A program made the position numbers and the translations under genes. The notes beneath the pieces were generated by a model. It worked only from the letters and a program-made list of their open reading frames with translations, was not told where the DNA came from and made no database searches. Of a stretch of DNA of 64,000 nucleotides, positions 1 through 64,000 are shown piece after piece. Every line of letters begins with the position of its first letter. Position 1 is the first letter of the stretch. The DNA comes from an uncultured Thermoplasmata archaeon (GTDB taxonomy: Archaea; Thermoplasmatota; Thermoplasmata; UBA10834), in NCBI GenBank assembly GCA_963719945.1, contig CAVRDX010000003.1, positions 128,001 to 192,000 on the forward strand, in the 5' to 3' direction.

Positions 1-815
1 TCGAACTCTTCGCTGCTCACTTCCCTGATACCCAGCGCAGCGAACCTCTCGCTCAGACCCCTGTAGATCGGTTTCGACATGCTCTTCTTGTGGAAGTAGA
101 CGATCTTCGCGTCGTTGCTCTTCTGAGCCATCTGCAGTATCATCTCATCGCTCAACGAATCGAGTGCGTAATTGGCTGCCATGTGTCCTATCGAAACCCT
201 TCTAGCTAGCGCGATATCGGTGTATCTCGGCGCATAATGTCCACCGCCGACTCCTACGACGGATGGATGTCCGTCATCCGATACGGCGAGTATGGATGTC
301 GCTATGGCTTCTGCCGCATCCTCTCTTCCCCAGAGTTCCTCGTGACTTCCTATCTCGATGTAGAATGCAGGTGCGGTGAGAAGCAGCGGGCCATGGTGCG
401 TGGTCTCGAATGAAACGTTGAATCCCATACCCTGGGCCTCCCTCGAGAGGCATCTGAGGGCTGATGTCATGAAGCCCGGATGTGTCTTGCACAACGTAGC
501 GCTCCTGCCACCGAAATCTGCCGAGGAATAGTTGCCGATTGGATGGACCGTCAGTGTCGGTATCTTGGACGCGGCCCTGTGCCTGGAAGCGAATATCACG
601 ACCTCTATCTCACACCCTAGGACTTGCGAAACCCGTTCATCGATATTGTCCTCATCAAGATGTATGCGGTCGACCTGCACCATCGCGAAATCATCTCTGC
701 GGAGGACCGGATGCCCCTCAAACATGCTGCTCTCCGACCATCCAGACCTTTCAAGGAGTCTGGACCTGATGTTCATCGACGCATTGTCCTCGGAGGAAGT
801 GACTATTATCTTCAC
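1..815 (-). CDS. dtdA: D-aminoacyl-tRNA deacylase (archaeal DTD2), 3' end runs off the window
   Basis: Not in the ORF track. Manual translation from GTG at 815 (SD-like GGTGAGG upstream) gives MKIIVTSSEDNASMNI...FASRH...LTVHPIGN...FETTHHGP...FYIEIGS...VGVGGGHYAPRYT, which are DTD2 motifs. Confidence 0.88.
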   Translation of the reverse strand, partial: MKIIVTSSEDNASMNIRSRLLERSGWSESSMFEGHPVLRRDDFAMVQVDRIHLDEDNIDERVSQVLGCEIEVVIFASRHRAASKIPTLTVHPIGNYSSADFGGRSATLCKTHPGFMTSALRCLSREAQGMGFNVSFETTHHGPLLLTAPAFYIEIGSHEELWGREDAAEAIATSILAVSDDGHPSVVGVGGGHYAPRYTDIALARRVSIGHMAANYALDSLSDEMILQMAQKSNDAKIVYFHKKSMSKPIYRGLSERFAALGIREVSSEEF

Positions 816-994
816 GCATACCTCACCGACGATATCCGCAATAACACTTTCACTCGCCAATTGTCGAGACCATCGAAAGGGCGGAGTCGCCCTTCAGGCG
901 AAAGATGCGATCCTCGATAGTCGCCCACTCAGGGCTGTTCCATTGCCGTATCTCGTCAGGAAAATGCCTTATATCCTTACCATGCTAGACCCAT

Positions 995-1924
995 TTGATG
1001 CCAGCGCCAATCAAGACCACGACCATAGGAAGCCTTCCGAGATTCTCAGACGACATAGAAGACTCTCTCGTGAGTGCGATAGAGTTCCAGCAGAGCATGG
1101 GTCTTGACCTGCTCACTGATGGCGAGCAGCGGTCCGACATGGTATCATATTTCGCCGAGTCATTCCAAGGCCTCGATGTGAAGAACGGTTTCCCTGTCGT
1201 ATCTGGCAAGATTCGTCTTCAGGGTAGACCCGAAGAATTCTCGAAGGTCAAGGATTTGGATACTATCCTCGAAAAGTTCCCCGATACTACCATCAAGGTC
1301 GCCCTTACAGGCCCGACCACTCTGGGTATGACGTGCGCCTCGAGGAAGATCGAGTCGCATTACCGAGGGCTACTCGATTTCACGCTCTATGAGGACATCG
1401 CATCAGCCCTTACACCCATAGCGGAGTCATTGATCGACAGAGGAGCCTATGTGCAGATAGACGAGCCCTTCCTCTCTCAGGGTTTCAAGGACTTGCCTGC
1501 GAGGGTGGCCCTCATAGATCGGATTGCAGAGGGGTTGCCACGGAACCATGTCAGCCTGCATGTCTGTGGCTATGTCGGTCGATTCGATATCGTGAACCAT
1601 CTCCTCGGATTGGACAACGTTTCCACTCTGAGCTTCGCATTCTCGGGCCAAATGGAGAAGAGGAATATCGAACACATAGATCGGAAGCCTTTCGAAGACC
1701 ACACCATGACTCTTGGCGCAGGATGCATCTCAGTCTCACCTTTATCCGAGAAGGAAGTCGATTCTACAGACATGGTCAAGACGAAGCTCGGTCAGATCGC
1801 TGATCGCATTGGATGGGAGAATATCGAATATGTCCACCCGGACTGTGGTTTGAGGGCAACCAAAAAGGACCTTGTCCCAATCATCCTGAAGAACATGAGG
1901 GCCGGAGCGGAGCTTTCCCACTGA
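995..1924 (+). CDS. Core (MetE C-terminal-like) methionine synthase
   Basis: TTIGSLPR, TDGEQR, GPTT, QIDEP and Zn ligands LHVCG and HPDCGLR; single-barrel length of about 310 aa. Confidence 0.8.
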   Translation: MMPAPIKTTTIGSLPRFSDDIEDSLVSAIEFQQSMGLDLLTDGEQRSDMVSYFAESFQGLDVKNGFPVVSGKIRLQGRPEEFSKVKDLDTILEKFPDTTIKVALTGPTTLGMTCASRKIESHYRGLLDFTLYEDIASALTPIAESLIDRGAYVQIDEPFLSQGFKDLPARVALIDRIAEGLPRNHVSLHVCGYVGRFDIVNHLLGLDNVSTLSFAFSGQMEKRNIEHIDRKPFEDHTMTLGAGCISVSPLSEKEVDSTDMVKTKLGQIADRIGWENIEYVHPDCGLRATKKDLVPIILKNMRAGAELSH

Positions 1925-1949
1925 CCCTCTGGAACCTGGTCTGATTGAC

Positions 1950-3230
1950 TTGAGTTCGCCATTGCTCGATGCGGATGCAGCGAGGCGGAATGTCAATTAC
2001 CTCGCCGGCCTCGATTTCATCATCAGCCTGGGCTTCGGCCTCATTCTACCACTCTTTCCAACTTATGTGGAGCTCCTCGGCGGAGGTGGGCTGGAGGTAG
2101 GGATACTATTTTCATCCTTCGTCCTCACGAGGGCGCTCTTTGCGACCACGTTCGGGAACCTCTCAGATCGTTTGGGCAGGAAGCCCATGATCCTATTCGG
2201 AACCATCCTTTATGCGGTTCTGGCAATCCTGTTCGTAGTCCCGAACTCATGGTTCGGCCTCATATTCGTGAGAGGGTTCCAAGGCGTGGCAAGCGCTATG
2301 GTGTGGCCAGTCACTGAAGCTCTGGTCATCGATTCCACGCCTGCCAACAAGCGGGGGGCCTCCATGGGCAAACTCGTTATGGCCTCCAACCTAGGATTCG
2401 TCATAGGGCCATTCGTTGGCGGCTCTCTCTTCATACTCGCCAGTGAATATATGGGCTACACCGACCAGGAAGCCTTCAGACTCCCGTTCTACTTCACCGC
2501 AGCGCTCTCAGTCATAGCCGCAATACTCGTGTGGCGGAAGGTGACCGATGCGAAGGTCGCTGATCGGACCAAGAAGAAACTCAGGTTGCGGGAGTTGATC
2601 CGTCCAGAAGGTGTTGAACCTAAAAGGCTCCGTCACCTGAAGATACTGTATGCGAACGCGATGATGGAAGGCTTCTCGTTCGCGAGCATCGGACCTCTGG
2701 TGGTCTTGTTCCTCGCGTTCCGCTTTTCTATGGGTGCAGGAGTCATATCGATACTGATGGGGGTGGCCATGGGATTGGGCGCATTGATTGCACTTCCATC
2801 TGGTAGGATGGCGGATCGAGTCGGGAAGAAACGAATGTTTGTCATGGGAGGATACGTCGCATTCATCGCCACGATACTTCTCCCGCTCAGTCCCGTGCTC
2901 GCGGTAGTCGTTGTCATGCTAGCTTGCAGAAGCATGGCCTTCCAAGTCTCATCACCTGCTTTGAGGGCACTTCAGGCAGACATCGTCCCCGAGAACGTCC
3001 GCGGGAGATTGATTGGATTACTCGAATCGATGACCAATATGGGATCGGTGATAGGTGCACCTCTCGGCGGCTTCCTTTGGGATACTTTCCAAGGTAGGGA
3101 TTTCGGATTTCCATCACCTTTCGACGGTTCAATGATCCCCTTCCTGCTTTCCGGAATCGTGGGCCTATTCACGATATCCATGGTGCACTTCCTCGTTCAT
3201 GAGGAAACGCCCCAGTCCCCTATGGATTGA
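1950..3230 (+). CDS. MFS transporter
   Basis: About 12 hydrophobic segments; motif A copies GNLSDRLGRK and GRMADRVGKK. Confidence 0.9.
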   Translation: MSSPLLDADAARRNVNYLAGLDFIISLGFGLILPLFPTYVELLGGGGLEVGILFSSFVLTRALFATTFGNLSDRLGRKPMILFGTILYAVLAILFVVPNSWFGLIFVRGFQGVASAMVWPVTEALVIDSTPANKRGASMGKLVMASNLGFVIGPFVGGSLFILASEYMGYTDQEAFRLPFYFTAALSVIAAILVWRKVTDAKVADRTKKKLRLRELIRPEGVEPKRLRHLKILYANAMMEGFSFASIGPLVVLFLAFRFSMGAGVISILMGVAMGLGALIALPSGRMADRVGKKRMFVMGGYVAFIATILLPLSPVLAVVVVMLACRSMAFQVSSPALRALQADIVPENVRGRLIGLLESMTNMGSVIGAPLGGFLWDTFQGRDFGFPSPFDGSMIPFLLSGIVGLFTISMVHFLVHEETPQSPMD

Positions 3231-3310
3231 TTTATTCACTTCAAGAAGGCAATGACGATTCCTTCGTATCATGGCAGAATTGAGAAACACGGATTGCATG
3301 TGATAATCGC

Positions 3311-3320
3311 CTTTATATAA
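3311..3320 (+). promoter_or_regulatory. TATA box, probably leaderless transcript
   Basis: CTTTATATAA about 25 nt upstream of the ATG at 3345. Confidence 0.5.
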
Positions 3321-3344
3321 CGGGTTTTCGGATTAATCATCTGC

Positions 3345-5768
3345 ATGGGTGGAACGCTAACAGTTTCTGAGAGGATCATATTCCATCTGAACCAATATCT
3401 CAAACATGAGGACAAATACGAGGTTCCATTCGATGTGACTCAGGATGGGATATCGCAGGCATGTTCCATCTCTCGGGCGCATGCGGCGATCGAGCTTAAG
3501 AAGCTCAAGTCTTCGGGATTGATCGACGAGCGTCTCTCGCATGTTAGGCGAGGCAAAACGAGACGGAAAGCGTATTTCCTCACCCCTGAGGGCAAGTCAA
3601 ATGGCGCGACGATCGTCCAGTACGTGAAAGATAACGGAATCGACCCGATGGTCGACCCGTCCAAGGTAGTGCCGATGACAAATGGGGCGAAGACCAGGGC
3701 TGCTAGGAAATCATCTCCGCTGCCTTCGATCAAGTCATTCTATGGGCGGGAGAAAGAGATTGCATCCATGCAAGCTGCGGTATCTGATTCTACCAGCAAG
3801 ATCGTTTGCGTGAAAGGTATCGCCGGTATCGGAAAGACGACACTTGTCGCGAAGGTCGCATCGGATCTCGCAGGACAGAGAGTATTCTGGCACTCTGTGA
3901 AACCATGGGATGTAACGAAGACACTGATCGATTCGTTGGCGAGATTCTTTTCAGACAATGGGTGTCGGAAATTATCCGCCTATCTCACTTCGGGGAAGGC
4001 TGAACTCGGCGAACTCAGCGTTCTTCTCAACGAGGAACTTGCGGAGAACGGATTCACATTCATATTCGATGATGCTGACGCCTCCGATGACCTCGTTGAT
4101 TTCTTTATGATGTTCAGACACAGCAGCGGGTCTGCGAAGATAATCATGACCGCTGAGGGTGTCACACGATTCTATGATAAGTCCGATGTCGTGGCCAGGA
4201 ACGAGGTATGTGAAATCGATCTCGACGGGCTCGAACTGAATGCATCACTGAGGCTACTCGAAGACCGCGGTATCAAAGGCGATGTGGCGAAACAGCTTGT
4301 CTCATTGACCAAAGGTCATCCTCTCTCTCTTGAGATGATAACCGTCTCGGGTCTCAGCGAGGCCAAATCGCAGGTGTCAAAGTTCCTTGAGGAGAAGTTC
4401 TACGCGGATCTCTCCGACCAGGAGAAATCCCTACTGCAATTCGCTTCGGTATTCAACAGGCCTTTCCCTGCCGAAGCGATACCGAAGGACCTCAGACAGG
4501 TCCGGAAGGGTTCCATGCTCCGCGAGGTGGCTCCCGGTCGGTTCGAGATACATTCCTCATTGAAGAGCTTCGTTTACGACTCGATGCCATCTGATATCCG
4601 TACGTCATGGCACAGTGCTGCAGCCGATTATTACATCAAGGTCGGAGATGGCCCTGAACGGCTTCATCATCTGATCCGTGCGAACAGGCATCTGGAATCG
4701 GAGATCATGATGTCGCGGCTCGGTGAGTCTCTCATGGATGATGGCAACGTCCAGCAGTTGTGGCTCGTCATGAAGGATTTCATCCCAAATAAGACAAAGT
4801 ACGTCCAGTCGGTCACGTTGCTCAAGGCAAAGGTCGCGAACAAGGTCGGCGAGTATTCAGCATCGACGCGCCTTCTCGAAGAGCTTTCCGGATGTGACGA
4901 GGATTCCGTGCGAGCAGAGTCACTGATCGAGCTGGGGAAAATCCGGAGCAAGCAATGTGATCTGAAGCAGGCATCGAAGTTGTTCTCCGAAGCGCTCGAC
5001 TGCGCTCAGGACCTGCCTGCCCAAAGGGCAAAGGCTCTTCGTGGTCAGGGCGTGATTGAGAACAAGTTGGGCAACTTTGAACTGGCGCAGGACCTGCTGG
5101 AATCGAGCGCTCGCGATTCGATGTCCGTCATGGATTCAAAAGGCATGCTGCTGGCCCATCTCGAATTAGGGAATGTCTTCATCGGCCGTGGCCTGTACGA
5201 GGAGGCAATCTCGCATTTCTCGAAGTGCGCGGCCGGGTTCGGCCCGGTAGACCTAGCCAATGTGTATGTGAAGATGGGCATCGCATGCGCTCATCTCGGC
5301 AAGCATGCAGAGGCGAGGTTGCATCTCGAGAACGCTGTCAAGTTGGCGACGGAGACCGGGCAGCCCCGCACGAGGGCATATGCGCAGTCCTCGTTATCGG
5401 AGCTCTTGACCAAGAACGGCGACCCTGCATCTGCCAAGGAACATTGTTTCAGCGCACTCGAGGTATTCACTGAATTGAATGATAAGCTGGGAATGTCGTT
5501 GGCATATGCGAATCTGGGCAAGTCGTCTCAGCTGATGGGTGATTTTGTGACCAGCGAAGAGTACTACCTTGAAAGTCTCGCAGCCATCAAGGATGTTGAT
5601 GCACCAAGACTTCTTGGTATGAGGACGATGGAGCTCGGCCTCGTGTTGATGGACAAGGGCGAAGGGGATCGAGCCAGAAGATGTCTCGAAGATGCCAAGG
5701 CGCTGTCTGAGCGATCCGGATCAGCCGACCTGACAGCTATGATTGAAACTGCCTTGGGCAGACTCTGA
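3345..5768 (+). CDS. wHTH-STAND NTPase-TPR regulator
   Basis: N-terminal wHTH (VTQDGISQACSISRAHAAIELKKL), Walker A GIAGIGKTT, Walker B FIFDD, GHPLSL (GxP) motif, C-terminal TPR-like helical repeats. Confidence 0.8.
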   Translation: MGGTLTVSERIIFHLNQYLKHEDKYEVPFDVTQDGISQACSISRAHAAIELKKLKSSGLIDERLSHVRRGKTRRKAYFLTPEGKSNGATIVQYVKDNGIDPMVDPSKVVPMTNGAKTRAARKSSPLPSIKSFYGREKEIASMQAAVSDSTSKIVCVKGIAGIGKTTLVAKVASDLAGQRVFWHSVKPWDVTKTLIDSLARFFSDNGCRKLSAYLTSGKAELGELSVLLNEELAENGFTFIFDDADASDDLVDFFMMFRHSSGSAKIIMTAEGVTRFYDKSDVVARNEVCEIDLDGLELNASLRLLEDRGIKGDVAKQLVSLTKGHPLSLEMITVSGLSEAKSQVSKFLEEKFYADLSDQEKSLLQFASVFNRPFPAEAIPKDLRQVRKGSMLREVAPGRFEIHSSLKSFVYDSMPSDIRTSWHSAAADYYIKVGDGPERLHHLIRANRHLESEIMMSRLGESLMDDGNVQQLWLVMKDFIPNKTKYVQSVTLLKAKVANKVGEYSASTRLLEELSGCDEDSVRAESLIELGKIRSKQCDLKQASKLFSEALDCAQDLPAQRAKALRGQGVIENKLGNFELAQDLLESSARDSMSVMDSKGMLLAHLELGNVFIGRGLYEEAISHFSKCAAGFGPVDLANVYVKMGIACAHLGKHAEARLHLENAVKLATETGQPRTRAYAQSSLSELLTKNGDPASAKEHCFSALEVFTELNDKLGMSLAYANLGKSSQLMGDFVTSEEYYLESLAAIKDVDAPRLLGMRTMELGLVLMDKGEGDRARRCLEDAKALSERSGSADLTAMIETALGRL

Positions 5769-5793
5769 ATGGCTCCATTCAATTTGGTCAGAG

Positions 5794-7506
5794 TCATCCG
5801 ACCCAAGTGACATGCGTCATCTCACTCGAAGTCGGGTCATAGAGGACTGTCAGCGTATATGTCGAGGTCGAGGAGAACGAATTCGCAGTCAACGAGAGGT
5901 AATCTCCCTGGTTCAAATACCCGTTGCCTGCTAGGTCTGTCACGTTCAACCACACTACGAGTGAGCCCAGCGTCACGGATGCGTAGTTATGCTTCACGAC
6001 TGTCCCACCATCAAGATCGGACGATGATATGTTGATCCACGCAGCAGCATCCGTGCCGTCCGAGATCATTATTGATATGTCCGACCACATTGTCTCAATG
6101 CTGACCGCGGCGAAGATCAGCCTCACGCCATTAGTGATGGTCGACTTAGTCAACTGTGTTGTCGGCGTAATCGTCGTTCCATCGGTTGTGAATTGGTCCT
6201 CTGACATGATTTCGTCGAGCGGTTCATAGATGAAAGCGATGGTGTAAAGAGTATAGTCTTCGAAGGAATCAGTGTTGAGGATGAAGTAATCGGAAACACT
6301 CGCATACCCGTCCCCATCGACATCCACAACAGTCAGTCTTACCACGATATCTCCGAGCGCCTTAGGTCCGTAATCTTGCGAGTCATCAGACTCGTCATTC
6401 AGATCATCTTCAGACAAAGTGTTCCAGGTGACGGTATATTCCTCATCGGAGAGTTCCACTTCTAGGTCAGACCAGATTACCTCGGTGCTGATTCCCAAGA
6501 TGGTAAACATCACGCCGTCGGCGAGCATCTCGCCGCTGACTGACATATATGGGCAATAGAGTGAGTCTTCATTGAATGTATATTCAGCGATAATCCCTTC
6601 GGTCGGTTCATATATGGCTGAGATGACGTAATCCGTTCCATAGTAGAACCCTTCGTCATAGGCGGTGAACCATAGTGTGTCACCACAGGACATGTTGCCG
6701 TCTGCGGAACTATCCACAATCGCCAAAGCAATGATCCGGTCGCCCAAGATCGCACTGCCATACTGCCATACATCATTCGGTTCGCGGCTCAGATCATCCG
6801 ATGATGGTTCCCAAGCGCAGTCGTGATATCCATCTGAGATTGAGATTGAGATATCGTTCCATGAGGTATCAATGCTCATATTGATTACCTGCACGAAGAT
6901 CTCGTTGAAGTAATAGATCCATGTGTCCCCATCGAACTCCCCTGTCGGAGCAGATTGATACGGATCATCCGGGAAGAGATCCCCATTATCTCCAACACCG
7001 TCGCCATCTGAGTCGGATGTCTCTGACGGATCTTCAGGGAATTCGTCCTCGCCATCTCCGACGCCGTCTCCATCCGAATCTACAGATTCGTCTGGGTCGT
7101 CAGGGAAGTCATCAGAATTGTCTCCCACTCCATCGCCATCTGAATCTGCCCATTCATTCTCGTCCTCTGGAAATTCGTCTGAATTATCTCCGTATCCGTC
7201 ATCATCAGCGTCATTCCATTCAGAAACGTCATTCGGGAAATAATCAGAAAAATCTCCTACGCCGTCCCCGTCCGAATCGGACCATTCCGATGGGTCATTT
7301 GGAAAATCATCATTACTATCTGCATGGCCATCTCCATCTGAATCATGCACTGAAGCTAGAGGCGATAGTGATGGACTCATGATGACTGCAGTGAGAAGAA
7401 TCGCGGCGACTCCAACTGATACAGCTACAAGTATCAAATTCATGATGGATACTTGTCTCTTCAACGGTTTGGTGGGAATCGAAATATCATCTGACATGGC
7501 AACCAT
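5794..7506 (-). CDS. Membrane-anchored acidic surface protein with thrombospondin type 3 repeats and three tandem beta-rich domains
   Basis: N-terminal hydrophobic helix, DSDGDGVGD..D.FP.DP.E repeats, then three ~125-aa domains sharing W(S/N)D(I/L) and D...G....(G/S)D motifs. Confidence 0.75.
   Translation of the reverse strand: MVAMSDDISIPTKPLKRQVSIMNLILVAVSVGVAAILLTAVIMSPSLSPLASVHDSDGDGHADSNDDFPNDPSEWSDSDGDGVGDFSDYFPNDVSEWNDADDDGYGDNSDEFPEDENEWADSDGDGVGDNSDDFPDDPDESVDSDGDGVGDGEDEFPEDPSETSDSDGDGVGDNGDLFPDDPYQSAPTGEFDGDTWIYYFNEIFVQVINMSIDTSWNDISISISDGYHDCAWEPSSDDLSREPNDVWQYGSAILGDRIIALAIVDSSADGNMSCGDTLWFTAYDEGFYYGTDYVISAIYEPTEGIIAEYTFNEDSLYCPYMSVSGEMLADGVMFTILGISTEVIWSDLEVELSDEEYTVTWNTLSEDDLNDESDDSQDYGPKALGDIVVRLTVVDVDGDGYASVSDYFILNTDSFEDYTLYTIAFIYEPLDEIMSEDQFTTDGTTITPTTQLTKSTITNGVRLIFAAVSIETMWSDISIMISDGTDAAAWINISSSDLDGGTVVKHNYASVTLGSLVVWLNVTDLAGNGYLNQGDYLSLTANSFSSTSTYTLTVLYDPTSSEMTHVTWVG
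6955..7345 (-). repeat. Coding tandem repeat, about 6 units of ~66 nt (TSP3 Ca-binding repeats)
   Basis: Units DSDGDGHADSNDDFPNDPSEWS / DSDGDGVGDFSDYFPNDVSEWN / DADDDGYGDNSDEFPEDENEWA / DSDGDGVGDNSDDFPDDPDESV / DSDGDGVGDGEDEFPEDPSETS / DSDGDGVGDNGDLFPDDP. Confidence 0.85.
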
Positions 7507-7776
7507 TTCCTGACTTGTGACTGGAACTGGAGCTATATAAATCTCTCATTGGATGTCTACACAAATTTCTGACTGATCTATTGGGATGTTGTCGTTTGAC
7601 TTTCAAGAATATTCATTTTGGTGCGCAAACTAGCTGCCTGCAAATTGCAGACACCTGAATGGATCTCTTCTGTGCGTGGATCAGGTGGTCGATTCGACTC
7701 GTCCATTATTCAAAACCATTTATCTCACAGAACGTTAGATTTATCCAGAGATATTCGATGTGGATATTTGTCCATT

Positions 7777-9045
7777 ATGGGGGCAATTGAGAACCCAGAA
7801 GCAGAATCTAGATTGATGCGCCGTTTCTTTATGATCTGGTCCGCGCAGGCATCGTCCATCGTAGGGAGCCAGATAGTGCAGTTCGCGCTCGTTTGGTGGC
7901 TGACGATCGAAACCGGTTCCGCTACTGTGCTCGCGTTTGCGACGATGATGGCATTGCTCCCGATGATCATAATCGGGCCGTTCGCCGGACCACTTGTCGA
8001 TCGTTGGAATAGACGGCATGTCATGATATTTGCTGACGGAGGAATAGCCCTCGCCACTCTGATCATCGTGTTCCTCTTTTCGATGGGCATCGTCGAGATA
8101 TGGCACATTTACTTGTTGATGTTCATCCGGGCATCGGGGGGCGCGTTCCATTTCCCTGCGATGGCAGCCTCGACCTCTCTGATGGTTCCCAAAAGACATC
8201 TGACTCGTGTCGGTGGAATGAACCAAGCCATATCTGGCGCGGTGAACATAATCGCTCCTCCAATTGCCGCACTGCTTATCGTCCTGATCCCGATGTATGC
8301 AGTTCTATCGATCGACATCGCTACAGCCATAGTGGCTATCACCCCGCTTCTGTTTCTGAAGATACCCCAGCCAGTTAGGAGTGGGGATGTTGATAAGAAG
8401 CTGTCCGTGATAGGTGATATGAAGGAAGGGTTCAGATTTCTCAGGTCGTGGAAAGGCGCTCTCATATTGATTGCGATGGTGATGCTCATCAACCTTGTCT
8501 TCACCCCTGCGATGTCACTGAGTCCGTTGCTCATTACTCTCCATTTCGAGTTGGGTGTCCAAGAGTTCGCGCTATTTGAAATGGTCATCGGCGCATCTTT
8601 CCTATTGGGCGGGATCTTCCTCGGAATCTGGGGCGGATTCAGAAAGAAGATACTGACGATGCTATTCTCGGGGGTCATAGGCGGATTCGGCACGATGATG
8701 GTCGGTCTATGCCCTCCAGATGCTTTCTACATCGCATTGGTCGGCATATTCGTCGCGGGTTTCATGATATCTCTGGTGAACGGGTCCGCGCAAGCGCTGA
8801 TGCAGTCGACAATACCTCCTGAGATGCAGGGTCGTGTGTTCTCCCTGCTCATGAGTGCGACGACCGCCATGGCGCCGATCGGTCTCGCCGTGGCAGGCCC
8901 GGTTGCTGATTCGGTCGGAGTATCGATTTGGTACTTGGCTGCCGGGATCACGCTGACTGTGGTGATGGCTAGTGGTTTCATCATACCTTCATTGCTTCAT
9001 ATGGAAAACGAGTCGTCATGGAAGACTGAAATCAAAGAGCTTTGA
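7777..9045 (+). CDS. MFS transporter, DHA3/MefA-like efflux family
   Basis: FFMIWSAQASSIVGSQIVQFALVWWLT, GPLVDRWNRR, PEMQGRVFS; start moved to the ATG at 7777. Confidence 0.85.
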   Translation: MGAIENPEAESRLMRRFFMIWSAQASSIVGSQIVQFALVWWLTIETGSATVLAFATMMALLPMIIIGPFAGPLVDRWNRRHVMIFADGGIALATLIIVFLFSMGIVEIWHIYLLMFIRASGGAFHFPAMAASTSLMVPKRHLTRVGGMNQAISGAVNIIAPPIAALLIVLIPMYAVLSIDIATAIVAITPLLFLKIPQPVRSGDVDKKLSVIGDMKEGFRFLRSWKGALILIAMVMLINLVFTPAMSLSPLLITLHFELGVQEFALFEMVIGASFLLGGIFLGIWGGFRKKILTMLFSGVIGGFGTMMVGLCPPDAFYIALVGIFVAGFMISLVNGSAQALMQSTIPPEMQGRVFSLLMSATTAMAPIGLAVAGPVADSVGVSIWYLAAGITLTVVMASGFIIPSLLHMENESSWKTEIKEL

Positions 9046-9060
9046 CCAGAATATTATGAA

Positions 9061-10590
9061 TCATACCTGTGGTGCCTTCTTCAACCAGTCGATGTCAGAG
9101 ACATAAATGTCTCTGATATCATCCAATCCCCAGAGTAGCATTCCGAGCCGTTCCAGCCCAAGTCCCCATGCCAGTACTGGCTCTTTCACACCCAATGGTT
9201 CGGTAACCTCAGGCCTGAAGATGCCCGCTCCTCCAAGTTCCATCCATTGCCCCTTCCACAGTATCTCTACTTCAAGAGACGGTTCTGTGTACGGGAAGTA
9301 AGCTGGCCTGATCCTCATTTCTGGTATACCCATGCGTCTATAGAATTCCTTGAGAAGACCACACAGCATGTTGAAGCTGGCTCCCTCCTCACAGACGATC
9401 CCCTCTATCTGGGTGAACTCTGGAAGATGGGTCGAGTCCATCGCCTCGCTTCTGAATATCCTTCCTATGGAGAATACCTTGAACGGGAGTTTCGGATTTT
9501 CAGCTATGTATCTCGCTGTATTGACTGTCGAATGTGTCCTGAGCAGAGCTCTCTCAGCTTCCTCTATCTTCCAGTCGTATCTCCATCCGAGGGAACCTGT
9601 CTTCCAACCGTTCTCGTGGACCTGTTTGACAATATCCACGAGTTCCCGGTCCTTGGTGAGATCTATTCTGTCAGGGTTCTTCAGATAGAATGTATCCTGC
9701 ATCTCTCTCGCAGGATGGTCCTGAGCTGTGAACAGGACATCCATGTTCCAGAAGGCGCTTTCGACATACTGCCCTCGTATCTCGGTGAATCCCATCGTGA
9801 GGAATGCTTCCCTTACACGATCGATGAGAATTGTCATCGGATGCTTTCTTCCACCGACTGCAGTGGGCGCGAACGCCTTGACATCATACTTGCGGAGGTT
9901 GACCTCTCTCCATTTCCCTGATTGTATGAGCTCGGGCGTGATCTGAGCGACCTCTTCCCGCATCTCGAATGGGCGAGCAGCCAGTTCGCATCCCTTTTCT
10001 GTCAGCGCTATCGTCCTGATGACAATATGTTTCTCATTCAAGAAATCCTTGCGCTGTTTGAGTGCTTCGAGAACTCCTTCTGGCGCATCCTCTTCCGACA
10101 GCTCGCCAGTCGCAAGCCTCTCGATTGTGAGTTCATCATCGCCTTTCTCTGATAAGGCGGCCTTGCCCTTGTCAGTCATTATTACGATGGTGTCGGGCCC
10201 TTCTTTTGTGAGGTCCCCCCAGCCTTTCCTCTTGATCCATCCAAGTGCTATCTGGATGTCTTCAATCTTCAATTTGCCAGACGCTTTCAGGTCAGCGAGG
10301 GATACTTTGCCTTCAAACTCTTGCATGACGACTTCCAGCACTGCTCTTTCGGGCAGCTTCTTGTCAGCGATTTCCTTTCGTTTCAGTGAATAGTCCTTGC
10401 GTATTACCTCTCTTATTTCGACTAGTCCCTTCGCCTGAAGCCATGAAGCTGCGTTCATGACCTCTACCACCTGGTCGAACCCACCCTCCTTCTGTATATT
10501 CTCAGGAGTGGACGTCTTGAGCGTGTGCAAGGCCTTCAAGACCTTCTTCTCGGAGTAGCTTAGCTGTTCCAAGATGTCTTCGTCTGCCAT
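9061..10590 (-). CDS. pheS: Phenylalanine-tRNA ligase alpha subunit
   Basis: QDHPAREMQDTFY, LLRTHST, FRSEAMDSTHLPEFTQIEG, YFPYTEPS, AWGLGLERL; long archaeal N-terminus. Confidence 0.97.
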   Translation of the reverse strand: MADEDILEQLSYSEKKVLKALHTLKTSTPENIQKEGGFDQVVEVMNAASWLQAKGLVEIREVIRKDYSLKRKEIADKKLPERAVLEVVMQEFEGKVSLADLKASGKLKIEDIQIALGWIKRKGWGDLTKEGPDTIVIMTDKGKAALSEKGDDELTIERLATGELSEEDAPEGVLEALKQRKDFLNEKHIVIRTIALTEKGCELAARPFEMREEVAQITPELIQSGKWREVNLRKYDVKAFAPTAVGGRKHPMTILIDRVREAFLTMGFTEIRGQYVESAFWNMDVLFTAQDHPAREMQDTFYLKNPDRIDLTKDRELVDIVKQVHENGWKTGSLGWRYDWKIEEAERALLRTHSTVNTARYIAENPKLPFKVFSIGRIFRSEAMDSTHLPEFTQIEGIVCEEGASFNMLCGLLKEFYRRMGIPEMRIRPAYFPYTEPSLEVEILWKGQWMELGGAGIFRPEVTEPLGVKEPVLAWGLGLERLGMLLWGLDDIRDIYVSDIDWLKKAPQV

Positions 10591-10615
10591 GTCAGAGGTT
10601 CATCGAGCATACGGC

Positions 10616-11026
10616 TTATCTACTTTTCCGGGGGTCCTGGCTGTCATAGACTATCTCTTCCTCGTATGGCTTTATGTCCCAAACCGGACTTCCATTGTAT
10701 GCATCCAGCCCCCTGACCCAAACTATGTTGCCACGAACACTGACCAGTTCGACGAGGGTCAGGCCCAGCCTGTTCGGTCTCTTCGGCGACCTGGTTGCGA
10801 ACACACCCACCAACGGTCTTTCTGGATCGTGCATCGGATGCACCCTCGCAGACCATCCACGTTTCTTATGGAATCCGAAGATAACCCATATGTGCTTGAA
10901 TTTCTCCAATTTGTACAACCCTGGCACATATTCGTCCTCGAAGACGAGCCTGGATTCCACCTTGCTCCAGTCTCGAACGTCTTCTGACACAGCGTTGACT
11001 ACTGTAGCGATGGGTCTCAGCCTCAA
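10616..11026 (-). CDS. tsaA: tRNA t6A37 N6-methyltransferase TrmO/TsaA family
   Basis: GVFATRSPKRPNRLGLT, GLDAYNGSPVWDIKPY. Confidence 0.9.
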   Translation of the reverse strand: MRLRPIATVVNAVSEDVRDWSKVESRLVFEDEYVPGLYKLEKFKHIWVIFGFHKKRGWSARVHPMHDPERPLVGVFATRSPKRPNRLGLTLVELVSVRGNIVWVRGLDAYNGSPVWDIKPYEEEIVYDSQDPRKSR

Positions 11027-11077
11027 AGCAAATTCCCTGATGACGAAACGACTCCCTCGGTAATCATCATTGTCCTA

Positions 11078-12229
11078 TCAGTCTCTCACAAAGAACTGAT
11101 CGACTATCTCCTTGGCCGCTTCTCTCTTGGCCTGATGATTCTCGAGGAACTTCCAGACCTTCTCGAACAGGATCCCCTTGCACTCTCCGCACAGGATCTT
11201 CCCTGACTTGCACTGTTCGAACAATTGTTTCAGCTTATCATCATCCGGCTCGAAGAAATATGATTGGTATTGGTAGACTGAACAGATCTCGGGAGACCCC
11301 CCGAGTTTCCTCTGCTCATCCACTGAAACTCTGCCTCCAGTGAACGCGCTCATGACCTTCCTCTTGACGGTTTTCTTGTCATCGACTGTGAAGATCGTCG
11401 TATCCGCTTTCGACGAAGTCGACATCTTCTCCGAACCAGCGAGCGAAGGCATCAGCTTGGCGTGTATCAGCGCCGGTTTGTAGTATCCCAATCCCTCCGC
11501 GATGTCCCTGGTTATCCTGAAATGAGGGTCCTGATCTATTCCGCACGGGATCAGGCAAGGCACCTTTCTGCCCTGCTCGATAGATTCGAGGAAACAGGGG
11601 ACCGTCTGTATGCTCGTGAAGAATATGCTCCCGATGTTGTTGGAATTGTCGAAACCGAAGACCGCTTTGATCGTGGAGAAATTGATCTTCTTGGCTGCTC
11701 TGACGGCAGTCGGATACATGGTCTTGATGTATTCCGTGTCCAGGAATAGGTTCGTCAGTTTCGGATCGAATCCCAGGGCGATGATGTCCAGTGCATTCTC
11801 CATCCCCCACTTCTTCGTTTCTTCGAGCGTGAGATTGTCATAGTACAGGAACTTCTCATCGTCCGTCAGCTGGAACCACAATTTCACCTTGAAGATGTCC
11901 TGAAGATACTTGGCAAACGACCATGGCATGAGGTGTCCAAGATGGATGGGACCCGATGGACCGCGGCCAGTATAGAGCGTGAATCTGTTCCCTTTGTCGT
12001 ACTCGTTGAGGATCCATTCCAGGTCTCTGTGAGAATAGAAAACGTCCCTTCTGAGCATATGATGCACGGGCCCGTATGTGCCCATCCTCTCAAGAAGGGC
12101 CTTATCTATTCTCTTCGTGCCGAATTTCTCGATCAGCTGGTCGTAATCGACATCTCCGGTCACTCCATACGGTGTGACGACGAATTCCCCGTTCATGCGG
12201 CCACTGGCGACGGTTACAGTATCCGGCAA
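11078..12229 (-). CDS. trpS: Tryptophan-tRNA ligase (archaeal/eukaryal type)
   Basis: YTGRGPSGPIHLGH, TDDEKF, GIDQDPHFR, KMSTS. Confidence 0.97.
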   Translation of the reverse strand: MPDTVTVASGRMNGEFVVTPYGVTGDVDYDQLIEKFGTKRIDKALLERMGTYGPVHHMLRRDVFYSHRDLEWILNEYDKGNRFTLYTGRGPSGPIHLGHLMPWSFAKYLQDIFKVKLWFQLTDDEKFLYYDNLTLEETKKWGMENALDIIALGFDPKLTNLFLDTEYIKTMYPTAVRAAKKINFSTIKAVFGFDNSNNIGSIFFTSIQTVPCFLESIEQGRKVPCLIPCGIDQDPHFRITRDIAEGLGYYKPALIHAKLMPSLAGSEKMSTSSKADTTIFTVDDKKTVKRKVMSAFTGGRVSVDEQRKLGGSPEICSVYQYQSYFFEPDDDKLKQLFEQCKSGKILCGECKGILFEKVWKFLENHQAKREAAKEIVDQFFVRD

Positions 12230-12336
12230 TATATGCTTTCCCTTGGCTTTGTCATCTAGTCGGAGTCAAGTCAAAAGGTTTTTACTGCCAAATGCCGCTC
12301 CTTATCATCAGAATAAGCTTGTTGGATGGGATTTGG

Positions 12337-13278
12337 ATGAGGATATCTAGACGATATGTTGGTTGTGTTTTCGCGATTGTGTTGTCTCTTGCCTTCTGTG
12401 CTGCTTCCGTTCCGGCTGCTGCGCTCGATCGATCGAACGGGGATTACTGGACATATGAAATGTCTGTGAACTTGGGCGACTTCGTTGTCGTTGGTGAAAT
12501 GACTCTGACGGTCGTGGACGAGGATACGCTGACGGTCGGAAGCGACTCCTATGTCGTGGATGTGCTCCAATATTCAGGGAACATCTCTTGGACCGACGAT
12601 GGCATCTTCGGAGAAACCACCGCGTCTATGGTATACTCTGGGTTCACATATGAGCTCAAAGATGGACTGGCGACTGTCAAGGACGATATGTACATCTGGT
12701 CGAACATTACGTCTGACTATGGCACTGCTGAGGTCACCTATAGAACGGAATCGCAGGAAGTCACTACGACATCACCTCCGATCGGATTCGGAATGACGCC
12801 GGATGAGATGGGCGTTGGTGATTCATGGAGTGAAACGGTCGTGGAGACAACTACATCAACAGAATGGGATGATGAAGGAATATCGGATACTTCTACCGAT
12901 TCAGAAGAGAAGACCTACTCGTTCTCGATCGCAGCCACCGAGGAATCGTTGGTCACCGATGCGGGCACATTCGATTGTCTGAAGATAACCATCATGGATG
13001 ATGCAGATGACAGTTACGAAGTCAGGTGGTACTGCGACAAGGTTGGCTACTATGTCAAGATCGCGAACTATGATGTGGGAGACAGCACACCATCTGTGGT
13101 CGTCGAATTGAAGGATTACAAATACTCCGCCGCCTCGCAAGTGTTGATGATACTGGTCGTTGTAGGCATTGTAGTGGTCTTGGTGGCCATCGTCGCGGTC
13201 GTGCTCGTCATGAAGCGGAAGAAACGCATTCCGCAGCAGCCTATGCCCCCACCGCCGCCCACTCCACCGGTTCAGTGA
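12337..13278 (+). CDS. Secreted Thr/Asp-rich protein with C-terminal membrane anchor and Pro-rich cytoplasmic tail
   Basis: Signal peptide, beta-rich acidic body with a DAGTFDC motif, TM helix, KRKKR, PMPPPPPTPP. Confidence 0.7.
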   Translation: MRISRRYVGCVFAIVLSLAFCAASVPAAALDRSNGDYWTYEMSVNLGDFVVVGEMTLTVVDEDTLTVGSDSYVVDVLQYSGNISWTDDGIFGETTASMVYSGFTYELKDGLATVKDDMYIWSNITSDYGTAEVTYRTESQEVTTTSPPIGFGMTPDEMGVGDSWSETVVETTTSTEWDDEGISDTSTDSEEKTYSFSIAATEESLVTDAGTFDCLKITIMDDADDSYEVRWYCDKVGYYVKIANYDVGDSTPSVVVELKDYKYSAASQVLMILVVVGIVVVLVAIVAVVLVMKRKKRIPQQPMPPPPPTPPVQ

Positions 13279-13306
13279 TCGGATTTGACGAAATCGAAAG
13301 AATCAG

Positions 13307-13804
13307 GTGTCACAAATGGATGAACGGACGGTCTCTGAATCAAAGACGATGGTTGCCAGGGTGATGATGCCACAGGATGCCAACGTCGCCGGGAATGTGT
13401 TCGGTGGAACTATCCTGAAGATGGTCGATGAGATAGCTTATGTGGCAGCCACGAGGCATGCTCGCACTAACGTCGTCACAGCATCGGTTGATCGGATGTC
13501 TTTCCTGTCTCCGGTCCATGTCGGCGACCTTCTCACGCTGAAGGCGAACGTGAATGCGGTCTGGCATTCATCAATGGAGGTGGGAGTCCGTGTGGAAGCC
13601 ATGGATCCGAGGACCGGGGAGACAAGGCACACTGGCTCTTCCTACCTGACCGTGGTTGCCCTCGATTCCGATGGAAGGCCCGTCTCCGTGCCTCAATTGG
13701 TGTTGGAGACCGACGAGGATGTCCGCAGGAATAAGGAATCGTTCGCAAGACGGTCCAGAAGACTCGAGGAGAAAGCAGTCGAGAGGTTCCGTTCGAAGGA
13801 ATAG
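13307..13804 (+). CDS. Acyl-CoA thioesterase (HotDog, YciA-like)
   Basis: PQDANVAGNVFGGTILKMVDE, VVTASVD, SSMEVGVRV. Confidence 0.9.
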   Translation: MSQMDERTVSESKTMVARVMMPQDANVAGNVFGGTILKMVDEIAYVAATRHARTNVVTASVDRMSFLSPVHVGDLLTLKANVNAVWHSSMEVGVRVEAMDPRTGETRHTGSSYLTVVALDSDGRPVSVPQLVLETDEDVRRNKESFARRSRRLEEKAVERFRSKE

Positions 13805-13898
13805 TCTATTCGCTGGCCTGACTGGTATATCAATCTTGTCTTATTGGCGACTTCGGGGTTTTTATGGCAGTAATAGACTTAACCCTCAGGATGATAGG

Positions 13899-15356
13899 TT
13901 GGCAAAGGCAGTCTACGACCCATTGAATTCTGAACAGGAAGATGCAGTGCACCTGGAATCGATCAGGATATTGGAGAATGTGGGGATCAAGGTGACGAGC
14001 CCCAAGGTTCTCAAGATGTTGAAGGATGCTGGGGGGATTGTTGATGAGAAGACCCAGATCGTGAAGATATCAGAGGCGATGATCAAGGAAGCCTTGTCCA
14101 AAGCCCCTAAGGAATTCACGATGTGTGGTAGAGACAAGAAATGGGACCTGAGACTTCCAGCAACGGATAGGATTTATGGGGTCAATGACGGACAGCCGAC
14201 CGATGTCTGGGACATAGATACTCAGAAGAAGCGCAAAGCTACCATGAGGGACCTGATCGACCTCACGCGCGTATGCGATGCCATGCAGGAAGTGGATCTC
14301 TATTGGCCAGAAGTCGTCGCCACAGACCTGCCGCCAGATGTATCCAATAATCACGAATTCGTCGCATCGATATTCAACACCGGAAAGCACATTCAGCACG
14401 GTGCAGGCTCCATCGAGGATGCCCGGTTCCAGATAGAGGCCGCCGCCGCGATAGTTGGTTCCGAGGAGGCACTAGCCAAGAGGCCGATAATCTCGATAAC
14501 GCACACGCCCATAACTCCGCTCAGATACGAGGAGGGCGATATCGATGCCGTCGTCGAGTTCGCAAAGGCCGGACTTCCAGTCGTCCACCTGTCTATGGCA
14601 ATATCCGGCTCGGTGGCACCGGTGACGCTAGCAGGTACGATCTCCCTCGTCAACGCTGAGAACCTCGCGGGCGCAGTCATATCGGAGCTGGCAAAGCCAG
14701 GTGCGCCAATACTATACAGTTCTGAATCCGGACCGATGGATATGAAGACCGGTGTCTTCCTGTCCGGTTCGACTGAGGGCGCTTTGATCAACGCTGCCGG
14801 CTGCCAGATGGCTCGCAGATACGGCCTGCCTTCACAAGTGGGCGGGACCGCGGCGTCAGGATGTATGCCTGGTTATGAGATAGGATACCAGAAGGCGATC
14901 AGCAGTCTCCTTCCAGCGATGGCCGGCGCCGATCAGATCGTCGGGATCGGCGGTTTCGAACGTTCTGGAGTCGAGTCGGTCGAGCAAATCGTGATGGATT
15001 GCGAGTTGTGGAGAAACGTCCTGCGCGCTTGGAGAGGGGTCGAGGTATCCGACAGCACATTGGGTTTCGATGTCATATCGAGAGTCGGTCCTGGCGGTTA
15101 TTTCATGAAGGACCCACACACCCTTCGCAATTTCCGGAAGGAGATGCTCCTGCCGAAGATCGCAATGCTCCCGCCGATTATGGGTTCGGACACGGAACCT
15201 ATCCGAGTCGCTGCGAGGAACGAAGCACGGAGGATCCTAAAAGAGCACGAACCAATGGGAATCGATCGTTCTGTCAGAGGGCAGATAATCGCGCTACTGT
15301 CGAAATACGATGAGATGGCCGGCGTTTGTCCTGTTCAGGTCACATATCTTGACTGA
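13899..15356 (+). CDS. Trimethylamine methyltransferase (MttB) superfamily, non-pyrrolysine
   Basis: IKEALSKAPKEFTMCGR, ITPLRY, GSVAPVTLAGT, NAENLAG, DMKTG, VGPGGYF..PHT..FRKE; start moved to TTG 13899; no in-frame TAG. Confidence 0.88.
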   Translation: MAKAVYDPLNSEQEDAVHLESIRILENVGIKVTSPKVLKMLKDAGGIVDEKTQIVKISEAMIKEALSKAPKEFTMCGRDKKWDLRLPATDRIYGVNDGQPTDVWDIDTQKKRKATMRDLIDLTRVCDAMQEVDLYWPEVVATDLPPDVSNNHEFVASIFNTGKHIQHGAGSIEDARFQIEAAAAIVGSEEALAKRPIISITHTPITPLRYEEGDIDAVVEFAKAGLPVVHLSMAISGSVAPVTLAGTISLVNAENLAGAVISELAKPGAPILYSSESGPMDMKTGVFLSGSTEGALINAAGCQMARRYGLPSQVGGTAASGCMPGYEIGYQKAISSLLPAMAGADQIVGIGGFERSGVESVEQIVMDCELWRNVLRAWRGVEVSDSTLGFDVISRVGPGGYFMKDPHTLRNFRKEMLLPKIAMLPPIMGSDTEPIRVAARNEARRILKEHEPMGIDRSVRGQIIALLSKYDEMAGVCPVQVTYLD

Positions 15357-15402
15357 AGACTTAAGTGGGATGTAGCCGAATCACCCCCGAAGGTGTGAGG
15401 TC

Positions 15403-16521
15403 ATGCAATTCTCAGAATGCAGAGGATACGATCGTTCCCTGGTCACAGGCGCGAAAGCTGCGATCAAAGATGTCCTAGCTCTGAAGAAGGACGAGCGGAT
15501 TCTGATAATATCGAATCCGAACCGAGATGTTCGCGAGATATCGATGGCTATCTTCGATGCAGCAATGAATGTCAAGGCAAAGCCTGTCCTGATGTTCCAG
15601 CGGGAGAAGGGGCAGTTCGACTTCGCGGAGAAGGATGTCATCTCGGCCATGTCTTCGGAGCCTGACGTGATTCTGTCGATAAGCAAGGACCGGTTCGGGA
15701 AGGATAAACACGGACTTCTTGAAGGGTACATGGGGAAAAGGAAGTACAACGACATCTTCGAGATGCTATACGAGGAAGAGAAGGCTAGGGCCTTCTGGTC
15801 CCCTGGTATCACCCGCGACATGTTCAGACGAACAGTCCCGATCGATTACACGCGTCTGAGGAAGGACTGCAAGAGGATATGTGCGATTCTCAAGGGTTCA
15901 GAGACGGTCAGAGTCACCGCTCCAGGAGGAACCGATCTGGTGATTGGGTCGAAGGGTCGCATCGCCAAGATGGATGACGGGGATTTCAGGAAGAAAGGCC
16001 GGGGTGGGAATGTTCCCTCGGGCGAAGTCTATGTCTCTCCAGCATTGGGTACCACCAATGGCGTGATCGCATTTGACGGGTCCATCGTCCTCAACGATGG
16101 TGAGATCGTCATGCGTGATCCCATTGTAGCTCAAATCAAGGATGGATACATAACGAAGATAGATGGCAGGAAGGAGGCCAACGCTCTGAGGAACTCGATC
16201 CGGATCGCCAAGAGAAAAGCCCGTTCGATGGGCAATGCCGGTCTGTTGAAATCGTCGGAGGTCGAGAGCTACATCAAGAACACTGAGAGCATCGGTGAAC
16301 TGGGCATCGGTCTCAACAGGAAAGCCAAGATTGTCGCGAACATGCTCGAGGACGAGAAGGTCTATGGCACGTGCCACTTCGCAGTTGGTAGCAACTATGA
16401 TGGCGATGCAGACTCCCTGATCCATTTGGATGGCCTGGTCAAATCCCCGACGATAACAGCAGTGTCATCTTCGGGACGAGAGACCGAAATTATGCGGAAG
16501 GGGAAGCTGACCTGGGATTGA
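15403..16521 (+). CDS. Metallo-aminopeptidase, M29 (aminopeptidase T-like)
   Basis: GTDL, GNVPSGEVYVSP, IGELGIGLN, LEDEKVYGTCHFAVGSN, SLIHLDG. Confidence 0.85.
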   Translation: MQFSECRGYDRSLVTGAKAAIKDVLALKKDERILIISNPNRDVREISMAIFDAAMNVKAKPVLMFQREKGQFDFAEKDVISAMSSEPDVILSISKDRFGKDKHGLLEGYMGKRKYNDIFEMLYEEEKARAFWSPGITRDMFRRTVPIDYTRLRKDCKRICAILKGSETVRVTAPGGTDLVIGSKGRIAKMDDGDFRKKGRGGNVPSGEVYVSPALGTTNGVIAFDGSIVLNDGEIVMRDPIVAQIKDGYITKIDGRKEANALRNSIRIAKRKARSMGNAGLLKSSEVESYIKNTESIGELGIGLNRKAKIVANMLEDEKVYGTCHFAVGSNYDGDADSLIHLDGLVKSPTITAVSSSGRETEIMRKGKLTWD

Positions 16522-16564
16522 CCTGAGCAACCTTTAACTCCGTTTCCGTCCTTCCCTCTCACCG

Positions 16565-17347
16565 ATGGAGGAACAACTCAGAGTTGGCGCGATTGATGAT
16601 GAGACCTTTGACAGGTCCCGTCGGATTGGATGGCTTGACCTAGATGCGGTGTTCAGGGCAAAGGTCCTCATGGTCGGCGCAGGCGCTTTGGGGAACGAGG
16701 TCGGGAAGAACCTGATGCTCTCAGGCTTTCGTCATGTGACCGTTGTGGACATGGACCATGTCATGGGCTCGAACTTGAACCGATGCCTCTTCTTCTCACG
16801 AGAGGACGCTTCCAGACGAAATCCCAAGGCGGAAGTCGTCGCCCGGGGAATGAACGCCCTCTCCGAACATGCTGAAGTAGAATCGATTTCATCCATGATC
16901 GAGGAATTGGATGAAGGGATATACAAGGTCCACGACATCATCCTCGGCTGTCTTGACAATATCCCTGCACGACTTCATGTGAATTCACGATCCTATCGGT
17001 TCGGGAAGACCCTGATCGATGGCGGGATGGAAGGGTTTGTTGGCCGAGCCTTCGTCGCCAATCCTCCGAACGGCGCATGTATCCAATGCGGCATGAACCG
17101 TTCACATGCGAAGGTTGCGAACCTTCGATTCAGCTGTACTGGGACGGATATGGTATTTCATGAACCTAGGATTCCCGCCGAGATCACGACTACCAGCGTC
17201 ATATCGGCTATCATGGTAAGGGAATGTCTAAAATTCGTATCTGGTAGGATGGATATGATGCTGTCAAATGCTTTCTTCTACGACGGTCAGAGGAATGTCT
17301 CAGAAGAGCTGGAATTCGATATCGATCCACTTTGTCCAAATCACTGA
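16565..17347 (+). CDS. Ubiquitin-like activating enzyme E1 (ThiF family, UBA3/UBA2-like)
   Basis: GAGALGNEVGKNL, VDMD..MGSNLNR, KAEV, LDNIPAR, LIDGGMEGFVG, CIQC, candidate catalytic Cys in FSCTG, IPAEITT, C-terminal CPNH. Confidence 0.9.
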   Translation: MEEQLRVGAIDDETFDRSRRIGWLDLDAVFRAKVLMVGAGALGNEVGKNLMLSGFRHVTVVDMDHVMGSNLNRCLFFSREDASRRNPKAEVVARGMNALSEHAEVESISSMIEELDEGIYKVHDIILGCLDNIPARLHVNSRSYRFGKTLIDGGMEGFVGRAFVANPPNGACIQCGMNRSHAKVANLRFSCTGTDMVFHEPRIPAEITTTSVISAIMVRECLKFVSGRMDMMLSNAFFYDGQRNVSEELEFDIDPLCPNH

Positions 17348-17372
17348 GGCCCGAGTCGTTGCTACAGGTATC

Positions 17373-17388
17373 CGAAAACGATATAATG
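17373..17388 (+). promoter_or_regulatory. Possible internal BRE/TATA promoter for Ubl-E2-JAB
   Basis: GAAAACG followed by ATATAAT, about 25 nt upstream of the Ubl start. Confidence 0.35.
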
Positions 17389-17410
17389 TCAACAGCCGTC
17401 AGTCGTCTAG

Positions 17411-17659
17411 GTGATCTTTCTGACTTTCAGACTCAAAGTAAAGAACGCAGAGACAGGTGCTGCCGTCGAGATGGAGCTAGAGGGTGACAATACCATCGAT
17501 GAGATCATCGAGAGCGCCGCCACTTTCTGGAATAAGGACATGGGCGCATATGTCCTGAGAAAGGGCAAGAAGGTGCTTCGCGGTGGTTCCTCTATCAAGG
17601 ATGCCGGGATAATTGGCGAAGATGTGCTGGAACTCATTCCAGATCCTGAAGGCGGATAG
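17411..17659 (+). CDS. Ubiquitin-like (beta-grasp) modifier with C-terminal Gly-Gly
   Basis: 82 aa; Ub-like pattern (LKVKN, TIDEII, YVL, IKDAGI..EDVLELI); ends PEGG-stop; lies between E1 and E2. Confidence 0.85.
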   Translation: MIFLTFRLKVKNAETGAAVEMELEGDNTIDEIIESAATFWNKDMGAYVLRKGKKVLRGGSSIKDAGIIGEDVLELIPDPEGG

Positions 17660-17664
17660 TAGGG

Positions 17665-18186
17665 ATGTCTCTTCCGGCTGATGTGCTCAGAAAGCGTCTA
17701 AAGAACGAGATAGAGATTTGTCAACGTGAGCTCAGGCATCATATCTCTGTCTCTGATCCGGCCATCATCTCCTTCCCTATTTTGATCAACGTGCACATGC
17801 TGCGCGTACCAGGCCCTACATGGGAGGAGAACAAGATTGTACACAGGTTCGTTCATAAGATTGCGATTCTGATAAGTGAGGAGTATCCGATCGAGAAACC
17901 GATAGTCAAGTGGCAGACACCAATCTTCCATCCGAACATAATGCCCCCTGAGGACGGCGGTTATGTGTGTACGAAATTGCTGGAGAACTGGGATTTCAGC
18001 TCGACCTTGGCTACATTCATACGGGGTATCGAATCGCTTTTGGTGAATCCGAATCCAAAAAACCCGTTCGGATGTGACACATGTACTAGAGCCGCTGCAT
18101 ACTTCAATCGTGTGAGATATCAGCCGCCTACTGTGATGGATCAGACGGACCGTAGAATCAGGATTGTGAGGGGTTCCGATGCCTAG
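17665..18186 (+). CDS. Ubiquitin-conjugating enzyme E2 (UBC fold)
   Basis: KRLKNE, YPIEKPIVKWQTPIFHPNI, GYVC (catalytic Cys), ENW, IESLLVNPNPKNP. Confidence 0.92.
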   Translation: MSLPADVLRKRLKNEIEICQRELRHHISVSDPAIISFPILINVHMLRVPGPTWEENKIVHRFVHKIAILISEEYPIEKPIVKWQTPIFHPNIMPPEDGGYVCTKLLENWDFSSTLATFIRGIESLLVNPNPKNPFGCDTCTRAAAYFNRVRYQPPTVMDQTDRRIRIVRGSDA

Positions 18187-18823
18187 GCCAAGGATCGTTA
18201 ATGAGATCCAGCTCAAGATTTCAGAGATAGCGCCGCCATCAGTTGACAGCATCAATCATCATGATTGGCTATCCGAGGAATCCCTCTCGGCATTCCATCG
18301 GGTTCTTGAGTCTGGGTCAACATTTGAAATGTACTTGTCCGAAGCTGCAAACTGCAAGATCGTGTCCCAAGCGGAGGATTCGGCTCCAAAGAGGCTCGAG
18401 GTGATGGGGTTTATGTTGGGCGAGGTGTGTTCTTGGAGAGGCGAGACTTACACGATCGTCTGGGATATCGGCACAACCTCTCTGAATAGCACGACTGCGA
18501 AGGTCAGGTTTGACCATAGGGCACTTCCGCGACTCTTCGGTGAACTCGATCGTTCTGGATTCGATTATGTCATAGTCGGCTGGTACCATTCCCATCCCGG
18601 GCACACTTGTTTCCTGTCAAAGACTGACCTCGACACTCAAAAGGCCATGTTCAATCAACCTTTTCATTCCGCGCTTGTCGTAGACCCGATAAACGCCGAT
18701 GTCAAGGTCTTCAAGCTCTCGGATCAGGGGTATCGCGAGGTTCCGTTTGCCATCACTTGCGCGGCTCGTGAAGGTAGAGCCGTGGAGAATCGTCAACGCA
18801 TTCGCCGACTCAAGACGAGATGA
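18179..18823 (+). CDS. JAB/MPN+ (JAMM) metallo-isopeptidase, Rpn11/CSN5-like
   Basis: EVMGFMLG, VGWYHSHPGHTCFLSKTD (complete E..HxHx7Sx2D), ALVVDPI; overlaps the E2 stop. Confidence 0.92.
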   Translation: MPRPRIVNEIQLKISEIAPPSVDSINHHDWLSEESLSAFHRVLESGSTFEMYLSEAANCKIVSQAEDSAPKRLEVMGFMLGEVCSWRGETYTIVWDIGTTSLNSTTAKVRFDHRALPRLFGELDRSGFDYVIVGWYHSHPGHTCFLSKTDLDTQKAMFNQPFHSALVVDPINADVKVFKLSDQGYREVPFAITCAAREGRAVENRQRIRRLKTR

Positions 18824-18904
18824 ATACATATGGTATGTGGGGGTATCTCTGGAAAGGTTTTTCGTGTCGACTTGTGTTAAGGAGTCAGGAGCCGGGGATG
18901 TAGA

Positions 18905-20062
18905 GTGACGAATGCGTATCGACTTGCCTGCATAATCGCAATGGTTGCTATAGTGTCGTCATCCATCCCTGTGAACGTATCCGGGGCCGCGGACTATGCT
19001 CTCTTTGTATCCGTCGACGAGACCAAGGTGAGCATGATATCTGGCAATTTCTCTGTTGCCGTGACCAGGGACTGGCCCCGAATCATATTCTGGCATACGA
19101 TCGATCCATTCTCGCCGACGTTCGAAGCTAGTTTTCCTCGGATGCATGTATTCAATGACTCTGATGACGACGGGATCTTCTGCAGATCCGAGGCCGTTGG
19201 CACGGTGTTCTTCGACTCCAATCATGCTACCTGGAACCTCTCCTCGATAATCTCTGATTATACTCCCGATATGGGCGAATACGCCATGTTCAGCATGTCT
19301 GCGGAGACATCAGTGTACAATGTATCCGGAGTAGGCCCTGCCATCATTGAGAACTGGGCGAATGTCACTTTCTGGTTCTGCTTGGCTGAGAAATCTGTCA
19401 CCTATGAAGCGCCTTTGGGCAGTTTTGTTGTTTCTGGCAAGACTGAGATGCGAGTCAACATGACCATTAGGATCAATAATTCCACATTCGCAGATTATAT
19501 CGCACTTGAGCGATTCCTGCAAGGTGGAGGAACGACGAATTCGTTCTTGGTGACGGAGGGTGATTTCCGATCCGATCCGGTTCTCACGCTTCTGTCTGGG
19601 TGGGACGATGAGACTCTCCTCGGCGAAGACTACACGAGACCTCTCAGGCAGACAGATGACGCAATCCAGGGCATCATGTACATCAAGGCGGATAAGACCG
19701 CTCAGGCACATTTTCTCTGGGGCACGGCTGCGCTGATGAACAACAAGTCATCGTCATTTGATTATGTGCTTGGTTCATCGTGCTACACAACAGGCGCTGG
19801 TCTGATGTTGCATTCCGCCATTCCTATCTCCAATGATACATGTTCCATTGGAGACCAAACTATCATCGGAATCGATGAATCGGGGTTTGTCGGAGGAGTC
19901 AGCGATTGGATAATGGAGTATCTTCCAGTGTTCGTCGGACTCATCATAGCCACAACGATATCTGTGCTGGCATTCTATCTCATCCGAAAGAAGCAGAAAA
20001 TCAAATCAAAAACGGAATCTGCGGATGATCTCGAGACGGATGAGATTCTGGGCGGTGTCTAG
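18905..20062 (+). CDS. Secreted/membrane-anchored protein of unknown function
   Basis: N-terminal signal peptide, many NxS/T sequons, C-terminal TM helix followed by RKKQK. Confidence 0.7.
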   Translation: MTNAYRLACIIAMVAIVSSSIPVNVSGAADYALFVSVDETKVSMISGNFSVAVTRDWPRIIFWHTIDPFSPTFEASFPRMHVFNDSDDDGIFCRSEAVGTVFFDSNHATWNLSSIISDYTPDMGEYAMFSMSAETSVYNVSGVGPAIIENWANVTFWFCLAEKSVTYEAPLGSFVVSGKTEMRVNMTIRINNSTFADYIALERFLQGGGTTNSFLVTEGDFRSDPVLTLLSGWDDETLLGEDYTRPLRQTDDAIQGIMYIKADKTAQAHFLWGTAALMNNKSSSFDYVLGSSCYTTGAGLMLHSAIPISNDTCSIGDQTIIGIDESGFVGGVSDWIMEYLPVFVGLIIATTISVLAFYLIRKKQKIKSKTESADDLETDEILGGV

Positions 20063-20595
20063 ACCCAGATCGCATGCCGCTTCCTGAGGGACCCCTCGCT
20101 CTGTCCGAGTTTCTCCATCAGTTTGGCAACGATACTGTCGAGATAGATCAGGGTGGCATCCTCGAAAAGAGTTCCGAGCGGTGCGAGAGTCTTCCTATAG
20201 TCATCCTTCGGAGGGTGTATCAGCATGACTAGATTGGATGCGCTCGCTAGCTTCGAGTGAGCATTGGCGGTGATTGTAATCACTCTCGCCCCGACCCTTC
20301 GTACGATATTCGCGGTCTGGATGGCGGACATCGTCTCTCCAGTGTGCGACACGATAATCACCAGGTTTCCTTCCTCGACAATGGGTGTGATAGTCTCGCC
20401 GACAAAATAGACTTCTAACCCCATCTGAACCAGTCTTATCGCGAATGCTTTGGCTATCAGGCCGGAGCGGCCAACACCATAAATGAAGATCCTGCGCGAT
20501 TCGATGATGGCATCTACAAACTTGTCCGTTTCCTCGACTTCATTTTCGAGCGTTTGCTGAATGCTCTTCAGTATATATTCGACGCTCTCCTTCAT
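20059..20595 (-). CDS. hxlB: 6-phospho-3-hexuloisomerase (SIS domain)
   Basis: IFIYGVGRSG, FAIRL, VGETITP, APLGTLFED, RHA C-terminus. Confidence 0.85.
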   Translation of the reverse strand: MKESVEYILKSIQQTLENEVEETDKFVDAIIESRRIFIYGVGRSGLIAKAFAIRLVQMGLEVYFVGETITPIVEEGNLVIIVSHTGETMSAIQTANIVRRVGARVITITANAHSKLASASNLVMLIHPPKDDYRKTLAPLGTLFEDATLIYLDSIVAKLMEKLGQSEGSLRKRHAIWV

Positions 20596-21635
20596 TTGGA
20601 TCCGGCCTTTTCCTTCTTCGAGCTGGTCTTCACCTCTTTGGAGACCTTCTTCGCTAGAACCCTCTCAAGGATGACCTTCATGTACATGGCATCATGCTCA
20701 AGCAGAGGTGAGCCAGATATGATTGTAATCGAATCGTTCCTGTCCACGATCGTTTCGGCCAGTGGCTCGAACCTGAGATCACCTTTCTTGATCGAAGTGT
20801 ATCTCTTCTCATTGCCGTTATCATGCTCAACGCCAGAGAAATGGGTGTAATACTCCCCCTTTATCAGATCACTTGTGGAATCCAATAACGCCTCGAAGTT
20901 CTTCTGGTCCTTGAGTTGGCCGTCTTCCCTCGCGTGATAGTGTGCGAAATTGATCACCGGAACTACACCATCGATGTCCTTGCATAGCTTGGTGATTTCC
21001 TGAAGAGAGCCATATATCTCCTGTCTGCCGCTCAATTCCAGGCCTATGGGTGCAGATATCTTCTGCTTCTTGTACCAACCTGCAAGCTCCTTGACCTTTT
21101 CTTTTATACGTCTTTGTGCCAGCTTGGGATCGGTCTCGCCATATAATCCAAGGTGCGTGACGACCATGGTGCCTCCCAGCTCCTTGGCGATCACACCTCC
21201 CCATCGGATGGAGTCCATGCTCTTGAACGACAACTCGCCATCGCTCACGAGATCCATATAGTATGGTGTGTGAATCGACAGCGCGACATCCAATTCCTCG
21301 GCCATAATCTTGAGTTTCCTCAGGTCGCTGTAGTTGTTGGCCAAGCCGCTCGACAATGTCACGAGCCTGTCTTCTGCCTTTATTGGTTCATCAAGGTCAT
21401 AAATGACCTCTTCCTTCGATTCCTTCCTCCTCACGATCTCAATGACCATGTCATTGGGGAGTTCTATCGGTTTCAAACCAATCTCTTCAGGTTCTGCCGT
21501 CCTCTCTTGCACATGCGCTCTGACCAACTGCGCCTCTAGCGCGGTGAGTCCGAGATGGTGAACATCCTCGATGCCATCCTTTAAAGTACGTCCTTTGCAG
21601 GATAGTGGTATTCCTGCAGGACCAAAACGTATCAT
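20592..21635 (-). CDS. Endonuclease IV-like TIM barrel protein (degenerate metal site)
   Basis: MIRFGPAGIP, SIHTPYY, GLELSGR, HFSG, NEKR. Confidence 0.75.
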   Translation of the reverse strand: MIRFGPAGIPLSCKGRTLKDGIEDVHHLGLTALEAQLVRAHVQERTAEPEEIGLKPIELPNDMVIEIVRRKESKEEVIYDLDEPIKAEDRLVTLSSGLANNYSDLRKLKIMAEELDVALSIHTPYYMDLVSDGELSFKSMDSIRWGGVIAKELGGTMVVTHLGLYGETDPKLAQRRIKEKVKELAGWYKKQKISAPIGLELSGRQEIYGSLQEITKLCKDIDGVVPVINFAHYHAREDGQLKDQKNFEALLDSTSDLIKGEYYTHFSGVEHDNGNEKRYTSIKKGDLRFEPLAETIVDRNDSITIISGSPLLEHDAMYMKVILERVLAKKVSKEVKTSSKKEKAGSK

Positions 21636-21879
21636 CTGAAATCCCTGAGCCCAGCTGGGTTTCCCGTGTATTACTTACTCCGTATATATTTTCTGTTGGA
21701 CCGACATATAATTGTTGCTACGGGGATTTGCTCCATGTCGAAGGTCCTTCAATGGCCGGTTCATGAATGACATCTGGCTCTGTCCAGATAACATGGACCA
21801 GTCTGCTCCCACAATACAAAGCTTTATAAACCGTTCCCACATTAAGACGCCTGCTCTCTGGTTGTCGGAGGAGTCAGAT

Positions 21880-22245
21880 ATGGGAAAGAAAACTAACAAG
21901 ACAAATCCCAACCTCGTGAGCCTGATACAGCGTCTGAAGGACGCAAGCAGGACTAACGAGGCACCTGTCTGGCGAGACATCGCAATTCGTCTAGAGGGAC
22001 CAGCAAGCAACTGGGCTGAGGTCAATGTCAGCAAACTCAACCGCTACGCGGAAGAGAATGATGTTGTCGTCATCCCTGGAAAGTTGCTCGGGTCCGGCGA
22101 TCTTGCGAAGCAGCTGACCGTCGCGGCGTACAGGTTTTCGGGACAGGCCAAGGATAAAGTGAAGAATGCTGGTGGACAGAACATGTCCATAGATGAGCTC
22201 ATCGCAAAGAACCCGAAGGGCTCCAAGATCAGGATTATGGGGTGA
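21880..22245 (+). CDS. rpl18e: 50S ribosomal protein L18e
   Basis: KTNPNL, EVNVSKL, PGKLLGSG, KIRIMG; SD GGAGG. Confidence 0.95.
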   Translation: MGKKTNKTNPNLVSLIQRLKDASRTNEAPVWRDIAIRLEGPASNWAEVNVSKLNRYAEENDVVVIPGKLLGSGDLAKQLTVAAYRFSGQAKDKVKNAGGQNMSIDELIAKNPKGSKIRIMG

Positions 22246-22249
22246 TCTG

Positions 22250-22675
22250 ATGGCGGTTATTGATGCTGATGGACTCGTCCTGGGAAGATTGTGCACACAT
22301 GTCGCAAAGCGTCTTCTCAACGGTGAGGAGATCTCTGTAGTGAACGCCGAGAATGCCATTGTCTCTGGAAACAGGGTCCAACTGCTCGCATTCTACAAGC
22401 ACAGGAGATCCCGAGGTAAGAACACACACGGTCCTTACTATCCGCGAAATGCGGATATGATACTCAAGCGCTCAGTCAGGGGCATGCTCGAATACAAGAA
22501 ACCCTCTGGACGAGCCGCCTATAAGAGGCTAAAGGTGTATGTCGGCGTCCCTGAGTCACTCAAGGGTCAGAAGCCAGAGACCCTTGAGAGCGCGAAGAAG
22601 CCACACCTTGTCAAGTACGTGCAGCTTAAGGAAATTACACTTGAACTGGGCTCTAGCAGGGAGTTGAACAAATGA
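22250..22675 (+). CDS. rpl13: 50S ribosomal protein L13
   Basis: IDADGLVLGRL, VVNAE, GPYYPR, RSVRGML, LKVYVGVP. Confidence 0.96.
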   Translation: MAVIDADGLVLGRLCTHVAKRLLNGEEISVVNAENAIVSGNRVQLLAFYKHRRSRGKNTHGPYYPRNADMILKRSVRGMLEYKKPSGRAAYKRLKVYVGVPESLKGQKPETLESAKKPHLVKYVQLKEITLELGSSRELNK

Positions 22676-23070
22676 AGGTTGTTGTTGCTAGCGGCAAGAG
22701 GAAGAGCGCTGTCGCGCGCGCAAGCGTCAAGAAGGGCAAGGGTCTGGTTCGAGTGAACAACGTTCCGATCGAGATATTCGAACCGGCACTCGCTAGAACC
22801 AAGATCATGGAGCCATTGACACTCGCCGGCGAACTGTCATCGAAGGTAAACATCGATGTGAATGTCCAGGGCGGAGGCATAATGGGACAGGCCTCAGCTT
22901 CAAGGACCGCGATTGCCAAGGGCATGGTGCAGTTCCTCGAGGACAAGGACCTCGAATCGATGTTCATGAAGTACGATCGTTCGCTCCTTGTGTCGGATCC
23001 GAGGAGAAAGCTTCCAAAGACGCCTTTGGGAAGAGGTGCAAGGAAGAAGCGCCAGAAATCGTACAGGTGA
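22672..23070 (+). CDS. rps9: 30S ribosomal protein S9
   Basis: GKRKSAVARA, GGGIMGQA, YDRSLLVSDPR, QKSYR. Confidence 0.97.
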   Translation: MKVVVASGKRKSAVARASVKKGKGLVRVNNVPIEIFEPALARTKIMEPLTLAGELSSKVNIDVNVQGGGIMGQASASRTAIAKGMVQFLEDKDLESMFMKYDRSLLVSDPRRKLPKTPLGRGARKKRQKSYR

Positions 23071-23076
23071 TCTACC

Positions 23077-23265
23077 TTGATAATACCCGTCAGATGTTTC
23101 ACTTGCGGAAAGGTCATCGGCAGTGCATACGAGGAATTCGTTAAGAGGGTCGAGATGGGAGAGCCGGCGAAAGACGTCCTCGATGCTCTACACCTCGACA
23201 GATACTGCTGCCGAAGGATGATCCTCACGCATGCGAACCTGATAGACGAAGTGGCTCCCTATTGA
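23077..23265 (+). CDS. rpo10: RNA polymerase subunit N (Rpo10)
   Basis: [19 protein letters not shown]. Confidence 0.97.
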
Positions 23266-23300
23266 AGATAGGGAGCCCCCTTCCAAAATTTTTCCTTCTC

Positions 23301-23373
23301 GGGCCCGTGGGGTAGCTTGGTATCCTTCCAGCTTGGGGTGCTGGTGACTCGTGTTCAAATCGCGACGGGCCCA
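23301..23373 (+). tRNA. tRNA-Pro(GGG), CCA not encoded, no intron
   Basis: Acceptor GGGCCCG/CGGGCCC, anticodon arm CCAGC-TTGGGGT-GCTGG, T arm TCGTG-TTCAAAT-CGCGA. Confidence 0.95.
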
Positions 23374-23394
23374 CTCAAGTACTACACATTATTC

Positions 23395-25233
23395 CTATTT
23401 CGCCAGTCTGTGTTCCTTCCTTTCTGAAACCTTCTCAAGCATGACGACCATTGTAGTGCCCTTGGTATGATCACCTGGCACATGGTTTTCTGCCCAGATG
23501 ATTCCTCCACAGGCGTTTGCGATCTTTCTCACCACGTGAAGGCCCAGGCCGGTTCCAGACACTGCGTTATCCCCTCTGAAGTATCTTTCAAAAATCTTCT
23601 CCTTGTCTTGGTCCTGGATACCTTTTCCGTTATCAATTACTCTGACGCACCAGAACTCCTTGTTCTTATGAGTCTCAGTCTGAGCCGTGACCTTGATTCT
23701 TACATCCGGTTTCGAATCGAATTTGACCGCATTGGTCAGCAGATTGACGAATAATCGACCAATGAGTGGATTGGCTTTAGCGTAGCATCCGTTCCTCGGG
23801 ACCTCCATGGAGATTGAGACCTTCCTATCGAAGAATATCGCCTTTGTCTCATCAACCGCCTCAGACATGACTTGGGATAGATCCCTTGGTTCACTCTCTT
23901 CCCCGTCGAGCGCATCCGCTTTTGACAGATCGCGGACGACGGCAGCCAATTCATAAGCTCCCTTGATATTCTTGACAATCACACCGACAGCCTTTCTATC
24001 CTTATCTGAAAGGTCAGCGGACTTCTTCACGGTATCAAGGAAGTGCATTGAAGCGGTCATGTAGTTGATGATGTCATGAGACAATAGGTCGTTGAAGAAC
24101 GCAGAATCATTCATCGCCTGCTCCATCTTTGTGCGCAGAATACTCTTCTCAGAAATATCTCTAATGACTAGGTGCACGCATTTCTCAGAGTGAATTGTGG
24201 TGAATCGAGCGGATATGTCTCCGACGATCTTCCGGCCGTCTCTGCCAATAAAGACCATAGTCCGGCCCTTGGCGATCCCTTCCTTATCGATCTGCCAGAC
24301 GCATCTGTCCCAGGCATCCTTTCCGTCCAGAAGGTAGGTGTCGATCCCAGCGTTCACGGGTCCATCGTCTGATATGTAGCCAAGCATCTCATTTGCGGCT
24401 TCATTGACCGTTTTCATCACACCATCGAGGGTGCATATAACAATCGGGTCCGGTGAGAGGTCGATCAGGGATCGGTATTTCTCTTCGGACCTTGACAATT
24501 CCTCAGTCCTCTTCCTGACCTGTCTCTCCAGGTCAAGGTTGAGATTCTGCAGGTCAAGGTTCCGCGATAGGATCTCTTCATTCAGCCTGAGCGTGTGCTC
24601 GGATATAGATTCCCTCACTGGCTGGATGCTCAATCCCATCTGTGCCAGGACCGATTTCGGGGCTACGATGAATCTACAGATATTATCTCCTTTGGAGACA
24701 CATTCGAGTTCCATTCCGAGGATCTCGTCATCTCCTTCCTCCTTGCCTTTCACAGGGAAAACCAGTTTGCCTATTCCTGCCAGGAATCCAGATATGTATG
24801 AACAGGATGGGCTCCTCTGGATCTCTCCACTTTGCAGAAACCCTATGGTCTCCACAGAATCATGACATGTGAATTCGATCAGCCGATAAATCGGGTCTAT
24901 TCGATGGACTGCTATCTGGCCGAAGCCATCCCTGATGCACGCATCCACTATCGATGCCAGGAATTCTTGGGGTTCCTTTTCTTTCCGTGATGCGACGAGC
25001 TCGCCGAGGCATTGTGCGGCCGATTCAAGGCCAGCACGGTATGTTAGTTCCCTCTCGAAGTAGCCGACATCCACGCCCAAGACCCGCTTGAGCGCGCATA
25101 ATCCATAGGCTGCGGTGAGAGTCTTCCTGTCCCGATTCCCGGGAGTCGATTGCCCCTGCTCTCTCGGTCGATCATTGACCTTAGTGGGGCCGTTGCCGTT
25201 CTCTTGCTCCTTCATAGGAATCACCTGGTTCAA
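23395..25233 (-). CDS. Soluble sensor histidine kinase: V4R, coiled coil, PAS, HisKA/HATPase
   Basis: V4R Cys pattern (CHDS..E, PSCSYISGFLAG, ELECVSKGDNICRF), PAS (SPDPI..VNEA), H-box LSHDIINY, NLLTNAVKF, DNGKGI, GTGLGL. Confidence 0.88.
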   Translation of the reverse strand: MNQVIPMKEQENGNGPTKVNDRPREQGQSTPGNRDRKTLTAAYGLCALKRVLGVDVGYFERELTYRAGLESAAQCLGELVASRKEKEPQEFLASIVDACIRDGFGQIAVHRIDPIYRLIEFTCHDSVETIGFLQSGEIQRSPSCSYISGFLAGIGKLVFPVKGKEEGDDEILGMELECVSKGDNICRFIVAPKSVLAQMGLSIQPVRESISEHTLRLNEEILSRNLDLQNLNLDLERQVRKRTEELSRSEEKYRSLIDLSPDPIVICTLDGVMKTVNEAANEMLGYISDDGPVNAGIDTYLLDGKDAWDRCVWQIDKEGIAKGRTMVFIGRDGRKIVGDISARFTTIHSEKCVHLVIRDISEKSILRTKMEQAMNDSAFFNDLLSHDIINYMTASMHFLDTVKKSADLSDKDRKAVGVIVKNIKGAYELAAVVRDLSKADALDGEESEPRDLSQVMSEAVDETKAIFFDRKVSISMEVPRNGCYAKANPLIGRLFVNLLTNAVKFDSKPDVRIKVTAQTETHKNKEFWCVRVIDNGKGIQDQDKEKIFERYFRGDNAVSGTGLGLHVVRKIANACGGIIWAENHVPGDHTKGTTMVVMLEKVSERKEHRLAK

Positions 25234-25372
25234 GCATTTCTTACATCTCTGCTTGTGTCGCAGGCACCGTGCCCAAGATGTCTATTTGTGGTGATTGGAA
25301 TGGTCGACAGAGTATATACTTTGGTGCTTACAATTTTCGAATCAATCATCCAATATGTTGACAAAACATCCA

Positions 25373-26239
25373 TCACTCATCCGCCTGGATGATCGCATGA
25401 GCGACTTTCAATGCCCTCACCGTCTCAGGAACATCGTGGACTCTGACAATGTCAGCACCGTTCCTTATCGCAACGACTGCGGCTGCGATCGACCCCTCCA
25501 GTCGCTGCTCTGGTGGCAGTCCCGTTATCTTCCCGATAAACGATTTCCTTGAGACGCCTATCACGATCGGCTTTCCCAGACTTCTGAACTCTCTCAATCT
25601 GGACAGAATCTGCAAGTTGTGGTCCAAGGTCTTGCCGAAACCGATGCCAGGGTCGACCATTATCTTCCTGGATCCTATCCCATCATTCTCCGCTTCTTCA
25701 ATCCGATCGCTTAGGAATGCCTTGATTTCCGCGACTACATCTCTGTATCGCGGCCTTGTCTGCATGGTTTTAGGCGCTCCTTTCATGTGCATGATGATCG
25801 CAGTCGCATCATGATCAGCGACGACCTTCCTCATTTCGCTGTGACGGAGACCTGTCACATCGTTGATGATGGTTGCTCCAGCATAGATCGCGCTCTCCGC
25901 GACCCTCGGTCTGTAAGTGTCTATGGAGATTCTTCCTGGATGCCGCCTTGCAAGCGCTTCCACGACTTCGATAGTCCTGCGCATCTCTTCTTCCTCTGAT
26001 GTTGGTTCAGAACCTGGCCTGGTCGATTCTCCACCTATGTCAACGATGTCCGCTCCTGAATCGAACATCATCTCTCCTCGTCCGATTGCAGTGAGATTAT
26101 CCCCAGCGATTCCGTCTCCTGAAAACGAATCCGGGGTGACGTTCAGGATTCCGATGACCCTGGGAACGTCCAATCTCAACGTGCAGGTGCCGAGTTTCAT
26201 AGAATCTGGTGAGCTATTCGTCCTCTTCTTTTCAGCCAA
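25373..26239 (-). CDS. folP: Dihydropteroate synthase
   Basis: GILNVTPDSFSGDG, DIGGESTRPG, DPGIGFGK, SRKSFIG, RVHDV; TTG start after SD GGTGAGG. Confidence 0.95.
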   Translation of the reverse strand: MAEKKRTNSSPDSMKLGTCTLRLDVPRVIGILNVTPDSFSGDGIAGDNLTAIGRGEMMFDSGADIVDIGGESTRPGSEPTSEEEEMRRTIEVVEALARRHPGRISIDTYRPRVAESAIYAGATIINDVTGLRHSEMRKVVADHDATAIIMHMKGAPKTMQTRPRYRDVVAEIKAFLSDRIEEAENDGIGSRKIMVDPGIGFGKTLDHNLQILSRLREFRSLGKPIVIGVSRKSFIGKITGLPPEQRLEGSIAAAVVAIRNGADIVRVHDVPETVRALKVAHAIIQADE

Positions 26240-26255
26240 GGTATCCTCACCGTCA

Positions 26256-27365
26256 TCATTTGACGAGAAGGTCATCGACTATCTCAGCTATGTCTCTTAT
26301 CTCTACATCGACCTTGATCAGGTCATTTCCGAACCTAAGGTTGGTCACACAGAATGGACATGAGGTGATCAGAACATCAGCAACATCCGAGGCTGCCTTC
26401 ACTCGCCGTGAAGCAATCCTCTGAGCTGCGCTTGGATCAGCTGAACGCACTCCTCCTCCGCCACCACAGCATTTCGCGGAATCCTTGCTATCCTTCAGCT
26501 CCACATAGGTCGATTCCGGAATCATCTTCAATATCTTTCTGGGCGCATCATAGACCTTCAGATGCCTTCCCATGTGGCATGGGTCGTGGTATGCGATCCT
26601 CTTCTTGAATGGTCTGAATTCGAGTTCTTTCCTTGCAAGGAACTCTGTGAGATGGAGTGCTTCAAAGCCCAGTTCCATGTGCTTGGGGTACTCCTTTCTG
26701 AACATCTTGAGGCATCCAGCGCATGTGAATATCAAGGTCTTCACGCCTAGCCGCTTCACTGCCTCGACATTCGCCCTCATCAGTTCTAGGGCGAGTTTAT
26801 CCTCCTGGCCAGTCCTTCTGAGCGTGCTTCCGCAGCAGACCTCATCGACCATCGTGAAATCGACTTTGAGCTTCTTAAGGATCGAAATGGTGTGTCTGGC
26901 AATCTCGGGAAGTCTGTATCTTGCAGTACATCCCACGAAATATCCTACCTCAGCTTCTTTGATTGGCCATTCAAAGTCGACCTTTGCGGATTCACCATAC
27001 GGGTTCCCGGTCTTCTTCACATTCTCCTTGATCTTGGTATGTGCATCCAGTCCACAGCCAGCTTCGACTATGTCTGCTCTGACCGCCTCGACTATGTCGA
27101 CTACTTGGATGTTGGATGGGCACCGTCGTTCGCAGTCTTTACAGGTGGTGCATTGGTAGAGTCGCTTAACGACAGATTCGTCAGCGGGTATCTCGCCGCG
27201 CACAAGGCCGTATGCAAGAATCACTTTGCCTCTCGCGACTGATGGATCCCATTGGTTGTCTTCGAAGTAGGGGCAGACGCTCTTGCAGAAACCGCAGAAA
27301 GTGCAAGTTAGCATCTCCTTCTCGAGTTTCCTTGCCCGGTCCGCCTTTATCTTCTTGCCAACCAT
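26256..27365 (-). CDS. Fe-S oxidoreductase, GlcF/HdrD-like (2x[4Fe-4S] plus CCG domains)
   Basis: CTFCGFCKSVCP, CTTCKDCERRCP, EVCCG, YHDPCH, CCGGGGG, TSCPFC. Confidence 0.9.
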   Translation of the reverse strand: MVGKKIKADRARKLEKEMLTCTFCGFCKSVCPYFEDNQWDPSVARGKVILAYGLVRGEIPADESVVKRLYQCTTCKDCERRCPSNIQVVDIVEAVRADIVEAGCGLDAHTKIKENVKKTGNPYGESAKVDFEWPIKEAEVGYFVGCTARYRLPEIARHTISILKKLKVDFTMVDEVCCGSTLRRTGQEDKLALELMRANVEAVKRLGVKTLIFTCAGCLKMFRKEYPKHMELGFEALHLTEFLARKELEFRPFKKRIAYHDPCHMGRHLKVYDAPRKILKMIPESTYVELKDSKDSAKCCGGGGGVRSADPSAAQRIASRRVKAASDVADVLITSCPFCVTNLRFGNDLIKVDVEIRDIAEIVDDLLVK

Positions 27366-27399
27366 ATGACTCGCCGATCGGTGATGAAGCCAGTAGCGT

Positions 27400-28642
27400 T
27401 CACTGGACCTGTGGGACTGTAATCACAGCGTCCATAATAAAGGTCACCTTGGATGATGGCCCTAGTTCCGATATTGCGGCATCGATCGCTTCCTGCAGAG
27501 TGGCCATAGGTACCATATGAGCTTTCTTGGCGATCGCAGGGTCCAGTTTGGTCACGGCCATCATCTTGCACTTGAGGCCTATCTCAGCCATCTTACCTGC
27601 TTTGTGATACCCTAGTTTGTATGTGTGGGATATCTTGTCTAATACATCCTTTGGGGTATTTGCGCTCCCAAGGAGATTAAGGAATGTTTCCGGACCCACC
27701 CCGGTTCTGCAGGCGCTGACCAGTATGATTACCCCACCGTCTCGCACTGCGTATTTTGCATTGTCCAACGCCTTCTGCGATTGATAAAGGTCGATATCAT
27801 ACGGGAACGCGGTCACCGCCACCACGACATCTGCTTTCTCCTTGAGCTTGATGACGAATACCTCATCCGCCTTCTTGACACCGCCTCTGAACGCTCGTTT
27901 CAGGTCACCGGCAGATGCATGGCATATCTTGTGATGCTTGTCCAGAACAACCATTATTGTGAAAATGCGTTTATCTTTCAGAGCTTGGACGACTTCCTCC
28001 ATATCCTCATGTACGGGGTTCCCTTTCAATCTAAGGGACTGAGCTTCCATCTTAAGAGCCAGCTTATGGTTCTGCTCTATAGTCTCATATGCTGCCACGC
28101 CTGGCAGGAACGATTTCCTGCCCCCGGTATATCCTGCGAAGTAATGTGGCTCGACGCTGCTTATCACGAGGATCCTGTCTGCATCCATGACCTTACGGTT
28201 CAATCTGAGTTCCGTCCCGTTCTTCGAGGTCCCGATGAATATCATTTCGCTATTCCTCGAATCGTGGGCTTCTACCCTGTCCTTGATCCGATCATACATT
28301 TCCCCGAAGATGAACCGATACTCTTCCTCCGTTGGGGCCCGATGCATGCCAGTCGCTATGAGATAACTGACATCCACATTTCTCAAGATGTGCGTCGATT
28401 GCATCGAGTATGCGTCCTGTCGGAGTGGGTCTGGTCGCATCGTTCACTATCACTAAGACGTTCTTGGCTCCTTTCAAGAAGTTATCGAGGTTGTCCGAGC
28501 CAACGGGGTTGGCTATTGCGTATTCGAGAAGTCTGCCTTCATCGACTGGTGGCAACTCCTTAGGGTGCACAATCTCGCCGATGTTCGCGTCCGGGAGATC
28601 AACGATCTCCTTTCCGTCCCCATACTTAACTTCTATGCGCAT
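27400..28642 (-). pseudogene. larA: Nickel-dependent lactate racemase LarA family, frameshifted at ~28380
   Basis: The N-terminal part (YG, VNDATRPTP) is in ORF 28292-28642 and the C-terminal part (IATGMHR, HD, PHYFAGYTGGRKS, DLYQSQK) is in ORF 27400-28440. Removing one A from GAGAAATGTG joins them as HLENVDVSY. Confidence 0.8.
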
Positions 28643-28766
28643 GCGGAATACCGGCGAGCAATAGAGCTTCCTGTATTAGTACGTTAAGGTTTGTCACGGT
28701 AAGCGTAGGGGCTCCTCGGTCAGGTCTTAAGAAGGCTTAATTACGTCATATGAATCTGTATCGCTC

Positions 28767-29744
28767 ATGAAGACTCTCGGGACCCTTGGTGAGCGCGAGG
28801 CCATAAGGGTTATCGACAGGATCGTCAAGAGCGATGTCCCTGTAGGTATCGGGGATGACTGCGCAGCTATGGACATTGGCGACAAGTATCTGCTGGTAAC
28901 CACGGACATGATGGTCACCAAGACACATATCCCGAAGGGCATGGGTCCCTATGACATCGGCTGGTCGCTGGTGGCCGTGAACCTGAGCGACATCGCCGCA
29001 ATGGGTGGCAGGCCCCTGGGCTTAGTGACTGCAATAGGCATAACCAAGGGCCATCCAATTGACTTCCTTGAGCAGATGGTCGATGGGATGAATGACTGTG
29101 CCCTCAGGTTCGGTACTTCGATTGTGGGCGGAGACACCAAGGAACACGAAGATCTGATTCTCTGTGGAACGGCGGTTGGTGAGGTCGACAAGGACAAAAT
29201 CCTGCTCCGGAAGGGCGCGAGGCCGGGGGATTTGATTGTAGTCACTGGTTGTCTTGGTAAGGCAGGCTCCGGATTCTATTCATTAAAGCGTGGTCTCAAC
29301 CTGAAGGAGGCTGAGGACAAACTCAAAAGACCATGGCCGAGGATAAAGGAAGGTCTGGCGCTGGGAGCTTCGGGTTATGTCACTTCCTGTATGGATATCT
29401 CAGATGGTCTTTCTGCATCCATATTCGAGCTGTCCAGAAACTCGGGATTGACCCACGAGATTGACTATGCTCTGGTTCCAAAGGCTTCAGAGGTTTGTCA
29501 GGCATTCCAGGATGCCGAACGCCAGAAGGACCTGGTACTCAATTTCGGTGACGATTTCGAGCTTCTGTTTACCATAAAGAGGGATCACGAGGCCGACCTC
29601 GCAACTCTGTCAGAACAGATTGGCTGCCCTTTGACAGTCATTGGCAAAGTGACGAGTGGTGAGGAGAACATACTTATTGACAATGGAATGAGGGCGAAAC
29701 TGGAGAATCTCGGATATGAGCATTTCCGAATTCGCAAGGCATGA
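28767..29744 (+). CDS. thiL: Thiamine-monophosphate kinase
   Basis: GIGDDCA, NLSDIAAMGG, VGGDT, MDISDGL, GDDFELLFT. Confidence 0.95.
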   Translation: MKTLGTLGEREAIRVIDRIVKSDVPVGIGDDCAAMDIGDKYLLVTTDMMVTKTHIPKGMGPYDIGWSLVAVNLSDIAAMGGRPLGLVTAIGITKGHPIDFLEQMVDGMNDCALRFGTSIVGGDTKEHEDLILCGTAVGEVDKDKILLRKGARPGDLIVVTGCLGKAGSGFYSLKRGLNLKEAEDKLKRPWPRIKEGLALGASGYVTSCMDISDGLSASIFELSRNSGLTHEIDYALVPKASEVCQAFQDAERQKDLVLNFGDDFELLFTIKRDHEADLATLSEQIGCPLTVIGKVTSGEENILIDNGMRAKLENLGYEHFRIRKA

Positions 29745-30744
29745 AGCACTCCATTATTCGGTCGAGGGGGACAAGGTCCGATGCAGCCTATGTCCTCATT
29801 CCTGCTTGATCTCCAACGGCAAACGAGGGATCTGCGGAGTGCGGGAACATCGTTCATCCAAGCTCTATTCGTTGATATATGGTAGAGCATCCTCGATCCA
29901 TCCTGACCCTATCGAGAAGAAGCCGCTGTTCCATTTCCTTCCGGGGACGACTGCAATCTCATTCGGGAGCGTAGGCTGCAACCTCTCATGCAGGCATTGT
30001 CAGAATTATAGCATCTCCCGAGCGGATCCATTCGATTCAGAGCTGGTAACCATTACGCCGGATGATGTGGTCCGCTATGCCAAGGATACAGGCGCGTCTT
30101 CAGTGTCCTGGACATACAACGAACCCATAATCTGGCATGAATTCACAACGGTTGCCTCCAAGGTCGCTCACGCCAATGGCCTGAAGACTAGCTATGTGAC
30201 GAATGGTTTCATACAAGAGACTCCACTCCGGGAACTCCGTGGCCTCATAGATGCCATGAACATCGATGTGAAGGGTTTTAGAGAGGCGTTCTACAAGAAT
30301 ATCTGCGGAGCCAGTCTTGAACCGATTCTCAGAACATGCGAGATAGCTCATGAGATGGATATTCACATAGAGCTGACATATCTCATAATCCCAAAGCATA
30401 ATGACACAGAAGCGGAGCTAGGTGAGTTCTCCCGGTGGGTGAACGACAAGCTGAGTCCCGAGATTCCAGTTCACTTCTCGGCTTTCCATCCTGATTACAG
30501 ACTCATGGACGTTCCGCGCACGCCGATATCCACATTGGATCGAGCGTATCGAATCGCGAAAGCTTCTGGTCTGGAATACGTGTATCTGGGGAATATCCAT
30601 GCAGCTGACAAGGACAACACATACTGTCCAGACTGCGGCTCTTTGATGATCGAACGCGATGGTTTCGTTGTATCAACGAACAAAACCAAGGACGGTGTCT
30701 GCAGCAAGTGCGGCAGATCGCTGAACCTGATAGTTGCACGCTAG
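29716..30744 (+). CDS. amrS: AmmeMemoRadiSam system radical SAM enzyme
   Basis: CSLCPHSC, DPIEKKPLFHF, GCNLSCRHCQN, TYNEP, YVYLGN, TYCPDCG. Confidence 0.9.
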   Translation: MSISEFARHEALHYSVEGDKVRCSLCPHSCLISNGKRGICGVREHRSSKLYSLIYGRASSIHPDPIEKKPLFHFLPGTTAISFGSVGCNLSCRHCQNYSISRADPFDSELVTITPDDVVRYAKDTGASSVSWTYNEPIIWHEFTTVASKVAHANGLKTSYVTNGFIQETPLRELRGLIDAMNIDVKGFREAFYKNICGASLEPILRTCEIAHEMDIHIELTYLIIPKHNDTEAELGEFSRWVNDKLSPEIPVHFSAFHPDYRLMDVPRTPISTLDRAYRIAKASGLEYVYLGNIHAADKDNTYCPDCGSLMIERDGFVVSTNKTKDGVCSKCGRSLNLIVAR

Positions 30745-30759
30745 GAGGATCATTCTGGG

Positions 30760-31410
30760 ATGGATGTTCAGTACGTCATCGAGGTCCTTAGAATGGAGTA
30801 TGGAGGGGATGGATGGTGGCCTTCCGAATCAGTCTTCGAAGTCACCGTGGGCGCCATACTGACACAGCGCGTATCCTGGAAGAACGTCAATATGGCCATT
30901 GCCAATCTAAAACGCGTCCATGTACTCGATCCACGGGCAATAATGGCGCTCGATGAATCGCGCTTGCAGGAACTGATCCGCCCATCGGGATTCTATAGGC
31001 AGAAATCTAGATATCTGAGGACATTCTGCGAATACATCCTCGATCGATATGATGGAGATCTCGATCGCATGAAGGGTATGCGGACAGCCCAGCTTCGTGG
31101 AGAACTGCTGTCGTTGGACGGTATCGGTCCAGAGACTGCCGATACGATACTCCTTTACGCGCTCGACCATCCAAGCTTCGTGGTGGATTCCTATGCATTC
31201 CGCCTCTTTGGTCGGCTAGAACTTGGTCTGGGTCGGTCATATGACAAGGTCAAGAACGAGGTGGAGGATGCGATTGGCAGAGATGTTCGAAAACTCTCCC
31301 TTGCGCATGCACTTGTCGTGACTCAGTGCAAGACACATTGTCTTTCAACCCCTCTATGTCTGGGTTGTCCACTTTGCGGGGATTGCCCTTCAGAGGTTCA
31401 TGAGGGGTAG
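30760..31410 (+). CDS. HhH-GPD DNA glycosylase (endonuclease III-related)
   Basis: WWP..S.FE..VGAILTQ, PSGFYRQK, GIGPETAD, VVDSY, C-terminal 4-Cys cluster motif. Confidence 0.85.
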   Translation: MDVQYVIEVLRMEYGGDGWWPSESVFEVTVGAILTQRVSWKNVNMAIANLKRVHVLDPRAIMALDESRLQELIRPSGFYRQKSRYLRTFCEYILDRYDGDLDRMKGMRTAQLRGELLSLDGIGPETADTILLYALDHPSFVVDSYAFRLFGRLELGLGRSYDKVKNEVEDAIGRDVRKLSLAHALVVTQCKTHCLSTPLCLGCPLCGDCPSEVHEG

Positions 31411-32283
31411 AAGTATATTGCCCACTATTGTCGTGAACACCAGACTTGCGAATATCGGGATGATGAAAGGCACCTTTGGAGTGACCCAGAGACGTTCATG
31501 ACCGGCAGCGACCAATTGCTCAACCTCCAATGCAAGCTCTTCCTTTCTCCGCGGTCTTGTGTGTCGTACATGGTTTCCGTCGACGATGTGTTCCATCAGC
31601 CAGACATGTTTCCCGCCGATGTCATCTGCATCCATCCTGTATCCGAGGAACGCATATGGTAATTCGAATTCTCTAGATGCGATGTTCTTCACAACGAATA
31701 GGATCGGGAGGAACACAACCAGAATCGCAGCGTTCACCAAAACGATGAACGAGAACGGGAAGAAGACCTCAGTATACCAATCTCCCAATGCAATTATCGG
31801 GAAGATATCGATCTGCGGATAGAATGGGAACATGATTGAGAGCGCAATCAATGCCTTCGCATCCGCCCCTCCGCGGATGATGTCGAAGGCATACATGACT
31901 ATTATCGCGAACATCATCACTGGGATTGTCAATAGGTGGAGGAAATATTTGTCATCCTTCCACATGTATGCGAGGATTATTGTGGATGCGATCGCGCAGC
32001 CATATTCGAGCAATGGAGCGAATCCTGACAATGGGCTATCCTCTCCGAAATCGATGTAGACATCGGCGAGAATGGCAAGGATGGGTATCAATATCAGAAT
32101 GTATTCAAGCCGGACTTCTTCGATGACCATCCTCAGCGAGAGGATGGCGATGGCAATCACGGATAGGACTATCCAGAATCGGTTGCTGACCCTTCTCGTC
32201 TTCAAATCGAGATATGATGCGTACCCGAGGATGGAACCTGCGGCGATTATTTGGATGATGGTTATGTATGTTGTATCGTCCAC
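31390..32283 (-). CDS. A24 prepilin/prearchaellin peptidase (FlaK/PibD family)
   Basis: ASYLDLKTR, GGADAK, WVTPKVPF; multiple TM helices. Confidence 0.9.
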   Translation of the reverse strand: MDDTTYITIIQIIAAGSILGYASYLDLKTRRVSNRFWIVLSVIAIAILSLRMVIEEVRLEYILILIPILAILADVYIDFGEDSPLSGFAPLLEYGCAIASTIILAYMWKDDKYFLHLLTIPVMMFAIIVMYAFDIIRGGADAKALIALSIMFPFYPQIDIFPIIALGDWYTEVFFPFSFIVLVNAAILVVFLPILFVVKNIASREFELPYAFLGYRMDADDIGGKHVWLMEHIVDGNHVRHTRPRRKEELALEVEQLVAAGHERLWVTPKVPFIIPIFASLVFTTIVGNILLPLMNL

Positions 32284-32367
32284 GCGAGAGCATTATTATG
32301 TCCATACTTAAGTCATTCGAGATTGCATTCGCAAGTCTGATTGTCTGATTCGACGATCATGGGCTCA

Positions 32368-33276
32368 TCATGCCAATTCTAGCCCCAGATCAATGGCCAT
32401 CCTGACTGCCCTTCCATGCTCTGCATTCGAGAGCTTGTGCTTTAGTTCGGGGTGCTCCGATGCCCTGTGTTCTGGTCTATATTGCCCCATAACGTTTACG
32501 ATGACATCCTCGAGATTATCCGATATCCATGTCAGTACTGGCATGGTGCAGCATTCCAGATGGCCGGGCAGGACGAGATGCCTTATGATCATCTCTGCAC
32601 CTTCTCTTGCTATGAGATGATTCCTCTTTACTATTCTCATATACTCTGGGACATTGGACAACCTTAGCGCGCACGCGTCGTTCCCATACTTGAAATCTGA
32701 AAGATATATGTCTATTACACCATTCAATAATCCCATCGCATCATCCGTCATGTACATGTTTGAGTTCCAGATTTGAGGAAGATTAACATCGCAATTCTTC
32801 ATAGTCTCAAGCACATAATGGGTGTGGGCTGTCGGGTCGCCTCCCACCCAGTTGACATTCCTTGAACCTTGAACCGCTCTTCTCTTGATGATCGCTGCCA
32901 ATGCATCTGGCAGAATCTCAGCCCCAGATTCCGGACTGGTGCTGATATCCCAGTTCTGACAATATGAGCAATCGAAAGTGCAGCCTGTGAAGAATATCGT
33001 GTGGGATGGTATCAGATCCGTTTCCTCTCCCATATGCAGAAACTCGGCCGATATTCTGGTATTGAGGACGCCACAGTGACCTCTCTCTCCTTTGGATCGA
33101 TCTACGCCGCATCGTCGCTCACAGAACCCACAGTGTCTTAGCATGGCCCCCGCTCTCTCAAGCTTCGCATGCATAGATGCGTCTGATCTCTCTGGGTGCG
33201 ATTTTGCGATCAGGTAGCGCGCTTTGGACTTCCCATCCAGTATTGAATTGTAGTGTGTCAGGGCCTTCGAAACCAT
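32368..33276 (-). CDS. Radical SAM protein, PflX-like
   Basis: CGFCERRCGVDR, HMGEE..LIPSHTIFFTGCTFDCSYCQNWDIS, WNSNMY, DFKYG, RHLVLPGH. Confidence 0.88.
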   Translation of the reverse strand: MVSKALTHYNSILDGKSKARYLIAKSHPERSDASMHAKLERAGAMLRHCGFCERRCGVDRSKGERGHCGVLNTRISAEFLHMGEETDLIPSHTIFFTGCTFDCSYCQNWDISTSPESGAEILPDALAAIIKRRAVQGSRNVNWVGGDPTAHTHYVLETMKNCDVNLPQIWNSNMYMTDDAMGLLNGVIDIYLSDFKYGNDACALRLSNVPEYMRIVKRNHLIAREGAEMIIRHLVLPGHLECCTMPVLTWISDNLEDVIVNVMGQYRPEHRASEHPELKHKLSNAEHGRAVRMAIDLGLELA

Positions 33277-33334
33277 CTATCGTGTATCTGTCTCTGCACA
33301 GATTAAATAGCTATATCGCCAGTGCCTTCACTGG

Positions 33335-34309
33335 ATGCAATCAGATTCTCTGGAGTCGATCCCTGACATATGGCAATCCACATACGATATCATCTCACAG
33401 GTGCCCAAAGGAAGGATAACCACTTATGGTGCGGTTGCCAGGGCCTTGGGCGATATCATCGCAAGCAGGTTCGTCGGCCTTGCTGTCAGTCAGAACGAAA
33501 ACAGGTGTAGAGTCCCCTTTCATAGAGTCATCAGTTCGAACGGCCAAATCGGAGGGCATTCCCGAAACTCCTCTGAACGGAAGAGTGCTCTGCTCGAAGT
33601 TGAAGGGATAGATGTCAGCTCAGGAAAAGTGCATGACCTGGAATCTGTCCTGTTCGACGAATTCGAAACAACCTACCCTCTACAAGAATTGAAACAGCGT
33701 CAGAGAGTACTCAGGCGGAAGGTAGCGATTCCTTCAAGAGACATCGGGGTCGATCATATCGCAGGAATCGATGTCGCATACTCTGGTGACCAGGCCTTTG
33801 TATCCCTTGTCATATTCGATGCGGGTACTGGCGATGAGGTCGAGCGGCGTGTCCTCGAGAACAATGTAGGGTTCCCTTATATTCCGTCTTATTTGGCATT
33901 TCGAGAATTGCCATTGATCATGCCCCTGTCGAATTCGTTGAACGAGCGGACAGTTCTGATTTATGACGGGAATGGGACACTACACCCTGAGCGATTCGGC
34001 ATTGCCTGTCATGCAGGCGTGGAACTGGGAATCCCAACAATAGGTGTCGCCAAGAAGCTACTCTGTGGAACCCCGTGCGGTAGGTCATTCAAGAACGCCC
34101 GAGAGGTCAGGCTGAATGATGAGGTCGTTGGGTATGAGTATTCCACGAGCGGGTCGGGAAGACCGATATACGTGTCGGCGGGCAACGGCATATCTCAGAA
34201 ACAGGCACTGACTATTGTTGGGAGAATGACGGGGCATCGTATACCTGAGCCCACACGGCTAGCTCATATTGCCGCGGGCAATGCGCGTCGGGCGAAAACT
34301 CACAAATAG
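33335..34309 (+). CDS. Alkyltransferase-like (MGMT-family) domain fused to endonuclease V
   Basis: VPKGRITTYGAVA, PFHRV; then AGIDVAY, PYIPSYLAFRE, DGNGTLHP, GVAK, PEPTRLAH. Confidence 0.9.
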   Translation: MQSDSLESIPDIWQSTYDIISQVPKGRITTYGAVARALGDIIASRFVGLAVSQNENRCRVPFHRVISSNGQIGGHSRNSSERKSALLEVEGIDVSSGKVHDLESVLFDEFETTYPLQELKQRQRVLRRKVAIPSRDIGVDHIAGIDVAYSGDQAFVSLVIFDAGTGDEVERRVLENNVGFPYIPSYLAFRELPLIMPLSNSLNERTVLIYDGNGTLHPERFGIACHAGVELGIPTIGVAKKLLCGTPCGRSFKNAREVRLNDEVVGYEYSTSGSGRPIYVSAGNGISQKQALTIVGRMTGHRIPEPTRLAHIAAGNARRAKTHK

Positions 34310-34333
34310 ACGGGTCACAGTGGGTGTCAATCG

Positions 34334-35248
34334 ATGCGTATCTGCGTGTTTGGTGCGGGCTCCCTTGGCAGTGCGATAGGGGGATTGTTATCATCGAAGC
34401 ATGAGCTTACCCTGGTGGGTAGGGACCCTCACATCGGTGCGATCAATAGCAGCGGATTGAGAATCACGGGTAGCCGAAATCTGTCCGTCTCCCTAGATGC
34501 AAGGACGACAATTGCCGGAATTCCTCAGCCAGAATTATTGATAATCACGGTCAAAGCCTTTGATACAGAATCTGCCATTGCTATCTGTCGACCCATGATC
34601 GGAGAGGATACCATGGTGCTCACTCTCCAGAATGGACTGGGAAATCTCGAAGCATTGAGATCCTGGAAAGGCGCGAAGGCTTTTGGCGGATCGACGACCT
34701 TGGGCGCGATGCTCGAATCACCAGGCACTGTTCGCCTCTCCGGACTCGGAAGGACGGTTATCGGATCCGATATCGATCCAGATGGCGCATCTGAGATTGC
34801 CAACGCACTATCCGAATCAGGAATCCCGGCGACTACTGGCGAGAATGTTATTAGGGAGATATGGTCAAAAGCAATCGTGAGCGCTTCGATAAACCCTCTG
34901 ACTGCGGTATTGCGCATCTCGAACGGGGAACTGTTGGTTAGCGATGTTATATCGCGCTTGATGGATGAAGTGTGCTCGGAATGTGTTGCCATCGCCAATG
35001 CAGCTGGGATACCCCTCCCGCTTGGACCCATGCCTGAGCGAGTACGCCAGGTGGCGAAGGAGACATCCTCGAACAGGTCGAGTATGTTGAGGGATATCGA
35101 ATTGGGTAGAAGAACAGAGATCCATCAGATAACTGGCATCATGTGCAAGTACGCTGCATCTCTTGCCGTGCCTGCACCTCTGAATCGCACATTATTGGCC
35201 ATGGTCGAATCGCTGGCTGTCCCTCGTGGAGAAAGGTTAATATCGTAA
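34334..35248 (+). CDS. panE: Ketopantoate reductase
   Basis: VFGAGSLGS, TVKAFD, LQNGLGN, WSKAIV..SINPLTA, SSMLRDIELGRRTEI. Confidence 0.92.
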   Translation: MRICVFGAGSLGSAIGGLLSSKHELTLVGRDPHIGAINSSGLRITGSRNLSVSLDARTTIAGIPQPELLIITVKAFDTESAIAICRPMIGEDTMVLTLQNGLGNLEALRSWKGAKAFGGSTTLGAMLESPGTVRLSGLGRTVIGSDIDPDGASEIANALSESGIPATTGENVIREIWSKAIVSASINPLTAVLRISNGELLVSDVISRLMDEVCSECVAIANAAGIPLPLGPMPERVRQVAKETSSNRSSMLRDIELGRRTEIHQITGIMCKYAASLAVPAPLNRTLLAMVESLAVPRGERLIS

Positions 35249-35275
35249 CAAGCTACTCTTCCGCACCGTGATAAG

Positions 35276-35914
35276 ATGGTAGATGTGAAGGAGCTAGCCG
35301 CCAACGCCAAAGTGCTCAGGAAGAAAGGCCTGAGTGTGAGGGAGATAGCCGACGAATTGCACCTTTCTATTGATACGGTCAACTATCTGATTGAGTATGG
35401 GGCGGAAGGATTGCCGCCATCCGATGTGAAGATCGGATGGAGATCCATTGGAGTGTCTGGTTACAGGATCGGACTCCTGTCCGAAATGCTTGCAGACATC
35501 GCCCTTGAGGAACTCTCGAAGAGGGACAAACTGGCAGATGTGATCCTCGGCATATCCATCAACGGAATCCCGTTCGCTACGAAGCTGTCCGAGATAATGG
35601 ACCTCGACTTCGGGGTATATAGACCGCATTCGGAGACAGAATCCGGCGGAGCTTTCAGCTCGAACTTCGCATCTCCGGGTGATGGTAAGAAGATCATCGT
35701 GATTGATGATGTTCTTAGCACTGGCGCAACGATCAAAGGTGCCATTACAGATATCCGCGAGGCTGGAGGAGACCCGGTCCTGGTCCTTGTCATTGTCAAC
35801 AAGAGCAGCCTGAACGAGATCGATGGTGTGCCGCTCAGAGGACTTATCCGATCGAGATCTCTCGGCGGTACGATCCTCGGAGGAGCTGCCAAGAAAGGCT
35901 TCCCGTACGATTAG
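35276..35914 (+). CDS. gfcR: HTH-phosphoribosyltransferase-like regulator (GfcR/PyrE-like)
   Basis: GLSVREIADELHLS HTH, DVKIGWRSIG, SSNFA, VIDDVLSTG. Confidence 0.8.
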   Translation: MVDVKELAANAKVLRKKGLSVREIADELHLSIDTVNYLIEYGAEGLPPSDVKIGWRSIGVSGYRIGLLSEMLADIALEELSKRDKLADVILGISINGIPFATKLSEIMDLDFGVYRPHSETESGGAFSSNFASPGDGKKIIVIDDVLSTGATIKGAITDIREAGGDPVLVLVIVNKSSLNEIDGVPLRGLIRSRSLGGTILGGAAKKGFPYD

Positions 35915-37134
35915 AATTTCTTCGCGGAGAGCCTGAGAGCCTCTAGGACGGGCATAGATTTGCCCAGCATGAATCGTTCTAGGGCACCTCCTCCCGTGCT
36001 GCAGTATGAGAATCTGCCCATGAGACCCAGCTTGTTAGCTGCTGCACTGGAATGCCCTCCACCAATAACTGAGAACGCCCCTGATTCCACTATCGCTTCG
36101 TAGATTGCCTTTGTCCCAGTCGCGAAGGCCTCCCTCTCGAAGACTCCGGGCGGTCCAGATAGGAATATGGTTTTTGATTTGAGTATTATCTCGGAGTATG
36201 TAGTGATGGTCTTGGGTCCTATGTCTAGGATCCCAGCATCGACTGGTAGTTCATCGATATCGAACTCAGCTCGTGCTCCGTCGACGTCTATTGCTGCATC
36301 TGAGGGTAGGATGATCTTATCAGAATGCTTTTCGTAGAGTCTCCTTGCAGACTCAGCAACCTCGGACCCTGCCACATCCTTCTCGATGAGTCTTTCCGTT
36401 TTCGAGCCAACTCTCTTCCCGAGACACCATAGGAATCCGTAGCCTGCAAGTCCCGCCACCAAGATGTGGTCCACATTGTCCTCCTCGACAAGTTTGGAGA
36501 TCGCCTGCAGCGCATCGGAGAGTTTCTTCCCTCCGAATATATAGGTCGATGGTCTCTTGGGATTCTGGAATACTTCGGTGAGAGTCGACACTTCCTTCTC
36601 AAGGAGTCTCCCCGCGGCAGAAGGCATCGCACTCGCGAACCCCACCAGCGAGGCGTGAGTTCTATGGGATGATGCGAAAGCATCATTGATGAATATGTCG
36701 AATTTTGGCGCGAGCTCCTTCACGAGCTCTGATTGGGCATGCTCATCGGGAGTCCGACTGAGCTGCTCCTCAGAGAAGAATCTGACATTCTTCATCAGGA
36801 TGCACTCACCCTCGGTCATGCCGTCTATGATCTTCTGAGCGTATCCGCCGAACAAGTCATCGACATACTTGACCTTCCGTCCGAGATACTTCGTAAGATA
36901 GTTCGCGTGCTCGTTCAGTGGTATGAAATCATAATCGCCGGGTCTTCCTTGGTGAGCCAGGACGACTACCTTGGCCCCGCGGTCGAGTAGCTCTCTGATG
37001 GTTGGGACGGAAGACAATATCTTCGACCCATCTTCAAGCATCAGGGTCTTTTCATCCACAGGCGAATTGATGTCGACTCTTAGAAGCACCTTCTTGCCAT
37101 GCAGGTCAAAGTCATCCAGTGTATTGAAACCCAT
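35911..37134 (-). CDS. pgk: Phosphoglycerate kinase
   Basis: LRVDINSP, AHQGRPG, NVRF, NDAF..SHR, DIGP, GGGH, STGGGA; start moved to ATG 37134. Confidence 0.95.
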   Translation of the reverse strand: MGFNTLDDFDLHGKKVLLRVDINSPVDEKTLMLEDGSKILSSVPTIRELLDRGAKVVVLAHQGRPGDYDFIPLNEHANYLTKYLGRKVKYVDDLFGGYAQKIIDGMTEGECILMKNVRFFSEEQLSRTPDEHAQSELVKELAPKFDIFINDAFASSHRTHASLVGFASAMPSAAGRLLEKEVSTLTEVFQNPKRPSTYIFGGKKLSDALQAISKLVEEDNVDHILVAGLAGYGFLWCLGKRVGSKTERLIEKDVAGSEVAESARRLYEKHSDKIILPSDAAIDVDGARAEFDIDELPVDAGILDIGPKTITTYSEIILKSKTIFLSGPPGVFEREAFATGTKAIYEAIVESGAFSVIGGGHSSAAANKLGLMGRFSYCSTGGGALERFMLGKSMPVLEALRLSAKKF

Positions 37135-37449
37135 CCGACTCGCCCCCTCACATATCCTGTCGGAGACTGTCCCCTTATGATGCCTGTTGCTCGTGTGAAT
37201 CGGTCCGCGCTTGTGCGCCGAACCTCCTGAACCGTTCTTCAACACCGGAGCCCCCATGCTCCGGCAAAGCCGGAACAGACTGCGGAAATCATCTGGTGTA
37301 CCACAATGAACGTTCCATATAAATCCTTGGCGACGCTATCAACGAGTGGAAGCAGATAGAAAGTATTTAGATGGGGAGTGGCGATTGGTAAATGTGGATG
37401 CGTTTAACAGCGGTTTTTGCCACAATGATTCAAGAAAGGAGTGTTTGAT

Positions 37450-38604
37450 TTGAAGGCTATTGCGATAGACAAGCTGCTCGTGAAGGACATTATGACCCAG
37501 TCTCCACTGACCGCAGATAAGGGTGAGACCGTCTCTCAAATGATATCCAAGATGAGGAAGAACAAGGTCCGGGAGATACCGATTGTTGAAGGAGGCAAAC
37601 CGCTGGGCCTGGTTAGCTACAAGGCCCTATTGGCTCGAAGGAACGTTCCGCTGACAGCCAAAGTCGAGCATATCATGATCCCCTGTCCGAATTTGGAGGA
37701 AGACATGAGCGTGCTACATGCGGCCGAGGAACTGATGTTGGCGGGTGTCCGCGGGGCCCCAGTGGTCAGGAACCACAAGATGGTGGGCTTCCTGTCCCGG
37801 ACCGATATCGTGAAGGTTTTGCCGCAGGTCGACGAATTGAAGGGGCGCATGGTCCAGGATTTCATGAGCAAGACTCCCCAGTCGGTCACCGAGAAGGAGA
37901 CCATCCGAAAGGCCCAGATCATCATGAAGGGTTTGGATGAGAAGGGGTTGCCCGTCGTCGATGATATCGGTCATCTGATCGGTGCCATAGGTATGACCGA
38001 GATCATGGACGTGATGTGGTCGCCGAAGGCTTCGAAGCCTCCAAATGAGATCAAGGGCTCGGACCGACAGGCCGCCGACATTCGAGTCGGGAGCGTCATG
38101 AACCGATCCCCTGTCTACATCTCCCCTACAGATACCGTCGAGAAGGCGGTCTCAATCATGCTCAAGAAGAACCTGTCCACTCTATTCGTGACTGATGAGA
38201 ACAAGCTCATCGGGGTCGTGTCCCAATTCGATCTGATGGAGCAGGTCATCAGCCTCAAACCGAGAGAGGGCGTCTATGTCCAGATAACTGGCCTCGACTT
38301 CGATGATCCCGAAGTGTACGATGTCCTTTACGAACTCATTGGGAAAGCTATGAAGAGGATTGACAGGTTCGAATCGCCCCGAGTGTTCACCCTCCATGCG
38401 AGCGTACACAATCTGGACGGTTTGAAGAGTAAGTACGGCCTGGGCGCAAGACTCACCACTGCGAAAAACATGTACTATGGCAAGATTGTGGATTGGGATT
38501 TATACAAGGCCATGGACGAGCTGCTCAATACGCTCGAGAGGAATGTCAAGCGGGATCACGAGAAGCAACTCGACCAAGTCAAGAAACGGAAATCCAAACT
38601 ATAG
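37450..38604 (+). CDS. Four CBS domains fused to a C-terminal HPF/RaiA-like domain
   Basis: CBS units VKDIMT, VQDFMS, VGSVMN; C-terminal VQITG...DLYKAMDELLNTLERNVKRDHEK; TTG start after AAGGAG. Confidence 0.8.
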   Translation: MKAIAIDKLLVKDIMTQSPLTADKGETVSQMISKMRKNKVREIPIVEGGKPLGLVSYKALLARRNVPLTAKVEHIMIPCPNLEEDMSVLHAAEELMLAGVRGAPVVRNHKMVGFLSRTDIVKVLPQVDELKGRMVQDFMSKTPQSVTEKETIRKAQIIMKGLDEKGLPVVDDIGHLIGAIGMTEIMDVMWSPKASKPPNEIKGSDRQAADIRVGSVMNRSPVYISPTDTVEKAVSIMLKKNLSTLFVTDENKLIGVVSQFDLMEQVISLKPREGVYVQITGLDFDDPEVYDVLYELIGKAMKRIDRFESPRVFTLHASVHNLDGLKSKYGLGARLTTAKNMYYGKIVDWDLYKAMDELLNTLERNVKRDHEKQLDQVKKRKSKL

Positions 38605-39606
38605 ATCCCAATACTCGGACGCATTCCGTTTGCATCGTTCAATCACGCTGCGTCCGAGGCAGCTGTTGTCTATCATGTCAGTGAACTCCATTGGCACTTC
38701 GACTCCTTGCATTGCGCCATAGGCTCCCGTAACCACTTCCGCCAGTGATGGCACGTCATACCCTCCTTCGAGCATGAACGTCGCCCTGTTGTTGCAGCTC
38801 TTGGCCAATTCCAGAAGACTCCTGACCTGTCGCACATGTCCATCTGAGGACAGGCTGAGGGATGCGAGAGGGTCCCTGTAGTGATTATCTACTCCCAAGC
38901 TCACTAATATCGCATCTGGAGCGAACTGCTCCAGTACCGGCTTCAAGAAATCATTGTAGGCCACGTCGTATGTGGAATCTCCACATCCGGACGGGAATGG
39001 CATGTTGAAATTGAACCCCTTCCCTTCTCCTTTGCCGACGAAATCCACATTCCCAGTTCCTGGGAATATGCCCGTCTGATGTGTGGATATATAAAGGACA
39101 TGGGGGTCGCTCGCGAATATTTGCTCAGTCCCGTTTCCGTGATGGACATCCAAGTCGACGATGGCGATCTTACTATCTCCATTCTTGAGAAGATACTTCG
39201 CAGCTATCGATATGTTGTTGAAATAGCAGAATCCCATCCCATAGTTCGGTCCAGAATGGTGGCCAGGTGGTCTCGTCATCGCCAGAGCCGGTTTTCCAGA
39301 ATCCTTGGAGAACCGCACGGCATCAATTGCGCACTCTGCAGAAAGGGCGGCTATTTCATAGGTCTCGTGATGTACTCTGGTATCCATGGTCAGGCTGCAT
39401 TCGCCACAGGTTTCGAGAAAGTCGATGTAATCGCTGTCATGGACGAGTTCCAGGTGCGCCCTCTGTCCCATCTTCGATGCCCTTACATCCCTCCACAAAT
39501 CGTGGGCCTTCAGCTTCTGCACGATCCCACGCAGTCTCTCTGGTGATTCAGGATGGAATGGGTCCTGTACATGCCCGTAGAATTCCTCGTTGAAGAATAT
39601 GGCCAC
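38599..39606 (-). CDS. Zn-dependent deacetylase (HDAC/AcuC family)
   Basis: HPESPERL, RPPGHH, GFCYFNN, DLDVHHGNGT, DPL, LEGGY. Confidence 0.93.
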   Translation of the reverse strand: MAIFFNEEFYGHVQDPFHPESPERLRGIVQKLKAHDLWRDVRASKMGQRAHLELVHDSDYIDFLETCGECSLTMDTRVHHETYEIAALSAECAIDAVRFSKDSGKPALAMTRPPGHHSGPNYGMGFCYFNNISIAAKYLLKNGDSKIAIVDLDVHHGNGTEQIFASDPHVLYISTHQTGIFPGTGNVDFVGKGEGKGFNFNMPFPSGCGDSTYDVAYNDFLKPVLEQFAPDAILVSLGVDNHYRDPLASLSLSSDGHVRQVRSLLELAKSCNNRATFMLEGGYDVPSLAEVVTGAYGAMQGVEVPMEFTDMIDNSCLGRSVIERCKRNASEYWDL

Positions 39607-39702
39607 GTAACTCCCTTAATCGAGTCTCCGTAGATAAGCGTTATCTCAGACACTGACTGACTTGCGCAATGTTCATATCGGATCGGATTCCCTTTCACTT
39701 CC

Positions 39703-40302
39703 ATGATTGATTCGACCATTCGATATTTCGACTCGCCTGGTAAGAGGAACACCGATCATGTCATGGATGCTGTGGCCAGACGGTTGGAACTCGGTGGCAT
39801 CACACACATTGTCGTTGCCAGCAATTCCGGATATACCGTCGAGAGGTTGCTCTCCAGAATTGTCGGCATTCCTGTCAAGGTTGTGGCGGTCACCCATCAT
39901 TGCGGATTCGAGGCGGAAGGAGAATGCGAGATGGGACGGGATGTGGAAGATTCGCTTAACTCCAAAGGTGTGCGGATCGTGAGAGCTTCGCACGTGTTAT
40001 CTGGCATAGAACGTTCAATCACCAGAAAGCTGGGTGGCGCATCTCGCCTGGAGGCGATTTCGGAATCCTTGCGGGCCCTCTTCGGCCAAGGACTCAAAGT
40101 ATGCGTCGAGATCACGGTGATGGCTGCTGATAACGGAGCGATTCCTTGCGGAGATCTCGAAGTAATGGCCATCGGCGGCACGGGGACTGGGGCAGATACC
40201 GCCTGTGTTGTCAGGCCAGCTCATGCGAATTCCTTTTTCGATTTCGAGATACGGGAGATACTTGCGATTCCAAGGGTCAAGCGAAAGGGAAAGCGAAAGT
40301 AA
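39703..40302 (+). CDS. Conserved protein with pyruvate kinase C-terminal-like alpha/beta fold
   Basis: YFDSPGKRNT, VVASNSG, HVLSGIER, GQGLKVCVEITVMAADNG, GGTGTGADTA. Confidence 0.8.
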   Translation: MIDSTIRYFDSPGKRNTDHVMDAVARRLELGGITHIVVASNSGYTVERLLSRIVGIPVKVVAVTHHCGFEAEGECEMGRDVEDSLNSKGVRIVRASHVLSGIERSITRKLGGASRLEAISESLRALFGQGLKVCVEITVMAADNGAIPCGDLEVMAIGGTGTGADTACVVRPAHANSFFDFEIREILAIPRVKRKGKRK

Positions 40303-40340
40303 CATATGCTCGGGACAGTCGTCCCAATAGTGGTAGGGAC

Positions 40341-40724
40341 ATGAGTGTCGAACAGCTTGTGGTAATGATCATAGCATTGATACTCGTGGTATTGATCTTC
40401 TTCGTCAGTGCGTCTCTGGTTGGCGGGGATTGGTCGATGGATGGGTCTTATGCCCTACGTCTTGTGCTCATATCTTTCATGGCCGTTCTGGTTATTCCGC
40501 TTCTCAGAAACATCGCCTCAGAGGCGGATTTCGGAGACCTCGGGTTGTTACTCGCTTTTGTAGTGCTCGTCGTGGCCGTCAGGTTCGTCCTTGTGGAGGA
40601 ACTGCCAGTGTCCGATGATTGGGCAGCTTCGCTAGTCATATCTTTTATAGGGGTCATCCTAATTTATTTGGTCGAGGAGATCGCCCAGAGAGTCTTCGAT
40701 GTGCACATGCTTGCGGTATTCTAG
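40341..40724 (+). CDS. Small 4-TM membrane protein
   Basis: Four hydrophobic segments; ATG at 40341. Confidence 0.65.
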   Translation: MSVEQLVVMIIALILVVLIFFVSASLVGGDWSMDGSYALRLVLISFMAVLVIPLLRNIASEADFGDLGLLLAFVVLVVAVRFVLVEELPVSDDWAASLVISFIGVILIYLVEEIAQRVFDVHMLAVF

Positions 40725-41806
40725 ATACTTCTGAACTCCTTTGTGCATGGGGTGAGTATCTGGCAACCCTTCTTGGTGATTAGCACATCATCCTCTATGC
40801 GCACCCCACCGAACCCCTTTATGTATGCGCCGGGCTCGACTGTAAGGACCATTCCTTCCTCCAGGGTCATATCCCTTGCGTATGATATCGCACCTGGGTC
40901 ATGGACCGACATTCCAAGGCCGTGTCCTGTACTATGAATGAATCGTCCTCTGAACTTGCTCCTGTCGATGACTCCCCTCGCTGCCAGATCCACTTCCTTA
41001 CCACTGACGCCTGCATGGATCGCATCGATGGCAGCCATCTGTGCTTCGAGGACCGTCTCGTACATCTCCTTCTGTCTTTGATTCGGCTGCCCGCAAATGA
41101 AAGTCCTGGTTATGTCCGACACATATCTCTTGTACTCAGCGCCAAAATCGAACAATGCGAGCTGTCCTTTTCTCAACCTCTTCTGGCCGGGATAGTAATG
41201 CGGCTCAGCGCTGCTCGCTCCAAAAGCGACTGCAGTGACGAAAGCCGGTCCCGCGGCCCCGAGTCTCATCATCATGTGATTGAGTTCCGCAGCGCCCTCG
41301 GTCTCAGTGTGTCCTTCCGAGACCATATCCGGTATCTTCTCAGCAGCCAATGTGGCGATCTTGCAGGCTTTCTTGATTCTGATGATTTCATCGGGTTGCT
41401 TCAACATTCGGGCATTCTCGATATCCTGTGAGACATCGAGCAACCTGATACCCTTGGCCGCTTTCTTGATCTTGAGATAATTGGCGTGTGTCAACTCGCG
41501 CGCGTTGACCCCTACCGTTCGGTACCCCTTCAGCTTCCTTTCCAGTAACTTGGCACGGTGTTCAGTGCTTTCGAATACCGTCGTCTTCACTCCGGAGGTC
41601 TCTGCACTGAGTTCTTCCAGCTCCGAACTGATCACCTCGGTCTTCTTGGGGGTGACAATGGCTATGCATCCTTCGAAAAGACCGTTTGGGATGCCAGTGG
41701 CATAGAAGAAGCTCTTGTCCAGGTTCGGGTCCGTACCATTCATTAGCACTACAGCGTCCACTTCGGTCTTCATGGACGCAAAGATGCACTTCTCCTTCGT
41801 CGGCAA
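40721..41806 (-). CDS. Xaa-Pro aminopeptidase/prolidase (M24B)
   Basis: EPH, DFGA..YVSDITRT, HSTGHGLG..VHD, TVEPGAY, GGVRIEDD; start moved to TTG 41806. Confidence 0.93.
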   Translation of the reverse strand: MPTKEKCIFASMKTEVDAVVLMNGTDPNLDKSFFYATGIPNGLFEGCIAIVTPKKTEVISSELEELSAETSGVKTTVFESTEHRAKLLERKLKGYRTVGVNARELTHANYLKIKKAAKGIRLLDVSQDIENARMLKQPDEIIRIKKACKIATLAAEKIPDMVSEGHTETEGAAELNHMMMRLGAAGPAFVTAVAFGASSAEPHYYPGQKRLRKGQLALFDFGAEYKRYVSDITRTFICGQPNQRQKEMYETVLEAQMAAIDAIHAGVSGKEVDLAARGVIDRSKFRGRFIHSTGHGLGMSVHDPGAISYARDMTLEEGMVLTVEPGAYIKGFGGVRIEDDVLITKKGCQILTPCTKEFRSI

Positions 41807-41855
41807 GTGATCACTGGCAGAATAATGTGTGTCACGATATAAGAGGTTGATGAGC

Positions 41856-42662
41856 CTAAACTCCAACCCACATGTGTCCGGTGATCTTCCTTATGGCCGA
41901 TATTGCAGACAATGCTGCCAGGTAACTCGTCTTCGGATTGCGAGGCGACGGTAGATTCCTAGTAACCACATCCAGCTCGCCGAACCTCCCCTTTGCCCTC
42001 AGGTTGTGCTCGTTGGTCTTGACTTGCGGGTCACAGACTATCCTTATCGTGGTCTTCTCGAAGCCGATCCCTGCGAGCGATATCGTGGCGGCGACATTGA
42101 TGTTCTGGGGGAAATGCTTGACCGCCTCCCTGGCCGAACCCTGGAACAACTCCGTCCTTACGCGTATTTCCGAGGGGATGATCCCTTTGGATTCCAGATA
42201 TGCGCTGGGTCCGAAGGCCGATGGAGGTTTCGTAGTCGTGAGCGTCACCTCATCTATCTCCTCCATGCTCGCCGAGGAGAGGGCGTCGATTCCTCCTATG
42301 GCTCCGCTCGGGATGAATATCTTGGCACCCTTTCTCTTCGATAATCGGTAAGCATCCGCCTGGAACTCCTCGTCCTGGAAGACACCAACGCTCATGACTA
42401 GAACATTCACCCCTGCCGAAAGGGCAAGAGGCACATAGTATCTGGCAGCATCCTGACTGGCTGCCTCGGCAACCAATCCTATCTCCCCCAGGATAGGAAC
42501 AATGTCCGGGACATAAACGACCTTCTTAGTATGCTCCTGAAGCCTGGTCGCACATTCCTGGGACCGATCAGTCAGGTATGTGGTTTCCACCTCTGGAAAG
42601 CCGTCCACAGCCTTCGCGATTGTCGTACCAATCGCGCCACATCCGATGACGCAGATCTTCAC
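41856..42662 (-). CDS. nadX: L-aspartate dehydrogenase
   Basis: IGCGAIG, EAAS, SGAIGGID, FPQNINVAAT, NPKTSYLAALS; GTG start at 42662. Confidence 0.92.
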   Translation of the reverse strand: MKICVIGCGAIGTTIAKAVDGFPEVETTYLTDRSQECATRLQEHTKKVVYVPDIVPILGEIGLVAEAASQDAARYYVPLALSAGVNVLVMSVGVFQDEEFQADAYRLSKRKGAKIFIPSGAIGGIDALSSASMEEIDEVTLTTTKPPSAFGPSAYLESKGIIPSEIRVRTELFQGSAREAVKHFPQNINVAATISLAGIGFEKTTIRIVCDPQVKTNEHNLRAKGRFGELDVVTRNLPSPRNPKTSYLAALSAISAIRKITGHMWVGV

Positions 42663-42786
42663 ATTATGCCTGAGATAGGGGTGAATATAAAAACTTTCAG
42701 AGCCAACAATTATCGTTCCTGCCTGGAACTGGTATATGCATCTATGCAGCATCCTTTTTGAACAGGAAATATGGTATCCATTCTTG

Positions 42787-44187
42787 ATGAACGACCTCTC
42801 TGACAAGCTAGCCAAGGCTGTGAGGTCACGATTATGCAACTCCTGCGATTATGTCGAATTAAGGGCAGAATCCACAGTTCACACTGCTATCGACCATCGC
42901 GATTCGAGCATCGAAGTGATCTCTCGCAGATATGAGTCAGGACACTCCGCGCGGGTTCTAAAAAATGGCTGCTGGGGTTTCTCCGTATCTGATGGTTTCC
43001 GGGACATCCAATCTACAATCAGGAACGCTGCGAAAGCCGCATCCGTAGTTCCTCCGAGAGAAGATGAGGCCTTTGCTGGATTATGCAAGATCAAGCCAGT
43101 CCAGCGGCATATCCGCTCGCGCACAAAAGAGCCCATTCACGAAATCGATATAGATGAAAAGGTCTCGTTCCTGAAGGATGTATGTCAAGGCATAATCCAT
43201 TCTGATCCAAGGATCACAACATCCCTCACGAACTATCGTGACACCTCCGGTAAGAAACTGCTGGTCACTAGTGAGGGGACATGCATCGAGACAGATGTCA
43301 CGCTGGTGAATCTCATGACCACCGCATCAGGTCGAGTCGATGGGCGTTCCGTATCGTCCAGGGACGAAGTAGCGACCGTGACTCATGGTTGGAATCTATT
43401 CGAGAAGAAGGAGACTGCGGAAACGATAACGGGGAGGTTAGTGAAGCGGATTCAGGGTCAGATGAACGGGGTTCCTGCGAAACGCGGGACATTCCCGTGC
43501 GTCCTTTCTCCAAGAGTCGTCGGCATGCTCGCCCATGAGGCGCTCGGGCATCTTGCCGAAGCGGATTTCTTCTCTGCTGGGGCTTTCGGAGGTCTTGAAG
43601 GAAAGCGGGTTGCTCCTGAGAGCGTCACGATAATAGATTCCCCTTCAATAGACGATGGCTTTGGCAACATCAAGATAGATGACGAGGGTGTAGTTGCGAG
43701 AGACGCGGTCCTGATACGAAATGGTGTTCTGGGCGAGCAGATGACTGACCGAGAATGGGCTGCCCGCCTCGGGGCCCGTCCAACAGGAAACGCACGAGCC
43801 GAATCCTACAGAGTGCCTCCGATCATCAGGATGAGGAACACATACTTTGCAGAGGGTGACATGTCTCTCGATGAATTACTCGAGGACAAGAAATTCGGCT
43901 ATTATTGTGTCGACGTCAGGGGTGGCCAGGCCGAGTCCAATTCGAGCTTCCAGGTCGGCATCCAAGAATGCTATGAGATTCGTAATGGCGAGATAACAAA
44001 GCCCGTCCGCAACCTCGCGATCAGTGGGATCGCTGTCAATTCGCTGCAGTTGATCGACGGCCTCGGAGATGATTTCGATATCGAATCGAGCTATTGCGGG
44101 AAGTTATTCCAGTATATGGCGACCAGCGACGGCGGTCCCCATATGAGTCTGAATAAAGGAGCCATCGTCTTCGGGGGATCGGGATGA
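42787..44187 (+). CDS. tldD: TldD metalloprotease subunit
   Basis: AHEALGH, DDEG, TGNAR, RMRNTY, CGK. Confidence 0.9.
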   Translation: MNDLSDKLAKAVRSRLCNSCDYVELRAESTVHTAIDHRDSSIEVISRRYESGHSARVLKNGCWGFSVSDGFRDIQSTIRNAAKAASVVPPREDEAFAGLCKIKPVQRHIRSRTKEPIHEIDIDEKVSFLKDVCQGIIHSDPRITTSLTNYRDTSGKKLLVTSEGTCIETDVTLVNLMTTASGRVDGRSVSSRDEVATVTHGWNLFEKKETAETITGRLVKRIQGQMNGVPAKRGTFPCVLSPRVVGMLAHEALGHLAEADFFSAGAFGGLEGKRVAPESVTIIDSPSIDDGFGNIKIDDEGVVARDAVLIRNGVLGEQMTDREWAARLGARPTGNARAESYRVPPIIRMRNTYFAEGDMSLDELLEDKKFGYYCVDVRGGQAESNSSFQVGIQECYEIRNGEITKPVRNLAISGIAVNSLQLIDGLGDDFDIESSYCGKLFQYMATSDGGPHMSLNKGAIVFGGSG

Positions 44188-45572
44188 TGACCCACAAATC
44201 TCTCGGACAGGAGACCGAATTGAGGGGAGTCCTTGAGACAATCCCTGATCATGCGAGAAGGCTGGGCTTGGATGAATTCGAAGTCTTTGCGTATTCGAAA
44301 TCCTCCAGACGCCTGATGATCGATACGAACCGTATCAACTCAGCTACCGCTGTCAATAGCACGGGCCTGTTGATCAGGGTCGTGCGCGATGCCAGGGCAG
44401 GTGCATCGTTCTGCAGTTCGTTTAGATCAAAGGACATCGAGAGATGCATGCGTAGCGCGAAAGCCATCACAGCTTCTAACCAACCGGATGCCAATTGGCC
44501 TGGATTCCCCTGTGCGAAGGGCAATTATCCTGAGATCAAGGGTCTTTTCGATCCCAGACTCGTCTCCCTAGAACTCGACAGGCTGAAGGATATGGCCGCG
44601 ACTATGATTGAAGGTGCCAGAGCGGTCGCAAAACCCATTTCTGTCACCCTCGGAGGCGTGGAATGCATAATCCAATCGACAGGCGTGCTAAATTCGTCTG
44701 GAATAGACGCATATAGGCAAGAGACTGCACTCCAGGCTTTCTGCGTATCGCTCTGGGGGTCTGGATCGTCGGTTACGGCGGAGTCCGCTCAGGAATCGAT
44801 GTCTCGTTCGATGAATATGGATTTCGAGAAGATCGGTCGAGACAGTGCCGAGATTGCATTCAAATCCTCCGTCATAGCAGATTCCAGCACCGGTGAGTGC
44901 GATGTGGTCTTCAGTCCAGCCGCGCTCGGTAGCGGTGACTCGGGCCTCCTGAACATAATGATGCAGAAAGCCTTGTCTGGCCAGAGCGTCGTTAGAAGGA
45001 ATTCGTTTCTGTCGGAATTATTGGGGGAACAAATTGCCCCTGAGGGACTCACGATCTATGATAATCCTGTCCTGAGTGGCGTCATAGGATCCAGGCAGTT
45101 CGATGATGAAGGCATGCCGACGAAGAAGAAGACGCTGATAAAGGACGGCGTCGTGACCGGTTTCGTCTGGGACAGTTACTATGGCGCGATGGCCCATAAA
45201 CCATCGACTGGGAACGCAATCAGGGACCAGCTCACCGGCGCGATATCTTCATCTCCCCTGAACCTCCAGATCCGACCTGGTAGGGGTGAGCTCGAGGACC
45301 TCGTGTCCGAGGTCGACGATGGATATCTCGTATGGGCTGGTCAAGGTATACATACCAGCAATCTTGAGACTGGAGATTTCTCCTTCGTTGCGAATCCTGG
45401 TTTGAAGATACACAAAGGCGAGATAGTCGGTGGGGTGAGGGGAGTCATGATTTCTGGAAATCTGTTAGAGCTCCTCAAAGGAACCTCTCAGATAGGTGCC
45501 GATATCACTGATTATGGCAATAATCTAATGCCTAGCATTAGATTCGGCAACGTCAAAGTGACGACTGGCTGA
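44184..45572 (+). CDS. pmbA: TldE/PmbA subunit
   Basis: FDDEG, STGNA, TGDFS, MISGN; no HExxH; overlaps the tldD stop. Confidence 0.88.
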   Translation: MMTHKSLGQETELRGVLETIPDHARRLGLDEFEVFAYSKSSRRLMIDTNRINSATAVNSTGLLIRVVRDARAGASFCSSFRSKDIERCMRSAKAITASNQPDANWPGFPCAKGNYPEIKGLFDPRLVSLELDRLKDMAATMIEGARAVAKPISVTLGGVECIIQSTGVLNSSGIDAYRQETALQAFCVSLWGSGSSVTAESAQESMSRSMNMDFEKIGRDSAEIAFKSSVIADSSTGECDVVFSPAALGSGDSGLLNIMMQKALSGQSVVRRNSFLSELLGEQIAPEGLTIYDNPVLSGVIGSRQFDDEGMPTKKKTLIKDGVVTGFVWDSYYGAMAHKPSTGNAIRDQLTGAISSSPLNLQIRPGRGELEDLVSEVDDGYLVWAGQGIHTSNLETGDFSFVANPGLKIHKGEIVGGVRGVMISGNLLELLKGTSQIGADITDYGNNLMPSIRFGNVKVTTG

Positions 45573-45580
45573 GTGTACCG

Positions 45581-46264
45581 ATGCAGGCATCACGACAAGG
45601 TGCAAGGAAGAAGGCGGCTGTGGTCGACAGTCTGCTCGTGAAATCCTATCGTGACGATAAGGTAGTCCCAAAGGACGATCCGCTCGATACATTGGTCGAG
45701 ACCATACTCTCTCAGAATACAACCGATCTCAATTCTCACAGGAGCTACTTGGCTCTGAAGAAGCAATATCCGACATGGGAGTCCATGGAACGTGAAGACC
45801 CTGCGAAAATCGCCAAGATAATTCGATCAGGTGGATTGGCCGAGATCAAGGCGAATAGGATATTGGATGCTCTTGAATACATACGATCCGAGAGGGGAAA
45901 CCTCGGACTGGATTTTCTGAGGCAGATGACGCCTTTCCAGGCTGACAGATGGCTTGCTGGAATGAAGGGAGTGGGACCAAAGACTCGTGCGATTGTTCTG
46001 CTGTTTTCATTGGACATGCCTGCATTCCCCGTCGACACCCACGTACACAGAGTATCCCGCAGGCTCGGATTGATCAGCGAGAAGACCTCCAGGGAGTCTG
46101 CCCAGGAAGAGCTAGCGGATATTGTGCCTTTGCGGAGGTTCTATCCATTCCACATCAATCTGATTGAGCACGGACGGGCAGTCTGCCGATCTCAAAAACC
46201 TCGATGTGAGGCATGCCAGATATCTCACCTATGCGATGATTACCAATCACGGCACGGGGCATAG
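45581..46264 (+). CDS. nth: Endonuclease III
   Basis: ILSQNTTD, GVGPKT, FPVDTHVHR, HGRAVCRSQKPRCEACQISHLC. Confidence 0.92.
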   Translation: MQASRQGARKKAAVVDSLLVKSYRDDKVVPKDDPLDTLVETILSQNTTDLNSHRSYLALKKQYPTWESMEREDPAKIAKIIRSGGLAEIKANRILDALEYIRSERGNLGLDFLRQMTPFQADRWLAGMKGVGPKTRAIVLLFSLDMPAFPVDTHVHRVSRRLGLISEKTSRESAQEELADIVPLRRFYPFHINLIEHGRAVCRSQKPRCEACQISHLCDDYQSRHGA

Positions 46265-46298
46265 AGTTGATATATGCTCGAGTCCACTGTCAATCTGC

Positions 46299-46703
46299 AT
46301 GAGATACAGGCTGTTGGAGCACACTGCCGATGCGATGGTCGAAGTCCATGGGGAGACCTTGGAAGAGAGATTCGCAAACGCGGCATATGCTATGTTCGAT
46401 CAGATGACCGACGTGAGCAAGATTCAGCCAACTGGCGAGATGAGGATACAGATTGAGACTGAGTCAATGGAACAGCTTCTCGTCGACTTCCTGCAGGAAC
46501 TCCTCTTCCTGCATGATGCAGAGAACTTGGTATTCAGCAGGTTCGACATCACTCTGAACGGAACTAAACTAGATGCACGGATCCACGGGGAGGAATTCGA
46601 TGATGAGCGACATACGAAGCGTTCGGTCGTGAAGGGTGTGACTTATCATAAGCTCGAATTCAACGATGCTCAGAAGACACTGGTTGTGCTCTTCGATGTG
46701 TGA
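46299..46703 (+). CDS. Archease
   Basis: LEHTAD, VKGVTYH, LFDV C-terminus. Confidence 0.93.
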   Translation: MRYRLLEHTADAMVEVHGETLEERFANAAYAMFDQMTDVSKIQPTGEMRIQIETESMEQLLVDFLQELLFLHDAENLVFSRFDITLNGTKLDARIHGEEFDDERHTKRSVVKGVTYHKLEFNDAQKTLVVLFDV

Positions 46704-46709
46704 GGTCTG

Positions 46710-47672
46710 ATGATGAAATCATCCGCGATAGCGTATCCGATCCAAGGGCTGATAAAATATCACGGACTCAAGGACGAGCAGCTCCGGTTGCCATATCACG
46801 ATTCCATCTCGGTCTCCACATCTCCCACAGCGAGCCACACGACTATTGAATTCGGCGATTTCGAAGAGGATGTGGCGGAGGTTGATTCACGCACGCTGAC
46901 TGGGAGGGAGCTCGAGAGGGTACTTTCAGTCGTTGATGTCGTGCGGTCGAGAGCCGGTATCGAAGATCGTTTCAGGATGGTATCGAAGAATAACTTCCCA
47001 TCGAACGTGGGGTTGGGATCGTCAGCCTCAGGATTCGCTGCGCTCGCAGTAGCGTCATGCGATGCGGCCAAGCTCGATCTGTCTCTCGAACAAATTTCGG
47101 TCATTGCGCGTCGTGGCGCAGGCTCCGCATCGCGCTCCGTCACCGGTGGATTCTCTAGATGGAAAGCCGGCCATGATGATGAGGAATCGTATTCATACCA
47201 GATCGCGTCTGAGGATTTCGAGATGGGGATTCTGGTAGCACTCATCCCTGCTTTCAAGTACACGGAGAATGCGCATAAATCTGTGTTGGGATCCCCCTTC
47301 TTCCATTCGCGACTTGCCTATGTCCATGGCGCCCTCTCCGAGATGGAGAACGCTATCAAGAAGAGGGATATCGACCGCGTAGGGATGCTGGCCGAGCGTG
47401 ACTCTTTGATTCTGCATGGGATAACGATGACCGGCATTGACGAAACGATCCTTTGGAGACCGGATACGGTGAAGGTGATACTCGAGGTTCGGAAGATGCG
47501 TTCCGAAGGAGTCCCGGCATTCTTCTCGATAGATACTGGTGCCACCGTATACGTCAACACGCATCTGGAGCACGTCGCTGAGGTCGAGAAAAGATTGAAA
47601 GAAGTGGATCTTGAGATTATCAGATGCGGCGTCGGCGGGAAGGCCAGGCTGACGGACGACCATCTGTTCTAG
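46710..47672 (+). CDS. mvaD: (Di)phosphomevalonate decarboxylase family, haloarchaeal PMD-like
   Basis: PIQGLIKYHG, PYHDSISV, GLGSSASGFAAL, ARRGAGSASRS, SIDTGATVY. Confidence 0.85.
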   Translation: MMKSSAIAYPIQGLIKYHGLKDEQLRLPYHDSISVSTSPTASHTTIEFGDFEEDVAEVDSRTLTGRELERVLSVVDVVRSRAGIEDRFRMVSKNNFPSNVGLGSSASGFAALAVASCDAAKLDLSLEQISVIARRGAGSASRSVTGGFSRWKAGHDDEESYSYQIASEDFEMGILVALIPAFKYTENAHKSVLGSPFFHSRLAYVHGALSEMENAIKKRDIDRVGMLAERDSLILHGITMTGIDETILWRPDTVKVILEVRKMRSEGVPAFFSIDTGATVYVNTHLEHVAEVEKRLKEVDLEIIRCGVGGKARLTDDHLF

Positions 47673-48416
47673 CTATTGGCGGCCATTCTTCTGCAGCTCG
47701 ATTGCTTCCCTGAGCGAAATATGCCCACCCGCGACCCGCGCGGCGAGGTTCTTGGAGACGGTGATCGATCCGCTGCTCTCGAGTCTGCTCAACCTCTGGA
47801 TGTTGCGGATCTCTCCTGGACACGGATCGATTCTCAGACGTCTGTCCGGTCTGTATCCTTGGGTGAGAGCGATTTCCACTGCGGCATCCTCGTCCGGAGT
47901 CCGTGATTGAGGGGTCGTATTGCTCTCATCGACTATCTCAACAGAATGACCATCGTCCCATAACCTGTTGAATATCCTGTTCCTGTTGATTCTGTCTCCA
48001 TTGCCTATTCTGATCTTGAGTCTGGAAAATGGGCGCTCTCTGATGATCCTATCCACAATGTCCCCAACCGCTTCCGGTGATTTGGCTAGCAGCTTCTCCA
48101 GGACAACCCCATCGCCGACAGCAGCCACACCAGGCTTCGCTCCGGGATCGATTCCGATCATTAGATCGTCGAGGTCTCGATTTCCGGACAGCGTCTTGAG
48201 TGCCATTGAGACGGCTGCTTCAGGATCGGATTCGATTATGACAAAATCGAACTGTACTCTGTCCCTCTCCTCCAAAGTCGATATGACGACCCCGATGTTG
48301 GCCGGTATCGGTTCCATGAACTCCAATGAGAGGAATTTCAGTTTGCGGCCCCTCAGGACTTCGAGCATCTCATAGTATGTCCTCGCGTCCTGAGTCAGCA
48401 GACCGATATGTTTCAT
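47673..48416 (-). CDS. Conserved archaeal protein with RNase H-like (YqgF/RuvC-like) domain
   Basis: IGIDPG, IRIGNG, VDESNTT, DEDAA. Confidence 0.6.
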   Translation of the reverse strand: MKHIGLLTQDARTYYEMLEVLRGRKLKFLSLEFMEPIPANIGVVISTLEERDRVQFDFVIIESDPEAAVSMALKTLSGNRDLDDLMIGIDPGAKPGVAAVGDGVVLEKLLAKSPEAVGDIVDRIIRERPFSRLKIRIGNGDRINRNRIFNRLWDDGHSVEIVDESNTTPQSRTPDEDAAVEIALTQGYRPDRRLRIDPCPGEIRNIQRLSRLESSGSITVSKNLAARVAGGHISLREAIELQKNGRQ

Positions 48417-48519
48417 ACGATGAGCCTATTTGATGCAGTTGGGATAAAAGACTTTTGATTCATTTCCCCATTCATCAGTATAATTGATGCGCTCTCTTCC
48501 GTGCAAACAGAGTTCTCGT

Positions 48520-49674
48520 TCATGGTTTCCGGCCGAACTTGCTGAAACGGGTCTTCTTTCTGTCGCCCCGATCATAATCCCCGAGCGAGTCTCCGAGTTG
48601 CTTCATGAGATCTTTCTGTTCAGGCGTCAGCTTGGTCGGTATCTGGACTGTGACCTTAACGAACTCGTCGCCTTCTCCGAACCCTCTCAGGTCCGGCATG
48701 CCCTTTCCTTTGAGTCTGAAAACAGTGCCTGTCTGAGTCCCTGATGGTACTGTCACTCTCGCGGTCCCATCGAGTGTCGGCACATCGATCTGCGCTCCTA
48801 GAGCTGCCTGTGTGAACGTTATCGGGGCTTCCAGCCATAGGTCTCTTCCATCCCGTGCGAACACGGAATGTCCATCGATATGGATTATGATGTACAGATC
48901 CCCAGACGGACCTCCGTTGGGGCCAGCCTCGCCAGCCCCTCTTATCCTCAAACGCATGCCCTCTTCGGCACCCTTGGGGATCGATACCTTCAAGGTCGAT
49001 GTGGTCTGGACTGCTCCATGTCCCTGACAATCTGGACAGTTCTTTGTGATCTGGTTTCCTCTCCCTTTGCAGGTCGGGCAATTGCCGATGGTCACAAACG
49101 AGGTGTTTCCACGCTTTTGCGCCCTCTGGACTTGTCCAGCCCCTTTGCAGGTCGGACATGTCTTGATGTCCTCCTTCTTGGCGCCTAAACCACCACATGT
49201 CTTGCAGGCAATGCTGTGTGGAACCCTGATCTCCTTCTCGATCCCGGTCGCTGCTTCTTCCAGAGCTATGTCGATGTCGTACCTGAGAGACCTACCCTCG
49301 ATGGGGCCTGTTCGCCTCATCCCTCCGCCGAAGAACTGGTCGAAAATGCTCCCGCCAAAACCCGATGAATTGCCGAATATGTCGCTGATATCCCCGAAAT
49401 GCGTGAAATCCGACCAGTCAAAGCCGCCCCCTCTAAAAGTGCTTTGGACTCCTTCATGTCCGTACTGATCGTATCTGGTCTTCTTCTCGTCATCCACGAG
49501 GACCTCGTATGCTTCTGAGAGTTCCTTGAACTTCTCCTCAGCCTGTTTCGGGTCCCCCTTGTTGGTGTCCGGGTGATACTTCATGGCTAGCTTTCTGTAA
49601 GCCTTCTTGATCTCATCCTTCGAGGCGGTTCGAGATACCCCGAGTACCTCGTAGTAGTCTCTCTTCTGGACCAT
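48520..49674 (-). CDS. dnaJ: Chaperone DnaJ
   Basis: J-domain HPD, G/F region, four CxxCxGxG repeats. Confidence 0.97.
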
Positions 49675-49695
49675 TGCATCATCACCGTTTCATGA

Positions 49696-49749
49696 CATTC
49701 TCGATCGATTCGGTCGAGAGAATGAGGAGATAGGAAAAAGAGGTTTGGG
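49696..49749 (-). terminator. Pyrimidine/U-rich tract and hairpin between dnaK and dnaJ
   Basis: Minus strand CCCAAACCTCTTTTTCC right after the dnaK stop, then inverted repeat CATTCTC...GAGAATG. Confidence 0.4.
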
Positions 49750-51627
49750 TCACTTCTTGTCATCGTCGTCGACTATCTTGTACTCAGCATCCACAAAACC
49801 ACTGTCGCCGCCACCTGATTGCTCTTCTCCGCTGGGTGGAGGTGTCTGGGGCTCCTGTGATGCCTGCTGAGCGGTCTCATAGACCCTCTTACCGATCTCC
49901 AGCAGAGCCTTGTCTAACTCATCCAACTTCTGCTTGATTATTTCCAGATCGTCGCCCGCTAGGGCGGTCTTGAGCTCCTCGGATAGTTTAGTCAGACTCT
50001 CCTTGAGGTCCTGTGGCACCTTTTCTCCCATCTCTTCCAGGATGTGGGTTACCTCGTAGGTCCTCTGTTCGGCCCTGTTCCTCAGTTCTGCCTTCTCCTT
50101 GCGCTTGAGATCCTCGTCCGCGAACCTCTCTGCGTCCTTGACCATCTTGTCGATGTCTTCCTTCCCGAGCTTCGTCGTGGCCGTGATAGTGATCTTCTGC
50201 TCCTTGCCAGTTCCACGGTCCTTCGCGCTGACATCGATTATACCGTTGGCATCGATGTCGAAGGTGACCTCGATCTGGGGCAAGCCCCTCGGGGCAGGAG
50301 GTATTCCTATCAGGTGGAAATTGCCGAGCGTGACATTATCTGTGGCCATCGGTCTCTCTCCCTGCAGGACATGGATCTCGACGCTTGTTTGCCCGTCCGC
50401 GGCTGTGGAGAAGACTTCGCTCTTCCGTGTCGGTATGGTCGTGTTCCTTTCGATGAGCTTGTGGGACACTCCTCCGAGGGTCTCTACGCCCAATGACAGA
50501 GGTGTCACATCGAGCAACAGTATGTCCTTGACGCTGCCCTCGATTATGCCTGCCTGTATGGAAGCACCCATGGCTACGCATTCCATCGGGTCCACACCTC
50601 TCACGATCTTTGGCCCGACGACTCCTTCGACGAACCTATGTACAATCGGCATCCTCGTCGGACCGCCGACCAATATGACCTTGTCTATCTTGTCAGCGCT
50701 TAGTTTCCCATCCTCAAGCGCCTGCATTGTCGGTCCATGACACTTTTCTACCACAGGCTTGACCAGCTCTTCCAGTTTCGCCCTTGTGAGTTTCATCGCG
50801 AGGTGCCTTGGTCCCGAAGCGTCTGCGCTGAGATACGGGAGGTTTATTTCGGTCTCGAGTGTGGAGGACAGCTCTATCTTGGCCTTCTCAGCAGCCTCTC
50901 TGACCCTCTGCATCGCCATCCTGTCCTTCGTGATATCCATGCTGGAATCTGCCTTGAACTCCTTGGCGATGTAATCCACCATCATGTTGTCCATATCGGT
51001 ACCGCCCAGTTGGGTGTCACCGCTCGTGGATATGACCTCAAAGACTCCATCGCCGAACTCCATTATGGTGACATCGAGCGTGCCTCCGCCAAGATCGAAG
51101 ACGAGTATCTTCTGTTCCTTTTCGGACTTGTCCAGCCCGTATGCCAGGGCAGCCGCGGTCGGTTCGTTGATTATCCTCACCACATCGAGGCCGGCTATCA
51201 TACCAGCATCCTTGGTCGCCTGTCTCTGGTTGTCGTTGAAGTATGCTGGGACGGTGATTACTGCCTTCTCGACCTTGGTGCCGAGGTACGCTTCAGCATC
51301 GCGCTTGATCTTCTGCAGTATGAACGCGGATATCTGCTGGGGCGTGAACTCCTTTCCGTGCACCTTGGTTTTGTAGTCCGTCCCCATCTTCCGCTTGATC
51401 GCCATTATTGTTCCTTCCGGGTTGGAGACCGCCTGCCTCCTGGCTGGTTCGCCTACCAGCATCTGCCCGTCCTTCGTGAAAGCGACATACGACGGGAACG
51501 CCTTGCCTCCCAAGCTGGTTCCCTCTGCGCTCGGTATTATCGTCGGCCTGCCGCCTTCTACCACAGCAGCTGCCGAATTGCTCGTGCCCAGGTCTATTCC
51601 TATGACCTTGGTCTTAGATTCTGCCAT
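49750..51627 (-). CDS. dnaK: Chaperone DnaK (Hsp70)
   Basis: [38 protein letters not shown]. Confidence 0.98.
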
Positions 51628-51655
51628 TCTTCACTCACCTCTCATTTCTTCTGTC

Positions 51656-52255
51656 CTATTCTGATTCTTCATCATCTGAATTATCGTGATTGTCATTGTC
51701 CGGTTCGGTGATTTCGACCGGTTCGATCCTCTTGGCCACCTTCACTTTGGAAGGCCTGATGACCTTCCCTCCAAGGCTGTAGCCTTTCTGGTACACCTCG
51801 AGTATCTTTCCGTCATCTGCATCTTCGGATTCTGCGCGCATCAGCGCCTCGTGCTCGAACGGGTCGAACCTGCAATCGGTTCTTATCTCTCTCAAACCCT
51901 GTCTCTGGAGGGTCTGCAAGAGTTGTCTGTGGATCCCTTCGAGCCCTTTCCTGTCATGGTCGGAAGCCTTGGTTTTTTGCGGATCTTCGAAAGCCTTGTC
52001 AAAGGTATCCAGGATAGGGAGCAAGTCGCGCATCAGTCCCTCGGCAGCGATTCTTGCCCTCTCATTCCATTCCTTCGCGATGCGCTTCTTATAATTGTCG
52101 AAATCTGCCTGGAGACGCAAAAGAGTATCGGTCAAGTCCTCTATCCTTCTGTCCAACTCCGATGCTGGGTCTTGTATTCGAGGGTCTTTCTCGTCGGAAT
52201 CACTCCCCTCTTTCGAGCCGTCGTGCTCGGTGTCATTTGTTTCATCGTCAGCCAT
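51656..52255 (-). CDS. grpE: Nucleotide exchange factor GrpE
   Basis: RLQADFDNYKKR, FDPFEHEA, QKGY, IRPSKVKV. Confidence 0.95.
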   Translation of the reverse strand: MADDETNDTEHDGSKEGSDSDEKDPRIQDPASELDRRIEDLTDTLLRLQADFDNYKKRIAKEWNERARIAAEGLMRDLLPILDTFDKAFEDPQKTKASDHDRKGLEGIHRQLLQTLQRQGLREIRTDCRFDPFEHEALMRAESEDADDGKILEVYQKGYSLGGKVIRPSKVKVAKRIEPVEITEPDNDNHDNSDDEESE

Positions 52256-52336
52256 CACCGATTGCCTCCAGTGCAATCCAGGGCCTCCAATGGCCCTTTC
52301 ACGAAAGTAATGGGTTTAAGGGGTTTGGGTCTTCGT

Positions 52337-53977
52337 CTATTCGAAGTCACCCATGTCTCCGCCAGGACCGCCTGCTCCCGGTGGTCCCTTAGGACCGCCC
52401 CTGGATGCTATGACGTCATCGATCCTCAGGATCATGACGGCGGCGTCTGTCGCAGAGCTGATCGCCTGTCTTCCGACGCGAATCGGTTCAAGCACCTTCT
52501 CCTTCTTCATGTCGGTGATCTTGCCCGTGAAGACATTGATACCGGCATTTTTCTTTCCAGCCTTGTGTGCCTGTCTGAGTTCGATAAGTACATCGATCGG
52601 GTCGAGACCTGCATTCTCCGCAAGTGCTGTCGGAATGACTTCCAGAGCGCTTGCGAAAGCATCGATTGCGATCTGTTCCCTACCACCAACGGAAGCCGCA
52701 AAGTCTCTCAACTTGAGCGCCAGCTCAGCTGCTGCGGAACCTCCGCCAGTAACGAGCCTTCCATCCTCGAATGCTACCGAAACGACGCTTATGGCATCGT
52801 TCAGGGACCTGTCGACCTCATCGATCACGTGCTCCGTTCCGCCCCTGATCAATACTGATACGGCCTTCGGGTTCTTGCATCCGGTGACGAATGTCATCTT
52901 GTCATCAGCGATCTTCCTCTCTTCGACCATGTTGGCGACACCGAGGTCATCTGCCTTCAGATCGTCTAGCTTGGTCACGAGGTTCGCGCCTGTGGCCTTG
53001 GCGAGCTTTTCCATATCGCTCTTCTTGACCCTGCGGACCGCGTATACCCCGGCCTTCGACAGGTAATGCTGTGCGAGATCGTCGATGCCCTTCTGGCAGA
53101 ACAGCACGTTCGCGCCGGACTTCTTGACGGTCTCGACCATCTTCTTCAGCATGTTCTCCTCTTCATCGAGGAACGCATGCAGCTGGCTTGGGTCGGTTAT
53201 CTCGATCTTCGCATCTATCTCAGTCTTCTTGACTTCGAGCGCCGAATCGACGAGTGCGATCTTCGCCTTCTCGACCTTCTTCGGCATCGCTGGGTGAACT
53301 GCTTCCTTGTCGACGATGATTCCTGCGATCATTGTGGTGTCATCCGTGGAGCCACCCTGCTTCTTCACGATTTGGATGTCGTCTTCATCGACCGTCCATG
53401 CCCCCTCGCTGTTCTTCTCAGCGACAGCTGAGACCGCGTCGACTGCTACCTTTGCCAGCAATTCCCTGGATCCGGCGACGCTCTTGGATATCATTGATGT
53501 CTTTGCGATATCGATGAGTACGTCCCTGTCCTTGGAATCCACCTTGATGGATACCTCATCAAGGAACTCTCTCGCCTTCAGCGCCGCGAGTCTGTACCCG
53601 CCGGATATGACCGTTGGGTGTATGTTCTGTTCAATGAGTGCCTCAGCCTTCTTCAGGAGTTCACCGGTAAGGATGACTGCGGTCGTGGTTCCGTCCCCGC
53701 ATTCCTCGTCCTGTGTCTTGGCGACCTCGACGATCATCTTGGCCGCGGGGTGCTCGATGTCTATCTCCTTGAGGATAGTCACTCCATCGTTCGTTATTAC
53801 CACATCACCCATGCTGTCGACGAGCATCTTGTCCATGCCCCTCGGGCCCAATGTGCTCCTGACTGTATCGGCGATTGCTCTGGCTGCAGAAATGTTGTTG
53901 AACTGCGCGCCTTTTCCTTTCTCTCTCTTGGTTCCTTCTTTCAATATGAAAATGGGTGTTTGACCTATCAATTTCAT
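52337..53977 (-). CDS. ths: Thermosome (group II chaperonin) subunit
   Basis: [29 protein letters not shown], Gly-rich tail. Confidence 0.97.
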
Positions 53978-54247
53978 ACCTCCGTTTAATCAATCTGGAT
54001 TGACCAGTTCCTCCCCCCTGTTGCGGGGTTAGGGGTTCATATATGTTAGTGCTTCTATATAATGATTGCCGTTCATATGTTCGGCGATTCAAGCTGATTC
54101 GAATCATCCAGTTCCTGCAATGCCAACCATGCTCGCACCGACACTGGAATATGGTCTACTAATCGGAATCGGGCCATCGGTAAGTACTTGAATTAGGTAT
54201 GTATGACCGATATGCTTGCAAGAACATATCGCGCTGAGGTGACATTC

Positions 54248-55867
54248 ATGACTGACGCTGCAGCACAACAGGCAACAAAGAGCGATTCCGGGTACAGAAA
54301 CGGCTCACAGAGAACATATGTGAGCATCGCCTCCGATGAGAGCATTCATCAAAAATTCGCCATAGCCGCAGAGTCTCTAAGACGAGAGTTTGGCAGACGT
54401 CATCCGATGCATATCGGTGACAAGGAGGTCTTTGGCGATGGTGAGGAGATTGTACTGAGAAGCCCTTTGGACTCGAGGATCATATTGGGCAACTTCCAGG
54501 CAGCTTCCGGAGAACATGCTAGACAGGCAATCGAATCTGCGAATGATGCATTCCCACATTGGTCTTGCACCAGCTACGAGGAACGAGCGAGGATCTTCCG
54601 CAGGGCCGCCGACATATTGGAACAGAAGGCCTTCCATTTCGCAGCTCTGGCATCCTACGAGGTCGGCAAGAGCAGACTCGAAGCCCTTGCAGAGATGTAC
54701 GAAGTCGTGGATTGGTTCAGATACTATTGCGATCAGCTCGAATCCACGGAGGGTTTTCTTACACGCATGCGCTCGCAGGTGAAGGGAGAGCGATGCGTCA
54801 GCGTGCTTAAACCTTACGGCGCATGGGCAGTGATATCGCCGTTCAATTTTCCCATCGCCCTTGCGAATAACATGTGCGCTGGAGCTCTTATGATGGGCAA
54901 CACGGTCGTCTTCAAACCGACAAGTGCTGCTCCATTCAGCGGTTTGAAACTCTACCAGCTCTACAGGGATGCCGGGATCCCACCAGGTGTGATGAATATC
55001 GTCACTGGTCCTGGGAAGGCCTTCGGTGAGGCAGTGTCATCTCACCCGGGAGTCGCGGGCGTGGCCTTCGTCGGCTCTATGGTAGTGGGCAACGCCCTCA
55101 AGAAGAGCTTCACCGACAACCAGGCCTACACGAAGCCGTTCATATCCGAGATGGGTAGCAAGAACCCCGTCATCGTCACCGATGAGGCGGACATAGACAA
55201 AGCGGTCAAGGGCGTGATGAAAGGGGCATTCGGATTCCAGGGTCAAAAATGCAGCGCTACATCGAGGGCATATGTCCACCGGAGCATCGCGCAAGAGTTC
55301 ATCAAGAAGCTTGTGAAGGAGACCTCCGACCTACGCATAGGCAACCCGATTTCGAAGGATGTATTCCTCGGCCCAGTCATCGATTCACGCGCGGTAGACA
55401 CATACGTTAGCGCTATAGAGCTTGCAAAGAAGGATGGCGGCGATATTCTCTGCGGAGGAAAAGTCCTCTCCCAGGGGAATATGGCCTATGGATCCTATGT
55501 GGAGCCGACGGTGATAACTGGTCTTCCGACAGACCATTCTCTGTTCAAGGATGAATTGTTCCTCCCGATACTGGCAGTGGCTGAGTATGAGCATCTCGAT
55601 CAGGCGCTGGAACTCGCGAACAATACTGACTATGGTCTGACGGCGGGAATATTCACAGAGGATAAGGCTGAGATCGAGACCTTCTTCCGCAAGATACAGT
55701 TTGGAGTCTGCTACGCTAACAGGGCTGGTGGCGCCACAACCGGTGCTTGGCCCGGGGCCCAGGCTTTCGTCGGCTGGAAGGCGAGCGGCACCACTGGCAA
55801 GGGAGTTCTCGGCCCGCACTATCTGCAGGGTTTCGCGAGGGAACAATCCCATACAATCGTCGAATAA
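54248..55867 (+). CDS. Aldehyde dehydrogenase, 1-pyrroline-5-carboxylate dehydrogenase-like
   Basis: ISPFNFP, EMGSKN, FGFQGQKCSA, ELFLP, YGLTAG, TGAWPG. Confidence 0.88.
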   Translation: MTDAAAQQATKSDSGYRNGSQRTYVSIASDESIHQKFAIAAESLRREFGRRHPMHIGDKEVFGDGEEIVLRSPLDSRIILGNFQAASGEHARQAIESANDAFPHWSCTSYEERARIFRRAADILEQKAFHFAALASYEVGKSRLEALAEMYEVVDWFRYYCDQLESTEGFLTRMRSQVKGERCVSVLKPYGAWAVISPFNFPIALANNMCAGALMMGNTVVFKPTSAAPFSGLKLYQLYRDAGIPPGVMNIVTGPGKAFGEAVSSHPGVAGVAFVGSMVVGNALKKSFTDNQAYTKPFISEMGSKNPVIVTDEADIDKAVKGVMKGAFGFQGQKCSATSRAYVHRSIAQEFIKKLVKETSDLRIGNPISKDVFLGPVIDSRAVDTYVSAIELAKKDGGDILCGGKVLSQGNMAYGSYVEPTVITGLPTDHSLFKDELFLPILAVAEYEHLDQALELANNTDYGLTAGIFTEDKAEIETFFRKIQFGVCYANRAGGATTGAWPGAQAFVGWKASGTTGKGVLGPHYLQGFAREQSHTIVE

Positions 55868-56023
55868 GTGTGCACACAAATCTGCAATTTGAGATGCAGA
55901 CCCAACCCCCTGGTATCAATTGGGCTGCATCTCCTCTTTTTACGTATCTCGTAACTGTGAGCTTCTCCCATGTTCCACGCGGTCACGTTTATCTATTTGG
56001 AGACCTTCTGCGGCTTCTTGCCC

Positions 56024-56629
56024 ATGAGAATCGTCCCGCATATGTCGTTGAATGGTCGGAGTCTTCTGAGACGCGCGTACTCAAAGGAATCGATAGAAGA
56101 CATCGTCTCGCAACTATCCGACAAATTTGACATGTTATACTTATCAGATATTGACGGAATCACAAAGAATAGACCGCAGCTCGACGTGGCGCGCGAGATA
56201 TGTGAAGGAATACCAACGATGTATGAGGGTGGGCTAAGGTTCGGTCAGAATGTCATCGACATGCTCATCACAGGCGCGGAGAGCGCCGTCATCGGCACCG
56301 CGACGCTCGTCAGTCTCGAGGAGCTTGGGATAGCATTTAAGTTGTCCGAGAACATTACCTTCAAAGCAGACTACCGGGATGGGATCGTGAGTTTTGACCC
56401 CTCAATCGCTGGCAGGGCCATCTTCGACCTTTCTCGGGACGTGTTGGAGATAGGGATATCCAACGTACTCGTCCCGCAGGAACTGGCTGAAGATGCATCT
56501 AGGGCTAAGAGGGAGCTCGGATTCACCCTTGGAGTCTTCGCGACGATGACCGACCGATCGGCACTGGAACGGCTCGAGGTCGATTACATCGTAACAGAGG
56601 ATTTCGGGAGCATGGTAACGAATGAATGA
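56024..56629 (+). CDS. HisA/HisF-related TIM barrel protein
   Basis: LYLSDIDG, EGGLR, GAESAVIGTA. Confidence 0.55.
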   Translation: MRIVPHMSLNGRSLLRRAYSKESIEDIVSQLSDKFDMLYLSDIDGITKNRPQLDVAREICEGIPTMYEGGLRFGQNVIDMLITGAESAVIGTATLVSLEELGIAFKLSENITFKADYRDGIVSFDPSIAGRAIFDLSRDVLEIGISNVLVPQELAEDASRAKRELGFTLGVFATMTDRSALERLEVDYIVTEDFGSMVTNE

Positions 56630-57110
56630 TTTGCAGAAGAGTATCGCGGTCCTTTACAAGCGCAAGGGGAAGGATGTTTTGTCGGAGCGCGAGTTCGTGT
56701 TCTCAGCATCGATGGATATGAGATGGTTCTCTCCCAAGGATGCTCAGAAACTGATGGACGCAGGGCTGACGGGTGGATTCTTGGAGAAGAAGAACGGCAA
56801 CCTGATGCCGACCTTTGATTGGACATCTGCCGAGGTGCCCCTTGATTTCAAACCGAGCTCTGAAGCCATAAAGATGGGTGCGAAGCGTTCCCAGGATCTA
56901 TTCTCCGAGATAGTGGAGAATATCGTGAGGACGAAATCAGTGCCGAAGCGAGAGGTCGTGTCCAGAGTCAACAAGAAGCAGGAGCTGCTTGGAATCGATA
57001 TCGAGCCAGCTGCATTACTCGTGGCATCATCCTATGGACTGCAGGTCGATAAGTCTCACCTGGATAGGGCTATGTCTGCAGTCATGAGCAGGGATGTCTC
57101 CGCAGAATGA
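56622..57110 (+). CDS. DUF2240-like conserved archaeal protein
   Basis: EFVFSASMDMRWFSPKDA, PTFD..VPLDFKP. Confidence 0.75.
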   Translation: MNDLQKSIAVLYKRKGKDVLSEREFVFSASMDMRWFSPKDAQKLMDAGLTGGFLEKKNGNLMPTFDWTSAEVPLDFKPSSEAIKMGAKRSQDLFSEIVENIVRTKSVPKREVVSRVNKKQELLGIDIEPAALLVASSYGLQVDKSHLDRAMSAVMSRDVSAE

Positions 57111-57119
57111 GGGCGCGTA

Positions 57120-57608
57120 TCATTTCTGCATCTTTATCAGATCGGCCAGGGTGAGTGTCTTCGGGCCAGATTCCTTGGCCGCGACCACGGTCGAGACCTT
57201 CTCCTTCAGGACTATGCTTAGCTCATTCTGAAGCTTGACGATGAGCTTCTCATCAGGTCTCATGTCACCGGTCTCGATCTTGCTTATGATGGTCACTCGT
57301 TCGTTAAGGCGTGCAGCTAGATCCTTCTGGGTCAGTCCCTTGGTCTGTCTAGCATCACGGATGCGATCCGCATAATCGTCGACGAGATCCTTCTCAACGC
57401 CTTCGTAGATATCTCGTGGTCGAGACCTCTTCTCTCGGGACTCTAACCGCTGCGTTATCACCGGTTTCGGTCCCTCGGCCTCTTTGCCTTTATCTTTTCG
57501 TGCTTCCGTGCCGAATTTTGCACATTCGGTACAAACTTCAAGATGCACGCCTTCGATAGTCACCTTCTTGCAGAAGGTGACGTTCTTCCCGCACATCTCA
57601 CATATCAT
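57120..57608 (-). CDS. Archaeal multiprotein bridging factor aMBF1
   Basis: CEMCG..VCTECAKFG Zn ribbon, HTH (GLTQKDLA..KIETG..P), LTLAD; divergent from pan. Confidence 0.92.
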   Translation of the reverse strand: MICEMCGKNVTFCKKVTIEGVHLEVCTECAKFGTEARKDKGKEAEGPKPVITQRLESREKRSRPRDIYEGVEKDLVDDYADRIRDARQTKGLTQKDLAARLNERVTIISKIETGDMRPDEKLIVKLQNELSIVLKEKVSTVVAAKESGPKTLTLADLIKMQK

Positions 57609-57709
57609 GAAACCCAAGCCTCTTGCGTGAACCAGCAAAGGATAAATAGCGTATTTAACCTTATATCATTGCCAGCTCGGATTTGACATAAGAACTGGGG
57701 TGCATTATC

Positions 57710-58918
57710 TTGGAACAGGACCAATCCGCCGAGATGTTTGAAGAGATACAAAGGAGAATTTCGGTCCTTGAGGAGCGCAACCTCGAGCTTGTAGAGGAAG
57801 CTCGAAGAACCGAAGGTGAGAAGAGGTTCGTTGAGGGTGAACTCATTCGCCTTCAGAAGGAACTCAAGCGACTGAAGGCCGAGCTTGAGCGATTGAAGAC
57901 TCCACCGCTCATAATTGGTCAGATCAAGGATATACTCGCTGATGGCCGGGTAGTCGTCAAGAGCTCGACCGGACCAGATTTCGTTGTGAGCACATCAGAT
58001 TATGTATCATCCGATTTGTTGGTAGCTGGCGCCAGAGTCGCTCTGAACAAGCAGACGCTTGCGGTAATGGGTGTTCTGCCTCCGTCCCTGGACCCAATCG
58101 TTGTAGGTGCCGAGATAATAGCGAAGCCGGACACAGTCTATGAGGACATCGGAGGTTTGCGGGATCAGATCGTGGAGATAAGGGAAGCGGTCGAAGACCC
58201 ACTTCTCCGACCGGAACTCTATAAGAAGGTGGGTATTGACCCGCCGAAGGGTGTGCTTCTAGTCGGTCCACCGGGCACAGGAAAGACGCTCCTGGCGAAG
58301 GCCGTAGCGAAGCAGACCAATGCCACATTCATCCGGTTCGTCGGATCAGAGTTGGTGCAGAAATACATCGGAGAAGGCGCCAGACTGGTGCGGGAACTAT
58401 TCGATCTCGCTCGGCAGAAGGCCCCATCCATCGTGTTCATTGATGAGCTGGACAGCGTAGGCGCAAAGAGGCTTGAACTCGCAACCTCCGGCGATCGCGA
58501 GGTCCAACGCACGCTCATGCAGATACTGGCTGAGCTCGACGGGTTCAACCCGTTGGGAGAGGTCAAGATCATAGGAGCCACCAACCGGCCAGATATACTT
58601 GACGAGGCCTTGTTGAGACCCGGGAGGTTCGACAGGATCATCGAGATACCGATCCCGAACTACGAGGCGAGGTCCGAGATATTCAAGATACACAGCCGAC
58701 GCATGAATCTCGACGAGTCAGTCAACCTCGATGAGATGGCGTCCAAGGCTGAGGGTGCGACGGGTGCCGACATCAAGGCAGTCTGCACAGAGGCCGGGAT
58801 GTTCGCCATAAGGGAGAGCCGTGACATTGTCTCCATGGTCGATTTCGAGAAGGCCATTAACAAGGTGCTCGACGAGGATGACCAGAAGGCGATGGAGTCC
58901 GGCCCGATGTTCGCCTGA
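57710..58918 (+). CDS. pan: Proteasome-activating nucleotidase
   Basis: Coiled coil plus OB fold, [30 protein letters not shown]-terminal MFA (HbYX-like). Confidence 0.96.
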
Positions 58919-58956
58919 GGGCCGAACCGGATTTCCTCTGCCCTATCTCTGAGGCA

Positions 58957-59148
58957 TCAATCAAACTCATTCTCTTCGATTTCTTTCTCTACGACGAAAG
59001 CGCCAATGTAGTTGCACTTCTTGCAGTGGTACTTGTACCCTGTGATCAGGGCGGCTTCGTAGTATAGGTCTGCCGAGCCGCACTGTGGACACGTCAGTAC
59101 CTTGCGTTTCTTCTTATGGTCCTTCGCCAAGGCAGAATCACTCGACAC
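58957..59148 (-). CDS. Small Zn-finger protein
   Basis: CPQCGS...YHCKKCNY. Confidence 0.7.
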   Translation of the reverse strand: MSSDSALAKDHKKKRKVLTCPQCGSADLYYEAALITGYKYHCKKCNYIGAFVVEKEIEENEFD

Positions 59149-59201
59149 CTATGAGCGCACTGCCCTCTACAAAATGGCTTCGGTCAGTTGGATGAGCATT
59201 T

Positions 59202-60482
59202 TCAGTAATTGGACATGTCAGTCTTCATGAATTCTCGCATCAGACATGTCGCATAGCATCCTTTGTTCAACGCGAACCTGAACACTGTCGAGTCATCGAA
59301 GTGTTCGATCTCTAGATCTTTGCATAGCGCCAACAATTCTCGCCTGATCCCCTTGGATGAGGCCTCACGCAGGCCGACTATCTGAAAATCCATCCGCGAG
59401 ACGCCTTCATCCGCGATGACCTTCTTCTCGATCTCGCCCATCTCCCCTTCTGCGAAGGTCGAATCGGTCCCGTAGATGAGCCCGCTGACGAACGCCTTCT
59501 TCTCCCTCGCGTTCCTGCGCACCTTCTCCAGGTTGTCTTGGGTGACTGGAATCGGATTGTCATGGTCCGGCACTCCGTTCTTTTCGAGCGGCAGCACTAG
59601 GTCCCCGACAATAGGGTCATCGATAGCGATGCCCCTCCTCAACCTCTCGCTCAAGACTTCGTTGAACAGAAATGATTGGTATGCGTGGACGAACATCATC
59701 AGGAGGTTGCTGGGGAGTCTCCTCAGGGCTCCCAGGAAATCACCCGGATGATCCTTGATATGTCCGATCATCATCCTCTCGAATGTGAGCTTCATGGGGA
59801 ACTCGGCGAGCGCACGTTCGAAATCCCGAGTCTCTTGAAGGGTTCTGCGGGCGTCATTGATTTCGGAATCCTCATCCAATGGGTTAGCCACATAGCGCAT
59901 GACCGCTCCTTCTATGTCTCCTTTGGTGAGGTCCTTGCCGATTAGGTGGGTTATAGGCCTCACCGATCCGAACCTCTGGATGCCGAAGAAGTTCGGGAAT
60001 CCTCCGATGGCTTCGACTCTTTCAGCGACCGCTTTGCAGATATATCGCGCATCGGCCATGGGATCTTGTTCCGATACCCGGATGTCGAACTTGTTGCCGA
60101 TGAGATCGCCTATCGAGATCATTCGCTTGGCGCGGTAGACCTCCGATATCTCGACCTCGGGTATGGTGAGGGCCTGCACATCCTCAAGGGGTGCATTGAA
60201 CGACATCAACTGGGTCGCTACGGACCTTCCATCCTTCGTCCCTGCGAACCCTATCCGGTTCCTTCCCAGATGGAGGTTCGATGCTAGCCTTCTGACTAGT
60301 CGGTTCGCCTCCCAGTTCCTGTGCCACACTTTGGCTATGACAAAACGACCCTCAGGGTCTTCAGGGGGTCTTATGGAGATTTCGTCGACTCGGAAATCGT
60401 CAGGGGTCTTTCTGAGCTTGCCACCGATACCTGGCAGGTCCTCAGTGAGGAACACCTCTAGCCCCAGCTCGCTCTCTCTCAT
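59202..60482 (-). CDS. truD: tRNA pseudouridine(13) synthase
   Basis: DFRVDE, FAGTKD, GNKF, FPNFFGIQRFG, HAYQSFLFN, KGCYAT. Confidence 0.95.
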   Translation of the reverse strand: MRESELGLEVFLTEDLPGIGGKLRKTPDDFRVDEISIRPPEDPEGRFVIAKVWHRNWEANRLVRRLASNLHLGRNRIGFAGTKDGRSVATQLMSFNAPLEDVQALTIPEVEISEVYRAKRMISIGDLIGNKFDIRVSEQDPMADARYICKAVAERVEAIGGFPNFFGIQRFGSVRPITHLIGKDLTKGDIEGAVMRYVANPLDEDSEINDARRTLQETRDFERALAEFPMKLTFERMMIGHIKDHPGDFLGALRRLPSNLLMMFVHAYQSFLFNEVLSERLRRGIAIDDPIVGDLVLPLEKNGVPDHDNPIPVTQDNLEKVRRNAREKKAFVSGLIYGTDSTFAEGEMGEIEKKVIADEGVSRMDFQIVGLREASSKGIRRELLALCKDLEIEHFDDSTVFRFALNKGCYATCLMREFMKTDMSNY

Positions 60483-60526
60483 GTGATCTTCAGAATGACA
60501 TCCGGATGTAAAAGCTTCGGTACGGC

Positions 60527-60802
60527 TCAACCCAGCTGCTTCTCGACAAGTTGTCTGGCCTCGAGGTACTGGTTGGCCAGAGCCTTGGCAGCCTTCTTGA
60601 GCGCAGCCTGGGGCTTTCCATCCTTGACAATGACGGTCAGCACTGGCTTGTCCAGCTGTGGATGACCCGTTGTGTACCTTGCGTTCTGGACATTCTTGTC
60701 CTGCAGCAGCTCGTGCAACAGCGGGTTTATGAGGGTCTCGTCCGCATCAAGTATCTCTACTTTGATGCTATCCTTCTTCTTCTCTATCAGCTTGAATTCC
60801 AT
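60527..60802 (-). CDS. rpo11: RNA polymerase subunit L (Rpo11)
   Basis: DETLINPL..EL, ARYTTGHPQ, PQAALKKA. Confidence 0.85.
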   Translation of the reverse strand: MEFKLIEKKKDSIKVEILDADETLINPLLHELLQDKNVQNARYTTGHPQLDKPVLTVIVKDGKPQAALKKAAKALANQYLEARQLVEKQLG

Positions 60803-60878
60803 GATCCTCGAATTCCCTCGTATGGACAGTGGGTTCATAAACGTTGCTGCTTGCCCGACGGGCATCCTGGCTAAGAAA

Positions 60879-61136
60879 TCACCGGGTTTTTCTGCCCTTC
60901 GTCGTCTTCTTCTTGGCCGCAGTCTCTTTCGCGTTCTTTGGACGAGCGCCGGAGGTCTTCTTCACCTTCTTCTTGACGGTCACGCCCTTAGCCTGTGCGG
61001 GTTTCGCCTTCTTCTTTCTTGGATACATGCTTCCGCACATCTTGCAGACATCTACCTCGCACCATTCTTCGCTCGATTCCGCAACGATCTTGATGATGCA
61101 GGGGCTGTTGCACCTCGGGCACTTGTTGGTTGCCAT
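60879..61136 (-). CDS. Small Zn-ribbon protein with Lys/Ala-rich tail
   Basis: CPRC...CKMC followed by KKKAKPAQAKG..KKKVKK..AAKKKTTKGRKTR; ATG immediately after the hef stop. Confidence 0.65.
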   Translation of the reverse strand: MATNKCPRCNSPCIIKIVAESSEEWCEVDVCKMCGSMYPRKKKAKPAQAKGVTVKKKVKKTSGARPKNAKETAAKKKTTKGRKTR

Positions 61137-61137
61137 T

Positions 61138-63468
61138 TCAGTCCAACTCCTCGCCGACCCTCTTTCGGAGACTATTATGGATGCCTTCTGCAATAATCTT
61201 TGCTATCCCATCGACCCTCATAAGTTCCTCGACGCTGGCCCTCGATATCTCATCAAGTGAGTCGAATCGTTTCATCAACCTCGTCGAGAGCGTCGCCGAC
61301 ACGTTCGGGAGACCCTGGACGAGGAACATGTGCCCTACCGACGAATCGAACGAGGTCTGCCTGGGCTTGGATGTGTGGGCATGGTCGGGTTTCTCCTGGC
61401 CATATAGGGTCTTGATCGCGGATGCGGTCTCATGTGCGTTCGCAGTCGATAGCACCGTCAATCCGTTCCTTGAGATTAGTTCATTGAGGGAATCATAGAC
61501 TGCAGAATTGAGTCTCCTGTCGCCTTCTCCTTCCTGCTCCCCCTGGACTATCAGGATTGGATGCTGCGACGATACCCTCAACCTGTCTATATCTGAGATG
61601 ATCGTACCGTTATTCAGGCCGATTATGAAATCCTGAACCGTTCTGAATATCAGGCTGACCCTTCCTGATATGACAATATCGGCACCACTGGCGGCATTTT
61701 GGCTGATATTGAATCCTGCTTCCTCTAGCGCTTCGGCGACCGCGGAACCTCTGATCCTTGTCGACACTGCGATATCGGGTCGTGCCATTCGAGTGCCCTC
61801 ATACTGTACGAGTGACGACTGCCCCTTCTGGTCCGCCACCTTCCTCGCTAGTTCTTCCCGTCCGGATGGAAGGTCAGGTGTCATCATCTTCTCCAGGATC
61901 TCTCTTGGGAGTCCTGACCTGGTGTTAGGGGTATCTGGAAGTCCCCTCCTCTGCCGGAGCTTTCTCCTGAGCGAATCCAGCTCCTTCCGCATCTGCATCT
62001 CCTTTCTCCGGCTGGACCAGAGATATGCCTCATCTTTGGTGTCCCTGGTGACGAATATGACGACTCTCCCAGCCTGCTTCCTCCCAGTTCTGCCCCTTCG
62101 TTGGATCGTGCGTATCTCCGATGGGACGGGCTCATAGAATACCACCAGATCCGTGGCTGGTATGTCCAACCCTTCCTCTGCGATAGATGTCGCCACCAAG
62201 ACGTTGTGCACACCTGCACGGAATCTGTCGATTATCTCCTTCTGCTCCTTCTGGTTGAGTCCGTAATCCTCTCCTTTGCTAGCCTGACCGACGAATCTGA
62301 CTGGTCGCAATCCCTCCACGTCCGTGAGCTTCTGCGTGAGGAGTTCACATGTGTCCCTGTAATGCGTGAAGACAATTGCCTTCGAGTCCGGCTTGCTCAA
62401 GAACTGCGATTTCAGGATTGGGACGATCTTCTCCAGCTTTGGATGATCAGTCTGCATGCTGTGCAGGTGGGTTCTGGCCTGCTGGAATCTCGCATCCTTG
62501 ATCAGATCCCTTGATGCCTTGGGCCCTCCCTTCTCCTCCCCCTGCTTCACTAGCTTTGAAAAATAGCTCTCCAGCGCCCCCTTTCCCTGCGTCTGGGCAA
62601 GTTCGATGCCATGGTTCATCTTCATCGCCAGCGACTGGGCACTGGCATCCTGGAACAGATGGTAATTCTTGGTTCCGCCACTCAGCTTGGCGCGGATCAC
62701 CTTTCCAGCTTCAAGGAGGTCCCTGGTGGTAGGTGGCTTCTTCGGGTCGAGGTAGCCATGAGCTGCTAGCTTCGCAACCTGCTCGTCCATTATCCTCTGG
62801 AGTAGGTAGATGACCCGGCCTATGTCCTCTGGCATCCCGACGCTGATGAATTCGGTCTTGACGTCCTGTGTATAGCTGACTACATCCTCATCGAGTTCTG
62901 AACGGATTTCCACATTGGTCATTGCCAGGTTCTCACAGACCTCGGCGATCTTGGACACGTCTGAACCCGGAGACGCAGTCAATCCCAGGGCAAGCCCAGT
63001 TGTTTCTGCGAACCTCTTTCCTATGGACACATATGCGTAATCCCCAGCAGCCCTGTGTGCCTCATCGAAGACGATGAGCGAAACATCACGCAGCGAGATC
63101 CTTTCCTCGTTGAGATCGTTCTCGATCACCTGTGGTGTTGAGACTATTAGTCTGCTATCTCGCCAGAGATCCTCTCGATGAGCTGGAGGCACCTCCCCGG
63201 TGAAAACAGTGGGTTCGATGTCGAGGAGATAGTCGCTCAGAAATTTCGAATGCTGCTCGACAAGTGGTTTCGTCGGAGCCATGAACAGGACCTTCCCCTC
63301 GCCTTCTAGCAGTTTCTCCGCTACTAGAATGAGGGCTACGACAGTCTTTCCGAGCCCGGTCGGAAGGACGACCAGGGTGGGCTCAGAGAGAGCCGTCTTT
63401 GCGATATTAACCTGGTACTCCCTAAGCTCCACGCTGGATGGTTTTATAAGCCGGTGCTCTAGGAACAC
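61138..63468 (-). CDS. hef: Hef (FANCM/XPF family) helicase with C-terminal ERCC4-like and HhH domains
   Basis: PTGLGKT, DEAH, TASPG, ATSIAEEGLDI, QRRGRTGR; C-terminal HhH (VDGIAK). Confidence 0.92.
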   Translation of the reverse strand: MFLEHRLIKPSSVELREYQVNIAKTALSEPTLVVLPTGLGKTVVALILVAEKLLEGEGKVLFMAPTKPLVEQHSKFLSDYLLDIEPTVFTGEVPPAHREDLWRDSRLIVSTPQVIENDLNEERISLRDVSLIVFDEAHRAAGDYAYVSIGKRFAETTGLALGLTASPGSDVSKIAEVCENLAMTNVEIRSELDEDVVSYTQDVKTEFISVGMPEDIGRVIYLLQRIMDEQVAKLAAHGYLDPKKPPTTRDLLEAGKVIRAKLSGGTKNYHLFQDASAQSLAMKMNHGIELAQTQGKGALESYFSKLVKQGEEKGGPKASRDLIKDARFQQARTHLHSMQTDHPKLEKIVPILKSQFLSKPDSKAIVFTHYRDTCELLTQKLTDVEGLRPVRFVGQASKGEDYGLNQKEQKEIIDRFRAGVHNVLVATSIAEEGLDIPATDLVVFYEPVPSEIRTIQRRGRTGRKQAGRVVIFVTRDTKDEAYLWSSRRKEMQMRKELDSLRRKLRQRRGLPDTPNTRSGLPREILEKMMTPDLPSGREELARKVADQKGQSSLVQYEGTRMARPDIAVSTRIRGSAVAEALEEAGFNISQNAASGADIVISGRVSLIFRTVQDFIIGLNNGTIISDIDRLRVSSQHPILIVQGEQEGEGDRRLNSAVYDSLNELISRNGLTVLSTANAHETASAIKTLYGQEKPDHAHTSKPRQTSFDSSVGHMFLVQGLPNVSATLSTRLMKRFDSLDEISRASVEELMRVDGIAKIIAEGIHNSLRKRVGEELD

Positions 63469-63523
63469 AAGCTCTTGACAACGCGCCTGGGTCTATGAAT
63501 GTTTTCTTATAGGCACCACGAAA

Positions 63524-63850
63524 CTAGTGACATCCTGCGCATCCGCCGCTGCAGGAGTCACCGGTGGACTTCACCCGTATGACGACTCCAGGGCCCTGTG
63601 GGGTATCGACGGAATCAATGATGGCGTCCTTGAGGCTCTCCTCAAGAGTCTTCTCGTGTATCAGCGTGAACCCATCTACCTTGATCTCGACATCGTTTTC
63701 CGTGAGTTTGTCGAACCCCATCATATATGCCGGACCAGAGCATGATTGCCCAGCAAAGAAAATCCTGATGGGCTCGTTCTTCTTCTCATCAGCTAGGATT
63801 GCCTTAATCGTCTCGATTGCCTTCGGTGTGACGGTGACCATTTGGTTCAC
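63524..63850 (-). CDS. HesB/IscA-family Fe-S carrier-like protein
   Basis: VTPKAI, GQSCSGP.Y.MGFD, C-terminal CSGGCAGCH. Confidence 0.75.
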   Translation of the reverse strand: MNQMVTVTPKAIETIKAILADEKKNEPIRIFFAGQSCSGPAYMMGFDKLTENDVEIKVDGFTLIHEKTLEESLKDAIIDSVDTPQGPGVVIRVKSTGDSCSGGCAGCH

Positions 63851-63923
63851 TTCATGAGAAGTGAGGTATGGACCATATTTAATGGTTTGCGCCTGAATTA
63901 TCGCCCACGCGAGGTCGAAATGG

Positions 63924-64000
63924 TCACTCTGGTTTCACACGGTCGAATCCTTCGACCCCTATCGGCTTGGTCGCGTCGATCCCTATCTTCGTCGTGGTCT
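63924..64000 (-). CDS. C-terminal fragment of a UbiD-family decarboxylase
   Basis: Manual translation TTTKIGIDATKPIGVEGFDRVKPE-stop; K.GIDATKP is the UbiD C-terminal motif. Confidence 0.65.
   Translation of the reverse strand, partial: TTTKIGIDATKPIGVEGFDRVKPE

Follow-up and report, generated by a model that had tools for sequence, protein, structure and literature searches.

The 64,000-nucleotide stretch of DNA analyzed here (the window) carries a four-gene cassette that is probably a resident, vertically inherited, eukaryote-type system for conjugating a ubiquitin-like modifier (Ubl) to other proteins. All four genes lie on the forward strand: a compact E1-like Ubl-activating enzyme of 260 amino acids (16565–17347), called from its open reading frame and its match to Pfam ThiF; the ubiquitin-fold modifier itself, 82 amino acids read from a GTG start and ending in Gly-Gly (17411–17659); an E2 of 173 amino acids with the UBC fold, matching Pfam UQ_con (17665–18186); and a JAMM (MPN+) isopeptidase of the Rpn11/CSN5 kind, 214 amino acids long and matching Pfam JAB, by which name we refer to it below (18179–18823). 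The Ubl and E2 genes are 5 nt apart and the start of JAB overlaps the stop of E2 by 8 nt; these coordinates match exactly the co-oriented E1–Ubl–E2–JAMM arrangement described in the first-pass annotation. The E1 and Ubl genes are separated by a 63-nt spacer containing a possible internal TATA-like box, CGATATAATGTC (17379–17390, forward strand), about 25 nt upstream of the Ubl start, and a possible archaeal TATA-like box, AACCTTTAACTCC (16530–16542, forward strand), is located about 25–30 nt upstream of the E1 start. Judged from the sequence, both are possible promoter elements of the cassette.

Profile searches recovered the three expected enzyme families, with Pfam matches of 1.5e-43 for ThiF, 4.4e-14 for UQ_con and 3.6e-11 for JAB, and the catalytic residues are invariant across 37–66 relatives, which bears out the earlier claim that the catalytic motifs of all four products are intact. 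The ThiF match extends over residues 21–251 of the E1, which consists of the adenylation domain only and ends at residue 260 with a zinc motif, C257-x2-H260. Neither a C-terminal ubiquitin-fold domain (UFD), judging by the domain extent and the length of 260 residues, nor an inserted catalytic-cysteine domain was found in this protein. Its motifs comprise GxGxxG, R73, D131, C172xxC175...C257xxH260 and C191 within SCTG, and G40, G43, K48, N70, R73, K88, D131, R136, C172, C175, C191, C257 and H260 are invariant in 63 relatives. Compared with solved structures, the E1 finds its best matches in eukaryotes (UBA3 of the NEDD8 E1 at 2e-22, UBA1 and SAE2) and weaker ones in MoeB/ThiF (2e-12) and BubCD (5e-6). 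It should be noted that the UFD recruits the E2 in the E1s of eukaryotes and Caldiarchaeum; its absence here bears on E1-to-E2 transfer and was therefore counted against the conjugation reading.

The E2 scores 52.7 bits against UQ_con, for which the cut-off is 27, and is the sole PF00179 match in the genome. Its catalytic residues are the HPN motif (H89-P-N91) and C102; H89, P90, N91, C102, W109, P129 and N130 are invariant in 37 relatives, and the best 60 PDB sequences listed are eukaryotic E2s and related UBC-fold enzymes (top match 3.3e-13). PF01398, too, matches JAB alone in this genome. Its best solved relative is the Rpn11 homolog of Caldiarchaeum (6fjv, 4.7e-17), followed by Rpn11 and CSN5, and residues E74, H137xH139, S147 and D150 are unchanged in 66 relatives. 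By sequence, the cassette enzymes resemble those of eukaryotes and Caldiarchaeum more closely than MoeB/ThiF or bacterial Bub.

No Pfam family, including ThiS/MoaD (PF02597), matched the Ubl. An AlphaFold2 model (pLDDT 86) predicts a beta-grasp fold with the element order b-b-a-b-b-3(10)-b, for which the top Foldseek matches are SUMO1, ubiquitin, NEDD8 and CsUb (TM 0.8–0.85; 22–27% identity to ubiquitin). Across 33 relatives the Ubl has a mean column identity of 71%, and its C-terminus, LELIPDPEGG, hardly varies. The start is the GTG at 17411, with most orthologs beginning about three residues later. In the cassette the terminal PDPEGG stands directly before the stop codon and no pro-peptide follows; because translation alone would yield the free Gly-Gly end, maturation of the Ubl would not require the JAMM protease. 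Judging from the sequence, Glu-C cutting behind Glu80 would leave Gly-Gly attached to modified lysines. The genome also encodes, away from the cassette, a second E1 of the MoeB/UbaA type (29% identity to the cassette E1 over 157 amino acids) and three ThiS/MoaD genes, and the cassette is additional to this separate, SAMP-type set.

The cassette is surrounded in the window by housekeeping genes encoding a thioesterase, an MttB-family protein, an M29 peptidase, a SIS-domain protein and the ribosomal proteins L18e, L13 and S9, together with a tRNA-Pro placed by the tRNA scan at 23301–23374, besides which the Rfam and tRNA scans of the window gave nothing relevant. GC content stays level along the window, no defense or mobility genes were found near the cassette in the window, and PADLOC returned only weak, domain-level matches, of the E1 to E1–E2 fusion models (best 4e-13) and of JAB to JAB models, with none for the E2. 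The housekeeping setting free of mobility and defense genes that had been noted at first sight is confirmed by these data. Synteny was examined in 80 loci anchored on the E2, drawn from Thermoplasmata and Methanomassiliicoccales. This shows that the four genes are co-conserved with their order kept: beside the E2, the Ubl and JAB are each present in 76 of the 80 loci and the E1 in 65. The M29 peptidase lies upstream in 33 of these loci, and a 385-amino-acid membrane protein lies downstream in 34. The synteny, the housekeeping neighbors, the flat GC content and the weakness of the PADLOC matches all support the suggestion of the first-pass annotation that this is a resident, uncharacterized protein-modification pathway of its lineage.

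Across the phylum, an E2 is encoded by 96 of the 401 sampled genomes. Its presence is all-or-none by family. In one family (f2) 29 of the 48 genomes have it and in one genus (g2) 6 of the 11, and the patchy presence in this genus suggests that the cassette is dispensable. One genome (G061) has neither an E2 nor the finger described below, and retains the remaining cassette genes without their active sites; this decayed cassette adjoins homologs of the SIS-domain and TIM-barrel genes that are the downstream neighbors of the cassette in the window. The Methanomassiliicoccales methanogens within the cassette lineage come from gut, termite and rumen samples. Given a recurrent adjacency to ftsZ, the system may be linked to cell division.

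Candidates for an E3 are encoded elsewhere in the genome, which has exactly three RING-like C4HC3 finger proteins, unlinked to the cassette on contig C1 and identical in spacing (C-x2-C-x12-C-x-C-x4-H-x2-C-x6-C-x2-C). P0001 combines the finger, at about residues 50–104, with zinc ribbons, P0002 is a membrane protein with a finger and a DUF835 domain, and P0003 has a coiled coil, a CARDB domain and a C-terminal finger. Neither the window nor any of the 80 related loci has a finger gene in or beside the cassette. The eight ligands (C, C, C, C, H, C, C, C) and the proline of the CP-x-C motif are invariant in 28 aligned fingers, the spacing between ligands 4 and 5 is PHD-like, and a conserved linchpin arginine after the last cysteine was not found in this alignment. 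A profile of the finger matches RING-H2 E3s (Arkadia at 1.3e-6), and the best 50 Foldseek matches of its AlphaFold2 model (pLDDT 85.9) are all RING or U-box structures, with weak E-values from 7e-3 upward. The finger remains below the Pfam RING cut-offs, at 19.5–23.9 bits versus 27.3 for zf-RING_2 and 16.7–21 versus 29.1 for Prok-RING_1; the Prok-RING families of Pfam were reportedly defined in the paper of Burroughs et al. 2011. P0001 belongs to a protein cluster that counts 133 Thermoplasmatota members and takes its name from zinc ribbons, and in public annotation its family is described solely as zinc-ribbon proteins. Asgard "Ring finger" and bacterial Prok-RING_1 clusters score <0.9 against P0001 and are leads only.

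The finger is present in 86 of the 96 E2-positive genomes, and the other 10 show none; these genomes are related and the counts are not independent. Within family f2 and genus g2, the sets of genomes with and without an E2 and with and without a finger are identical. Some large genomes encode 13 to 17 or more fingers along with several E2s, and 26 genomes have a finger without any E2, mainly in proteins of about 1,450–1,620 amino acids from families f4, f6 and f26; the finger is therefore not confined to conjugation. Three other families include, in all, five genomes whose cassette itself encodes a finger protein, between the E1 and the Ubl/E2. Complex prediction for the finger with the E2 gave 0.64 as against 0.02 for the best control, a pass that may stem from solved RING–E2 complexes remembered by the model; among solved complexes 58 of 80 attain that mark, among mismatched pairs 2 of 110. 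At least 93% of contacts are shared between runs, with a partner pLDDT of at least 77, and the predicted interface sets helix 1, with R11, N14 and E15, and loop 110–114 of the E2, its canonical RING surface, against the helix, the CP-x-C and the first zinc loop of the finger, the loop contributing alignment positions 11–15. Given the co-occurrence, the finger inside the cassettes of other families, the match to the RING fold and the predicted docking to the E2, the cassette is probably not E3-less. The complete activate–conjugate–remove set claimed in the first-pass annotation therefore stands insofar as all three activities are encoded, by motif, in the four genes, but these genes are probably incomplete by themselves, with a RING-like candidate E3 elsewhere in the genome. 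We tentatively propose that the unlinked finger and zinc-ribbon family represented by P0001 is a dedicated RING-type E3 with lineage-specific expansions, which would make this a full E1–E2–E3–DUB system in a euryarchaeal lineage outside Asgard and TACK; we place this proposal somewhat short of probable.

Three other readings of the locus were weighed. The E1 and Ubl might form a sulfur-carrier pair of the ThiS/MoaD type, whose thiocarboxylate would serve the thiolation of cofactors or tRNA while the E2 and JAB played an accessory part. The size of the E1, which is that of MoeB, and its domain-level matches to ThiF/MoeB models are in keeping with this, but all NCBIfam ThiF/MoeB/UbaA matches are far under their cut-offs (UbaA, for example, at 56.7 bits versus 450), a rhodanese domain is absent, and the Ubl is ubiquitin/SUMO-like without a ThiS match. 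As the genome has its MoeB/UbaA-type E1 and three ThiS/MoaD genes elsewhere, and the catalytic cysteine of the E2 and the JAMM site are both invariant, the likelihood of this reading is close to negligible. It is also very improbable that the cassette is an antiviral or stress-defense module of the Bil, Bub or CBASS Cap2–Cap3 kind that is chromosomal by chance. Such a module would have the same four functional parts, as in BilABCD, and could account for the weak PADLOC matches of the E1 and JAB and for the patchiness within genus g2; against it stand the E2 without any PADLOC match, the far closer relation of the E1 to eukaryotic E1s than to BubCD (2e-22 versus 5e-6), the lack of defense or mobility genes nearby, and a conserved chromosomal position, seen both in the recurrent M29 peptidase and membrane protein flanks and in the neighbors shared with the decayed copy of G061. 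On these grounds both the sulfur-carrier and the defense-system readings were rejected.

A reading that leaves conjugation itself in place is a minimal, E3-independent cascade, in which the E1 and E2 alone conjugate, the E2 picks the targets, and the C4HC3 fingers are unrelated zinc modules occurring in the same lineages. E2s can choose targets directly, as in Ubc9 and the bacterial Bil/Bub-type systems, and this reading would agree with the separation of finger genes from the cassette in the window and the 80 related loci, with the 26 genomes that have a finger and no E2, and with the scores under the Pfam RING threshold. We nevertheless consider it unlikely, given the identical presence/absence sets of E2 and finger within f2 and g2, the other families in which a finger gene sits between E1 and Ubl/E2, and a finger that is RING-like in sequence and fold with a canonical predicted E2 interface.

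For the preferred reading, a conjugation cascade with a probable E3, the motifs and the knowledge of these protein families suggest the following steps. The E1, which presumably forms a homodimer as MoeB and Uba5 do, would use ATP to adenylate the Ubl at Gly82 and would then bind the Ubl in thioester linkage to Cys191 of the E1 crossover loop. The Ubl would pass from the E1 to Cys102 of the E2, and from the charged E2~Ubl to lysines of target proteins, a transfer probably stimulated by the finger proteins P0001, P0002 and P0003. Removal of the tag would fall to the Rpn11-like JAMM protease. The conjugation system would work beside, and not in place of, the separate MoeB/UbaA and ThiS/MoaD set.

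To our knowledge, Caldiarchaeum is the one archaeon from which an E2-dependent, eukaryote-like ubiquitylation has been reconstituted, and the process is discussed mostly for the Asgard and TACK groups. The conserved Thermoplasmata version is simpler in its UFD-less E1, its ready-made GG tag and its detached, noncanonical candidate RING, and offers a second, independent view of how such a cascade is assembled. New here are the three C4HC3 RING-like finger proteins in the genome and the parallel gain and loss of such a finger protein with the cassette. If the finger is the ligase, the manner in which a UFD-less E1 charges its E2 becomes testable with small soluble proteins, as do the requirements of minimal RING activity and the purpose of ubiquitin-type tagging in a cell without endomembranes.

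No paper found in the literature describes the Thermoplasmata operon or its biochemistry, and in Grau-Bove 2015 the only mention is of a single euryarchaeote of marine group II, with a UCH and RINGs. Several parts of the cassette do have published counterparts. An E2/UEV tree (10.1101/2023.07.25.550441) includes a Thermoplasmatota E2 clade deep within the archaeal E2 clade, and the PF00179-positive Thermoplasmatota E2s of that preprint are most likely the same protein family as the cassette E2; in the passages of the preprint concerned, these E2s figure as a tree clade, and no description of an operon, E1, Ubl, JAMM or RING partner was found. Passages of Fuchs 2018 (PMC6043591) describe "JAMM-3" operons with Ub, E1 and E2 homologs, and the supplement of Hennell James et al. 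2017 (PMC5654768) refers to a "Cluster III" whose E1 has no C-terminal Ubl domain. Both resemble the cassette by part list, with a Ub-like protein, an E1 without UFD, an E2 and a JAMM nearer to Rpn11/CSN5 than to desampylases, the taxa being unnamed in those portions of the texts. The Cluster III E2s are said there to group with bacterial E2s, whereas the cassette E2, among the solved structures listed, matches only canonical eukaryotic E2s. The question of novelty raised in the first-pass annotation is thus answered in part: Thermoplasmatota E2s were already in a published tree and Ub/E1/E2/JAMM-3 operons had been reported, but the probable link to a RING-like finger is new.

The sampylation system of Haloferax volcanii (SAMP, UbaA and HvJAMM1) resembles the cassette in having an archaeal Ubl that ends in GG, an E1 of MoeB size and removal by a JAMM protease, but it uses ThiS/MoaD-type modifiers and no E2, whereas the cassette has an E2, and an E1 well under the UbaA cut-off. 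The four-part logic of E1, E2, Ubl and JAMM is also that of BilABCD, Bub and CBASS Cap2/Cap3; these are defense or stress operons, often with a fused E1–E2, in contrast to the syntenic position of the cassette among housekeeping genes. In Caldiarchaeum subterraneum (Aigarchaeota), an operon encodes Ub, E1, E2, a small RING finger protein and Rpn11 (PMC3082918); the system has been reconstituted (PMC5654768), and structures of its Rpn11 and Ub are available (PMC6043591). With this and similar Asgard operons the cassette shares a modifier of the ubiquitin fold, an E1 whose adenylation domain is eukaryote-like, an E2 of the UBC type carrying HPN and Cys, and a JAMM that resembles Rpn11; CsRpn11 is the best solved relative of JAB, and the Ubl model superposes on CsUb. 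It differs in its 260-residue E1 without a C-terminal ubiquitin-fold or inserted catalytic-cysteine domain, in a Ubl made with a free GG end where CsUb needs processing by Rpn11, and in an operon without a RING gene, the candidate RING being unlinked, C4HC3, not recognized by Pfam and fused to zinc ribbons. Its host, moreover, is a member of the Thermoplasmatota, which belong neither to TACK nor to Asgard.

Judged by its genes, the four-gene cassette (E1, the ubiquitin-like modifier Ubl, E2 and the JAMM protease JAB; window positions 16565-18823) is a real, conserved and resident ubiquitin-type conjugation system. The genes are co-oriented: E1 (16565-17347, 260 aa), Ubl (17411-17659, 82 aa), E2 (17665-18186, 173 aa) and JAB (18179-18823, 214 aa); the coordinates agree with the first-pass annotation, including the 5-nt gap between Ubl and E2 and the 8-nt overlap between E2 and JAB. 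The HMM searches it proposed match ThiF to E1 (1.5e-43), UQ_con to E2 (4.4e-14) and JAB to the JAB gene (3.6e-11), each above the curated Pfam cut-off; Ubl matches no Pfam family. The catalytic motifs, described there as intact, are invariant among relatives: the glycine-rich ATP loop, N70, R73, K88, D131, R136, the zinc tetrad C172-x2-C175...C257-x2-H260 and Cys191 within an SCTG motif in E1 (63 relatives); H89-P90-N91, Cys102, W109 and P129-N130 in E2 (37 relatives); and E74, H137, H139, S147 and D150 in JAB (66 relatives). No ubiquitin-fold domain is present in the cassette E1. Ubl ends in Gly-Gly immediately before the stop codon, and its C-terminus, LELIPDPEGG, is nearly invariant in an alignment of 33 orthologues. 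Its AlphaFold2 model (mean pLDDT 86) has the beta-grasp order of elements and groups in Foldseek with SUMO1, ubiquitin, NEDD8 and the Caldiarchaeum ubiquitin at TM 0.8-0.85, with 22-27% identity to ubiquitin.

Among PDB sequences, E1 is closest to the NEDD8 E1 UBA3 (2e-22), followed by UBA1, SAE2, UBA6 and UBA7, with weaker matches to MoeB/ThiF (2e-12) and Citrobacter BubCD (5e-6); it falls far below the NCBIfam equivalogs ThiF, MoeB and UbaA (56.7 bits against a 450-bit cut-off for UbaA, for example). The best 60 PDB sequence matches of E2 are eukaryotic E2s and related UBC-fold enzymes (top 3.3e-13), and the best solved relative of JAB is the Caldiarchaeum Rpn11 homologue (4.7e-17), ahead of Rpn11 and CSN5, with AMSH-type proteases weaker. 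PADLOC gave no match for E2 or Ubl and matched E1 and JAB to CBASS-type models in part only.

The earlier view of a resident cassette among housekeeping genes is borne out by its neighbours, the flat GC content throughout the window and a gene order kept in related loci. The neighbours are a thioesterase, an MttB-family methyltransferase, an M29 peptidase, a 385-aa membrane protein, a SIS-domain protein, a TIM-barrel protein, ribosomal proteins L18e, L13 and S9, and tRNA-Pro. The MttB-family (trimethylamine methyltransferase-like) gene (13920-15353; Pfam 5.7e-76) has no in-frame stop, which suggests that this member of the family lacks pyrrolysine. The 385-aa predicted membrane protein (18905-20062), directly downstream of JAB, has no Pfam match; it is kept downstream in 34 of 80 related loci and the M29 peptidase in 33 of 80, in closer relatives only. 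The genome (1.78 Mb, 87% complete) contains one E2 match and one JAB-family match, each within the cassette. Elsewhere it encodes a second E1, scoring 219-239 bits on the ThiF, MoeB and UbaA models and sharing just 29% identity with the cassette E1, and three ThiS/MoaD genes; the cassette is thus an addition to SAMP-type (MoeB/UbaA-type E1 with ThiS/MoaD modifiers) and sulfur-carrier machinery.

Scanning one genome per species, we found 164 stretches with relatives of E2 and read gene order from the best 80. Ubl and JAB flank E2 in 76 of these and E1 is present in 65, in constant order, with E2 identity down to about 49%; the synteny survey suggested by the first-pass annotation thus showed the genes to be co-conserved. 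All 80 loci come from Thermoplasmata, Methanomassiliicoccales, or unclassified 'Methanobacteriota' or 'Thermoplasmatota' MAGs. Record titles of the closer relatives include Methanomassiliicoccus sp., Ca. Methanoplasma, Ca. Methanogranum and Methanomethylophilaceae; these are MAGs, bar one record without that label, 'Methanomassiliicoccales archaeon RumEn M1', which we take to be enrichment-derived. In an even sample of the phylum, the E2 family PF00179 occurs in 96 of 401 genomes (72 of 261 high-quality ones), all-or-none by family (f8 6/6 and f12 14/14 vs. f5 0/26, f15 0/36 and f26 0/24), and the same search of 14 control genomes gave no match in any.

The earlier reading of a complete four-gene cycle stands in that all four parts are present; it probably needs amending in that a candidate RING-like E3 partner is encoded outside the cassette. 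A permissive genome search with Pfam zf-RING_2 gave sub-threshold matches, and a six-frame regular-expression scan found exactly three C-x2-C-x12-C-x-C-x4-H-x2-C-x6-C-x2-C fingers (C4HC3): in P0001 (339 aa), together with a basic N-terminus and many zinc ribbons; in P0002 (613 aa), a membrane protein that also has DUF835; and at the C-terminus of P0003, which has a coiled coil and CARDB as well. Across 28 fingers from many genomes, the eight ligands and the CP-x-C proline do not vary. Against PDB sequences, the finger profile matches eukaryotic RING-H2 ligases end to end, led by Arkadia (1.3e-6), then RNF24, RNF165, RLIM, RNF4, ZNRF3 and others. The best 50 Foldseek matches of the finger model (AlphaFold2 pLDDT 85.9) are RING or U-box without exception, with weak E-values (7e-3 upward), as expected for only 55 residues. 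It should be noted that the finger lies below Pfam's curated RING thresholds, that its ligands 4 and 5 are spaced in a PHD-like manner, and that no arginine is conserved beyond the last cysteine in the 28-finger alignment. Small finger proteins of families f2, f8 and f10 (172-283 aa) share the P0001 architecture and resemble P0001 along their length. The P0001 gene and an ftsZ gene adjoin each other (C1:26424-27506, locus L084:772-1788 on the minus strand; L084:20-712). They converge in this genome and run in the same direction, finger before ftsZ, in five f8, f9 and f10 relatives (L112-L116).

Complex prediction from an E2 alignment, a finger alignment and two zinc ions gave a score of 0.64, against 0.02 for the best control; solved complexes reach this mark in 58 of 80 cases and mismatched pairs in 2 of 110. 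The pass indicates likeness rather than binding by these copies, because RING-E2 complexes are already solved. Three runs share at least 93% of contacts, with partner pLDDT of at least 77. The predicted interface joins E2 residues 1-18 and 110-114 (helix 1 and the loop after W109) to finger positions 11-15, 36, 39-40, 42 and 44-45 (first zinc loop, short helix and CP-x-C loop), which we take to be the textbook RING-E2 surface; at the E2 interface residues R11, N14, E15, F111 and S113, conservation is 90% or higher.

Across the same 401 genomes the finger profile matches 112; E2 and finger are both found in 86, E2 only in 10, finger only in 26 and neither in 279, a table that overstates independence because the genomes are kin. 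Contrasts inside groups are the informative ones. The finger is present in all 41 E2-positive genomes of the window's own class, and E2 and finger occupy an identical set of genomes in family f2 (29 of 48) and genus g2 (6 of 11). Ubl, E2 and finger are all absent from three 99%-complete g2 genomes. A fourth, G061, carries a decayed cassette (L134, G061:C1:1446500-1454500, about 3585-4971) adjoining genes homologous to the SIS-domain and TIM-barrel genes that lie downstream of the cassette in the window: an E1-like gene without the SCTG cysteine, a Ubl-like one ending ...PSVSR without GG, and an MPN domain without HxH. Neither an E2 nor a finger gene is found in this genome.

In other families the finger protein belongs to the operon. 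G004 and G016 encode E1, a 3,155-3,183-aa protein with the finger at its end, Ubl, E2 and JAB, and in G004 a further finger protein, membrane-anchored and 118 aa long, is encoded immediately upstream of E1; G036 and G050 encode E1, a 3,134-aa finger protein, E2 and JAB; and the G070 operon starts with a 228-aa finger protein, followed by E1, Ubl, E2 and JAB. The giant proteins (L104:1164-10628, L105:1119-10667, L106:1250-10651 and L107:5697-15098; 3,134-3,183 aa) lie between E1 and Ubl/E2, and a Pfam scan of two (L104, L106) recognised no domain except the C-terminal C4HC3 finger. No separate Ubl gene was called in L106 or L107 among ORFs of at least 70 aa. The finger also occurs in families without an E2 match, f4 (4/4: G055, G131, G156, G365), f6 (2/2: G079, G227) and f26 (15/24), where the matches listed fall within one large, conserved protein of about 1,450-1,620 aa.

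Some large genomes of the phylum (3.1-5.5 Mb) hold many copies: 13 to at least 17 finger matches in G077, G083, G146, G162 and G174, and 8 in G129. E2 matches number two each in G077, G083, G146 and G174, up to seven in G162 and five in G129, some within 550-1,057-aa proteins. This looks like lineage-specific expansion of both families.

Our literature search turned up no publication that treats the Thermoplasmata operon as such, and none on its biochemistry or on a RING partner. The Caldiarchaeum system has been described and reconstituted (Nunoura 2011, PMC3082918; Hennell James 2017, PMC5654768; Fuchs 2018, PMC6043591), and operons with Ub-, E1- and E2-homologs are known to include members of a 'JAMM-3' group that stands nearer to Rpn11 and CSN5 (Fuchs 2018, PMC6043591). 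The Hennell James 2017 supplement (PMC5654768) sets out a Cluster III with E1s that have no C-terminal Ubl domain, and a 2023 preprint (10.1101/2023.07.25.550441) places the 'Ca. Thermoplasmatota E2' clade deep in the archaeal E2/UEV tree. The four genes are already catalogued; the main interest lies in the evidence for a detached RING-like partner of a supposedly E3-less cassette.
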